A DNA stretch of 64,000 bases from Eledone cirrhosa (GCA_964016885.1 OZ024741.1:206522001-206586000), one strand, 5' to 3'. Positions 1 through 64,000 are shown, counted from the stretch's first letter. Notes: generated from the letters alone by a model not told the origin. A program made the numbers and translations.

Positions 1-155
1 CCTAAACATCGGGTGCTCACCTGGGTGAACCTACATTAACTTCGCGTTACACTCCCTAGATATATATATATATATATAACAAAGGAAGTGTGGTAAAGAA
101 CCAGGTGGACCATAATGCACCAGAGTACTCGATACTTAGGGTAGTAGAGTGGGTA

Positions 156-281
156 ATAGGAAAAGAGTCAGGATCCTGACGGTTGAGCTCCGGCCGTTTC
201 GACAGCTAGATCCGAACTCGGAGTTCGGATCTAGCCTACGAAACGACCGGAGCTCAGCCGTCGGGGTCCTGACTCCTCTCC

Positions 282-284
<3 letters not shown>
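156..284. repeat. GC-rich near-perfect palindrome (about 64-bp arms, 1-nt loop at 220)
   Basis: gagtcaggatcctgacggttgagctccggccgtttcg...gatccgaactc-g-gagttcggatc...cgaaacgaccggagctcagccgtcggggtcctgactc; few mismatches, several G-U compatible. Confidence 0.9.
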
Positions 285-375
<91 letters not shown>

Positions 376-410
376 CGCGCGTGTCTGTGTATGCTTGTGT
401 GTGCGTGTAT
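282..410. repeat. Compound (TA)n/(TG)n microsatellite
   Basis: Direct reading. Confidence 0.95.
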
Positions 411-1296
411 TTTATAGAATTTATATCTGTATTAATATAGAGTGTGTAACCGAGACTGCACGAACGCGTTTAAATATATACATATATCTAATTTTGAGGA
501 ATGTAAACATGCTTTATGGTACGAATTTCCTCGTAAAACGAGAAAATGTTAAACATCTTTAATCGATTTTCGGATTTTATTGTGCACTTATTAGAAGGCG
601 TGTTCATCATCCAATCAACCACAAAGAAACATGTATTTGATGGTTATATATACCCAGTCACTCCCAGTATTATTCTGAAATGGATATGTGTGTGTTTGTG
701 CGCGGTACATGTAAAACTGTCTCAGTACTCTAAACTTCTCAATATGTATATCTATCTGTGGAAATGGAACATGTATATATATCCTGTTTTATGGGGTTTT
801 TTAAACATTAGAATTTTGATATATTCCAATATATTGATAATTTCACAATGGTTATGCCGCGTTGTTGTATCATTGATATTTAACACATTTGAAAGGATGA
901 AATTGTGCTTTTTGCCAACTCGGTAACTGTATGTCGTAATTAGTTGACGGCCTCAGGTTGAACATATTTTGAAAATCTATTCACGAAAATGTCAGATCAT
1001 TAAGATCCTATGCTGGATATTCTTATGCAACTTCGAGTTAGGAAATATAAATTAGATATAGTTGGAAATCAAGAAATAAATTAGATATATTTCGATAACA
1101 AGAGGAGAAAAACCCGTAGGTTAACAAAAGTCGTGACTACATGACCGCAAAAAGGCCAGAGCAAATTTGTATTAATACAAATGCTGTTGAAGTATTCGAG
1201 ACAAGATTATTACGGAATCATGCACGCATACACACACATACATATATACAATACATACATGTCTATGTATGTGTATATATACATATACATGTATTT

Positions 1297-1419
<123 letters not shown>

Positions 1420-1599
1420 AAAGTTTGTTAAATGTAAATATAGGTCTACATCAAAGTCTGTTTACCGGAAAAATAATCACACAATTTGCGCCCCTTCTAT
1501 GGCGATGCCATGTTTTGTTTTTCAGCCATCAGTTCTGTTAGTAATTCATTCATCACTGCAAAATTATATATTATTATGTGATACTGTAGTATAATTTAA

Positions 1600-2765
1600 G
1601 AGAAACATGCATGTTATTTCTATCAGATTGAGCGACCTCGTACGACCCCATACAGGCTCGATTGTTAGATTATGATCTTTGATATTGTAATTCTTTCCTC
1701 AATGAGTACTACTATGATCAAAGCACATTGACGACACATTGTATCTACATCTATAAAAGCCAGTTGTCTGTTGAATGTGTTTCTTATATGAGAGGGTGGA
1801 GGGAGATTCGGGTGTTATTTCTAATAAGTCAAGTATCCAAGTAGATCTGTTCTCGTTGATGATGATGTTGTGACATGAAGATGTGGTAACCATTAAGTCA
1901 ATATTGGAATTTTGGTGACGATGATACTAAGTATTTTATTCTTGCTCTCTAAGGATATTTTGAAATCCCTAAAGCCATCACTTAATGGTACGTTAAGTAC
2001 ATTAATCCTTGTACATTGACATTAACTACCGGTTCATTATGACCATTAATGTGCTGATTCATTTATATCCATCATAGCTTCTGGACGAAGAATCATTAAA
2101 GTCCAGAATACAATTACAGATGTCATTTAACTAATGTGAAAGGAAATGTTTCTACAAGTATATCTCACGCTCAGAATTCCTCCAAACACCATAAAACAGA
2201 CATAGAAGGACATATTATAAACAATGAACCACCAATTAGCGAATTTAGGGATAACATTGAATGTAGAGTTTATAGTTGCAACAACCAACGCATTAAAATA
2301 CCATTCCTGAGAAGAACCATTCGCGTATTACAGGATAAACGTTGGCACAAAACTTATGTGCATTCAAATACCTTTTAAGTAGTGTTGACAGTAATGGCCG
2401 TTCGGAACACAATTGTTTAAAAATATTTAACCAAGATATAGTACATAAAAAATTTCGCTACATCACTGCTAAACATTCATAATTAGGAATGCAAGGTCTC
2501 AGCTTTCAGTAATTACTCGTACCATATTCAACTGCTTAAATGTTGACATATTATGCTGAAACAAGTATTGTCTGTGAACAGACAGGCCTCCAACGACTGC
2601 AACATCTTAATTACCAACATCCTTCAACGACAGATTGAATGTACATTTACAAAGTTGGCTTCACTTCGCTTCACCACGCTGTTACTAAGTTGATAATGTC
2701 TTTGAACGACAAAGATATGATTATAAAAGCAAAGAAAGAGCTTATGCTCTATTATCAGTTGACAA
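1600..2765. pseudogene. Highly decayed Penelope-like RT / GIY-YIG remnants (possibly two orientations)
   Basis: Minus strand QLAFIDVD near 1745-1770 resembles the PLE RT xLPFLDV motif; plus strand FNCLN segment near 2520-2560 loosely resembles a GIY-YIG start; no intact frame. Confidence 0.25.
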
Positions 2766-2952
2766 CAATTTTAAAGTATGGCTGTAACATAGTGACTGTC
2801 TATTAAAGGGATTTTATTTAATAGCCTAGTGTGTGCGTATATGTGTACGTGTACACGAGTTTACACATTACGAATATACATATATATATATTTGTGTATA
2901 TATATGCCATATATATACACATACAAACATATATCCATATATTCACACAAAA

Positions 2953-3061
<109 letters not shown>

Positions 3062-3142
3062 CAAGTAAATATAAATTAATATATATGAATAAACACAAAT
3101 ACCAACATATCTGTGTTTATATTGTAAAAGAAATTAAGTTAG

Positions 3143-3891
<749 letters not shown>

Positions 3892-3984
3892 GTGTGTGTG
3901 AATAAAGTATTTCCGTCAGAAAGGTACAGGAGAAAAGAGTGCTCTATGTAGGTTACAACATAATAAACAACATAAGATAATTAT

Positions 3985-4045
3985 TTCATTTACTAGTGGT
4001 TTCTTGAAAACAGATGTAGTATCTGTCTTCAGTCGTCAGAATGAA
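3985..4045 (-). ncRNA. Type I hammerhead ribozyme (PLE type)
   Basis: Minus strand: ttcatt-CTGACGA-ctgaagacagat-actac-atctgttttcaa-GAAA-c-cacta-GTA^aatgaa; stems I and II pair, first stem II pair is a C-A mismatch. Confidence 0.75.
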
Positions 4046-5059
4046 TAAAAAACATGGTGTATTTAGTAAATATGGATTTGAAATAAAAATTCAGGAAATA
4101 TGAAAGTGAGGCTGAAAAAAACGGGCGAAAAGGAAAAAGGGGAATAATATAAAATATATATATATAAAAATATAAATATCTAGAGTGTAAACATACACAC
4201 ACTCAACTACGTGCATATACTAAAAAGTACGTAGACGGATATTTTCTCACATAAGCGTACTGGTCTACATAGGAAAAGGGACAGGAACATAAATATATAC
4301 ACATACATATACACAGATATATATGCACTCAAAAATGTACACACAAATATGGATAGTAGTTAGGAAACAGAAATAACTAAATAAATAAATAAGAACAAAA
4401 AATAAAGGACTACTTTATTCATATGTAACCCATTTGCAACTTCGCAGCACGTTTATTCTCATATTTACACATATTTTTTTCTCCCGCTGTGACCCGTCTA
4501 TTTCGTTCTTACTGCTTCCTCTTTCTCTGTATCTTTACCCTATCTAACAGTCACTCTCTCTGTTAGCCTCTTCCTCACCCTTCACTCACCCACTCTCTGT
4601 TACTACCTCTCCTGCTCCTCCTTCTTCCCGTTTGACCTGTGCGTAATTCTTTTCTTTCGCACGCTTGGCCAGGCCGGTCGGAATTTTTTTTCTCTCTCTC
4701 TTCTACGATTTCACAGAACTTATGTTTACCGAATTCAACAGACTAGACCCCTTCTTCCTCCCGTTAGACCTGTGCAAAATTCCTTCCTTGCTCACATTTC
4801 AACCAGGTTTGATGGTCTTTATTCTCTCTCGTTCACGATTTCACCGAACTTATATTCATGGAAATTTTTGGACTTGACTCGCTCTTCCTCACTTTTCGTT
4901 GCTTCACCATCTTTGTTTGTTTACACTCTCGCTGTTCCCTTTACTTACATGTCCCAACAACTTTCTTTAGCCGTTGCTCGCACCAACCGGAGGTATATGG
5001 TCTTTAAAGCGAAGAAATACCGATGATGGTTGGAAGATCACTGATGAAGGACCACTTTA

Positions 5060-5103
<44 letters not shown>

Positions 5104-5110
<7 letters not shown>

Positions 5111-5394
5111 CAAAATATTAATAAATGAAGAACTTTCACATAATCAAAATATATATTTTATTATATATGTTTCGAAGGTACTGTGCTGTTTTTTCGGTAC
5201 GTCCTCGTCAGATAAAATACATGAATTGATGGTTCAATTTCAGTATTTTATCTGACGAGGACGATGGTTCAATTCATGTATTTTATCTGACAAGGACGTA
5301 CAGAAAAAAACAGCACAGTACCTTCGAACATATATAATAAAACATACATTTTGATTATGTGAAAGTTCTTAATTTATTAATATTTTGAATAATA
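5104..5394. repeat. Inverted repeat (about 125-bp arms), PLE pLTR-type, one HHR per arm
   Basis: 5104-5229 is the reverse complement of 5269-5394; a partial third core copy lies at 5244-5263. Confidence 0.85.
5154..5219 (-). ncRNA. Minimal type I hammerhead ribozyme
   Basis: tattttat-CTGACGA-ggacgtac...gtaccttc-GAAA-catat-ATA^ataaaata; 8-bp stem I. The plus-strand copy at 5279-5344 has core mutations (CTGACAA, GAAC). Confidence 0.7.
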
Positions 5395-5519
5395 TTAATA
5401 ACTCCAGAAAACCCCACTGTAGAGTAGTTTTAATCTATTGTAAAACTATATTCATTTAGTAATCAATGAACCATATTAATCAATGAACCATATTAATCTT
5501 TGGTCATATTAATCTTTGG

Positions 5520-5618
<99 letters not shown>

Positions 5619-5619
5619 C

Positions 5620-6771
5620 CTTGCATATAATATATCACTTAGAATTTCTAACCTTTCTTCTAACCAAGATGTATTTGATAAAAATGCGACCTTCTATAAC
5701 GAAGCTCTAGATAGAAGTGGCCACAAAAATAGATTAGAATATATACCTTCTACTAAAAATACTAAAAACATACAACCTAATATTACCAACAAACACCAAA
5801 TGAAAAGTACACACCTAAATGCCACCCACACTATACCCCAAAATACCAAATCTTCTAATATAAAATATAGTAACTCTCAAAAAACTACTCATCATACAAC
5901 TCGAATAAATATTAATAATAAAACTCCTAATAAAAAAGATAAAACACCTAAATCTACAAATATAACTAAAAATGGTTGTGGTGAGATCATTAACATTAAT
6001 CCTCCTAGTAAACATCACGATACAACCTATAAAAATAATAAAAATAGTAAACAACATAGAAACCGTAATAGACGGGTTACTTGGTATAATGCTCCATTTA
6101 ATTTACAAATTAAGGATAATATTGCTAAAAAAATTTTTTATATCCTAGAGAAAAACTTCCCGCCAAACCACAAATACCATCAAATCTTAAATAGGTCTAC
6201 AGTTAAATTCTCATACTCAACAACAAATAACATAAAACAAAATATAAGTGCCTATAATGCATATAAATGTAAGAAAACCATAAGTATACCACCAATACAT
6301 CAAACTAACCATAATATCTCCTCAAATACAGAATTAACGAAAGGTTGTAACTGTAGAAACAAAGCAAACTGCCCATTAAAAGGGAATTGTCTGGTTAACA
6401 ACATAGTCTATAAATGTAATGTTAAAACTAAAGATTCTATTTGCTCATATATAGGAGCTACTTCTAACAATTTTAAGACAAGGTTTAATACCCACAAGCA
6501 TAGTTTTAAAAATGCCGCACTGGCTAATACAACATCTCTAGCAGAAAAAATCAATAGTTATAAAAATAAGAATATAGAATATGATTTGACCTGGAGTGTG
6601 CTCAAAAGAGCCACCCCTTATCAAAATAATAGAAATGAATGTAGATTATGTTCCCAAGAACTATTTGAAATAATGAAATCTAAGGATATCCTATTAAATA
6701 AACGACAGGAATTAATTATATCGTGTAATCATAAACTAAAAAAAACATTTAAATATTATAAACCTAATTAA
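5620..6771 (+). CDS. 5'-truncated Penelope-like element ORF: end of RT, Cys-rich linker and GIY-YIG endonuclease
   Basis: LRISNLSS...YNEAL..SG; RNRRVTWYNAPF; CNCRNKANCPLKGNC; IVYKC...SYIGAT.NNFKTRFNTH; CRLC..E; LLNKRQE..SCNH. The ORF-track N-terminus is a (TA)n artefact. Confidence 0.9.
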   Translation, partial: LAYNISLRISNLSSNQDVFDKNATFYNEALDRSGHKNRLEYIPSTKNTKNIQPNITNKHQMKSTHLNATHTIPQNTKSSNIKYSNSQKTTHHTTRININNKTPNKKDKTPKSTNITKNGCGEIININPPSKHHDTTYKNNKNSKQHRNRNRRVTWYNAPFNLQIKDNIAKKIFYILEKNFPPNHKYHQILNRSTVKFSYSTTNNIKQNISAYNAYKCKKTISIPPIHQTNHNISSNTELTKGCNCRNKANCPLKGNCLVNNIVYKCNVKTKDSICSYIGATSNNFKTRFNTHKHSFKNAALANTTSLAEKINSYKNKNIEYDLTWSVLKRATPYQNNRNECRLCSQELFEIMKSKDILLNKRQELIISCNHKLKKTFKYYKPN

Positions 6772-7974
6772 TAACATTATTTTAGAAATTAATATATAAT
6801 TTAATTTAAATGTTAGTTAACCTATAAATTTAATTTAATTAAAATTCTACTACAGATGAGAATATAAAATATTGTGTAATCATAAATTGTGAAAAACCTT
6901 TAAATATTACTAATATATACTTAGTAATTTAATTTATAGATTAATTTTAATTTATTTAACCCTTTATTAAAATTCCTTTACAGATAAAATATAACAAAAT
7001 ATCGTGTATTCAATGACAGAGAAATAATTTTTAGTATTATAGACCTAATTAATATACATTTTAGAAATATATTTATAATTTGGTTTTAAATTTAGTCAAC
7101 CTAAAAATTTAATTTAATTGGCTTAAAATTAGTATCCTAATACAGACGGATTGCAGAGTGTCATGTAATCATAGAATGGGATGTGTTTTGGATGTATACC
7201 TAGTTAATATATTCTTTGCAATTTTTGAAAAAATATGTATATGTATGTATGTATATGTATGTGTATGTATGTATATATATGTGTATATATATATATGTGT
7301 ATGTATATGTATATGTATATGTATTAATTTTGATTTCTATTTGCATATAATTATATTCTGCTATTGATAAAATACAATATCTGTTTTATTTATTATATAC
7401 CTAATTAACATATACTATAGAAATTAATATATAATTTTTAATAATAGTTAACCTATAATTTATATTCTACTACCGATGTAATACTTTATTTGTTTTTTCC
7501 CTATTACTAAATTCATTTCCTAATATTGATACCATAACGTTAATAATTTTAATTTAGTTATACTATAATTAATACTCTACTACTATTTAACTTCAAAATT
7601 CTGCTTCAAATATCATAAACCTAACTAATTTACACCTTAGAAATCAATATGTTAACTATCTTTAGTTTAGTTAACCTATAATTAATGGTATACTTATTTT
7701 GAAATGCATAATTTTGCCTTATTTCTTGCATTTCCTAACACTGAAACTATGTAAAAACATATATTGGGATCCAAATACAGATTAATATTCTATGTTTCTT
7801 GAAACATATATTTACTATAATCCCCTTCTCCACCCCCCTTTCCCCCATACTATTATCATCTGTATTTGTAAGCGTGTATGTATGAATATAGATGTAGGTA
7901 GGTGTATATATGTTTGGGTGTTTATATCTGAGTATAAAAATACATATATGCGCATGCAAATAAAAATGTATGAT

Positions 7975-8030
<56 letters not shown>

Positions 8031-8299
8031 TGTGTATATATATATGTGTGTATATATATGTGTATATATATATATATATGTATATGTGTATGTGTGTGTG
8101 GGCGTGTATGTGTGTGTATATATATGTGTGTATGTATGTGTGTGTATATATGTGTATGTATATGTATGTCTCTCTATATATATGTGTATCTTCGTATCTA
8201 TGTGGGTATATGTGTGTATGTACATGTATGCATATGTATATGTTTATGTGTATATGTATGTATGTGTATATATGTACGTGTGCGCACATATATATGTGA

Positions 8300-8331
<32 letters not shown>

Positions 8332-9114
8332 GTATGTCTATGTATATATATATTTGTACGTGTATATATATATATTATTTATTATTATAATATAACTTAT
8401 GTGTATATATATATATATGTGAGTGTGTGTATATGTATATGCATATATATATATGTAGATATATATGTGTATGTGTGTTTTTGTGTGTGTGTATATATAT
8501 GTATATATGTGTGTATGTATGTGTTTGTATGTGTGTTTATGGTTGTATGTGTGTATGGGTATATATATATATATGTATGTATATATATATATATGTGTAT
8601 ATGTATCTCTATTTATGTGTGTATATATGTATATGTATATACCTTTTTCTTTGTATGTCTGAGTTGTGTGAGAGTGTAGTGGTGTTTGTATGTATATACG
8701 CATATATGGATGCGTATGTATTTGTATATATGCGTATATGTAAGTGCGTATGTGTGTGTGAATATATATCTATGTCTATGTATGAGTATGTATGTGTGTG
8801 TATGTATGTGTGTATGTGTGTATATATATATGTGTGTATATGTATGTATATATGTGTATGTATGTATGTATATGTGTATGTATATCTGTATATATATATA
8901 TATATATGTGTATATATATATATATGTTTATTATATATGTGTGTGTGTGTATGTGTGTGTATATATATCTTTATATATGTGTATGTGTATGTATGTGTAG
9001 GTGTGTGTGTGTGTGTGACTATATATGTATGTGTGTATGTGTGTATGTATGTTTGTGTATATGTGTGTGTACATGTATGTATATGTATATATATGTATAT
9101 GTATATATATGTGT

Positions 9115-9145
<31 letters not shown>

Positions 9146-9623
9146 CGTGTATATGTATCTCTATTTGTATGTGTATATGTGTATATGTATATACCTTTTT
9201 CTTTGTATGTCTGAGTTGTGTGAGAGTGTAGTGGTGTTTGTATGTATATACGGATATATGGATGCGTAAGTATTTGTATATATGCGTATATATAAGTGCG
9301 TATGTATGTGTGAATATATATCTATGTCTATGTATGAGTATGTATGTGTGTGTATGTATGTGTGTATGTGTGTATGTATGTATGTATGTCTGTATGTATA
9401 TGTGTGTATATATATGTATGTATGAGTATGTCTATATGTATATAAGTATGTATGTGTATGTATATGTGCGTGTATGTGTATATATGTGTGTGTATATATG
9501 TGTGTGTGTATATATGTGTATATATGTGTGTATATATATATATATATGTATGTGTGTATATGTGTGTATGTATATATGTATATGTTTATATATGTGTGTG
9601 TGTGTGTGTTGTTTGTATGTGTA

Positions 9624-9660
<37 letters not shown>
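7975..9660. repeat. Degenerate (TA)/(TG)/(TATG) tract with internal direct duplication
   Basis: ccttttt ctttgtatgtctgagttgtgtgagagtgtagtgg block at about 8640 and 9192 (552 bp apart). Confidence 0.9.
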
Positions 9661-9661
<1 letters not shown>

Positions 9662-10264
9662 CTTGATATATTTCTTTTTTCTTTTTCTTTTCTTTTCTTT
9701 TTATTTCTAAATTTATAGATACATCTATAAATAAGCAGTCTGCCGAAACCGTTGAATACTGACCTCTCCCCCCCTCCCACCTAATTTCTGTATCTTGATC
9801 TAAATGTGTGTGGCAGTGGTTATGTGCGTGCATTGATATCCATGTGCTTATGATAATATTATATCCACATATATATGTGTGTGGGGGTGGTTGTGTGTAT
9901 GTATGTTCGTAATTATGTGTATGTTTATGCATATACGCGCGTGTGTGTGTGAGTGTACGGATATGTGTGAGTATGTGAATATGTGTATACACTTATTTCA
10001 TATTTATGTGTCTATACGCATTTTATCTGTGGATTATAAACTTACAGAGACATTAGCCTTGAATTTTTGTATTTGCATACATCTTTTTGGCATGCGTATG
10101 CATGTTGAGCATATATCTTTGTATAAATACGTGTACGAAGTTAATTACATGTATATACACACACCAAACTGCATAAACATTTTTTGTATTTTCATTGGTC
10201 AATTTGAACTCCGTTCCCAAACGGACCTGAAATTTTGAATTGTTGTTATTATCAATAAATATAT

Positions 10265-10419
10265 TTCATTATTTCTGAAGACGGCATATATGTGTGTTTG
10301 GTATGTATATTTAATCTTGATAGTTTGTATAATTTTGTATAATTTTGTACATAGATCTGTTGAATATGCATGCCAATTCTAACACATATATATCCTAGAA
10401 ACGATCGTTAAATAATGAA
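10265..10419 (+). ncRNA. Type I hammerhead ribozyme with very long stem II
   Basis: ttcattattt-CTGAAGA-(about 116 nt partly paired)-GAAA-cgatc-GTT^aaataatgaa; perfect 10-bp stem I and palindromic CGATCG in stem III. Confidence 0.8.
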
Positions 10420-10473
10420 CTTTTTTTGTTTAATATAAGGAACTGTTTCATTGTTTTATTCATTATTTGTTTA

Positions 10474-10505
<32 letters not shown>

Positions 10506-10805
10506 AGAAAGTAAATATCAAAATCAAAAACAACATAAAGTAAAAAAAGGGGCAGGGGGTTGTTGTTGACAAGGATAGGTGTGGGTGTGCGGGTGGGTAA
10601 ATAAATAAAAACAACTTAAATATAAACAAATACACAAAATATGCATATACATACATATATATATATATATACACACATAGATACACATATGCACATATAC
10701 ACATATACATGCATATATACCTATACACACATGCAAACACACACTCATATATGTGTATATATATATAAAATAAATATACGTACACATACACATACATGTG
10801 CATAC

Positions 10806-10882
<77 letters not shown>

Positions 10883-11188
10883 CATATACACACACATACA
10901 CACACACATATATATATATATATATACGCACATACATATACAAAAAATTACATGCATCCACATGCATACACATACAAAAAATACAATAAATTAGAAAAAT
11001 GAATCTCAAAGGTACATAACCCACGTACAGACGTACACATACGCGTGCGCACACGCACGCAATAAGAAATCAACACACGCATACAAATAAACATATACGT
11101 AAATCTATGCACACATATAAACACATATATACTCATATACATAAAAACATATATACAAGCAAAGGCATACATATAAACAAATACATAC

Positions 11189-11223
<35 letters not shown>

Positions 11224-11817
11224 AACACATATATATATATTGTCCAGTTAATTTTCTTCATTTTTTTAGTTAATTCTATTGACTGATGAATAGCTTTTGT
11301 TAATTTTAAAACCATTCTTTGAGAACTCAATTCATTTTGTGATATTTTGCAATTTTGCAATAATAACACACATACTGAATTCATCCGTCAAAACTAAGGG
11401 GTGCTCCCCTTGTCGTGCCCCACGTGGGTTTTGATAACGGTCTGTCCTTCACTTGGCACTTGAACTAAAAGCTTGTTGAGAAAGTGACTTCCTTGTTCAA
11501 TCATCTTACCAAAATCTTAACATCATTTGTCTAAGCGGACAGTACTTGATTTAGGAGTTGCAGTAACCCAAATGCTGAATATTTTACCAACCTTCCAGGG
11601 GTCCGGGTATAATTTTTCAATCATATTTTATTTGTTTGACCCGAATTACTTGGTCGTTTCATGGCTGTGCTGAATAATGGTTTAACCATCGTCTCAGTGT
11701 GTTTGGCCTTTTAACTTATGTTGTAGCTGTAGTTCATTAGCTTCTATGGAGCGCTTGTCACAGATCTCGGAAGTTGTTTTTCGCAAATTTCCAATAGCCG
11801 AAATACAATTCTCGCTA

Positions 11818-11890
<73 letters not shown>

Positions 11891-12338
11891 CACACACACA
11901 CATACATATAAATAAAAATGTATATATGTAAGTACACATAAGCCTGTATGCGTATGTACCCACATATAACATTATGTGAGTACGCTTAAAAACCTAGTGG
12001 GTAACTAAGGACAAAGGGGAGTGAAACTGAAATAACATAATAAAAATAATTATTAAGAACAGGTAAGGGGGAAAGGGGTGTAAAGGTTTTAGTAGACAGT
12101 AAGTGTTTGTGATGAGATCTGGTTAAGGGTATATAGTTAAAAAGTGATCTGGGTAAAGGATAAAGGTGGTGGGCGTATATGTATTAAGGTATGGTAGATA
12201 GTAGGGGAGGTAAAAAATATGAGGCAAATGATATATAGAAAGAGATGAGGGAGAAAAAGTATATATTGGTAGAAAGTATGTGTTCATAAGGTAATGAAAT
12301 TGGTAGTGAGTGGAAGGCGTGATAAGTAAAGAAGAAGC

Positions 12339-12570
12339 TCAAGGTTGTTGAGTAATCGTTGGTATGTTAATCAAGTTAAAAAGTAGATGCGATTTCATCA
12401 CGGTCATAGTGTTGAGACAAGTGGTAGGAGTTTTCAAGATTTGGAGAATTCTAAATTTTTCCGTGGTGCACAAAGAACATTTCTTTGTGCCCCTTTGGTA
12501 TTCTCTTGAATGGTCTAAAATACACCAATCAATAGTGTACGGAATGTTTTTGTCTTTAAACTCCCACATA
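12339..12570 (-). pseudogene. PLE GIY-YIG C-terminal fragment
   Basis: [41 protein letters not shown]...CLN, homologous to the end of the 5620-6771 ORF. Confidence 0.8.
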
Positions 12571-12579
12571 AATATACAA

Positions 12580-12639
12580 ATATATATAGATATATACACA
12601 TATACATATATATATATATATATATACATATAGATATAT

Positions 12640-12674
<35 letters not shown>

Positions 12675-12826
12675 TATATACATATACATATACATATATA
12701 TACATATACATATATATATATATACATATATATATACATATACATATACATATACATATATATATACATATACATATACATATATAATATATATACATAT
12801 AAATATATATATACATATACATATAC

Positions 12827-12858
<32 letters not shown>

Positions 12859-12914
12859 ATATACATATACATATATATATATAAACATATACATATATAT
12901 ATACATATATATGC

Positions 12915-12991
<77 letters not shown>

Positions 12992-12998
12992 TATATAC

Positions 12999-13043
<45 letters not shown>

Positions 13044-13258
13044 TAAATATACTTATATATATATACATATATATACATATATATATATACATATAGATAT
13101 ATATATACATATACATATATATATACATATACATATACATATACATATATATATGTATATATATATACCTATACATATATATATATATACATATACATAT
13201 ATATATACATATACATATATATATACATATACATATACATATATATATACATATACAT

Positions 13259-13289
<31 letters not shown>

Positions 13290-13605
13290 CATATATATAT
13301 ATATATATATATACATATATATATACATATACATATACATATATATATACATATACATATATATATATACATATACATATACATATATATATATATACAT
13401 AATCTTGCAATACTTCTTGTTGTTTTAATTGCACTGATGAGTCCTTAATAGGACGAAACATTGTCGGCTAATAAAGACTTTTGATGTATTGAAGACTTCT
13501 TTGTTTTATTTTCTTAAATATATATACATATACATTTATATATACATATACATATACATATATATATATATACATATACATATACATATATATATACATA
13601 TACAT

Positions 13606-13639
<34 letters not shown>

Positions 13640-13655
13640 ATGCATATACATATAC

Positions 13656-13727
<72 letters not shown>

Positions 13728-13750
13728 ATATACATATACATATACATATT

Positions 13751-13783
<33 letters not shown>

Positions 13784-14153
13784 ATACATATACATATACA
13801 TATATATATATAAATATACATATATATATGTACATATACACTTACATATATATATATATACATATACATATATATACATATGCATATACATATACATATA
13901 CATATACATATATATATATACATATACATATATATATATACATATACATATACATATATATATTTATATGTATATACATATACATATATATATATACATA
14001 TACATTTACATATATATATACATATATATATATACATATACATATATATATACATATACATATACATATATATATTTATATGTATATACATATACATATA
14101 TATATATACATATACATTTACATATATATATACATATATATATATACATATAC

Positions 14154-14228
<75 letters not shown>

Positions 14229-14243
14229 CATATACATATACAT

Positions 14244-14276
<33 letters not shown>

Positions 14277-14310
14277 CATGTACATATACATATATATATA
14301 CATATACAAT
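12580..14310. repeat. Long (TA)n/(TACATA)n tract interrupted by a 110-bp HHR-bearing island
   Basis: Direct reading; non-repetitive island at 13400-13518. Confidence 0.95.
13423..13475 (+). ncRNA. Minimal type I hammerhead ribozyme overlapping AATAAA
   Basis: CTGATGA-gtcc-ttaata-ggac-GAAA-catt-GTC^ggctaataaa; canonical core and stem II, stem I partly mismatched. Confidence 0.8.
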
Positions 14311-14439
14311 ATGTGGAAAAGGTAATACACCAGAATCGTGACGTGGCAGCGGTCAAGTTAGGAAGGATGTGATTCTTAGCCATTTTCGAATGTATTCTTG
14401 GCGCGATCACTTTGGAAAATTAATTGTCTAAATTTGAGC

Positions 14440-14521
14440 TAACGTCCTGAAGAATCCGAAGCTCTAGATATCCAATGTTATTGGTTGTCTTAAAATGCGG
14501 ATGAAACCATGGTAGAGGTTA
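14440..14521 (+). ncRNA. Minimal type I hammerhead ribozyme
   Basis: taacgtc-CTGAAGA-atccg...cggat-GAAA-ccatg-GTA^gaggtta; palindromic CCATGG in stem III, 6 of 7 pairs in stem I. Confidence 0.82.
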
Positions 14522-14795
14522 TTAAATATGTACACTTTTTTTCTAGTTCATTTTACACCTAATTCTGCTTAGTTGACTGTATATCTGGTCGATTTATACA
14601 TGCTGCCGAGAAATATTCGATAAATAATCCGTCGTAACTACCGCGAGGGGGCTGCTTTCGGTTATTTGTCGGAGATTTCTTCATAGGAGCCTTTATTCTT
14701 ATAGCTTGATCTAATTGATTTTTATATGGTTAATTATGCTAATTGGGAGAGGAAACGGTATATATTTTATCTGGTGATTCTATAGACATGTTCTA

Positions 14796-14828
<33 letters not shown>

Positions 14829-15445
14829 TGCGGGTGAATTACTATATTTACATATACTCTAGCACCACTATCTTCATCTTAAATATCGTAAACATCGCTG
14901 TCATTGTATGTATAGGAGAAGAGAAGGAAGGCGACACAAACAAGAGATGGAAAGTTTCCTTTCGTCAGCTGCTTACTACGGATCATGGATGTTTCGGCTT
15001 CTTATATACAGAACATCGATCCATAGCGCGCCAAAAAGCCATGAGGGAAGAGAGGGAAAGAAAGAAAAAAGGGAAGAAGAAAAAAACAAAAAAAAACAAG
15101 TAAACATACGGATAGAAGGGGAAACACTGGACAATGGCACATGTAACTGAGTTACCTAAGAGAAAATAGATCAAGTTAAAACAAGCCGTTGGGTTTAAGC
15201 CCGGGGCCATAATAACATAGGAACGTTTAATTCTGTGACTATTCTCAGTAAAGTTAGTGCAGAGAGAGAGAAAGACGCAGAAACCGTAATGGGATAGTGG
15301 GCAGAGGGGGTGAGTAAGAGGGATAGAGAGAGAAGGGGAGGGGAGAAGGGAAAGGGAGTTAATCCAAAAGGGCTAACGACACACGTGCAAACGGGACCGA
15401 AAAACAAGCCAGTGGAGACGGAGAGAGAGAGAGAAAGAAAGAGAG

Positions 15446-15540
<95 letters not shown>

Positions 15541-15634
15541 GAGAGAGAAAGGGAGGGAGTTGATAATTCAGAAACGGAGATATTACAGCCGACTGGATGA
15601 ATCAAAAGAAGGGCGTTCAAGAGGGCAGGTTCTG

Positions 15635-15912
15635 ATGCATTGGAAGCCGCAAACCTGCAAACCTGACCATTACAGTTCAGGAACTAAGCATGAACTTCAA
15701 TGTGAGGTATACCACCATTTATCGTAAATTAAAAAGGCTTGGTAATATGTCAAAGGTTCTGCATGATCTCTCTGCAACCAATCACAAACAACCTGTTGAC
15801 TTTCCTGCATCATTAAGTTCTTGAGAGCTGTAAATGCCTCTTTTGAACAGAGTCAATATTGAAAATGAGAAATGGATACTTGATCATGATGTTAAACGAA
15901 AATGTCGTGGTG
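15635..15912 (+). pseudogene. Tc1/mariner (mariner) transposase fragment
   Basis: TVQELSMNFNV..TTIYRKLKRLG (second HTH) and ENEKWILDHDVKRK, matching the mariner TGDEKWxxYxNxKRK motif. Confidence 0.75.
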
Positions 15913-16244
15913 AAGAGACACATTACACCGTGTAACAAAAGATTGTTTTTCTATGTTCCTGGCTTGTAATCACTTTTTTGTGTTGCTTAGGTCCCAAATA
16001 AATAAAAAAGTGTTATTAAACAGTTAAAAGTTTGGGTTTGTAAAAATTTGACGTTGTATGTAAGTTTAATTTGCTTATGTTAAATGATTTTTTTTATATA
16101 TGTTTCATGTTAAATTAAAATTATAAAATAAAAAGTAATACCTAAAGAAAATTATAAAAGTGCAATAAAGTATAAAATTGTTAAAAAGTGGATTAAAGAG
16201 ATTTATTGATACTGGATTTTCGCACCCTAAATAAAGGGTAAGTT

Positions 16245-17321
16245 GTGTTTTACGCATTCGTCTCCAGGATGAAGCTGTGGAACTTGGTCAAGGATAAGGA
16301 GGAAGTGCAGGTGACAAGTCAGAGAAGTCGACACGAACCTTTCTCAGGCTTTTACACTCTTAGGAATGGCCTCTGCTTCTGCCGTGTCATTCCTGGACTG
16401 TTTGACGTTATTGGGGTGCCGTTTGTGCCCAAGGAGTGGCGGCTATTTATAGACAGCTTCACCACAAGTTTGAAGGCTGTCCTCCTCCACAATGGAAACA
16501 AGTTCCCGACACTGCCCCTAGCTCATTAAGTCTGCCTGAAGGAACATTACTACAGTGTGAAAGTCCTCTTGGAAGCTCTGCAATACAATCAGTACAATTG
16601 GGAAATCATTGGCGACTTCAAGATGGTAGCTTTCCTGTTTGGACTCCAAGGAGGCTTTATCAAATTTCAATGCTTCGTCTGCCTTTGGGACAGTAGAGCC
16701 ACCTCTGGCCACTACAAAAGAAAGAACTGGGAGAAGCGAACAGAATTTGTAGTTGGGACCCGGAACGTCATGTGGGAGCCACTGCACATTAAGTTGGGGT
16801 TGATGAAGCAGTTTTTGAAGGCTCTCAACCAAGAATCAGCCGCTTTTAAGTACCTTCTTGAGTTCTTCCCCAAGTTAACTGAGGTCAAAACCAAAGGTGG
16901 AATTTTTGTTGGACCTCAGATAAAGAAGGTGTTTGAGTCTACCGAGTTCTCCAATAAGCTCAATAGGATTGAGAGAACAGCATGGAACTGTTTCAAGTCA
17001 GTTGTTAAGGGCTTCCTGGGCAACTATAGAGCTGAAAACTACCAGCAACTGGTGCAGGATCTGATAAAGGCTTTTGGCGCCATGAGATGCAGGATGTCGC
17101 TTAAACTCCATATGCTGGACGCTCACCTGGAAAAATTCAAGGACAATATGGGCGCCTACTCAGAAGAACAAGGCGAACGATTCCACCAAGATGTGAAAGA
17201 GATAGAGCGGAGGTACCAGGGCCACTACAATGAAAAAATGATGGGGGACTATATCTGGGGGCTAGTGCGGGAATGCGACCTGGACTACAACCGCAAATCC
17301 AGGAAATCCAGTCATTTCTGA
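16245..17321 (+). pseudogene. Chapaev3 transposase, N-terminally truncated, one in-frame stop at 16527
   Basis: WRLFIDS..SLKAVLLHNGN; GDFKMV..L.GLQGGF.K..CF.CLWDSR; LHIKLGLMKQF; SLKLH.L..HL; SEEQGERFHQD..ERRYQG. The two track ORFs share one frame. Confidence 0.9.
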
Positions 17322-17507
17322 CGTGTATAAGTTGCTTTATAAGTGTTATTTGTTTTTACTTGTTTGCTTTTGATAAGCTTGTGTAATAAAATAAATATAT
17401 ACTCTGTTGATTTAATTATATGAACTGATAAATTAAATGAAAATTTCGAAATATCAAACTCCTGACCACAAATCCAAACTTCTGATTAAATAATAGTGTT
17501 TTTTTAA

Positions 17508-17697
17508 ATAATTGTTTCTACGTTAGGCACAAGGCCAGCAAATACCCAGTGTATTACTGGTACTTTATTTTTATCGACCCCGTAAGGATGAAAGGCAAAG
17601 TTAACCTCGGCGGGATTTGAACTCAGAATGGCAAGGGCCGTAACTCTATGCGTCAAAGCATGGCGTCCGACCCCCTACCAATACTGCCAATCCACCG
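17508..17697 (-). mobile_element. tRNA-derived SINE inserted in the Chapaev3 3' region
   Basis: A box tggcagtattgg, B box gagttcaaatcc, core gcctttcatccttacggggtcgataaa, tail ggccttgtgcctaacgtagaaacaatt. Confidence 0.9.
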
Positions 17698-18229
17698 TGG
17701 GATATAACAAACCATGAAATGACACTTAGAACCGGAGAACAAAAAATATGTTACACGGTGTTATACATTATAACAGACGGAAAAAACGTAGAACAGCATT
17801 AGAAAGACAGTGTGAGAGAAAGAGTGAAAAAGATATTTCATGGACGATAGGAAGCTAGTCAGAAACAAAGTATAAAATGTGAACAATATAGTGAGTGAAA
17901 AATACACTTGTAAATATAATTGCGATTCGATTATTTAATTTTTTTTTATCAATTTGCATAAGAGTTAATAGAATGTTTATATTAACAAATGTGTATTAGA
18001 ATTAATGAATATTTTTTAAAAGATTAAATTATATAATCTATTTATAGAACTAGTGAATTAACGAATTAACGAGTATTGGGGTTGTATTTTCTTTACCAGG
18101 ATTATAGGCATGAAAGTTATTTATCTGGAGATGAGGGAGAGTAAGAGAGGATTTGGGAGATTCATATACATACAGACACAAAAAACATACAAGCAATTAA
18201 GTATGGGTAGTACACGAAAGGCAGCGAAG

Positions 18230-18540
18230 ATGAGTTCCAGCTAGATCTGGTCAAGGAGGAACAAAACCGATCTCCATACGGTTTAAGTACAGAAGAAGTC
18301 TCCGACATCTAAATAGCTAAAGGCGTTAGCAGAACGGCACCAAATATTATGACCTGAATGAAGTTTGGCTCCCTTAGAAAACAAGATGTTAAAAGCCTAA
18401 ACACTTGCAAGAGATGGCCTTATGAAGATCTGCTGCCAAGCTCTCATAAGAGTTTATGTCTACTGACACATGGAGTAAGGTACAAATGACGTTCAAGAAA
18501 GGCTCTAGGAAAGACAAGATCCACATACTCCTAGAGTTAA
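18230..18540 (+). pseudogene. Possible decayed LINE (RTE-like) post-RT fragment
   Basis: IAKG and W.L.KQDVKSLNT-like segments in broken frames. Confidence 0.25.
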
Positions 18541-19069
18541 CTCTACAATTGGTCTATCTATCATGATACAATTTCCGTTGATGAAATATACTCCCAAGAT
18601 TAAGCGAAAGGTTGGGGCGGGGGGTAATGATGTATCTATCGTTACGAACATAATCCTTACGTCCCGAAATTTACAACGAACAACGCACTATGCATTCAGT
18701 ATAATTGGAGATCCTATGTGTCTGTGTCGGGAAATTCTCTACTGTGCGTAGCATAATGATCCTTAGTACGATGACTTGATTGAATGAGCAGTGGCACATT
18801 CCCCTAGCACATAAGACGCAGAGAATCCAAGACCAGGAGTCAAATCCCGCTGCCAAGCATATCTAGGCTGATGATTCAAACGAGGTGTTTATACAGGCTC
18901 TTCGTACCAGATATTGTAAACTTAATTTACAAGGAAGAAAATAAGCAGAAGGAGGAGGTTCAAGATTCCTTTTCAGAGATCGCCTGATATTTTATCTGAC
19001 ACCGAAACATCTGCATGAGGGGTTTCTTCTCTGAAGACATTCTACTTTTGAAGCGTTCCCGAGACTTTC

Positions 19070-19070
19070 T

Positions 19071-19131
<61 letters not shown>
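19070..19131. repeat. (CTA)n microsatellite
   Basis: Direct reading. Confidence 0.95.
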
Positions 19132-19132
<1 letters not shown>

Positions 19133-19821
19133 CTAAAAAAGAACATGATATGTGTGTGTGTCTGCATAATTAAGAATGTGCGTGTATTTTTCTGCGTCTA
19201 CATGTATTTTTTGTGTACATATGTATATCCAGCGTAAAACATGTGGAAATGAAAACGGATATTGGCGTCCATCTTTGCAAGACTTTAGTAATCAAATTAT
19301 TGTTCAGTTTAATTTTCTTTTGCTTTAATCAATCTGTTTTGGGAATCACTCACAAGATTGATTCCTGAATATTCGATGTTTAGAGGTGATTGGAGTGAAT
19401 AGAATTAATTTAACATCTGATTGAGAAAATAACGCTAATGTGCCAATCGCTCTGGTAATAGTGAAATTTGTAGCCCACATCGACTTAGAACATAGACTGA
19501 GAAATTATATGAGTATTAGCTCGTGTGAAAAGGCATTTTTATCTGTCTCTAGGTTTCTTTGTCGTCGAGAATGAAAATGTACAGCGTTTCGAATTGGGGT
19601 CTTCATCAAGGGTTATATGATATATAGGTATATAATGATGGTGTTTGCAAAATAGCTTAACAAATATATATGACTTTGAAACATAGCAACATCAAAATGA
19701 CAAGTGTATACTGGTATATCACGACAGTGTTTAGTATATAACTTAACAAATGTGTATATATATATATATATATACATTTCTTAAATTATATATATATATG
19801 TGTGTGTTTGTGTGTGTGTGT

Positions 19822-19862
<41 letters not shown>

Positions 19863-20461
19863 CGTGCGTGTGTGTGTGTGTGTGCGTGTGTGTGCGTGTG
19901 TGTGTGCGTGTGCGTGCGTGCGTGTGTGTGTGTTTGTGTGTATACATATCGGTATATTAAGTTGTGGTATATTACCATAGTATCCAGAACTTTCCCCCAA
20001 AAATGTATATTCGCATCTTAATAGATACTGTTCGGAAGACGACAGAAAACAAATCTATATTTTATTTTAAACATTTATTTGGAACATAGAATAAGAAAAC
20101 AAATGATTTTTCGAATATTAATTTGATGATTTGAATATAAGGTGACAAAAGACAAATGGATATATTACGCAGATGATGTGTGTAGCTATTAACAAACTGT
20201 TCTGACATAAAGTTATGAATGCGATGAAAAGTTTAAAATTAAATATAAAGACGTTAAAATGGAGGACATAGCGTGGCAGAGTGTTATGTGGTCTCAGCAG
20301 GATTTATAAAAAAAAGTATGAAGATTTCAATTGATGTCGCAATTCATCAAATCGAAATTAATTACAGCTCAGACAGCTACATATGCCAGTGACATTATGA
20401 AATTAAAGATTCTTTGTAATTTTCTTTCAAAGTATTTTCTCTATACATATGAATATATATA

Positions 20462-20700
20462 TCGCCTATATAAATGGCAATTTCTGTCTGTCTGTGTATC
20501 TGTGTATCTGTGTATCTGTGTATATGTGTATAACTATTTGGCGCCTACACCAGTGACTCGGTCATGATGAAACTTTACACACATGTTATTCTGAAACAGG
20601 ACTGGCTAATTGGATTTCAATAAAAATCAATAATGGAACCCTTGGGGACATCTTTACAATGGAGAGGGGAAGAGAAGACGTTTCAGTGAGAGAGGGGGAA
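20462..20700 (+). mobile_element. Non-autonomous Helitron 5' portion
   Basis: ctatataaatggcaatttctgtctgtctgt 5' signature shared with the other Helitrons here; 3' end not found. Confidence 0.5.
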
Positions 20701-21549
20701 GAAGAAATACTACTACTCTATGTTAAACCCACCCTCCCACTACTCCCCTTCTTCCTCCCACAACTCAGTCCTCCAAAATGAGGCAACAACTTGTTTTTTT
20801 GTTCTTCATTCTGTAGAAATAGAGAGAGAGAGAGAGGGGGATAAGAGAGAAAGAGAGGGATGAAAGAGAGAGGATAAGAGAGAGAGCGAGAGAGAGAGAA
20901 AGGAATGTGAGAAAGGGGGAATGGGAGAGAGAGAGAAATAGAAAGAGAACCAAAAAAGAGAGAGGGGGATTAGGGAAGCGAGAGAAAGAAAACAGAAAAA
21001 TGATAGCATTGTTCGATAACTTACTTTTATTTATTTTTTAAACACTTCTTAACTCACCCCTTTCTTAACGTTACTTCTCTTTCTCTCTCTCTTTCACAAA
21101 AGTCGTAATGGGACTCTGTGTGTATGTGAGCGTGTGAGGTGCAAGTGCGTGGGTGTGTGTCGGCGGTCTTAAATTAAAGACATGTGTGTGTGTGTTTATC
21201 ACCGTACTTAAGTTAGAGACACATGTATGTTTGTTTGTAATATATATATATCGTTAACTTTAGAGAGATGAAAAAGTTGAAGAACGTCTACACACACACA
21301 CATATATATACGTGTGAAGACATTCTTCAACCTTACCTCTCTCTAAAGTTAGCGATATATATATATTACAAAGAAACCCTCCTAAAATCTATGTATTTGT
21401 TTTGCAAGGGTTTTGATATGAAATCATGTGTTGAAACACATATTGTTATATTGGGGGGGGGGGGGATGTCATGTTGACCAAAATAATAATAAAACTATTT
21501 CGTTTGGTTTTCACTTCAGTTCAGTATATCTATATATTTTTATAAATAA

Positions 21550-21798
21550 CGAGAAGAATGGCCCGGCGCTGCTCGAGATTCTAAACATAGATTGGCATGT
21601 TTATCCCTCCTTTCTGAAACAGTACGGAGAAGTACGGAATACGTCGGTCTCGGGATGGTGTCTATATTTTGTGCTTATAAAAAGAAATTCGTCGTAGATT
21701 ACCACGGTTTTTTTCAGTGCGAAGAAAATCAATTCTTTATCGCGAAATAAATACTTTTGTTTATATTTTGTTATTCTGTATGCAAAACATCTGTACAC

Positions 21799-21869
<71 letters not shown>

Positions 21870-22324
21870 TAACAGATTAAAGTTTAAGAAAAGAATCGCT
21901 GCTTTCACCCTTAACGGGATCTTCTGAAACGAAAAAAATCAATCTGTGAACGCAGAAGTAAATATTTCGAAAAACGTTACACACTATATATATATATACA
22001 CACTATATATACATATATACACACACACATATAGCGTCATAATGTCGTAATGCAGACAGCCATACATACAGACAGATATTATAAGGGGACAACGTTATAT
22101 CTACGTATCTATCTAAAAAGAAAGACTAAGAATTATAGAGAGGGATCGCTAAATCACCTAATGCTGTCCCTAGGGCATTGAACATTTTAAATGTTTTTTT
22201 GCTCAAAACACTCACAGGACCATAACTATTACATGTGTAAAGTTTGGAAACAATCGGTTGGGTGGTTCTCGAGTTTTAGGGAGTCAGACAGACAGACTGA
22301 CATTCTCTGTATTAGATATATAGA
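21550..22324 (-). mobile_element. Non-autonomous Helitron carrying a nested (TA)n/PLE-like insert
   Basis: 5' TCTATATATC...tctgtctgtctg at 22324; 3' hairpin ctcgagcagcgccggg then degenerate CTCG-T at 21550. Confidence 0.55.
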
Positions 22325-22633
22325 TTTAGTTGGCACCCAAAATCAAAAGACTTTATAGAAACACAATGGGAGGAAATCACTGAAGATGCCACAGAAAAAA
22401 TGTGTGTGACGAAGGAACTTTGAAACATTATATCTATATTTATAAGTTTAACGGTTGGTCAATCAATGATAATCATTGATTGCCAGCTAAATTAACATGA
22501 CCCTACCCAAATATAACAATACCAGGAAAAATCATATTGTCGGATAAATTTGTGCATTATTTTTCCAGTGTTATTTGACTTAGACCTGACCCTAGACAAT
22601 CGATAGGTAGTCCCACAAAACAAAATGTTGTGT

Positions 22634-23231
22634 CATATGAATGTTGAGTATTGCAGCTCTGTCAAAGCAATACTATATATCACAAAATATATCATGAAGG
22701 TAAGTGACATGGCTACCTTTGTTACTGACAAGGAACTTAATTATGGTGGGCTGGTTGAGGTCAAACAATATCAGACTGCTTGATACATCTCCAGCAATGA
22801 ACCTATCTGGCGGATCTTTGGATTTGATATTCACCAACACCATCCAATAGTGGTCAACCTCGCAGTCCGTCTAGAAAATGGACAGAGAGTGTATTTTACT
22901 GAGACCACTGCTCATCAGTTGACACAAGCACCACCTGCTAGAAGTTGCAACCATGTCAGGAAAATTTGCTGGTGACAGTTGTTTTATTCCCACATTACCT
23001 TTGAAGACAACTGATTGGCTATTTGAATTTCAAAGATTTCAATTTCCTATCATGACCATCAATAAATCACAAGGACAATCATTGAAAGTCGTTGGGTTGA
23101 ACCTGGCAGATCCTGTCTTTTAACATGGTCGACTCTATGTTGGTGCAATGGTTGGAAACCCTGATTGTCTCACCATTGTAGCACCACAGGGCAAAACCAA
23201 GAATGTTGTTTATCCAGAGGCTTTGGAATGA
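22634..23231 (+). pseudogene. Helitron Rep-helicase remnant with a large internal deletion
   Basis: HMNVEYCSSVKAILYITKYIMK.SD; YISSNEPIWRIFGFDIH..HP.VVNLAVRLENGQRVYF; then PIF1-type FEFQRFQFP..MTINKSQGQSL.VVGLNL..PVF*HG.LYV and KTKNVVYPEAL. Confidence 0.9.
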
Positions 23232-23744
23232 GCAATATCGTAATTCCCCCTCCAATGACAATAGATACTAATTCCTTATTCATATAGCTTGTAAGGAATT
23301 CTGAACTTACAAATTTACTGCATAGTGTTACTTTGGAAGAACATACAGACATTCCTGGTTACCGCTCCTATGTACCGTAATATAAGTGAGATCCTTTTAT
23401 GGTAGCAAGATCGACCTGTTAGAAATAGCAACCAAATTTCTTTCAAATCCCAGTCTACTGTCTCATATATATATATGTATAAAGCAAAAAGGAAGGGTTG
23501 TATGTGACACCTCGATCTACTAGAAATATTAGCAAAATCCATTTCAAATCACAGCGAACAGTCTTACACACACATACACACACGCGCGCACACACAAATA
23601 TGCATGTGCGTGTATGTACGTATGTCGTGGAAGCCACTATAACTGTTAGTGTACCTAAAAGAAATAGAAAACAAATCTCCGTCAAACAAGATCCTACTGC
23701 CAAAGAGGTAAAAGCTGGTGAACGCTAGTGTAAAAATGTTAATT

Positions 23745-23975
23745 AACCCAGGCTCTGTCGCACTTTGGGCCAAGGATTGTAAACTCTCCAAATATCGGTC
23801 GCTCTCCGACAGGGATGTTGTTGAGCCCATAGCAATGGAGACTTCTGGTGTCCTTGGCTCTAGGGCTACCTCCCAAATCACTACTATCGGCACAGAGTTG
23901 GTTACTCGCAGGGGTAAGCCTCACAAGGCGGAATGGATTTCCAGCGGGTCTCTCTCACCATCCTCTATTACGACC
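23745..23975 (+). pseudogene. CRE-clade non-LTR retrotransposon RLE C-terminal fragment
   Basis: PGSVA..AKDCKLSKYRSL....EPIAMETSGVLG..A...IG.ELV.RRG...AEW, then frameshifted FQRVSL. Confidence 0.7.
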
Positions 23976-24204
23976 GCCGAGGCTGCTGGGCGTACAGCGC
24001 GTGGGCCTCCATTTGCTCATAATAGTGAATGATGGGGAGATCGGGAGAGATGGAGGCAGTGACAGTGATAGTTTGGTTCCTGGTGTATATGTATATATTT
24101 ACCACACATACACATTTAAATAAACTTTCCAGAATCACACAAATGAATAAGTAAATTCTTCATTCATTCATAAACCAATGGTAAATTTACTTTTATTTTT
24201 TTTA

Positions 24205-25139
24205 CTAGCGGTAAAGCCCGGCGTTGCTCGGGGTTGCTCAGTAGCTGTGTTAAAGTTACAATGTTAAGTTCCTTTCTTGGCTTACAAACTGTAGAGTCTA
24301 CAGTGTAGACTTTCGTGTGGTACTTTTGATTAATATTCCCTCAACCGACAGTATGCCTTATGAAGTTAAGAAAACATAATCATAACCCGAATGTTAAAAC
24401 AAAAGAGGATGCTGGGGATAAAAACTGCACTGGTAATCTATTAACAGAAATCGAAAATGTAAACACTACAACACTTGTCTCAGAGAAAAACAGCAGCGTA
24501 ACCAAACTATCAGTTATTTTGAAACAAAGAAATTGGATGGACATGAAAAACAAAAGCAAAAAAAAAATGCGTTATCTGTCTGTCGTTTAAAATCATTGCT
24601 TCTAAATGAAAATCTCATAAGGCTTTATTCGAGATCAATGCTTTTTTTTTACAAAATATTTGCTTGTTTAACGCTGTATTCAAATAGGCTAGTTTTCAAG
24701 TAAAAATATTGTTTCAAAAGACTTTTTAATGGAAATGTAGCAAAATGTAAGCTTAATGTTGAAACTTCGAACTCATCAATTTTTCAGGTTAAAATTTTGC
24801 TGGTCCGGAAACTGTTCGCGTATTTTTGTACTTTTGCACGCGTCGTATATTCATAACGTAAATAGATAGACAGAATGACGCCATAAAAGGGAAATAACTC
24901 GTCTCTCATCTCTATTTATACATTTGAACTGAAAAATCAATACATTACAAATTCGGTTTTTGCACTTGGCGTGGGTCCATTTGAAACTTTTTTTGACCGA
25001 TGTCTCTGCCGGACCATCACCTATAAGTGTAGCAATTTCGCCGAAATATGAACGTATCGTTTAGGAGATGTGTGCCAACCGTTTTAGTAGACAGGCAGAC
25101 AGACAGACAGACAGCCAACCTCAGTTTTATATATATAGA
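24205..25139 (-). mobile_element. Non-autonomous Helitron, both termini present
   Basis: Minus strand 5' TCTATATATATAAAA...(TCTG)n; 3' hairpin cccgagcaacgccggg then CTAG followed by T. Confidence 0.85.
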
Positions 25140-25679
25140 CTAGCAGAAAACCACCCGGTGGGCGGTTTTCTACTAGCAAATCTAGTGTATATACTGATAT
25201 TGTTGAGATTTGGATGATAAATGTTTTCGGCACCACATGTTCACTGTCTCTCGGTGTGTCTTTTATGCATGTATAAATATATATGTTATCTATACGGTGA
25301 AATCTTTGAAATAAATATATGTTAAAACGAAAAAGGAGAAAAAGAGATTAGTGACGGAAATATAAACGTTATGATACATAAACGTTATGATATAACGATG
25401 GAAATATATCTTCAAATGGTCGTTGGCATGGTGTCAAGTCAGAACCGCCTCGAACTGGTTACTTCTGGCTTGTGCAAGGTGTCTCTATAGCAACCAGCGG
25501 CCTCAGTGACCAAAGTCAGTGGAGAGGGGAAGGTAATGTTTCTATAGCGACAGTGTTTCTCTTGGTAGTACCAAAGTGGAGAAAGGAAGGGGAAGGTAAT
25601 ATTTCTGTAGCACCTACATTTGAGTTTTAGGGAAGGACAGCCAGACAGACAGACAAACAGAGAAATGCCCATATATTTC

Positions 25680-25680
<1 letters not shown>
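25140..25680 (-). mobile_element. Second Helitron in tandem with the previous one
   Basis: CTAG at 25140 abuts the neighbour's 5' TC; palindrome ctagcagaaaaccaccc...gggcggttttctactag; (GACA)n 5' signature at 25637-25670. Confidence 0.6.
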
Positions 25681-25710
<30 letters not shown>

Positions 25711-25906
25711 TACACACACAGAAATGTATATATATTTCTGTGTGTATATATATATATATTACACACACAGAAATGTATATATATTTCTTAGAATAAAATT
25801 ATTATTAATGTTTTGCTGTTCATAACAATTGGAATTGAAAAATTACTTTTGAAATTATTAGTTATTTTACTAATGCTTAGATATGTAAAAATGAAGCAAT
25901 GTTTCT

Positions 25907-26099
25907 AATAATTGTTTCTACTTTTGGCACAAGGCCAGCAAATACCCAGTACATTACTGGTACTTTATTTTATCGACCCCATGAGGATGAAAGGCAAAGT
26001 TAACCTCGGCGGTATTTGAACTCGGACAGTAAAGGGACGTAACTCCATGCTATGAAGCATGGTGTCCGACTCTCTACAGATTCTGACAATCCACCGCCC
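25907..26099 (-). mobile_element. tRNA-derived SINE, full length
   Basis: Same family as 17508 and 57498; B box gagttcaaatac. Confidence 0.9.
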
Positions 26100-26732
26100 T
26101 AATGTCTGTACGTAATGAGGAAGTGAGAGGGGAGAGAAAGAAAGGCAGAGGTGAAGTGACGAAGTGACTCTCTCCTCCTCCTCCATCTCCCCATTCGTCA
26201 CAGCGATAGAGGGAAGGAATGTTAGTGTGTTACAAAGAGAAAGAGTGAGAGTGAGAGAAACAGGCAGACTAAAAGAGAGGGATAGCTGAAGAGAGAGAGA
26301 GATAGCAACCACGCGCGCACGTGTTTCCACTGTCGGACAGACAGACAGAGAAATTGCTGGATATATATTATAAGATTTCATTTATGCTTTTTAAAGTTTG
26401 TTTGAATTTTAGAGGTTCTGATTGTGCCCCCCCAAAAAAGAATAAATAAAATCTAAATTTATTTTTTTGGTCATGCCCTTTTCACTGACAACATACCTAA
26501 TGATTCTTCCAAGTGCGAAGCATTATATATGCTGACTGTAATAGGGGGACTGTATTAAAAAAGTCACCAATAGACAAAACTAATAATATTTTTATCTACA
26601 TGATTTGCTTTAAACAAACGGCAATAAATATTCTGCTATAATTCCTACTTCAGCAATCATATTTCAATGGTCAAATATTGTAGCTTTAATAAAATACCCG
26701 GCAATCACCAGGTAGCTCAGCTAGTATATATA

Positions 26733-27011
26733 TAAATGTAATTTTGAGTTTTTTCGAATATTAATCATAATATTTTATTCGTTTGCGATTATGCAAACAG
26801 CCTCACTAAGCCACGGGATTCAGATGGCCTATTTCATCTCTGCTATTTCATCTTGACACAGGAAATATTACCCACAAGCACTAATGTCCACTGTTCTGCT
26901 GTGTCAAAACCAGGAGCAGAGATGATGGAAGTCATCTGAATCACGTAACTTACTGAGGCTGTTTGCTTAACTGCAAAAGAATCGAATATTTAAAACTCAA
27001 AATTTCATTTT
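26733..27011. repeat. Degenerate fold-back / MITE-like inverted repeat
   Basis: aattttgagtttt / aaaactcaaaatt; gcaaacagcctca / tgaggctgtttgc; attcagatg / catctgaat; tcatctctgct / agcagagatga; ttgacacag / ctgtgtcaa. Confidence 0.8.
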
Positions 27012-28009
27012 TTTTATTCAGCCATGCAGAGCGATAAAGCTAATTGTTTCTTTGTCATGGAGGAAGAAAATGTATAGCGTTTCGAAAAGGCCTCCTTCAT
27101 GAAGGTGTTATTGTTTTTTTTACCATAGAGAAACATAAATTTATATGCGTGTGTATTTGCATATATATGGTTAGTAGTGATAAACTTGGGAAAATCAACA
27201 GAGAGGAAAAGAAAATGAACGAAAACAAGACAAAACGGAAAACATTTTTTTAAAGGGGAAACCATAAAAAATTATTTTTTGAAAATAAATTACAAACGAA
27301 TGACACAAAACTCCAGCGTCATCAACCATTGAGATGGACTTTGGCAATTTCGACCCCTACCAACTTATTGCTGGTCCACTCGGGGTATTCGATAATTTTG
27401 ATAGGTTTCGGCCAGTATAGGCCATAGCCATGTCTATCCTAATATGTGTTAGCATAGTACCCATAAAATATGACGAGGTGCTTATTGAAAATATAAATAA
27501 TTCGTTAATTACAAAATTCTATTATGAAGACACTTGAATTCCTGAGTTTTCCTTGAGTATCATAAACTTCTGCTCTCTCCTCCTCTTCCATTATATTCTA
27601 GTCGCTGTGGTCATTGGAATATTCCGTTTTAGATTTATTTAAATCAATTAATTAGTGATACAATAACAACAAAAATAATTATGATAGCTGATTGTTATCA
27701 GCTATCATAATAACAACAGCGCTGTGCATAGATTCATTGATAGATCTATTAAATTATATATATATAGACATCCGGTGGAATTGAGAAACATTGTTTGCTC
27801 ACATTTCTAACTACAAGGTTAGAATCTTCTAAAAGACGGAGTTTGGCGGGTAGAGATGCGTAAGAGTTAACACATTTTTGCAGCATCTGAGGGATGTGGA
27901 GGTTCAATTCCTTGCAGGGGCTACTGTCCACTTTTTCCATCTCCTCGAGTACATTCACGATTCCGACATTCGCAGTCCCGGCTATTCGCAGCATTTTCGT
28001 TAGAATCTA

Positions 28010-28299
28010 AATATTTGTTCGTAGAAACCACCGCAAATGCACGGAATCGTAAATATCTTCCGCGACATTTTTATGGCTTTTTTAGTGGCGATATATATTT
28101 TTAAACGATAAATTATTAATAACAATATACCGTATTTGGACACCCCTTCGCATAAGACACCCCTTCGCATATTTTTTTTAAATTATATTTTACGTTATAT
28201 TTTTACGTTCATAGCATTTTTATGGACCAATATTCAGGGTTTTTAGCTCTTCATGGGGACTCTAGGAACGTAACCCCCGTGAATATCATAGGGCAACTG
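28010..28299 (-). mobile_element. Tigger/pogo-like transposon terminus
   Basis: Minus strand TA-cagttgccctatgatattcacgggggttacgttcctaga resembles Tigger-family TIRs; partner TIR not found. Confidence 0.55.
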
Positions 28300-28843
28300 T
28301 ATAAATGGTTGTTTGTATGCATATGTGGGTATGTTAGTGTGCATGTGTGAGTTTGTGTTAGTGTGCGTATTTGTGTGTACGAGTGTCCCCCACGCGCACC
28401 TATATCAGTATATGCATTGTGGTAGGGAGGTGCTATATGTATGTGTAAATGTAACCACCATCAATATGTAACCAGCACTTCATGAATAAAACAAGCCACC
28501 AGCTTTTTTTCTCCTTCCTGTTTGGAATGTCACAAAACGGAATTTCAATCGAAGCTGCATTGATCATTTTATAGTCTTATTGTTTTGTTGTTATTTTACT
28601 AATTTTTCTTTTACATATTTCACAGTAAGACTTACAGCACCATCAGAATTAACGTTGACATTGTCGCTCGTGGTAGTATGAGGGAGCGTGGGAGACAGGG
28701 GAAGAGTAAGAAAGAGCGGGAGAGAGAAACAGGATAAAAGACATGCATAAACACGCCCATATGCACATGCACAAGCACACGCACACACACACACACATAC
28801 ACACACACATTATATATATATATATGGAATGTATATATATGTA

Positions 28844-28881
<38 letters not shown>

Positions 28882-29808
28882 CTTACATATATATAAAGAG
28901 AGAGTGAGAGAGAGAGAGAGAGGGGGAGATGAGAGAGGGAGAGAGAGGGAGAGAGAGAGAGAGAGAGAGATAGGGGGAGAGAGAGAGTGAGAGAGAGAGA
29001 GAGAGAGAGAAACAGAGGATGAGAATGAGGTAGAAAGAAATAAACTAAACAAAATGTCTCACTACAGCATTTGATATAGTGGAAGTGATTGTTCCGATTT
29101 AAACGACTACTTAAATGTGAGTATGCGAGAAACAATAGCAAATTCATAACAATTTCGTTATTGCATCTATCATCTTATCTGCGCAAAACGAACATTAAAT
29201 GCTCTGTCAGCATAGATTTCTCGCCAATTGCATTGGACTTTTTCATCTATTTGACATTTCATCCCGTTTATCTTGATGCTTCAGTTACCGGGGTTTTTTG
29301 GTGTTTATTTTATTCGCCTGTTGCTATCATTGAATGTGATGTTGCCATAGAATTTATTCTCGCGAACGACATGTCATTTTCTTTTCTTTTGTTATACATA
29401 AAGGCATACATACATACATACATACATACATACATACATACATACATACATACACACACAAATACAGACACATATATATATATGTATGTGTGTGAAAACG
29501 TAAACAAAAATAACAAAAATAACAAACCAAACGTACAGTACAAGAAAAAAAAGTTTAACTCTTGAAATAGCAGGAAGAAGGTCTTAAGGTTTTAGACAAA
29601 AGTCAGAAGATATAGGTAGAAATAGAAGATAATAATGGAGGTGGCCACACAATTAGCTAAGATCTTTCTCTCCATTATTATGAAGCATTTTACCCCTACA
29701 CATAAATATAGGAGAATTTTTATTAGAAATATTATTAAAATCTCTTACTCTACGACTCCTAACCTTGTTATATACGTATTTATTTATTTATATACGTTTA
29801 TTTAATAT

Positions 29809-29858
<50 letters not shown>

Positions 29859-30112
29859 TTTTATGTGTATTTGGTGTATACATTCGTATGCGTGCGGGCA
29901 CAGGCGTTGCGTGCGTTCTGTATGTGCGTGCGGTTTTTTTTCTTGTGTACGTGCGTGTATTTGTATACCTATGGGGAGTGTTTTCGCGTATGCTTGTGTA
30001 TGTATGTATGTGGATGCGTGTATGTATTTATTTAATTTCAATTACCTCTGTATTTTATTTACTTTATTCTTAACTCTGAAGCCGAGAATCATTCGGTTTC
30101 CTAGTTAGAATT

Positions 30113-30520
30113 TTAGTCTACGACTTCAGTTATACCATTTGCGTGCAATTGTTCTCCACGCTCCACAATGACGTATTATCTTCGTTTTTTCCGTTCATTG
30201 CCAGAGAACGTCTCTACAAACCACCTAATAGAATATTAGTCTACGGCTTCTTTTCTACCTTAAACGTGGTTTTGTCTTTGCGTGTAATTGTTTTTCACCG
30301 CTCCAAATAATGACGTATTATATTCGTTTTTTCCCGTTCTTTGCCAGGGAACGTTTCCACGAACCAAAGTATCGTCTTCCTGTCTTCCTCCGGTTGCGAC
30401 GTTTTTTTTTTTGAAATATTCACATCTGCGTTCACAGATTGTTTTTTTTTAGTTTTAGAAGATCCCGTTAAGGGTGAAAGCAGCGATTCTTTGCTTAAAC
30501 TTTAATCTGTTATTTTAATA
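30113..30520 (+). repeat. Tandem duplication of about 125 bp plus an end segment also present inverted at 21863-21975
   Basis: ttagtctacg...tttgcgtg...aatgacgtattat twice; ctgcgttcacagatt...gatcccgttaagggtgaaagcagcgattc...aatctgttattttaata at both loci. Confidence 0.75.
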
Positions 30521-31220
30521 AATATATATATATATATATATATTCTTATACTTGGGGAGGATTATATTTGTGTAATAATATTGCCAGAATTAATAACAGA
30601 ACACACACACTGTTTGGTTGGTTTTCGCTTCTGTGTCTTTTATATCGGTTAATTTAATTTATTCGGACTTCAATGTCACCATTACCTGACCAACGGTCAA
30701 AAATACAGATATAATATAGACACAAACACATATATATAGTCTAACAAAGTTCTTTTGTTGCACATCTGCAACATCGTCAGTGGTGCTATTATGTTTCCTC
30801 CTGTTGTATTGTATGCTTACGCCATCTTTATATAGTCTGTTTATTTATTTTTTCTTTTGTCTTCTCTGCGCATGCGTTTGCGTGTGTGTATAGTATTTGA
30901 TGTCTGTTCGTGTTTGGGTGACTGTTTATTGGTTATTGTATTTTATCTTAGTTTACTAGTGTGTGTTTATATGTGTTTGTTGTTATTGTGCTTTTGTATA
31001 TATTTATTTATTTATTTATTTATACTTCTCTTAGGTCAGTATTGTTTGTTTGGGTGTTGTTGTTATTCCATTCAATTTTTCTGTTTAGCCTTTGCCCTCT
31101 AAGTTCGATTTCGCTGGCCTCTCTGATTTACCTATCTGCTGGGTCATTTCTATGTTTATCTGCTGGGTCATTTCATATCAAAAACCTCGCAAAACTAATT
31201 CATCGCTGTTATATATATAT

Positions 31221-31277
31221 ATAAAGTACCAGTAATGCACTGGAGAATTGCTGGCCTTGTGCCTAAAGTAGAAACAG

Positions 31278-31279
<2 letters not shown>
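31221..31279 (+). mobile_element. SINE 3' fragment within (TA)n
   Basis: ataaagtaccagtaatgcactgg...ggccttgtgcctaaagtagaaaca. Confidence 0.85.
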
Positions 31280-31370
<91 letters not shown>

Positions 31371-31395
31371 TCAAAATGAAGCAAAGTTGTGATTT

Positions 31396-31469
<74 letters not shown>

Positions 31470-31689
31470 AAATCACAACTTTGCTTCAGTTTGATCTTAT
31501 TTTTAACGATTAATCGTATTTCTTTTTTAGTTCTTTATGCTAAATCCATTAACATTTCAAATCCTTCACAAGACCATCAAAACGAGTTGGCAGGAAATCA
31601 TGGGCGCCTGATTGTAAATTTTGAAATGATTTAATCCTGGCAGATATTTATAATTGTTTTCATATATAACGTGTCTGTGTTTTAATTGT

Positions 31690-32720
31690 TTGTTTATATT
31701 CTGATAGTTGAACTGTTTTAGATCCTCGTTTTCTTTAGAGTGGAATGGAATTCTGCATTATTGACTAGTATAGCCCTTCCGAAAATAATTCACGTAATGT
31801 CCGGAAATGTGCTGCCATGGCTTCGTTTTGTATATATTTGGTTATCTGATGGTAAAATATGGTGCAATAACTTTGAGTATGACGTTCTCAACTTCCATGA
31901 ATGTTTTCAAATTTCTATACCACATCAATCATCTGCAGTGCAATCTGTAGTTTAGCATTCTGTGGTTTTGTGTTAAAGAGTTATTTGTATTTTTGGTATT
32001 TTTCAAGTATATTCTAAGTATGGGATTTTGATAAGGATCGATGCCTATTGTTTTATGTTTTTTTTTTTATTGATGTCTTCCTCCATTCTATTATTTGGGC
32101 ACTTTTGATTTTTGTAATATACGAAAGGTGTGGCTAGTGTATATTTTTCTGGTACTGCTTCGGCTATATCAGCAAGACTAAATTTATTCTTCTGGTGTTA
32201 TAACATGAACTATTAATGTGTATAGATGCCCATCGTTAACAGTTGTTTTTGATTATACGTGAGATTTCCTTATTAAAAAAGTCGTTAGTAGGAATTAAAA
32301 ATCTTGTCTAATTACAACTATTTTGCGTTTGTTGGGGCACTCGCTGTCTGCGTGTATATATAGACCTTGGGGAGTTTTCTTTTATAAACAGAAATGCTTA
32401 TAATCATTATTCCTAATTCCTACGTGCATGTCGATGAATGGGTAGTGTTCTGGATCGATTTCGTTTTGGATCATATTATAACAAATATATTGTCGACATA
32501 TATTGTCGAATATGGTGTGGTTGTGTTTAGAAACCACTATGTTTTCCACTTTCGATATGTTAAACGACACGATTGTAATCCCGGATGGGGAACCCATTGC
32601 CTTACTTTTGTTTGTATACTCCCATCTCTGAATGTTAGCTTAACTGTATTCCTGCAATTACTTTAATTTACGGTAATGAATTTTTCTTTTCGTTATGATT
32701 TCCACTATCACCTTTTTAAC
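31690..32720 (-). pseudogene. Decayed Penelope-like RT with GIY-YIG trace
   Basis: YKQK..AMGSPSG, YVDNIF, YPFIDM and SVYK motifs in the expected order across frameshifts; GSTFR near 31810. Confidence 0.7.
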
Positions 32721-33059
32721 TGGTCAGCTTCATCACAGTAATTGAGCAGTCATACATACTAATACTTACCAATCAATAACATCACACGCGCGATCCAAAC
32801 ACTATGTATAAGCACGTCTGATACCTTACACATATTCCAACATATTCCAATTCTCATCGCCATTGCTGTGATGAAGAAATTGATCTGAGAGTCGAAGATG
32901 ATTGTAATCGATGAAAAGATGTTAAACTATAACTTCGATTTCTCATTCCTAAAATAAACACTCCGCATATTGCGCCAATATCAAGCACTGAATATCTACT
33001 TTGTGTAAAAGCAGAGTACTGCTGACATCTATATTAATACATATTTACTCGTCAATAGG

Positions 33060-33060
<1 letters not shown>

Positions 33061-33139
<79 letters not shown>

Positions 33140-33152
33140 TTACCTACCTATC
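33061..33152. repeat. (TATC)n microsatellite, 5' flank of Tx1 copy 1
   Basis: Direct reading. Confidence 0.95.
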
Positions 33153-33531
33153 ATCTAGCTGTCGTCTGTTCTACAGTGTGGATGTAATTCACTTCGCGCA
33201 GAAGTTTTGTTCAAATATATTGCGGAAATTTTGTAAGTTCAAATTTAATTTTGATACTATTGTGTAGCTTGACCCCCCGTCTGACTGTCAGGCGGTGGGT
33301 CAGCTCATCTTTACCCCTCCTAGAGGTGAACAACCTGTTTTTAAAAATTTTGTGGCAAAAAACAATTTCAATCGTCTGACAGAAATGTTAAACGAAGCGA
33401 ACGAAAATAGTGGTGGGGGACAGCGGTAAGAGTTGTAAGCTCGCACGCTTTAGTCCCCCCTTCCTTCCCAACTAACGTCATAGAGAAGGAAGGAAAAAAT
33501 AAAATAAAAACAGACGAATCTGCGGAGAAAA

Positions 33532-35288
33532 ATGACGAAAACACAAATCTGGACATGGATTCCAACAACGAAAAAAAAAAAAATTGAAAAATTGCATGAC
33601 AATATTAATACCACAAAGAAAGACACAACAAACACAAAAATAACATTTGAAAACAACATCATAACAGAAATCAAAGCAGACGACAAAGTCAACAAGATTT
33701 CATTTGCACAAACAACAAAGAAATCTTTGACATATATACCTGAAAATATTTCAGATGTGGCACGAAGAATCACAGACTCCAAACAATACATAAGTGAAGG
33801 AGAGAATGGTATTTTATCGGTAAAAATGCCTCAAGAACTCACCAAAGACATTGAAAGTCGAACGGTCGTGTTCCGCACCATCAACAACACTTCAAAAAAA
33901 CCTGAACAGCCAACTCAAGCAGATATCAAAACAGTACTCACAGAAGTACTTAATGAAACCACTTTCATAATAAAAGACAGACTGTATGGAAGCCTAGCAA
34001 TTATTATGAAGAACGAATCGGCGGCAAAAAAATGTGCTTTGTCACCGATTCGTTCGAAAATGTTTACCTTTTATCCATCTTATATGGGGAAAAGAACTCA
34101 ACGCATATGGCTGGATGCAATGATGCCAGATGTGGACTACTGCTGGCTCATAGCTTGCTTCATCGATCCAGCGAATGACAACGTGATTTCCATTGGGAAA
34201 ACCACAGGCAATGCGTTCAGTGGAACAGGTATAGAGCTGGTAGTGCAAATGAAGCCTGAACGCATCGCCCGAATACCCGACAGAATCCTATTAGAGGGCC
34301 ACGGGTATATAAACATTAGCGTGGAGGGGGGAAGGCGTCCTGTCATATCTGTGCAGGCAGAGGGCACCCGAAGGCCGCTTGTCCCCAACTCAACAAAAAG
34401 AAAACCCTGCTACCAACACCAGCTCCACCACCACCACCACAACAGATAAACAAACAACAAAACTCAGTCCCACCCAACCCGTCCCTCAGTAAAACTACAC
34501 CACCACCACAACACAAACAGTCACAACACATTACCCCAAAACAAAATACAGGCCCACCCAACCCCTCACTCAATAAAACAACACAACCACCGCAGACACA
34601 ACACACAACACAGTCTAACATAGTGACATCCATCTCCCCCACAAAGAAAACCAACACGGAAACATTACCAGCAAACATACCTCTTCCCTCCAACACTGAA
34701 GATAACCCAACGAATTCGGAGGAAGAAACGGAGTCCTTCAGACAGATTAAAAGGAAAAAAAGAAAACATTTGCAAAACACACAAGGCCAAACAACCCCCA
34801 CCCAAATGTCAACACAATCCAACAAAACAGAAAACACCCCTCCAGCAGCAAACAAAACCAAACCTGCCCCTCCCCTCTTCGAAACACTCACACCATCCGA
34901 AAAAAAGACATTACACTATACTTACATAAACAGAAACAATAATAAATTAAATGAACTCATATACAATAATCCTTCGGTACAAACCGAAGGTGTAAACTTT
35001 GTTTCTTCAGAAAACTACCCACATTTAACATTAATAAAGATCCCAATGAACCTCTACCAAAAACTAAAAAAGGATTTTAAGGAGGACGCAGGACCACCCT
35101 CTGTCAAACCCATAAACCGCGTCCTACTAAAAAGCTTTCCCCCTCCCCTTCCCCTCCCCAACACAACTCCAAACACCCCAACCCCACCACATACTGACGA
35201 CCCCACACCACCACAAGACACCCCTTCACCCAACACCCCCGACCCCGTGGAAGTCGTGCGACCCGAACCCCGGGAAGCGGAAAGGTAG
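33532..35288 (+). pseudogene. Tx1 ORF1 (nucleic-acid binding, CCHC knuckle), frameshifted at the G run near 34326-34332
   Basis: CHICAGRGHPKAAC (CX2CX4HX4C) at 34341 is in the frame of the 34623-35288 ORF; Pro/Thr-rich C-terminus; homologous to copy 2 ORF1. Confidence 0.8.
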
Positions 35289-35321
35289 GTCTCTACACTC
35301 TCCTTTGGCTCTGCCGCCCAC

Positions 35322-38300
35322 ATGGATGTGTTAAGAGTAGGATGTTTGAATGCACATGGCCTGGGCTCAACTTGGAAGCAAGCAAAGCTTCTAAATGACC
35401 TCAGGTCATGTGGTATAAATGTAATGGTTATCTGTGAGACTCGGATCAGCGTCGTGCGGCAGCTGGCCCCTACCTTCGATGACTTTGAGGTGCATGCATC
35501 TCTCTGTCAACCTGGAGGTGGGGGTGGGGTTGTCGTACTGCTGCAAAAACACCTGGGTCTTGCCGTACAGGTTGTGCACTCGGACCCGGAGGGTCGTTTG
35601 TTGGTGCTAGACGTTGGCAGTAGTGAAGGTGCGGCCTTGAGACTGGTCGCCGTCTACTCCCCTTTCGGAGCTGAACGGCCCGACTTCTTCCAGCGTTTGG
35701 AGACTTTTCTGGGAACGTCGCGTTCCCTGCTTCTAGCGGAGGATTGGAATGACATCCTAGATGCACGTTGGGACTATGCAGGAGCATGTCCTAATAGAGG
35801 GGGTGTAACAGCCTCAAGGGGTTACTCGACCGTTTTAACTTGGTCGATAGATATCGACTAGATTTTCCAACTGTGCCTACCTGGACTTGGAGAAACCACA
35901 GTGGTCAATCTAGATCGTACTTAGATAGATTCTTAGTTAGAAGTAAGGATAGGGACATATTAAGCTGTCCAGAAATGCGCATGGTTGGCTACACGGATCA
36001 CAAATTAGTGACCTGCGTAGTCAATCTCGAGAAAACACATAAACAGTGTCCCGGTTACTGGAAACTTAATTTGTCTTTACCGGCAAAAGAGACTTACAGA
36101 AACCGGATTAGCAGATTAGTTAAGGAGAGGTTGACGGGTGCAATCGTCAACAACCGATGGTGGGCATCTCTCAAAAGAGAGATTAGAACAGAATCAATAA
36201 GTTATAGCAAGATGTTAGCTGCCGATAGGAATAGAAACGAGAAAGAATTAACAGGTAAATTAGAAGAGGCAATCAAGAGCGAAGATGTGGCCAGAGTGCT
36301 GGCATCGAGGACGGCCTTGAACCAGTTTTTCGATGCACAGCACGAAGGCTGTGTCATTCGAAGTAAAATACGTGCTCTAGGTAATGAGGGGGCCAAAGCC
36401 GTTGGCTGGGCCCGCGTGACAGAAGCTAAGAGTGGAAATCGATCCACCATCCGGTCGTTGCAAGACGAAGATGGACGGGTGATCCGGGAGCCTAAGCAGA
36501 TGTGCGAGGCTTTTCAAAGGCACTTTGCCCGATTGTTCGGGGGAGGCGAGGGTCCGGGCGGGGATGTGGATTTCGGTCCATACCTCGACGGCCTGCCGCG
36601 TCTCTCGAGCGAAGAGGCAGAGTCCTGCGAGGGACCAATCTCGGCTGATGAGATCAGCGATGCGCTGAGCCAATGCAGCAGACGCAAATCTCCAGGTCTC
36701 GATGGTATACCTTACGAACTTTATTTAGCAATGCCGGTCTTCTTCTCCGAACTCCTCGAAGCGGTCTACTGCAATTGGCAGCAGAACGGGAGAATTCCTT
36801 GTTCTTTAGCCAAGGGCGTAGTCACGCTGGTGAGGAAGGACGAGAACAAGGGAGATAGTATAAATAATTTTCGGCCCATAACCCTGCTAAACACAGAGTT
36901 AAAGATTTTGGCCAAGGTGTTAGCAAAGAGGTTGGCGCTTGTCATGGGTGGCCTGGTGGGAGATGCGCAGACATGTGCTATCCCATCCAGGTCCATTCAA
37001 TATAACCTCCACCTCATGCGATACATCATAGAGAGGGTTGGCCACAAACCCGGCTTCGGTGGGGCCCTGATCAACTTGGATCAGTCTAAGGCCTTCGATA
37101 GGGTCGACCATGGTTACCTGGATGCGGTCCTAGCGGCGGCTGGGTTCGGTCCTGTTTTCAGAGGCTGGATCACTGCCTTACATAGCAACCACATCTGTTC
37201 TAGGATCAAGGTGAACGGCTACCTTTCGAAGCCGTTCGAAATCACACGATCCATTCGACAGGGGTGCCCTCTCTCCTCCCTTCTGTACGTATTGATTCTC
37301 GAGCCTTTACTGAGGAAGTTGGAGTTGTTGCAGGGTATCCTCCTGGAACCAGGATTGAGCAAAGCGGTGTCGGCCTACGCCAATGACGTAACAGTAATGG
37401 TATCGACCGACTCGGAGATCGAGGCGATCGGTACCTTACTGGAGGATTACGAAAGGTTGTCAGGAGCGAAACTGAACCGGGAAAAATCCATCGGGCTGCA
37501 ACTCGGAACGTGGAGAGGCAGACCGATGCCTCCCGACGGTGTCGTCGGATACTGGACGGAGGGCCCGGTAAGGTTGCTTGGGGTCTGGTTTGGACCGGAC
37601 CTCCAGGTGGAAAATAACTGGAACGAGGTTACGAACAAGGTGTTTGCACTAACCCAGAAATGGGCCAAGTGTAAGCTGTCCCTAAAAGGCCGGGCGGAGG
37701 TGGCGAACATTTACATAGCGTCTGTCACTTACTACCGCCTGACTGTCGTGCCTTGCCCTAAGGAAACACTCACCACCATGGAACGCATGCTCTTCCAATT
37801 TCTTTGGAAGAAGCGCCCTCCTGTGGTGAGAAGATCCATCTGCTGCCAACAACCTTCGAAAGGAGGGCTGGGGATGCCGTGGTTGATAATGCGTAGGCAC
37901 GCATTAAGGCTACGGCACCTACAGGTATTCCTCACTGGTCAACCGGTGTGGGCTCCGTTCGTGAAACGAGCCTTTCCGAGACTCGTCTCGCTCACCGAGC
38001 TGCAGTCCTGGGTCAAGCAAAGATCCGGAAAACTGGGACACTGGCACACTGAGTGTGCTCAGGCGCTCAGGGCTCTCTGGCAAGCGGGCCAGGCCGTCGG
38101 TGGAGAATCCACCTCATCATTCTATAGAGGGCTGGTGGCTAGCAGGGGCGATGACACCCTTGGAGAGTCGCTGGACATGGAAGAGGAGGAACTGGCCAGC
38201 CTGTTCGGTAGGACTTTCGGCCCGGGACCAATGGACAACTTCCAGAAGTCACTAGCCTGGCAGTGCTACCGGGGTGCTCTACCCGTTCGAGAGAGGCTCT

Positions 38301-38758
38301 ACAGACACGGGCGCCCGGGCAGGGATCCCTCAAAAAAGATTTGCCCTAGATGCGTGCGTCACGAAGAAACCGTTGCGCACGCATTGGTGCAATGTCCGGG
38401 CGTGGCTGATCTGTGGGGATACGCCGAACGACTGCTGTCGCGGGTGGCGCCGATTCAATTGACCGCCGAGTCCGTGATGACAATCAAACCGCCTCCCCTC
38501 TTCACAAAGGAAGCAAAGGCGGTTTTTCTGTGCGTAATAGCCATGTTGAAAGAGGTTGCTTGGTGGACACGATTGAAAGGTCTGAGGTCAGGCAACTTCC
38601 TCTCTGGCCATAGTCTGGTCTACTTCTTCCGATATCACTTCGGAAGAAGGATAAGAATGGAGAGAGAGGTACTTGGCCACAGGCAGTTTTATGAAAGGTG
38701 GGTGATAGTGGCGAGAATGGCTCGTGTAAATGGGCCTTCTCTGTATACCATCCTGTAG
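35322..38758 (+). pseudogene. Tx1 ORF2: AP endonuclease, reverse transcriptase, C-terminal zinc finger; one frameshift near 35800, YADD changed to YAND
   Basis: LNAHGL, ICET, SYLDRFL, TDHK, YWKLN, KSPGLDG, NFRPITLLN, LDQSKAFDRVDH, IRQGCPLS, YAND at 37376, CPRC....ETVAHALVQC. Confidence 0.93.
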
Positions 38759-39001
38759 ATAAAGAAGTAAAGGAGAGGGGAGCACCTTCTCCATGTGCTC
38801 CCCGGGCAAAGGATTGCACACTTTTTCGGGGGTGTGTGCAACCCCCATCACGTCCCCTCCCTTTTGAGGTTATTTTCGATTATTTTCATTTTATACCCTT
38901 TTTACTCGATTGTATGTAAACTCCCCCTTTGTATTTGTCCCTTCTTTTTATGCCTTTATGGTAAATAAAGAAATATATCTATCTATCTACCTATCTATCT
39001 A

Positions 39002-42000
39002 TGACCGGACGTGCGATACATCGTCGGTAAGACTTTGTAAAATTTTCTACACAAAAACAGAATTTATTATGTGAAACTTTTTATTGTTTGATAGATTAAC
39101 ACCCAGGCTGAATTGTCAACTGAGTGGTAATCTCAGGTTTCGCCCCACAGGGGCGGAAACTTTATTTGAAAAAATTTCCTAACTTTAACAATGTGTGACT
39201 TACAGGGAATGCTAGACAGCGAGAAGAGAGGGAAAGAGACAGATATAAGCGTTATATCTCCCTCTACTTCCATAGAAGTATCTATGGAGACAAACAACAA
39301 AAAAACTTCGTTTCGTAAAGAAATGGATATTTGCACAACAAAAGATGAAAATAACAGCCCACAACAGACATAAAAAAATACAGAAAATGCAGAAATTGAA
39401 ATAATTAACACAATTAACACAACTACACACGAAAAAACCAACAACCACAACCAAAACTAAAAAAACAACATTCGCACAGACTGTAATAAAAAAAAGACAG
39501 AATATAAAGAGTTGGACATCAGCAATTCAAAACAGATGTTGTCTGATGCGAAACAATTTATAACATTTGAAGAAAAGAGTGGATTTCCTACAAACTCATC
39601 CTTGGAAATTAAACAAGAAACAGTTCGAAGAACGGTAACCTTCAGAACTATCTCAAATCAAATAAAAAAGCCGGTATTCCTCAGTCAAGGGGAAATTGAA
39701 AACACCTTGAAAAAGGCTCTGCGGGACATTGATTTTATGCAGAGGGCCAGACTATATGGTGGATTTGGGCGGGGTTCGTGGAGCCAGAAAATGATGTAAT
39801 TCTTTCGGTCAGGAAGTCGACCAGACAAAGGTGGGCTGGTACCAATTTGGAGCTTCTGGTGCAGATGAGGCCGGAGAGAATCTCAAAAATACGCCAAAAG
39901 GTCCTAGTCGACAACAACAACTACATTAACATTTCGGTTGAGGGACGAAACCACATTGCTTTCGTTGCAATAGCACCACACATCTAAAGGCTCCTGCTCT
40001 TTACAAAAACGCTCAAACAAAACGATCCAAAAGAAAATACAGTTACCAACACCAACACCAAAACAACCACCACCACAACAACAACAACACACGAAACAAG
40101 CAAACACACCAAAACAGACAGCCACTCAACCAACAACAACAGAAAAAAACACAGACAACACCCCCGAAGAACACAGCCCCACCCCATCACACTCCATCAA
40201 ACACTATCACAAACACACACACCGAAACACCACCACCACACAACATACCCCTACCCAAAACTCCTGACGAGGATTATTCATGAGGCTGCTTCGCCTTCTT
40301 TAAGTGAACAAGAAGGAGAGCCTCGGAAATAAAACAAAAAACAAAAAAAGAAACACCACAAAAACCCCCAAAACTCCAATCACCAACACCAACACACAAC
40401 CACAGACACAAACAACACCACAGTCAAACATCCCCCTACCAGCAAAACCAACACCAACACCACCCCAAACACAAGCACTGACCATAAAAAGAAAACTCCC
40501 AGACGAACAACAAACTAAAACAACACAACAAAAACACAAACAACAATACGCATACATCAACACAAACAACAAGAGTTTGATGGAGGTCATCTCCAAAAAC
40601 CCCAAGGTAGAGACGGATAGCAAAACTTTCATTAAAGCAGAATCGTCTCCACACCTTAAACCATTAAGGGTTTCTATGGAAACCTATAGTGACCTGAAGA
40701 ATAAATTTTCGCAGGACGTGGGCAACCCCTGCCAGAAACCCATCAACCGCCTCCTGTTAAAATTCCCCCCCAACACCCCCCCCAACACCCAAATGGAGAT
40801 TGAACAACCCGATCTCCAGGAAACGAAAAGGTAAGTGCACCTTTATGTCCTTTATCGCCAACTCTTCTCCACCAACATGGCTAGTTTACGAGTTGGAAGC
40901 GTGAATGAGCGTGGCTTAGGGATTCCCTGGAAACAGGGCCAACTTTTAAACCTTAGGTCACATGGTATGGATGTGAGAGCCATCACCGCGTCCAGAATCC
41001 ACAACAGGCAGCAACAAACCCCATCTTCAATGACTTTGAGATCTACGCATCGCTCTATCAGCCAGGAGGTGGAGGGGGAGTGGCTGTCATGTTTCAGAAA
41101 AACCTGGACGCCGAAGTACGGCAAGTACACTTGGACCCGGAGGGTAGACTGGTAGTTCTAGACGTGAACAGTATTGGAGGTGGAGCCTTCAGACTGGTGG
41201 CCGTTTATACCCAGACCGGGCAATCGCAATCGCGGCCACACTTCTTTAAGCGTCTAGAGTCTTTTCTGGGAACGTCTCGCTCCTTACTTTTAGTGGGTGA
41301 CTGGAATGGTATCCTAGATGCACGATAGGACTATGTGGGAGCATGTTCCAGTAGTAGAGGGGGGGGGGGGTGCAACAGCCTCAACAATCTAATCGGCCAA
41401 ATCAAACTGGCCGATAGATATCGACTAGATTTCCCGACTGCACCGCAGTGGACGTGGGCAAACCGCAACCGGACATCTAGATCGTATTTAGATAGGTTTT
41501 TCAATAGAGAGAAGGACAAGAAGATGTTAAGCTGTCCACAAATGCACATGGTTCCCTATTCAAACTAGTCATCTGTAGAGTCAACCGTGATAGAATACAT
41601 ATACAAGGACTCGGATACTGGAAGCTGAACGTGTCGCTAACGACACGTAAAGCCTATAGTGAATGGGTAAGTAGATTAGTTAAGCAACAATTGATGGGAG
41701 CCATCGTCAACAACAGATGGTGGTTCTCCCTCAAGAAAGCAATTAGAGTAGAGTCGATAGACTTTAGCAGAGAGTTAGCCTTAGAGAGAAACAAAACAGA
41801 AACAGAACTAGCAGCCAAGGTAGAGGAGGCGCTTACGAGTGACAACGTAGCTAGAGTGCTAGCAACGAGAACAGCACTTGACCAGTTCTTCGACGCGAAA
41901 CACGAAGGCTGCGTGGTCATATGTAAATCACGTGCTCTAGGAAATGTGGGAGCAGAACGGGAGAATTCCTAGTTCTGCAGGCAGGGCGTAGTAACGCTGA

Positions 42001-44070
42001 TCAGGAAAAACTAGAATAAGGGGGACGAACTAAGCAACTTTAGGCCCATAACTCTGCTCAATACAGAGTTAAACATTTTGGCCAAGGTATTGGCAACGAG
42101 GTTGGCGCTTGTCGTCGAGAACCTGGTAGGGAAAGCGCTAACATGTGCAATCCCGACCAGGTCCATACACGACAACCTCCACCTCAGGCGATACAACATA
42201 GAGAGGGTGGTGTGTAAACACGGCTTTGGTGGGGCTCTGATCAGTTTAGATCAGTCTAAGGCGTTCGATAGGGTCGACCATCGATATTTGGAAGTGGTTC
42301 TCAAGGCGGCTGGTTTCGGACCCGTCTTCAGAAGCTGGATTGCTGGAATGCACACCACCATCTGCTCGATAGTCAGGTGAACGGCTACCTATCGGAGCCG
42401 TTCGCAATCAGGTGTTCCATCCGACAGGAATGCCCTCTCTCCTCCATTCTGTACGTACTGACTCTAGAGCCACTACTGCGGAAGCTGGAGCTGCGGCAGG
42501 GCATTCCCTTGGAACCGGGATTGCGGAAAATTGCGTCGGCTTGTGCCGACGACGTGGCGGTGATGGCGTCGGAAGCCTCCGAAATTGGGGTGAACGGCAG
42601 CTTACTGCAGGAATACGAAAGGCTCACAGGAGCAAATCTGAACCCGGACGTGGAGAGGCAAACCGATGCCGTCCGACAGCGTCGTCGGACGCTGGACGGA
42701 TGGACCGGTGAAATTGCTCGGGTCTGGTTCGATCCTGACGTCCAGGTGGAGAAAAACTGGAACGAGGTCACGGCCAAGATGTCTGTGCTCACCCAGAAAT
42801 GGGCAGATTGCAAACTATCATTGAAAGGTCGAGCGGAGGTGGCGAACACTTTCATAGCGTCCGCCATCTATTACCGCTTGACTGTCGTACCTTGTCCCCG
42901 TGAACACCTCACCAAGATGGAACGCATGCTCTTCCAGTTCCTTTGGTTCCACTGGTGAGGAGATCCGTCTGCTGTCAGCGCCCTTCCAACGGAGGGCTGG
43001 GAATGCCGTGGCTGATGATGCGCAAGCATGCGCTGAGGCTATGGCATCTTCAGGTAATCCTCACCGACCCCCAATCGGTGTGGGCACCGTTTGTGAGACA
43101 GGCCTTCCCGCAACTTGTCTCGCTGACGGAGCTGCAGTCCTGGGTCAAGCGAAGACCGAAGAAGCTAGGCGCCTGGCACATTGAATGCGCTCAGGCGCTC
43201 ACAGTCCTCTGTCAAGCTGGCACGGTAATCAGTGGAGACTCCACTTCGACATTCTATAGAGGGTTAGTACGTCACAAGGGCGACGACGTGCTCGGAGAGA
43301 CTCTAGACGTCGAAGACGACGAACTCACCAGTCCGTTTGGTAGGACTTTAGCCTGGGACCCATGGACAACTTCCAGAGGTCCCTGGCCTGGCAGTGTTAC
43401 CGAGGAGCTTTACCAGTTCGTGACAAGATCTACAGGCATCGACGTGTGGGATACTTCCAAGAGGACGTGTCCAAGATGCGCGCAGGACATTGAAACTGTC
43501 CTGCACGCAATTGTACACTGCCCAGGCGAAACCGACCTGTGGAAGTACGCGTAACAACTGCTGTCATGTATGGGACAAATCCAGTTGGCTGCCGAGTCCA
43601 TAGTAAGTATCAAACCGCCAACTTCTTTCAAAAACGAAAGAGAGGCGGTTTTCCTCTGTATAGTGGTTATGGTGAAAGAGGTTATATGGTGGACGAGATT
43701 GAGAGGACTGAGGACAGATGCCTTTCTCTCTGGACAACAATTGATTCCCTTCTTTAAGTATCACTTTAGAAGGAGAATCAGAGTGGAGAGAGAGGCACTG
43801 CACCCCAGTAAATTTACTGAAAGGTGGGTGAATGAAGCGAAAATGGCCCGAGTGATTGGGCCTTCTCTGTTTATAAGCCTGTAGGTTGAGGAAGAGAGCA
43901 AAGGGAAGAAAAGGGCACTTGCACAACACGCTCCTGGAGTTGAGGGAATTCGATTGTTGTAATTGTTGTAATTGTTTGTTTTTATATTTTTTACACGACT
44001 GTATGTAACATCCCCGGCATGTCTTTGTATTGTCCCCTTTTGTTGTTGCGCCCTTGTGGCTAATAGAGAA
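39002..44070 (+). mobile_element. L1/Tx1-clade LINE (copy 2), more decayed, with internal deletions
   Basis: ORF1 remnants 39191-40834; ORF2 remnants 40877-43884 (GDWN, LDQSKAFDRVDH, CADD, CPRC..ET..H...HC); about 390 bp missing near 41951 relative to copy 1; (TATC)n on both sides. Confidence 0.9.
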
Positions 44071-44083
44071 ATCTATCTGTCTG

Positions 44084-44134
<51 letters not shown>

Positions 44135-44157
44135 CTCTGTCTGTCCCCCCTTTCTCT

Positions 44158-44188
<31 letters not shown>

Positions 44189-44413
44189 AACAATTAAGTA
44201 AAAAATGTACATCTACATATGCATACTGAAATACTAGTGTGTATATGAATACACACACGTATACATATGTAGGTGTACCAAGTCTTTCACTGGTCGCTTT
44301 ACAGTGAGCGGCCCAGCTATTCTGTATGTAAACACACAGACAAACCGGTTTTTAGAGTCATACTGGTTTTTTGGGGAACACCTTCCCCCTATTCTCCAGA
44401 AAGCCAGACAAGG

Positions 44414-44458
44414 AATATTGAACTAGTTTCGTTGTTGTTACAACTCATCAGCAATATT
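44414..44458 (-). ncRNA. Minimal hammerhead ribozyme, unit 1
   Basis: aatattg-CTGATGA-gttgt-aaca-acaac-GAAA-cta-GTT^caatatt; palindromic AACTAGTT in stem III. Confidence 0.88.
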
Positions 44459-44880
44459 TACCTATCTACCGGCCTTTCTGGAGAATTGTAAAAGCACATA
44501 TCGTTATATGCTTTTTCTATGAAAATTAGTAGTGGGCAGACTAATTTGCATAGAGTGTGAGTACGCACCGGTTCAGCGGAGACGATAAAAACAAATAACG
44601 AAACGAAATTAAATTTCGTTTCGTTTGTAACTCACTTTTGTATGACTGACGCTTAAACAATTAAGTTAAAAATGTACATCTACATATGCATACTGAAATA
44701 CTAGTGTGTATATGAATACACACACGTATACATATGTAGGTGTACCAAGTCTTTCACTGGTCGCTTTACAGTGAGCGGCCCAGCTATTCTGTATGTAAAC
44801 ACACAGACAAACCGGTTTTTAGAGTCATACTGGTTTTTGGGGGAACACCTTCCCACTATTCTCCAGAAAGCCAGACAAGG

Positions 44881-44925
44881 AATATTGAACTAGTTTCGTT
44901 GTTGTTACAACTCATCAGCAATATT
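44881..44925 (-). ncRNA. Minimal hammerhead ribozyme, unit 2
   Basis: Identical to 44414-44458, offset by exactly 467 bp. Confidence 0.88.
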
Positions 44926-45263
44926 TACCTATCTACCGGCCTTTCTGGAGAATTGTAAAAGCACATATCGTTATATGCTTTTTCTATTCTGGAGAATAGG
45001 GGGAAGGTGTTCCCCCCCAAACCAGTATGACTCTAAAAACCGGTTTGTCTGTGTGTTTACATACAGAATAGCTGGGCCGCTCACTGTAAAGCGACCAGTG
45101 AAAGACTTGGTACACCTACATATGTATACGTGTGTGTATTCATATACACACTAGTATTTGAGTATGCATATGTAGATGTACATTTTTAACTTAATTGTTT
45201 AAGCGTCAGTCATACAAAAGTGAGTTACAAACGAAACGAAATTTAATTTCGTTTCGTTATTTG

Positions 45264-45337
<74 letters not shown>

Positions 45338-45409
45338 TTTGCTTACGCATTCAGAATGTTAATAGCAGTTGAATCATATAAATGTCATGGATGTATGTAT
45401 GTATCTATG

Positions 45410-45830
45410 TCGGGTCGCTCTTGAGTGCTACTGGTAACATGTAACCCAGTACAACCTGTCACATGGTCAGGTCGTCGGCGACTAAACCGGCAACCCCACG
45501 AAATTTACTTGATGAGGCGGGGTGATTTGGGACACCCTGCAGGACAAAAAACAAAACCTGACAAAGGCCGGAAGAACTCATAAGGGTCAACGGCCATCCA
45601 AATGTGTGTAAATATGAAGATATACATGTACATATGTATGTACATGTATATTTCTATATGCATGGGTGCATGTGTATGTATATGCGCGGGGACATAGAAA
45701 TAGTCGGGCTGGACACCCGAACGCGTGGTTAAACCACTGGGAGTAAAGGATCCTTAGCCTTTGTCAGGAGATTCTTCTATGAGAAGGCAACTCAGGAAAC
45801 TGGGATAACTCCGATATAAAACCTGCAGCT
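45410..45830. mobile_element. Short GC-richer interspersed-repeat fragments, possibly RTE-type UTR pieces
   Basis: Two unique blocks between (TATG)n tracts; atgagaaggcaactc...ataaaacc resembles RTE 5' UTR sequence. Confidence 0.3.
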
Positions 45831-45976
45831 CAGTAGTTACCAATGATGTTGATCTTTTCTTCTTTTCGGGTTATAGCTCCTGTCGCACAGGCATTGCACG
45901 ATAGAATTAATTGATAATTATTAATTATGGTATATCGTGTAATGGACATACTCGATAACGAGGGGGCAGCCATCTT

Positions 45977-46166
45977 GTATGTATGTATGTATGTATGTAT
46001 GTATGTATGTATGTATGTATGTATGTATGTGTATACGTATGTATGCATGTATGTATGTACGTACGTATGTATGTACGTATGTATGTATGTATGTATGTAT
46101 GTATGTATGTATGTATGTATGTATGTATGTATGTATGTATGTATGTATGTAGGTGTGTATGTATGT
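45977..46166. repeat. (TATG)n microsatellite
   Basis: Direct reading. Confidence 0.95.
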
Positions 46167-46521
46167 AAATTTATGTAAAATGTCTTTTCTGTACACTTAA
46201 CTAAACTAAAAGCAGTTTTGTTTGTTTTCCTGCCTGGAAAGTAAATGGCTAAATATTTTACAAAGCACCGTTGTAAATCGGTTGTTATATTATTATTGTG
46301 TTTATTTTCGTTGAAAATCTTCTAAATTCGTCCATTGCCAATCAAAATGGTTCGTTCCTGGGATTGCTGTTTCTTTGTAAACAAAACATAATTGACAGGT
46401 TTTCAAGCAAGAACATATAAAACGATAGGTAATAAAAGGAAATCAATCCATTTGCGGCTAGAAATTCTTATTTCCCTTTGAAATCCTCGCCAGTTTTCTC
46501 TCTCTCACTCTCTCCTCTCTC

Positions 46522-46623
<102 letters not shown>

Positions 46624-47019
46624 CATGAGAGAGAGAGAGAGTGGGAGAGAGGGAGAGTGCGGGAGAGACAGAGAGAGACATATATATATATATGTCTCTC
46701 TCTGTCTCTCCCGCTCTCTCCCTCTCTCTCTCATACACATACGCACACTCACACAGACACTCACACACGCGCGCACGCACACACACATAAGCACACATAC
46801 ATACACATACATACATACACACACATACGTTTTTTCTTTTAAATGAGAACGAACTGTTAAACAACAAATGTTGGTCATTAAAAGTAACGTATATCGTGAT
46901 ACATCAAATTCGTGGCAGTATGCCATTGTATCAAATTTGTTAACAATAGCTTTTAGTTACTTCATGTACACACACACAGACACACACACGCACACATACA
47001 CAGATGCACACACACACGC

Positions 47020-47098
<79 letters not shown>

Positions 47099-47745
47099 TG
47101 TAGGAGTGCTAACATGCCGCTGGTCCGAATTCTCCCGTTGGAATCCTGAAAGGTAAATCATGTCAAAAGGTGGAGTTATTAGAGAGGAGAGAAGTGATTT
47201 ATGCTGTGTACTAGACGTTAGTTGGAGCGACACCTAAGCAAGACTACTCACAGACAAACAAAATAGATGCAAACTTTAATGAGTAGGAAATGACGATATG
47301 TTAGGAGCTATAGGCATTTTACTAGCTGAGAAATGAATAGCTAAGGGAACGGAGATAGTGAGAGTAAGGGACAGAATTATCATGCTTAGAATGGCTGTAG
47401 GAAATAGAATTGTGACAATTACATTTAGGACTGAGTAAAGAACAAAAGGATCAGTTCTATATGATACTTTTACAGACAACTTCAGTTACTGATGAAAGAG
47501 ACCTCATCATCCTCACAGACTTCAATGGATATGTGGGGCAGTACCAGGATGGTTTCAGTGGAGTTAATGGCTGCTATGGTTATGGCTCAAAGCATGAAGG
47601 GGGATGAGGCTTCTGGAATTCTGTGACGCAAATCATTTGCAAGACAAATTTCAGGAAGCCAGCTAACCATTCTGAACTCAGTCAAGCGAACACACAAGCC
47701 AAGTTGATTACTTACTTGTAAGACAATAAGTTAAACAGACTGTAA

Positions 47746-48230
47746 TCTATATACTACTAAAACTCTGTGATTGTGTGCTTGTCTGTAATTTAATACAGCC
47801 AAAACGACGCATAATGGTAAATTACTTTGAAAGGAAGTTGCCCCTGAAATGGAATACAAATGGAATAAAGCAAGTTTCGCATAAATCGGAGCACGGGTTC
47901 CAGAGATACAGGGTTTTTCCGGCTACCTTCATAAATACAGAGAGAGAATGATAGAGAGAAAGAGATAGTGGTTGTGGGAGAGTAGATTGAAAGAGAGACA
48001 TAGAGAGAGAGGGGGTGAGAGCTGGTGGTGTTGTTGAATGAAATTATAACACACACACACACAGGCGCGCACACACACGCACACACATATAAATACACAT
48101 ATATATGGGCCTTCCATTTTAATTTTACACTGTATACATGTCTGTGTATATTTTAATTATTTAAAGATTATTTTTAAGTGAAGATGATTTAAAAAAATAT
48201 ATAAGCGAACGTGACCCAACGGGTCACTGG
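47746..48230 (+). mobile_element. Non-autonomous Helitron within the RTE endonuclease region
   Basis: A|TCTATATACT...; 3' hairpin gtgacccaacgggtcac ending CTGG|T. Confidence 0.75.
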
Positions 48231-49132
48231 TGGTCTGGAAAATTCTAAGGCCTTTCCCGGGGAAGAATGCACCTCCCAGCACAAGTTAGTTATTTGTGAC
48301 ATCAGAATAAACACGAGACAAAACATGATACGCAGGAAAATATGGAGATGGAGGTTTCGGAAGCGAAAGGACCTTTTGTTTAAATATAAATTTAGAAAGA
48401 TCCGTTTTGTGGGTGTCGAGCTAGATATATATATAACGTAGAGAATAACTGGACATTCTTGCATGACAACCTTTTGAGAACAACTGGCGCGACATATGGC
48501 TGAAGTAAAGCGTCAAGCATACAGAGGGTGTCCTGGTAGAGGAACAGCTCTGTGAATAGAGTCGCTAAAGCCAAGAGAATGTTTGGAAAGACTGGAAAAA
48601 TGGGCGTAGCCGAGTCCAGTACCAGGTAGCTAAGACAGAAGCTAGACAACAAGTATACACAGCTCGGAGAGAGGCTGAAAAAAGAAAGTCTACCAATGGC
48701 CTGAGGATCATAGTCGTGGAATTTCCCGTATTGAAATGCAGTGTGTCCGTGTAAGTGGGATGTTGTTGGGGGAAAATGAGTTAGAAATGACACTGGTGCA
48801 CTTAGCACCACTGATGCTCAAAGTAAATGTTACAATGAGAGACTGATGAATATAGAGAATGAATGGGAGGGGGAGAGACTACCCCCAACTTACTCAACGA
48901 AAGGACCAACTATTGAAGTTGACAGTTATAGGGTCAAAGAAGCATGGTAAAGCTGCGGGATCGCCAGAGATAGTTGCTGAGATGATAAAAGCATCGGGAG
49001 AAGTAGGAGTCGAACTAATAAACCACATAGTCAATCATGTAATACAGGACAGAGCCATACCCAATGACTGGCACATCAATACAATCATAAATTACTACAA
49101 GATAAAGTTGATACTCTAGAAAGGAGAAACTA

Positions 49133-50143
49133 TCAGTATATATATAAAATTAAGTATGTGTGTGTGTGTGTGTCTGTGTGTCTGTGTATTACCTATTCAT
49201 CTTACGACCGATTTTCATGAAACTTTACAGCCTCATAGATTAGTTAATCATGGGGGAGTGTTTTCTATATATCAACGTATCGTATTTTTTAATTCCGGGG
49301 TCATTCTCAAGATAAAAATCGGTAAGGGGGTCAGCTTTTTTTAGGTATCGAAAAATAAGAATTTTGGCTCTAGATCCCATATTTTGACATCGATTTCATT
49401 CACGTTTTAAAGAAAAATAGAATTTATCATTGTACATCCTGTAATGGCTTTATATTTTGGATTTGTTGTTCAGGGAGGACGTGGCAGCCACTTAAATATT
49501 CAAAAATACCACTTTTAGTCTCAAATTTCCACTTTTTCGGCTCTAGCTCCCACATTAATCAACCTACTTTGTACAAATTTTACACTACGCTAGATCTGAT
49601 TATTTTACGTCTTAAAGTGGCTTTACATTTTGGATCTTTTGTTCAGGAACGGCGTGGCAGCCGCTTAAATATTCGAAAATACCACCTTTTCGCTCAAATC
49701 TCCGCTTTTTCGGCTCCCACATTTTTCAACCGATTTCGTTCAAATTAGAAACTTCGGCTCCACCTCACACATAAAACAATTTATTTGGTTCAACTGTTAT
49801 ACTACGATAGAACCTATCATTGCACATCTTATAGATGGTCAAAGGCAAAACGATGGCCACTGACGTCGTCTGAGCTTTTATTGTGTATTTGAGAATTCAT
49901 CGGTTTCCAATCAAGTAGCGTGAGGAAATTTGGCTTAGTGTTAGAGGTCATTACCTCCCTCCTCCATCATGCCCCTTATCAGTCACCCGCGTTTCTCAGT
50001 GATAGAGGTCATCACCCCCCCCCCCCACATGACCTGTGTGTGACCATAGATGAGTCATCGAGAAGCAGTCGCTAAGATCAACACTTTTTCACCAAAGCAG
50101 ATATTATTTTACCTACCCAGGCAACGCTGGGTACTACTGCTAG
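49133..50143 (+). mobile_element. Non-autonomous Helitron within the RTE RT region
   Basis: A|TC...hairpin tacccaggcaacgctgggta...CTAG|T; removing it restores aac-tat-aga-gga-ata (NYRGI); no TSD. Confidence 0.92.
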
Positions 50144-51729
50144 TAGAGGAATAACACTAATGGACCAAGTTCGGAAAGTGACGGAAAGAATTATAACTAA
50201 TTAGGGAAAGAGTTAAATTAGATGAGATGCAGTTTGGTTTCATGCCCGGGAAAAGTACTACAGTTGACCTCTTCTTAGTGAGACAACAACAAAAGAAGTT
50301 CCTAGCCAAAAATAAGCAGCCATATTTAGCTTTTGTTGATCTAGAAAAAGGCCTTAAGTGCAGAAGAATGGTTGTGAGAGCATTGCAAGCCATGTACAGG
50401 GGAGTTGTCAGTAAAGTGAAAGTAGGAAGTGAGTTTAGTGAGAAATTCAAGGTACAGGTAGGATTTCAACAAGGTTCAGTTCTTAGTTCACTGCTGTTAA
50501 TAATAGTCCTCCAGACCATAACAGAGATGTTTAAAACTGGCTGGCCATGGGAACTTCTCTGTTCAGATGATTTGGTTCTTATAACTGAATCCACAAAATA
50601 ACTAAAAAATATGTTCCGATTATGAAACAGAATTTGCAATAAAAAGGTCTGAGTGTAAACTCAGTCAAAACTAAAGTGCTAGTGAGTAGGAAAGAAGATA
50701 GGACAATGAATCCTGCAGGGAAGTGGCCCTACTCAATGTATAGAAAAGGAGTAGGCATAAATACGATGCACACAATGTAAATCTTGGGTACACAGGATAT
50801 GTAGTGGGATAACAGGTAGACCAAGAGGAAGAGAAGACTTTGTATGTAGACGATGCCCAGGGGTAATCGAGGGGAAGATAACCAGTGACGTAAACCTATT
50901 CCAGTCACAGGAAGGGTCCATTGAAGTGGTAGATAACTTCTGATATATAAGTGACTTAATCAGCAGCGGAGGAGGGTGCTCTAAGTGCATAATAACTTGA
51001 ATAAGGATAGGATGGAAAAATCTACTCCCATTGTTGACAACAAAAGGTTTCTCCCTACGTACAAAAGGATGACTGTATGACGCCTATGTGCGAAATGTGA
51101 CGTTGCATGGTAGTGAAACATGGCCTGTGACTGCAGATGGCATGCGTAGACTGAAAAGAAAGAAAGCAACCAAACCTCGTTAGATGTGTAATGTAAATGT
51201 AAGACAAAAACAGAGCTTGGACGAGCTGAGGAAGAAGCTGAGTTTTAGAGGAATCCGAAGTGGTGTGCAGGAGAGAAGACTGCGTTACTAAGGATATGTG
51301 TTGTAGACATGGATGATGATCGCTGGGTGTAGAAATGCAAGGAAATCCTAGAGGAAGGTAGCCGCAAAAAAGACCTTGGCAGAGGTTGTGAGAGCTGACT
51401 GCAAATCGCTGAGTCTCACAGACGAGATGACGAAGGAACGCGACAAGCGGAGATATTATGTGCTAAGGACCTGTCCAACGAATACAAGCGTGAGTAAACG
51501 GATGTAAAAACGATGATGATGATATATATTGGTTTAAATTATTCAAGGTATCATTTCTTACTAATAGGCGTATATTTGTATTGTTACAAATGCACCTATG
51601 TTTTGAACAGCATCTCAGTACTGTAACGCAGTACTGAAATCAGTTAATTTACAAAAAAAAACAACAACAAAAAACAACAACAACAACAAAATATATGACG
51701 AATACAATTATTAGAAAAGCATGGTAGGG

Positions 51730-52240
51730 ATTTTCTTAAGCCCAAATTGTACCATTATCAGATGAATCGCAGACAACAGATCCTTTAAAAGAACGTGTGC
51801 TGTTCTGCAATAGAATCACAACCCAAAGATTGCTGGCAATTCCACACCTAAGTGCCTGATAACTGCTCGCTTGAATGTAAGTGTATCGAAAAATCTACGG
51901 TTTATTCTGCTAAATATCATTCAGGTGACGATTCTCCAACTCCAACGACGTCCTACATCGGAACAGTTGAAAACAACTTCAAATCACGGACCTAACAGTA
52001 TAAGAAATTTATTAACACTCAAAGACATTGCTTTTTAAAACTATATCAACTTAATGAGACGTCCGACGAGCCATTCAAAATCATATAATTCATGTTAGGC
52101 TACAAGCAGAGACGTTTCACATGTAGTATACTTAACCAGTTTGTCTCCTCTTGTAACAACATTTCAACGGCTTAAATCTCAGGTCGAAGCTACTAAACTC
52201 TTGTAAACACTCTCCAAAATACATCTTTACTCTGCTATAA
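51730..52240 (+). pseudogene. Decayed PLE GIY-YIG fragment
   Basis: PDNCSLECKCIEKSTVYSAK...SYIGTVENNFKSR and terminal NSCKH. Confidence 0.75.
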
Positions 52241-53218
52241 AACAGTTCAACATATAATATTATTTGGGATTGGTAATATAACAAAGCACTGTGACATTTA
52301 CAGCCATTTTAAAGAATACTTGTCACTCCGTTTTTCTCCTCCCTCCGTATCTTCACTCAAGCAAAACCACTTTGCTTTATTTCTTTATTTAGTTGACATA
52401 TCAGAGCCTGGTTAACACCAATTCTTTTCATTCCACTACGATCAATTTTGCTGCACACTAGACTCTTTTAATATATTTAAAACTAACTTTACTAGTACAG
52501 TCTAATATATTTCGATCACTTCCTTTTTAATATCAATTGGTATATATATATATTACACATTTAAAACAATTATATATAGCAAGTTTGTGATATTCTATCA
52601 CAAATGTCTTATTGCATATTTTATCATATGTTTTGCAGCTGATAAAAAACAAAATCATTCATATCACCTTTCAACATTCCTCAGCTATTATGATTTATTC
52701 TTTACGAACATACCATTCTTTTTTTTTTCTAATACAAGTCATTCTAGCATTGTCTTGGATTCAAATGGTCTTTAGGTATTTTTTTCATATTTTAAGATTT
52801 TTCAAACACACACAGACACACGTGCACACACATACAAACACATACACAGAGACTCTCGCATACACACATGCATACACACACGTACGCTCAAATGCACACA
52901 TTCAAACGTATACAGAGAGAGCGCGAGAGAGAGAGCGAGAGCGAGAGAGAGAGAGATTGTGTGTGTGTGAGAGAGAAAGAAAAAGAGAGAAGGGAGAGAA
53001 AGAGAGAGAAAAGAAGAGTGAGGAATATGAAAATATTTGTATTAACAAGAGGACAATATTCTTAGCAGTGCCCACGTTTCTACCATCACCAGCATTACTA
53101 GAATCCTACGCAATATATTGAGCCTCTGAAATCAACGACTGATCTGAGGTCAATTAACATGCTACACCTAGCAACTGATTGCTAGAGAAATCTTACAAAA
53201 AGGAGAAAAATTATTATA

Positions 53219-54067
53219 CTTGGGGAAACTCTAGGCGTCGACGAAAATCAACTAGCCAATCTCTTCGGAAGAACTTTCGGGCCAGGGCCTATGGACAACT
53301 TCCAGAAATCTCTGGCCTGGCAGTGCTACCGAGGAGCCTTGCCAGTTCGGGATAAACTCTACAGGCATGGAGGTGCCGTCAGCCGGGCATGTCCGGGATG
53401 CGCGCAGGGCGACGAAACCGTCCTGCACGCACTCGTCCAGTGTCCGAAAATTGCTGACTTGTGGGTTTATGTCGAACACCTGCTGTCGCGTTTAGGACGG
53501 ATCCAGCTATCATCTGAGTCTATCGTGAGGATTGCCCCGCCCTCCTCCTTTAGCCGGGAAGGGCAGGCAGTTTTTATCTGTCTGGTGGCCATGGCGAAAG
53601 AGATAGTATGGTGGACACGTTTGAAAGGGCTGAAGACGAGCACTTACCTCTTCGGTGATGCTCTGATTGACTTTTTCAAATTTCATTTGAAAAGGAAAAT
53701 CAGAGTAGAGAAGGAAGTGCTCTCTTCCCAGCATTTTGTTGAAAGATGGGTGAGAGAAGCAAGAATGGCCCGAGTGAATGGGCCGACTCTGAGTATATAT
53801 CTGTAAACTAAAGGTGGAAAACTGGGAGAGGGCACTTGCCTTGGTGGTCAGGGTCATTGTGGCTTTTTACTGGGCTTTCTCCACAAATGTCCCTCCGAAG
53901 TCTCCCCCCTATTGGGGAATTTTTCATTGTTATTTTCATTGTTATTTTTGTTACATCCTCTGTTTTTGTCTTTTTACACGCAGGAATGCCCATTTGTACC
54001 GTCCTGCATTGTCCTGCACTGTCCTTAATGTCTACTTTATGTAAGCGCTTGTGGTTAATAAAGAAAT
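53219..54067 (+). mobile_element. 5'-truncated Tx1 LINE (copy 3), ORF2 C-terminus and 3' UTR
   Basis: MDNFQKSLAWQCYRGALPVR...CPGC..ETVLHALVQC...ARMARVNGP, close to copy 1; ends aataaagaaatc then (ATT)n. Confidence 0.9.
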
Positions 54068-54075
54068 CATTATTA

Positions 54076-54170
54076 TTGTTACGGCCCTTGCCATTCTGAG
54101 TTCAAATCTCAGTAATGCACTGGGATAATTGATGGCCTTGTGCCTAAAGTAGAAACAATTATTATTATTA
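54076..54170 (+). mobile_element. Internally deleted SINE copy
   Basis: B-box region gagttcaaatc joined directly to cagtaatgcactggg...agtagaaacaattatt. Confidence 0.8.
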
Positions 54171-54171
54171 T

Positions 54172-57100
54172 TGTTCTTAGTGCGCCAAATCCTTTTTACC
54201 TCCCACTTTAAGTCCTGGTATCGGTTAATTTTCTCCCTCTCCTTCTCTTGCACTCTCGTGTCGAATGGGCAGGCCACATCCACAATCAGACACGATCTTT
54301 TTTCCTTGTCCAAAACCACCAAGTCAGCTCTATTGCGTTCCAGTTTCTTGTCCGTCTGTTTCCTAAAATCCCACAGCACCTTCACCTGATCGTTTTCTAT
54401 CACCGACTCTGGCTTATGCTCATACCACTTTTCAGAATGTGGTAAATTGTTTACTTTGCATAGGTGCCAGTGGATCACCCTGCCCATCAGATCATGTCTC
54501 CAGCCTTTATAGTGCGTCTGGGCTAGGTGTTTACACTCGGATACAATGTGAGCCACAGTCTCCTCTCTCTCTCCACAGATCCTGCACAGTGGGCTAGCCT
54601 CATCCTTGTAAATATGGTGTTTCAACCACTTCGTTTTGAGGGCCTGCACTTGCGCAGCCATTAGCATTCCTTCTGTAGCCTGTTAAGGTCTCCTCTTTTC
54701 AACCAGTTCCATGTCTGTGGATCGCTGAATTCAGTTTTTTTAAAGAAGGTACTATGAAGGGATTTTTCATGAAGGCTGCTCTTTCTCCTTGTTGTTATTT
54801 CCTCCTTGGACATCCCCTGGTCTATTGTCCTCTTCTTCCGTACAATTCTGAGCATTGGCTCCTTACTATCAGTCACGTATTTGTGTAGGTTGTTTTTCTC
54901 CATCTGAACACAGTCCTCTATGCTGATAAGACCTCTTCCACCTTCAGATCTCGTTAAGTAGAGTCTATCGACATCACTCCTCTTGTGGAACATGTTGTAG
55001 ATAGACAATAGCTTCATAGTTTTCCTATCGATTTCTTTTTGTTCTGCAACATTCCATCTCAGAATTCCTGTACTGTACCTAATAATAGACACAGCTCGGG
55101 AATTTACTGCACTTATGGCATTCCTACTGTTCATGTGTGACTTTAATACGCTCCTTATTCTCCGAATGTATCCAGATCTTATTAATTCCTTCATCTTTTT
55201 GTTCTTGATATCATCAGCCTCCAGAACACCCGAATACTTGTATCCTTCTTCAGTGTCAATTTCCTTTATCATCTCACCTGCTGGTACCTGGATTCCGTTG
55301 CTTCTGCTCAATAAACCCTTCTTCATCACAAGGACTCCACACTTACTAATACCAAATTGCATACATATATCATTGCTGAAAATACGGACAGTGTCAACAA
55401 GCACATCCAACTCCTTCTCACTCTGCCCGAAGAGCTTAAGATAGTCCATGAAGTGGAGGTGATTGATGGTAAGCTCTCCCTTTCCCAACTTGTATCCTGC
55501 TCTCACTTTTTGCAGTATAATGGTCAGGGGCATCAAGGCAAGGACAAACAACAGACGGGACAGACTATCTCACTGGAAGATACCTCTCTTGATCTTCACG
55601 CCTCCCAAGGATTCTCCAGCTGATGTTAACTCTGTTTTCCAGGACTTCATACTTTTGCCAAACAACTGTCTGATGTTATCTGCCACCTTGAAGATCTCTA
55701 GGATTTTGGTGATCCAAGAATGAGGCACCATGTCAAATGGCTTTTTGTAGTCTATCCATCCCATGGCAAGACCAGTGTGTCTCCTCTTGCAATTCCTCAT
55801 TACCATCTTATCAATAAGTAACTGGTCCTTTGTACCATGGGACTTCTTTCGGCATCCTTTCTGTTCGCCCGGTAACAAGTTGTTTGTGTGGAGGTGATGG
55901 TAGATTTCCTCAGACATAATGCTTGTCAACAGTTTCCACATTACGGACAGACATGTGATAGGTCTATAGTTGGTAACATCATTACCCTTGATTCGGTCTT
56001 TCATTACCAGAACACTGGTACCTTTTGTCAACCACTCTGGTACTTCACCTGACATCAAGTAGTCATTGCACATGTTGTCAGTTTCGTGTGGAGGGATGTT
56101 ATATTTTTAATCCAATTCCCCTGCACACCATCTGGGCCTTGTGATTTCCAGTTGGTTAGTTTTTTGGCCTGCCCCTTAAGGGTTTCAACTGTGATACTCA
56201 AATCAATTTGTTGGTGTGCCTTTTAACTAATCTCCTTTTGTACTGTCTCAATCCACACTGCCTGGTCATTATGTTTAACATCCTGCTCCCATATTCCTCT
56301 CCAGAATGTCTTAGTTTGTTACGCCTCAGGGATCAAGTCGTTGCCTCTTTCTTTCCCTTCAAGCTGTCCAAACAGCATCTTTCGGTTGTTGTCAAACATA
56401 CGGTTCTGTCTTTACTGACTGACTCTGCTCTCGTATCGCCTAATTTTTGTATTCTTTGCTATAATGCGTTGCTTCAGTTCCTCTATGATAATATTTAGCT
56501 TTTTCCTCCTAGTTTTGTACTTTATTTCCAGTCTATTTTTGTGTCTATGTTTTGTAATGTCCCATTCAGTAGGGACTCAAGCTTTCCAATATCCTTTCTC
56601 ATTTCCCTGATTTGACCATTCAGTCGTTTCTTCCACCAAGGTTCTGATCTTTCTTGTTTGTTGTTTCCTCTCGCTTTTATGCCAAGTAATTTCCTCACCG
56701 CATTTGCTGTTGCTTTGAGGATATTGTTGCACTGGTGAAGGCTCCTCGCCTCAAGGTATGGGATGACTTTGTTTACCTTAGCTGTTGTTTCTTTTAACTT
56801 TTTCCTGTCTACAAATCTTAGGTTCATAGGTTTCCCACTATCATTGTTCAATTCATCTACCACTAAGTTTAGGATATCAACCAAATCTTGTCCTAGCCCG
56901 TCAGCATTCATCTCCTCAATGGCCGTATCTTTGTTCCAGTTATTATTTATTTCAGCATTCAGATTATTGTCTGCTTCGGATGGTTCCTGCGTTCTCTCAA
57001 CCTCTTCACCTTCATTTCCCACTGGCTCGTTTGCCTGGCATACTCCACTCTCCATTTCCAACCTAATCTCTCTGCTCAGTTCCTCCAGTTCCAGCTCGCT

Positions 57101-57393
57101 TATCCACCCATTAGTTCTTATTACCCGAGCCTGCCCGGCCAATTTTTGTTCATCTAATTTAAATAGACCAATCTCGTTCCAGATGTTATGCATCCGTTTC
57201 CTATAGCCTTTCTCCTTGGGGTTACTCTTCAGGTAACATTGCATAACAGTTCTATTCAATTCTTTCGTTCAGTTGGTTCTGGTCCCTTTCCTTCTTCTTC
57301 TTCCACCGACACCAGCAGTATTTGGTTGACAGCCAGGTCCCTGCTGCTGAGCCAGGGAGCACCTGCTGGGTGAGAGTCTGTAACATGACATTC
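54172..57393 (-). mobile_element. R4/Dong-clade non-LTR retrotransposon (copy A), frameshifted and 3'-truncated
   Basis: N-terminal GYRKRM..IW..EQKL..Q..I...GW; [38 protein letters not shown]; CRIC...ETVAHIVSEC; RLE RADL..IVDVACP.D..EK..RY.DL. Confidence 0.9.
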
Positions 57394-57396
57394 CAT

Positions 57397-57443
57397 TAGT
57401 AATGCACTGGGTAATTGCTGGCCTTGTGCCTAAAGTAGAAACA

Positions 57444-57496
<53 letters not shown>
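57397..57496 (+). mobile_element. SINE 3' fragment with long (ATT)n tail
   Basis: agtaatgcactggg...agtagaaaca(att)n. Confidence 0.85.
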
Positions 57497-57497
<1 letters not shown>

Positions 57498-57695
57498 AGG
57501 CGGTGAATTGGCAGTATCGGTAGAGGGCTGGACGCCATGCTTTCTAGCATAGTTACGTCCCTTTACGGTCTGAGTTCAAATCCCGCCAAGGTTAACTTTG
57601 CCTTTCATCCTTACGGGGTCGATAAAATAAAGTACCAGTAATGTACTGGTTAATTGCTGGCCTTGTGCCTAAAGTAGAAACAATTATTATTATTA
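57498..57695 (+). mobile_element. tRNA-derived SINE, full length
   Basis: A box TGGCAGTATCGG, B box GAGTTCAAATCC, central gcctttcatccttacggggtcgataaa (resembles the MetaSINE/Sauria-type core), (ATT)n tail. Confidence 0.92.
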
Positions 57696-57699
57696 TTTT

Positions 57700-60410
57700 T
57701 ATTGCATTTATCTTGCTTTATTGTTCATACGAGTTATCACCAAGTCACAACCAGTGACCTCAAAAGACAACAATGTCCGCCATGTTCAAGAAAGAACATA
57801 CATATTCACACATGCATCTTTAGTGTTTAGACTTGTGATGTACTTATATTGACAGAATCTTCCTTAGTATATGGGCAGTTCCCATTAATACTATCTTTTG
57901 TATTTCTCCTATACGCGGGTTTCCTGGGATTTGCAATATGTAATCATTAGACCCCTTAGGTATCATTCCCAGAGCGCCTACAACCACTGGTATTGTTTTA
58001 GTTCTCAATTTCCACATTTTTCCAATTTCTATCTCCAGGTCCTTATACTTGCTCAATTTTTCAAATGTTTTTATAGATACATTCTTGTCTATTGGAACAG
58101 ACATATCAATTAGCAGGCATACCCTCTTTTGAAAGTCTTTCAATATTATATCAGGTCTGTTTGCATCTATTTTTCGGTCTGTTTGGATGCTAAAGTTCCA
58201 CAAGATTGAGATGTGATCTTTTTCAAGTATGGGAGGTGGTTGATGCTCCCACCAATTCTTTTGATGGGGCAGGTCAAAATGCTTACACATTATCCAATGT
58301 ATGTATTGTGCAGCTCTGTCATGCCTGTTTAGGTATTCGGTTAGAGCTATAGGACTGCACATTGAAATTATATGGTCAATGGTCTCTGTTTTTTTTTTGC
58401 ATACACGGCATAATGGGCTGCACCCATTTTTTATTATGTTGGCTTGGTAATTTTTTGTTGGCAGACACTGATCTTGTGCCGATATAATCAGTCCTTCAGT
58501 CTCCGATTTCAGTCCAGAGGATGCCAACCACTGATGGGTTAAAGTTTTGTCAACATCAGGATTGTTAGCTCGCTCTGGGTATTTTCCATACAGAGGCTTT
58601 TCTTGCCATTTCTTAGCCAGTTTCTGTAGCAGTTCTTTCTTTGCAGTTACTTTTACCTGCTTTGCTTTTTCTGTGTTTTCCATTTCAGCAGTAAATGTGA
58701 CTTCTGAAATTTGTAGTCCATTACTGTATCTTTGTGCATCTTTTGTAATGGAATATGATCTTTTGATGCTTTCGTGTTTCAAAACGAGTTTGATCATCCA
58801 ATCATGTGATTCCCTTAGATATGTAGATAATCCAATTGTTGCAGTTTTCAACGCAATATCTAACTGGATTAACCCACGTCCTCCTTCTTTCCTAGGGAGA
58901 TATATTCTATCTATATCTGCCTTAGGGTGATGCATTCTGTGCATGGTTAAGAATTTTCGAATTTTTGTATCGAGCCTACGGATCTCTGTGCTTGACCAGT
59001 TGATGACATTGTAACTGTAGGTTACTACTGGTATGGCAAGCGTGTTTATGGCATCGATCCTATTCCTTGCATTCAATTCCGTTCTTAAGATTGCTCTTAC
59101 TCTGCGGTAACATTCCTTCCTTATCCTTTCCCACATTGTCGAGTGCTTGATTCCGTCTCCTTCACAAACACCTAGATATTTGTTAGTTTCCTCTTGATTA
59201 AGTTCTCTTATCACATTCCCCCCGATCAAGATTAATGTCTGAACTTTTCAGCAGCTTTCCTCTGGTGAACGTTGCTTTGGCGCATTTATCTAGTCCAAAC
59301 GCCATCTTAATGTCATCACTGAACTGCTTCACAGTGGATAATAGCCCTTGCAATTGTTCATCATTTTTTGCAAATAGTTTCAGGTCATCCATGTAGAACA
59401 AGTGATTAATGGTTTTGTCATAGACTTTATATCCATGTTTTTTTTCATTGAGCATTTTACTTATTAATGGTATAAGTGCGATGCAGAATAATAACGGTGA
59501 TAAATAGTCACCCTGAAAAATTCCACAATTAATATTAACTTTTTCAGCTTCCAGTGATTCCTTTTCACTATTCAAAAGGAGTGTCGTTTTCCATGTCTTC
59601 ATACTGAATGATAAGAACCTGCTGACAACGGGAGATATTTTGAAAATCTCTAAACATTTTTCAATCCAACTGTGTGGCAAACTATCGAATGCTTTTTTAT
59701 AATCTATCCAAGCAATTGATAGATTTTTGTGTCTATTATGACAATCTTCCAGTATCATTTTGTTAACCAAATGCTGATCCTTACAGCCATATGAGCCTCG
59801 TTTACACCCTTTCTACTCAATGGGAATTGGGTCATTTGTTATCAGGTGGTCATATATATATTCAGTTAGGACTGATGTTAAAATTTTATACATTGTGGTC
59901 AAGCAAGTTATCGGTCGTAATTTTTGGGATTGTTTGTCTCATCATTCTTCGGAAGCAGGAATATAATGCCGTTAACTAGCCATGATGGTATCTTTTCTGG
60001 CTCCTTAACTATTTCATTGTAAAGTTGGGCTAACAGCTCATGAGACTCTGTGAAGGCATTTATCCAAAAATTTGGATTTTGTCTTTTTCTGGGGATTTCC
60101 ATTTGCTGGTTTTTCTAAGAGCCAAACGCAACTGTTCAACCGTTATATTTTTCCATATTTGTTCCTCAAGGTGAGCTGTATCTCTCATTTGTCTGTCTAT
60201 CCATGGGGCATGTATATTATGAACTTTTTCTTCGGCCCAGATCTTTTCCCAGAATTCTTGCACATCCTCCTTGGGTGGTATTGATTTAGCAGTTATTGTT
60301 GACTTACCAATTTTTCTGTAGAAGTTTCTTTGGTTAATTTTGAACATATTGTCCTTATAGAATCTAGATCGTTTTTCAAAGCGAATTTCTCTGTTTCCTT
60401 TTCTCACAGA
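57700..60410 (-). mobile_element. R4/Dong-clade retrotransposon (copy B), 5'-truncated, with 3' UTR
   Basis: [37 protein letters not shown]...ETIDHIISMC, RPDII..LIDMSVP.D..EK.SKY.DL, PVVVGALG; stop at 57844; ends in (TAA)n. Confidence 0.92.
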
Positions 60411-61223
60411 ATATTAAGATAATAATGTAAGACATATATGCCATACGCGTCAATTAAACGAAGAAATATTTGCAGAATATGGACTTAGTAATTCTAGTTA
60501 AATATGTGTGAAGATAGTTCGTTTTATTGGATTTATCTTTCATTTGGTTTTCTTTTATTTATCATAACTCCTTCCATGGCTAAAATTTAATTTTTGTGAA
60601 TTTCGACCATTTATGAAGACTACCACAGCTAGCATATCATATTGCTGCCAGCGGTAACAGTGTATGGCCAATTTGTATCAATCACCTGAATTTTATTGGC
60701 GTAAAAACTACTGAAATATTTATTTCTTGTTAGATTTCGCAGTACTTAAAGATATGTGGAGTATATGAAAATTTAACAATTCTGACAAATGTGTGAAATA
60801 TTTGCACATAATAGGAACTGTTAAGGCATTTATAGTTTTAAATCATGTGCGCCAGCACAAAAATACACACATAGATGCACACAAGAAAATTCATACATGC
60901 ACACACATACGCATAATTTGCATCGAATTAAGCATACATAACTATACTCAATCCTTTACATAATGTACAAACATACACGCATACACAGAGTTATAGTACT
61001 CAAGCTTACATTCATGCATTTACACACAACCGCATATATATACCGAGATACATGGATAAACAGAATCACACATACTCACAAACACACATATTACTTCCGG
61101 ATTAGCCTCTTTCAAGTAAATTTACGATAAAGCCATTCCAGATACATGTATTCCATGTTTTTTTAATATGTTTTCATTATGTTTTCATATACATTATCCA
61201 ATTTAGGAGGGGCAGGTGTGATT

Positions 61224-61262
<39 letters not shown>

Positions 61263-61270
61263 ACACACGC

Positions 61271-61317
<47 letters not shown>

Positions 61318-61999
61318 TGTATGGAGGTGTGCATACTTGTTGAGGCGTAGCAATTTGTGTGTGTCTGTGTAGGTGGGATTTCAAACTTTATCGATTACCA
61401 AAATGTATTTATTGAATTCGACGAGTTATTGTTTCCGCAACATGAACTGAACACAATGACCCCACGAGTATGAACATGCATCAGTCACGGTTGGTTTTAA
61501 TTGAAGAGTTTTGTTTTCACTTCTAATATGGAATAATTGCCATTTTAGACACCGTCAAATGCTACCAGGTAAACAAGTCTTCTCAGACTTGTAAATAAAC
61601 AGATAAAAAATGTATGGATCGAGGTAGAGCCAAATGTTAATAGCTTAGTCAGAGGATAAAGAACCCCAACGATTTCAAGTCCTCCGGGACAGGTAGAAGA
61701 TAGAAAGAAGTCATCTTCAGTCTGGAGACCCTGCATGAGCCATTAGTGCAGAATAGATTTTCCCTTAAGTCCCTCAGGGAGCAGATTTGTCTGTCCAGAC
61801 ATGGACGACCCCACTAAAGTTCATTTTAGGCAAGTTTCCTCCGGCCACGTTTCACTCACAGTGCTTGTATAGACCCAAACTTTGTGAAGTACGTTCCCCT
61901 GATGCTGTACGTGACGGAATTATCAAACACATAGCCCGATTCATTGCTACCATTTAAAAGTCATGCTTTGTTTATTCTAAAATACAATAGATAATCGAA

Positions 62000-62820
62000 G
62001 AATTTTGTCATACAACTAGGACATCTATGTTTACATATGAAGGGCTCAATGGCTCAAGGGCTCATTCTCCTCCTTTAATGATTACAATCCCACACCCAGA
62101 CTATAATTATATGAAACACAACTGGTTCATTTCCCTAATCCTGAACCCATAAAAATCAACGCGATGAAATATATTTGATGAACCAACTAGTGGTACCACA
62201 GAAATCCATCAATATACTAGGCATCTGGTTACAATCTGATTGGAATTGTGAAACTCATTTCAAACACACACTGAAAATATGATTTCAACATGGCCTGCAA
62301 TTAAAGTAATCTCAAAGAAATTCTACTGCTTAACATACAACCACTTGAGACTGTATAATAAGGGAGTCATTAATGCTCAATTGTATAACAGCTGTGGTTA
62401 TGAACACAAAAGTACAAGCTCCCTTCAAGGTATTGATAGGTTCCGTACCCAAATTGGTAAACTTATATTGTAATATCTAAGATCTACTCCCAAGATAGCG
62501 ACTTTTCACCAAGCAGGGTTAAATCCAACTCACTTGTTGATAGAAGAGTCCAGGAAACCCAAACTGCTAACTGCGCAGTTTAAATGCAAAAGAAAACAGC
62601 ATGGTACTTAGCTTCCTCCATGAGCTGAACAATTTAAATCGTTTAAAATCATGATTAAAAACACAAAGCAGGAAGCAAAAGAACTCCATAATACTATCAC
62701 ATGGTCAATCTCTTTTCAGCTGGGTCTGCTACAGAGCCGGTGCACATTCACTCAAGGGTGTGGGTTGTGGAGTTACTAAAATAATTATAGAGATATGAAC
62801 TTAAGATTACATCGGTATTA
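62000..62820 (+). pseudogene. Decayed LINE RT C-terminal fragment (Jockey/I-group-like)
   Basis: NQLVVPQKSINILGIWLQSDWNCETH resembles KYLGIxLDxxLxWxxH; then LRLYNKGVI. Confidence 0.45.
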
Positions 62821-63224
62821 CATTATATTTGATGCAGAGTGGTGGGGGAATTACATTATCCATATATTCAGCTAAGAATTGCCCCGGAAAAATGATTTTC
62901 TATCGAACCTAGAACTGTTTCAATCAAGAAAAAGGGGTCGAGTTAGAGATATTGAGAATGCTTTGCTAAAGGTAGATAACTACCTCTCAGAAAATAATAA
63001 ATAATAAATAACAGTGATTTAGAAATATGTTCTATTCAGACTTTAAATAAGCCCTAAAAACGCCGTATATCTATATAGTGTCCCTACGACTCCCTCGGGT
63101 GTTACGAGACCATGGCATGGACACACACACACGCACACACGCACACATGCACACATTTATATATATATATATAATTTTATTCAAAATATTAACAAATGAA
63201 AAATATTCTCATAATCAAAATACA

Positions 63225-63290
63225 TACTTTATTATATATATTTCAAAGGTACTGTGTAGTTTTTTCAGTACGTCCTCATCAGACAAAATA
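63225..63290 (-). ncRNA. Minimal hammerhead ribozyme, same family as 5154-5219
   Basis: tattttgt-CTGATGA-ggacgtactg...cagtaccttt-GAAA-tatat-ATA^ataaagta; flanks 63178-63298 and 63522-63560 match 5104-5229 and 5449-5520. Confidence 0.75.
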
Positions 63291-63558
63291 TATGATTTGA
63301 TATATGACATACCGCTACGGTCTTGATTATTCAATTCCAGTATTGGCAGTGATTTATTTCATCAAATCTCAACGTTTATGTACCACAAATAATATGATAA
63401 ACTTAAAGAAGAAAAGGACGTAGAACAAATTAGAGATATAAGAGAGGGTGTAAAGAAGAGAAAATGCAAGAAAAAAAATAAATACAAATTTGTTGAGTGC
63501 TTCTAATCTGTTGTGAAATTGTATTCATTGAGTAATCAACGAACCATACTAATCTTTG

Positions 63559-63606
<48 letters not shown>

Positions 63607-64000
63607 CAAGATGTATGGTTGGTCGTATGTGAATCGCGATGATCACGTCTGACCTACCAAATATGCGACGGTAGCTAGTTAAGCTCTATGCGTATAAGCA
63701 GAGCAGAACTTCGTAAATTTTCTGAAATTTGTTAACGAGATCTCTGGGGAAGAAAGTTTTTTTCTTTCGAAAGAAATTTTTTTCTCTCAAGGGAACTTCT
63801 TGGGAAACTATATTTTTTTAGGGAAACTTTATATCTTTATTTTTTTATTTTATTTTATTAGTCTCTTAATCTCTTCTAGTTTGTTAAGTTTATTGGGGCT
63901 TGTAAGCTTTATGCACTTATTGAGGGATTTTTTAAGGTGCTTCTACGAGATCCCAAGTCTTTTACTTTTAATGCGTAAATTATAAATTATCTAATTTTTA

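Follow-up and report, generated by a model that had tools for sequence, protein, structure and literature searches.

Tx1-type LINEs of Eledone cirrhosa insert in one orientation at TATCT motifs, mostly within (TATC)n microsatellites

In a 64,000-nt stretch of the Eledone cirrhosa genome (OZ024741.1:206522001-206586000; hereafter the window), two LINEs, E1 and E2, stand in tandem and each is bounded by (TATC)n, which raises the question whether this microsatellite is the target at which such elements insert or a tail that they bring along. Target choice by LINEs matters for targeted gene insertion, and how APE-type LINEs choose and change their targets is still poorly understood (PMC3812793).

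Two LINEs of different age between TATC tracts

The first-pass annotation had placed three TATC tracts and two LINEs here, both with 3' ends joining TATC and lacking poly(A), and had judged the copies too divergent for a recent duplication. All three tracts were present when the coordinates were rechecked (Table 1), and they are the only pure (TATC)3+ tracts on the plus strand of the window, all of them junctions of E1 or E2. ORF1 remnants, an APE-like N-terminus, a reverse transcriptase (RT) and a C-terminal zinc finger are found in both elements, which also share a terminus, AATA(A/G)AGAA-AT(A/C), followed directly by TATC; that of E2 reads AATAGAGAA-ATC, ends at 44073 and, like that of E1 at 38975, lacks poly(A).

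Table 1. Features of the window, with positions counted from its first nucleotide
Feature	Position	Strand	Remarks
(TATC)n tract upstream of E1	33061..33152	+	pure (TATC)19 at 33061-33136, imperfect to 33152
E1, full-length young Tx1-type LINE copy, frameshift-broken	33153..38975	+	
E1 ORF1, frameshifted	33385..35288	+	
E1 ORF2	35322..38758	+	APE endonuclease, RT, C-terminal zinc finger; single frameshift near 35800
E1 3' UTR	38759..38975	+	terminus AATAAAGAA-ATA, without poly(A)
TATC spacer, 3' side of E1 and 5' side of E2	38976..39001	+	three pure TATC units, a TACC, then two further units
E2, older decayed full-length relative	about 39002..44073	+	two internal deletions
E2 ORF2 remnants	40868-43884	+	
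(TATC)n tract downstream of E2	44074..44142	+	repeat from 44071
E3, 5'-truncated copy of the (ATT)n sister family	53217..54068	+	terminus AATAAAGAA-ATC, then ATT units

The ORF2 DNA of E1 and E2 is 70-74% identical and their ORF1 and UTRs are barely alignable, which excludes a recent duplication, in agreement with the first-pass annotation; E1 and E2 are two separate copies of different age. E1 differs in ORF2 by 0.9% from its family majority, and E2 is broken by many frameshifts and has lost about 150 and 380 bp at two internal places, as the comparison with its relatives, which are 77-91% identical, shows. The age gap, together with a candidate 24-nt target-site duplication (33129-33152 against 38976-38999, two mismatches), suggests that the young E1 landed in the TATC tract just upstream of the old E2.

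Target preference of the E1 family

Candidates for E1 ends numbered 825 and 1186 at first look, and the best 40 of each, mostly full-length, were scored. Both ends were fetched for 64 E1 loci, of which 61 were kept after a chimera (L149), a locus with no 3' end (L151) and a duplicate of L175 (L176) had been dropped; left out besides were a nested, ambiguous locus (L012), 10 further 3' matches and those 11 of 40 E2-like loci that lacked both ends. The 47 full-length copies differ from each other by a mean of 2.1% and from their majority by a mean of 1.1%. Most copies of the family are broken. In one, ORF2 is intact over 1156 codons, with matches to Pfam Exo_endo_phos (E 7e-9) for the APE, RVT_1 (E 2e-26) for the RT and zf-RVT (E 8e-6) for the zinc finger; in others, ORF1 is open over 699 codons and encodes a single CCHC knuckle, read by eye as CX2CX4HX4C, for which the match to Pfam zf-CCHC is no better than E 0.28. 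Among PDB entries the intact ORF2 best matches human L1 ORF2 (E 1e-49; R2 at E 6e-19), to which the catalytic motifs of its APE align. The architecture, an ORF1 and an ORF2 with N-terminal APE, RT and C-terminal zinc finger, is that of the L1 group, and both 5' truncation and target-site duplications, marks of target-primed reverse transcription (TPRT), occur among the copies. The closest named protein to the E1-type RT comes from Argonauta hians (66% in the RT), an atlas look-up of a homologue returned generic names only, and folding of the 3' UTR is unremarkable (z -1.86).

After AATAAAGAA, all 61 E1 copies continue with ATATATCT (39), ATCTATCT (14) or ATATATAT (8), and none carries poly(A), though AATAAA sits 6 nt ahead of the junction. 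On the other side, the 40 nt upstream contain at least one TATC unit in 56 copies, at least two in 46, at least three in 42 and at least five in 28, compared with 3, 0, 0 and 0 copies when the opposite strand is read and with 18%, 0.16%, 0.03% and 0.02% in a 200-kb background; five copies have no TATC there. Target preference in the Tx1 clade is recognised in PMC4494074 when more than 20% of flanks belong to one sequence type, and here 42 of 61 do. Truncated copies carry TATC upstream as well (at least one unit in 8 of 9, at least three in 4 of 9), so that it is not a leader of the element. In 44 of the 61 the TATC run before the element exceeds the one behind it; downstream, the longest runs of some copies come to 15-19 units, and arrays may have lengthened once the element was in place. 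Agreement is weaker among E2-like copies, with at least one TATC unit upstream in 26 of 29 and at least three in 13 of 29; four of 30 E2-like 3' ends read, by eye, ATC-AATAT.

Loose target-site duplications accompany 53 of the 61 E1 copies and none is detectable in the other eight. Chance matches occur between repeat flanks, an exact 14-mer being shared by 18% of mismatched pairings, and a strict set was therefore used, in which 17 of 61 copies have exact duplications, against 2 of 3660 mismatched control pairings. These are 15-21 nt long and start with TATCT (14) or TATAT (3); as no more than 7 of the 17 have TATC immediately before them, the core is a short sequence, and several duplications lie in unique DNA with a single TATCT or TATAT. 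The insertion point falls within an array of at least three units in 36 of 53 reconstructed sites versus 27 of 997 background TATCT pentamers, an enrichment whose factor is rough, as the 200-kb background holds only five arrays. TATAT pentamers number 10,132 in the background, so that TA repeats are ten times commoner than TATCT and yet rarely used. As the end of the element matches the repeat, the nick can be placed only to within 3 nt. A relative's 3' end lies within 150 nt upstream of 19 of the 61 copies, hence tandem pairs like E1 and E2 are common.

Empty paralogous sites already carry the motif. The host of copy L168 is an old repeat, and in all 24 of its paralogues the duplicated stretch is present once and continues, by eye, into the downstream flank (12 of 24 passing the BLAST threshold for flank continuity), many of them reading CTATCTATCTGT, or nearly so, at that point. 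These paralogues came from a similarity search; the exact 22-nt empty-site pattern for L168 matched only its own locus. Another paralogue of this host has been entered at the same base by a member of another subfamily (L436). A second, unclassified host repeat (at L200-L229), which supplies landing sites for E1-family copies, has 2967 exact end matches and mostly finishes with TATC/TA repeats; of 30 copies, 29 lack a same-strand Tx1 match within 600 nt. At the truncated copy L014, sequencing reads from four runs left the unique flanks uncovered and gave no joint.

The repeat is thus the target and not just a tail: the core is TATCT, sometimes TATAT, and arrays are preferred but not required. 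The first-pass annotation had proposed a (TATC)n/(GATA)n-targeting family, to be judged by the 5' flanks of other copies and by empty sites. Both bear it out, the flanks being enriched in one orientation with truncated copies included, and paralogous empty sites in both host repeats holding a TATCT-type motif beforehand. The one-strand preference for TATC therefore stands, while strict (TATC)n specificity gives way to the short TATCT/TATAT core.

Kinship and sister families

As stand-ins for named Tx1 elements, the best relatives from metagenomes were used, six of which lie beside U2 genes and one of which is joined to 5S. Rfam found U2 in 6, 5S in 1 and U1 in 1 of the 60 metagenome loci searched out of 80; tRNA targets were not found among 60 of the 80 relatives, and no metagenome relative exceeds about 45% identity or has a TATC tract. 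The elements at U2 genes with a TATCT junction are L230, L233, L237, L240, L242 and L243; L251 joins 5S, L269 has a putative U1 link with U1 downstream, and L249 ends in poly(A)-TATCTGTTC yet groups elsewhere in the tree. In an RT tree of 69 rows (outgroup unnamed, no mammalian L1; L280, L294, L281 and L248 dropped because of long branches or unusual make-up), the TATC elements group together (100/99) within an octopod group that includes the ATT family (100/100), and a wider clade of 48 rows (98/98) unites the octopod group with the rows flanked by U2 or 5S. Membership in Tx1, as first annotated, is supported by this kinship with U2- and 5S-inserted elements, which here represent Keno and Mutsu in place of named Repbase sequences. 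Mutsu targets 5S genes. Keno targets U2 snRNA genes (PMC4494074). Relatives from Patella caerulea fall among the U2-flanked rows; their locus tags run consecutively along a single contig, which suggests a tandem array in a multicopy target.

The six Keno-like elements share the TATCT junction core with the octopod group at 38-41% RT identity. Their 3' end reads poly(A)-AG followed by TATCTGTTCTTATC, and the 5' flank ends in the same stretch; unlike the octopod elements, they have poly(A), a duplication starting 1-2 nt before TATCT and a clade of their own (100/100) that excludes the octopod group. The common core may reflect an ancestral liking or convergence. A derivation from Keno, which the shared TATCT had prompted, finds no support in the RT trees, which do not nest the octopod group in the U2 clade. 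U2 was not seen as a current target: none of the 61 E1 flanks is U2-like by eye, and all 14 inspected U2 sites (of 77) are uninterrupted. At G000:C3:307.34-307.46 Mb, where U2 snRNA genes recur in tandem every 2219 bp, the units inspected are uninterrupted too.

The E1 family belongs to a larger group. The terminal pattern TGGYWAATAAAGAAA occurs 31,026 times in the 3.0-Gb genome (reversed control, 63), and two bases after it follow TATCT in 14,958 and ATTAT in 10,771 cases, counts that are lower bounds since length variants are missed. E3 represents the family at ATT. Of the 19 copies of this family whose 5' end could be resolved, 16 have at least three ATT units upstream, namely all 10 full-length and 6 of the 9 truncated ones, against a background of 0.4%, and none of 28 copies shows two TATC units; left out were nine loci with a different 5' half and two with ends outside the locus. 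Those nine, of 20 long E3-family loci, are joined near reference position 2264, just before ORF2, and likely represent a swap of ORF1 and the 5' part. Compared with E1, the ATT family is 65% identical in ORF2 and 60.5% in the APE, and the predicted specificity loop differs little. A TGGTTA variant precedes 95 ATTAT and no TATCT ends (by eye, among the first 100 places listed). A third subfamily, about 76% identical to E1 in the C-terminal part, joins a 72-bp minisatellite in fixed register at its 3' end and accounts for 9 of 30 unselected termini, six of them in one cluster; the loci are L430, L433, L444-L449 and L454 (G000:C1:0.56-5.6 Mb), with six copies stacked at about 5.9-kb spacing. Intact ORF2 frames persist in two of the three sister lineages. 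TATC targeting thus holds, and what had been annotated as one targeting family is an entire group of several subfamilies, with sister families that use other repeats. Three close sister lineages with three targets in one genome offer a natural set for testing landing-site choice, thousands of insertion sites allow deep target logos, and with about 31,000 termini the group shapes the GATA and ATT microsatellite landscape of the genome.

E3 adjoins, tail to tail, one of two RT elements on the minus strand of the window (54032-59812), which have C-terminal CCHC and nuclease-like motifs, are separated by (ATT)17 at 57444-57496 and, by these motifs, are presumably R4/Dong-like. Dong/R4 elements have a restriction-like endonuclease and belong to a different clade from the Tx1-type group. 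Their reported target, (TAA)n (PMC3812793), is the microsatellite of the ATT sister family on the other strand.

Target choice and its alternatives

Judged on sequence, it is probable that E1 and E2 are independent Tx1-type insertions of a group that inserts in one orientation at TATCT, mostly in (TATC)n, with 15-21-nt duplications, likely since its APE nicks the GATA strand there and primes reverse transcription. The endonuclease would cut the bottom (GATA) strand at the motif and free a 3' end, ...AGATA, that would prime on the 3' end of the RNA, probably with a few bases of pairing. The RNA would end in ...AUA-UAU and may continue into the flanking repeat, a read-through that would explain the absent poly(A), and a top-strand nick 15-21 nt downstream would produce the duplication. 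Each insertion would regenerate TATC on both sides, and later copies would for this reason land beside earlier ones. This model draws on established TPRT and on published specificity of the Tx1L endonuclease, which nicks its own target almost exclusively (PMC1950540), and on the published view that the endonuclease mainly sets the target (PMC4494074).

The main rival, which we consider unlikely, is that the target is chosen mostly through RNA-DNA pairing, a read-through tail pairing at the nicks of a loosely specific APE so that the target is inherited from the donor's site. In its favour, poly(A) is lacking behind AATAAA in every copy, the minimal targets amount to the microhomology TAT of the element end, and three sister families with similar APEs use three different repeats. 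Where the 5' copy of the duplication has TATT or TATA, the 3' copy has TATC in L166 and L022, but the change runs the other way in L126 and L145, and TATAT stays uncorrected in L137, L171 and L178; the mismatched copies thus give mixed evidence for RNA-templated correction. Against pairing as the selector, 26 of 31 sites have C at base -1, which would be unpaired with the RNA (partly due to arrays), and the U2-inserted relatives hold a fixed site with a poly(A) tail. An extended version, more speculative and somewhat less probable again, has the RNA remember its landing site: transcripts would pass AAUAAA into the donor repeat, the tail would select among nicks, and an off-target master would found a family with a new target (TATC, ATT or the 72-bp minisatellite), all from an old APE liking for TATCT shared with the U2-targeting Keno-like elements.

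Broad insertion with later accumulation in, or seeding of, TATC arrays by selection or slippage is very improbable. Passive accumulation has been reported for Drosophila Waldo-A/B (PMC3812793), and this genome is microsatellite-rich, but the polarity (on the opposite strand, no copy with at least three units), the fixed base register, the youth of the copies and the rare use of the far commoner TA repeats all speak against it. That TATC is only a templated 3' tail or co-transcribed 5' leader of random insertions has next to no probability left, for, although every 3' end joins TAT(C/A) and some downstream runs are long, upstream runs are mostly longer and also precede truncated copies, and the empty paralogues and the strict duplications, which start with TATCT even where their tails are unique, refute it, barring assembly artefacts in the duplications.

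Compared by description, the closest parallels are the microsatellite-targeting Tx1 elements of teleosts, Kibi at (TC)n and Koshi at (TTC)n, and the crocodilian Tx1-1_Crp group at (TTCC)n/(TTTC)n (PMC4494074; PMC3812793). All are APE LINEs of the Tx1 neighbourhood in pyrimidine-rich microsatellites; the present group differs in its use of TATC (ATT in the sister family), its mollusc host and its about 31,000 termini. None of the four repeats was found as a target of the E1 family, whose duplications start with TATCT or TATAT, and TC tracts near some E1 copies do not lie at the junction. Waldo at (ACAY)n and SART1 at (TTAGG)n (PMC3812793; PMC7265360), the latter needing three repeats and a poly(A) tail, also combine an APE with a need or preference for tandemly repeated units; they belong to the R1 clade of insects, whereas the E1 group also uses single motifs, without poly(A). 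The octopod elements therefore represent a new target for a known strategy, Tx1 microsatellite targeting. That such a family is not yet described, as the first-pass annotation had it, holds for the literature searched, article texts as distinct from Repbase, Dfam and supplements, in which a TATC/GATA-targeting Tx1 was not found; 13 recently active L1-Tx1 families of Octopus vulgaris are reported with targets unnamed in the text available (among PMC4494074, PMC3812793, PMC13282606, PMC4640811 and PMC3747384). An earlier description in Repbase, Dfam, Kojima and Fujiwara 2004 or supplements is a distinct possibility, though we lean against it.

Elsewhere in the window, a near-perfect palindromic, duplicated block lies just downstream of E2 (44187-45270), with a 700-bp inverted match at 90% and a 334-bp direct match at 99%. 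A 263-codon open frame at 16530-17321 (+), with no Pfam match and transposase-like by appearance, lies downstream of a GATA/GA tract at 15421-15559.
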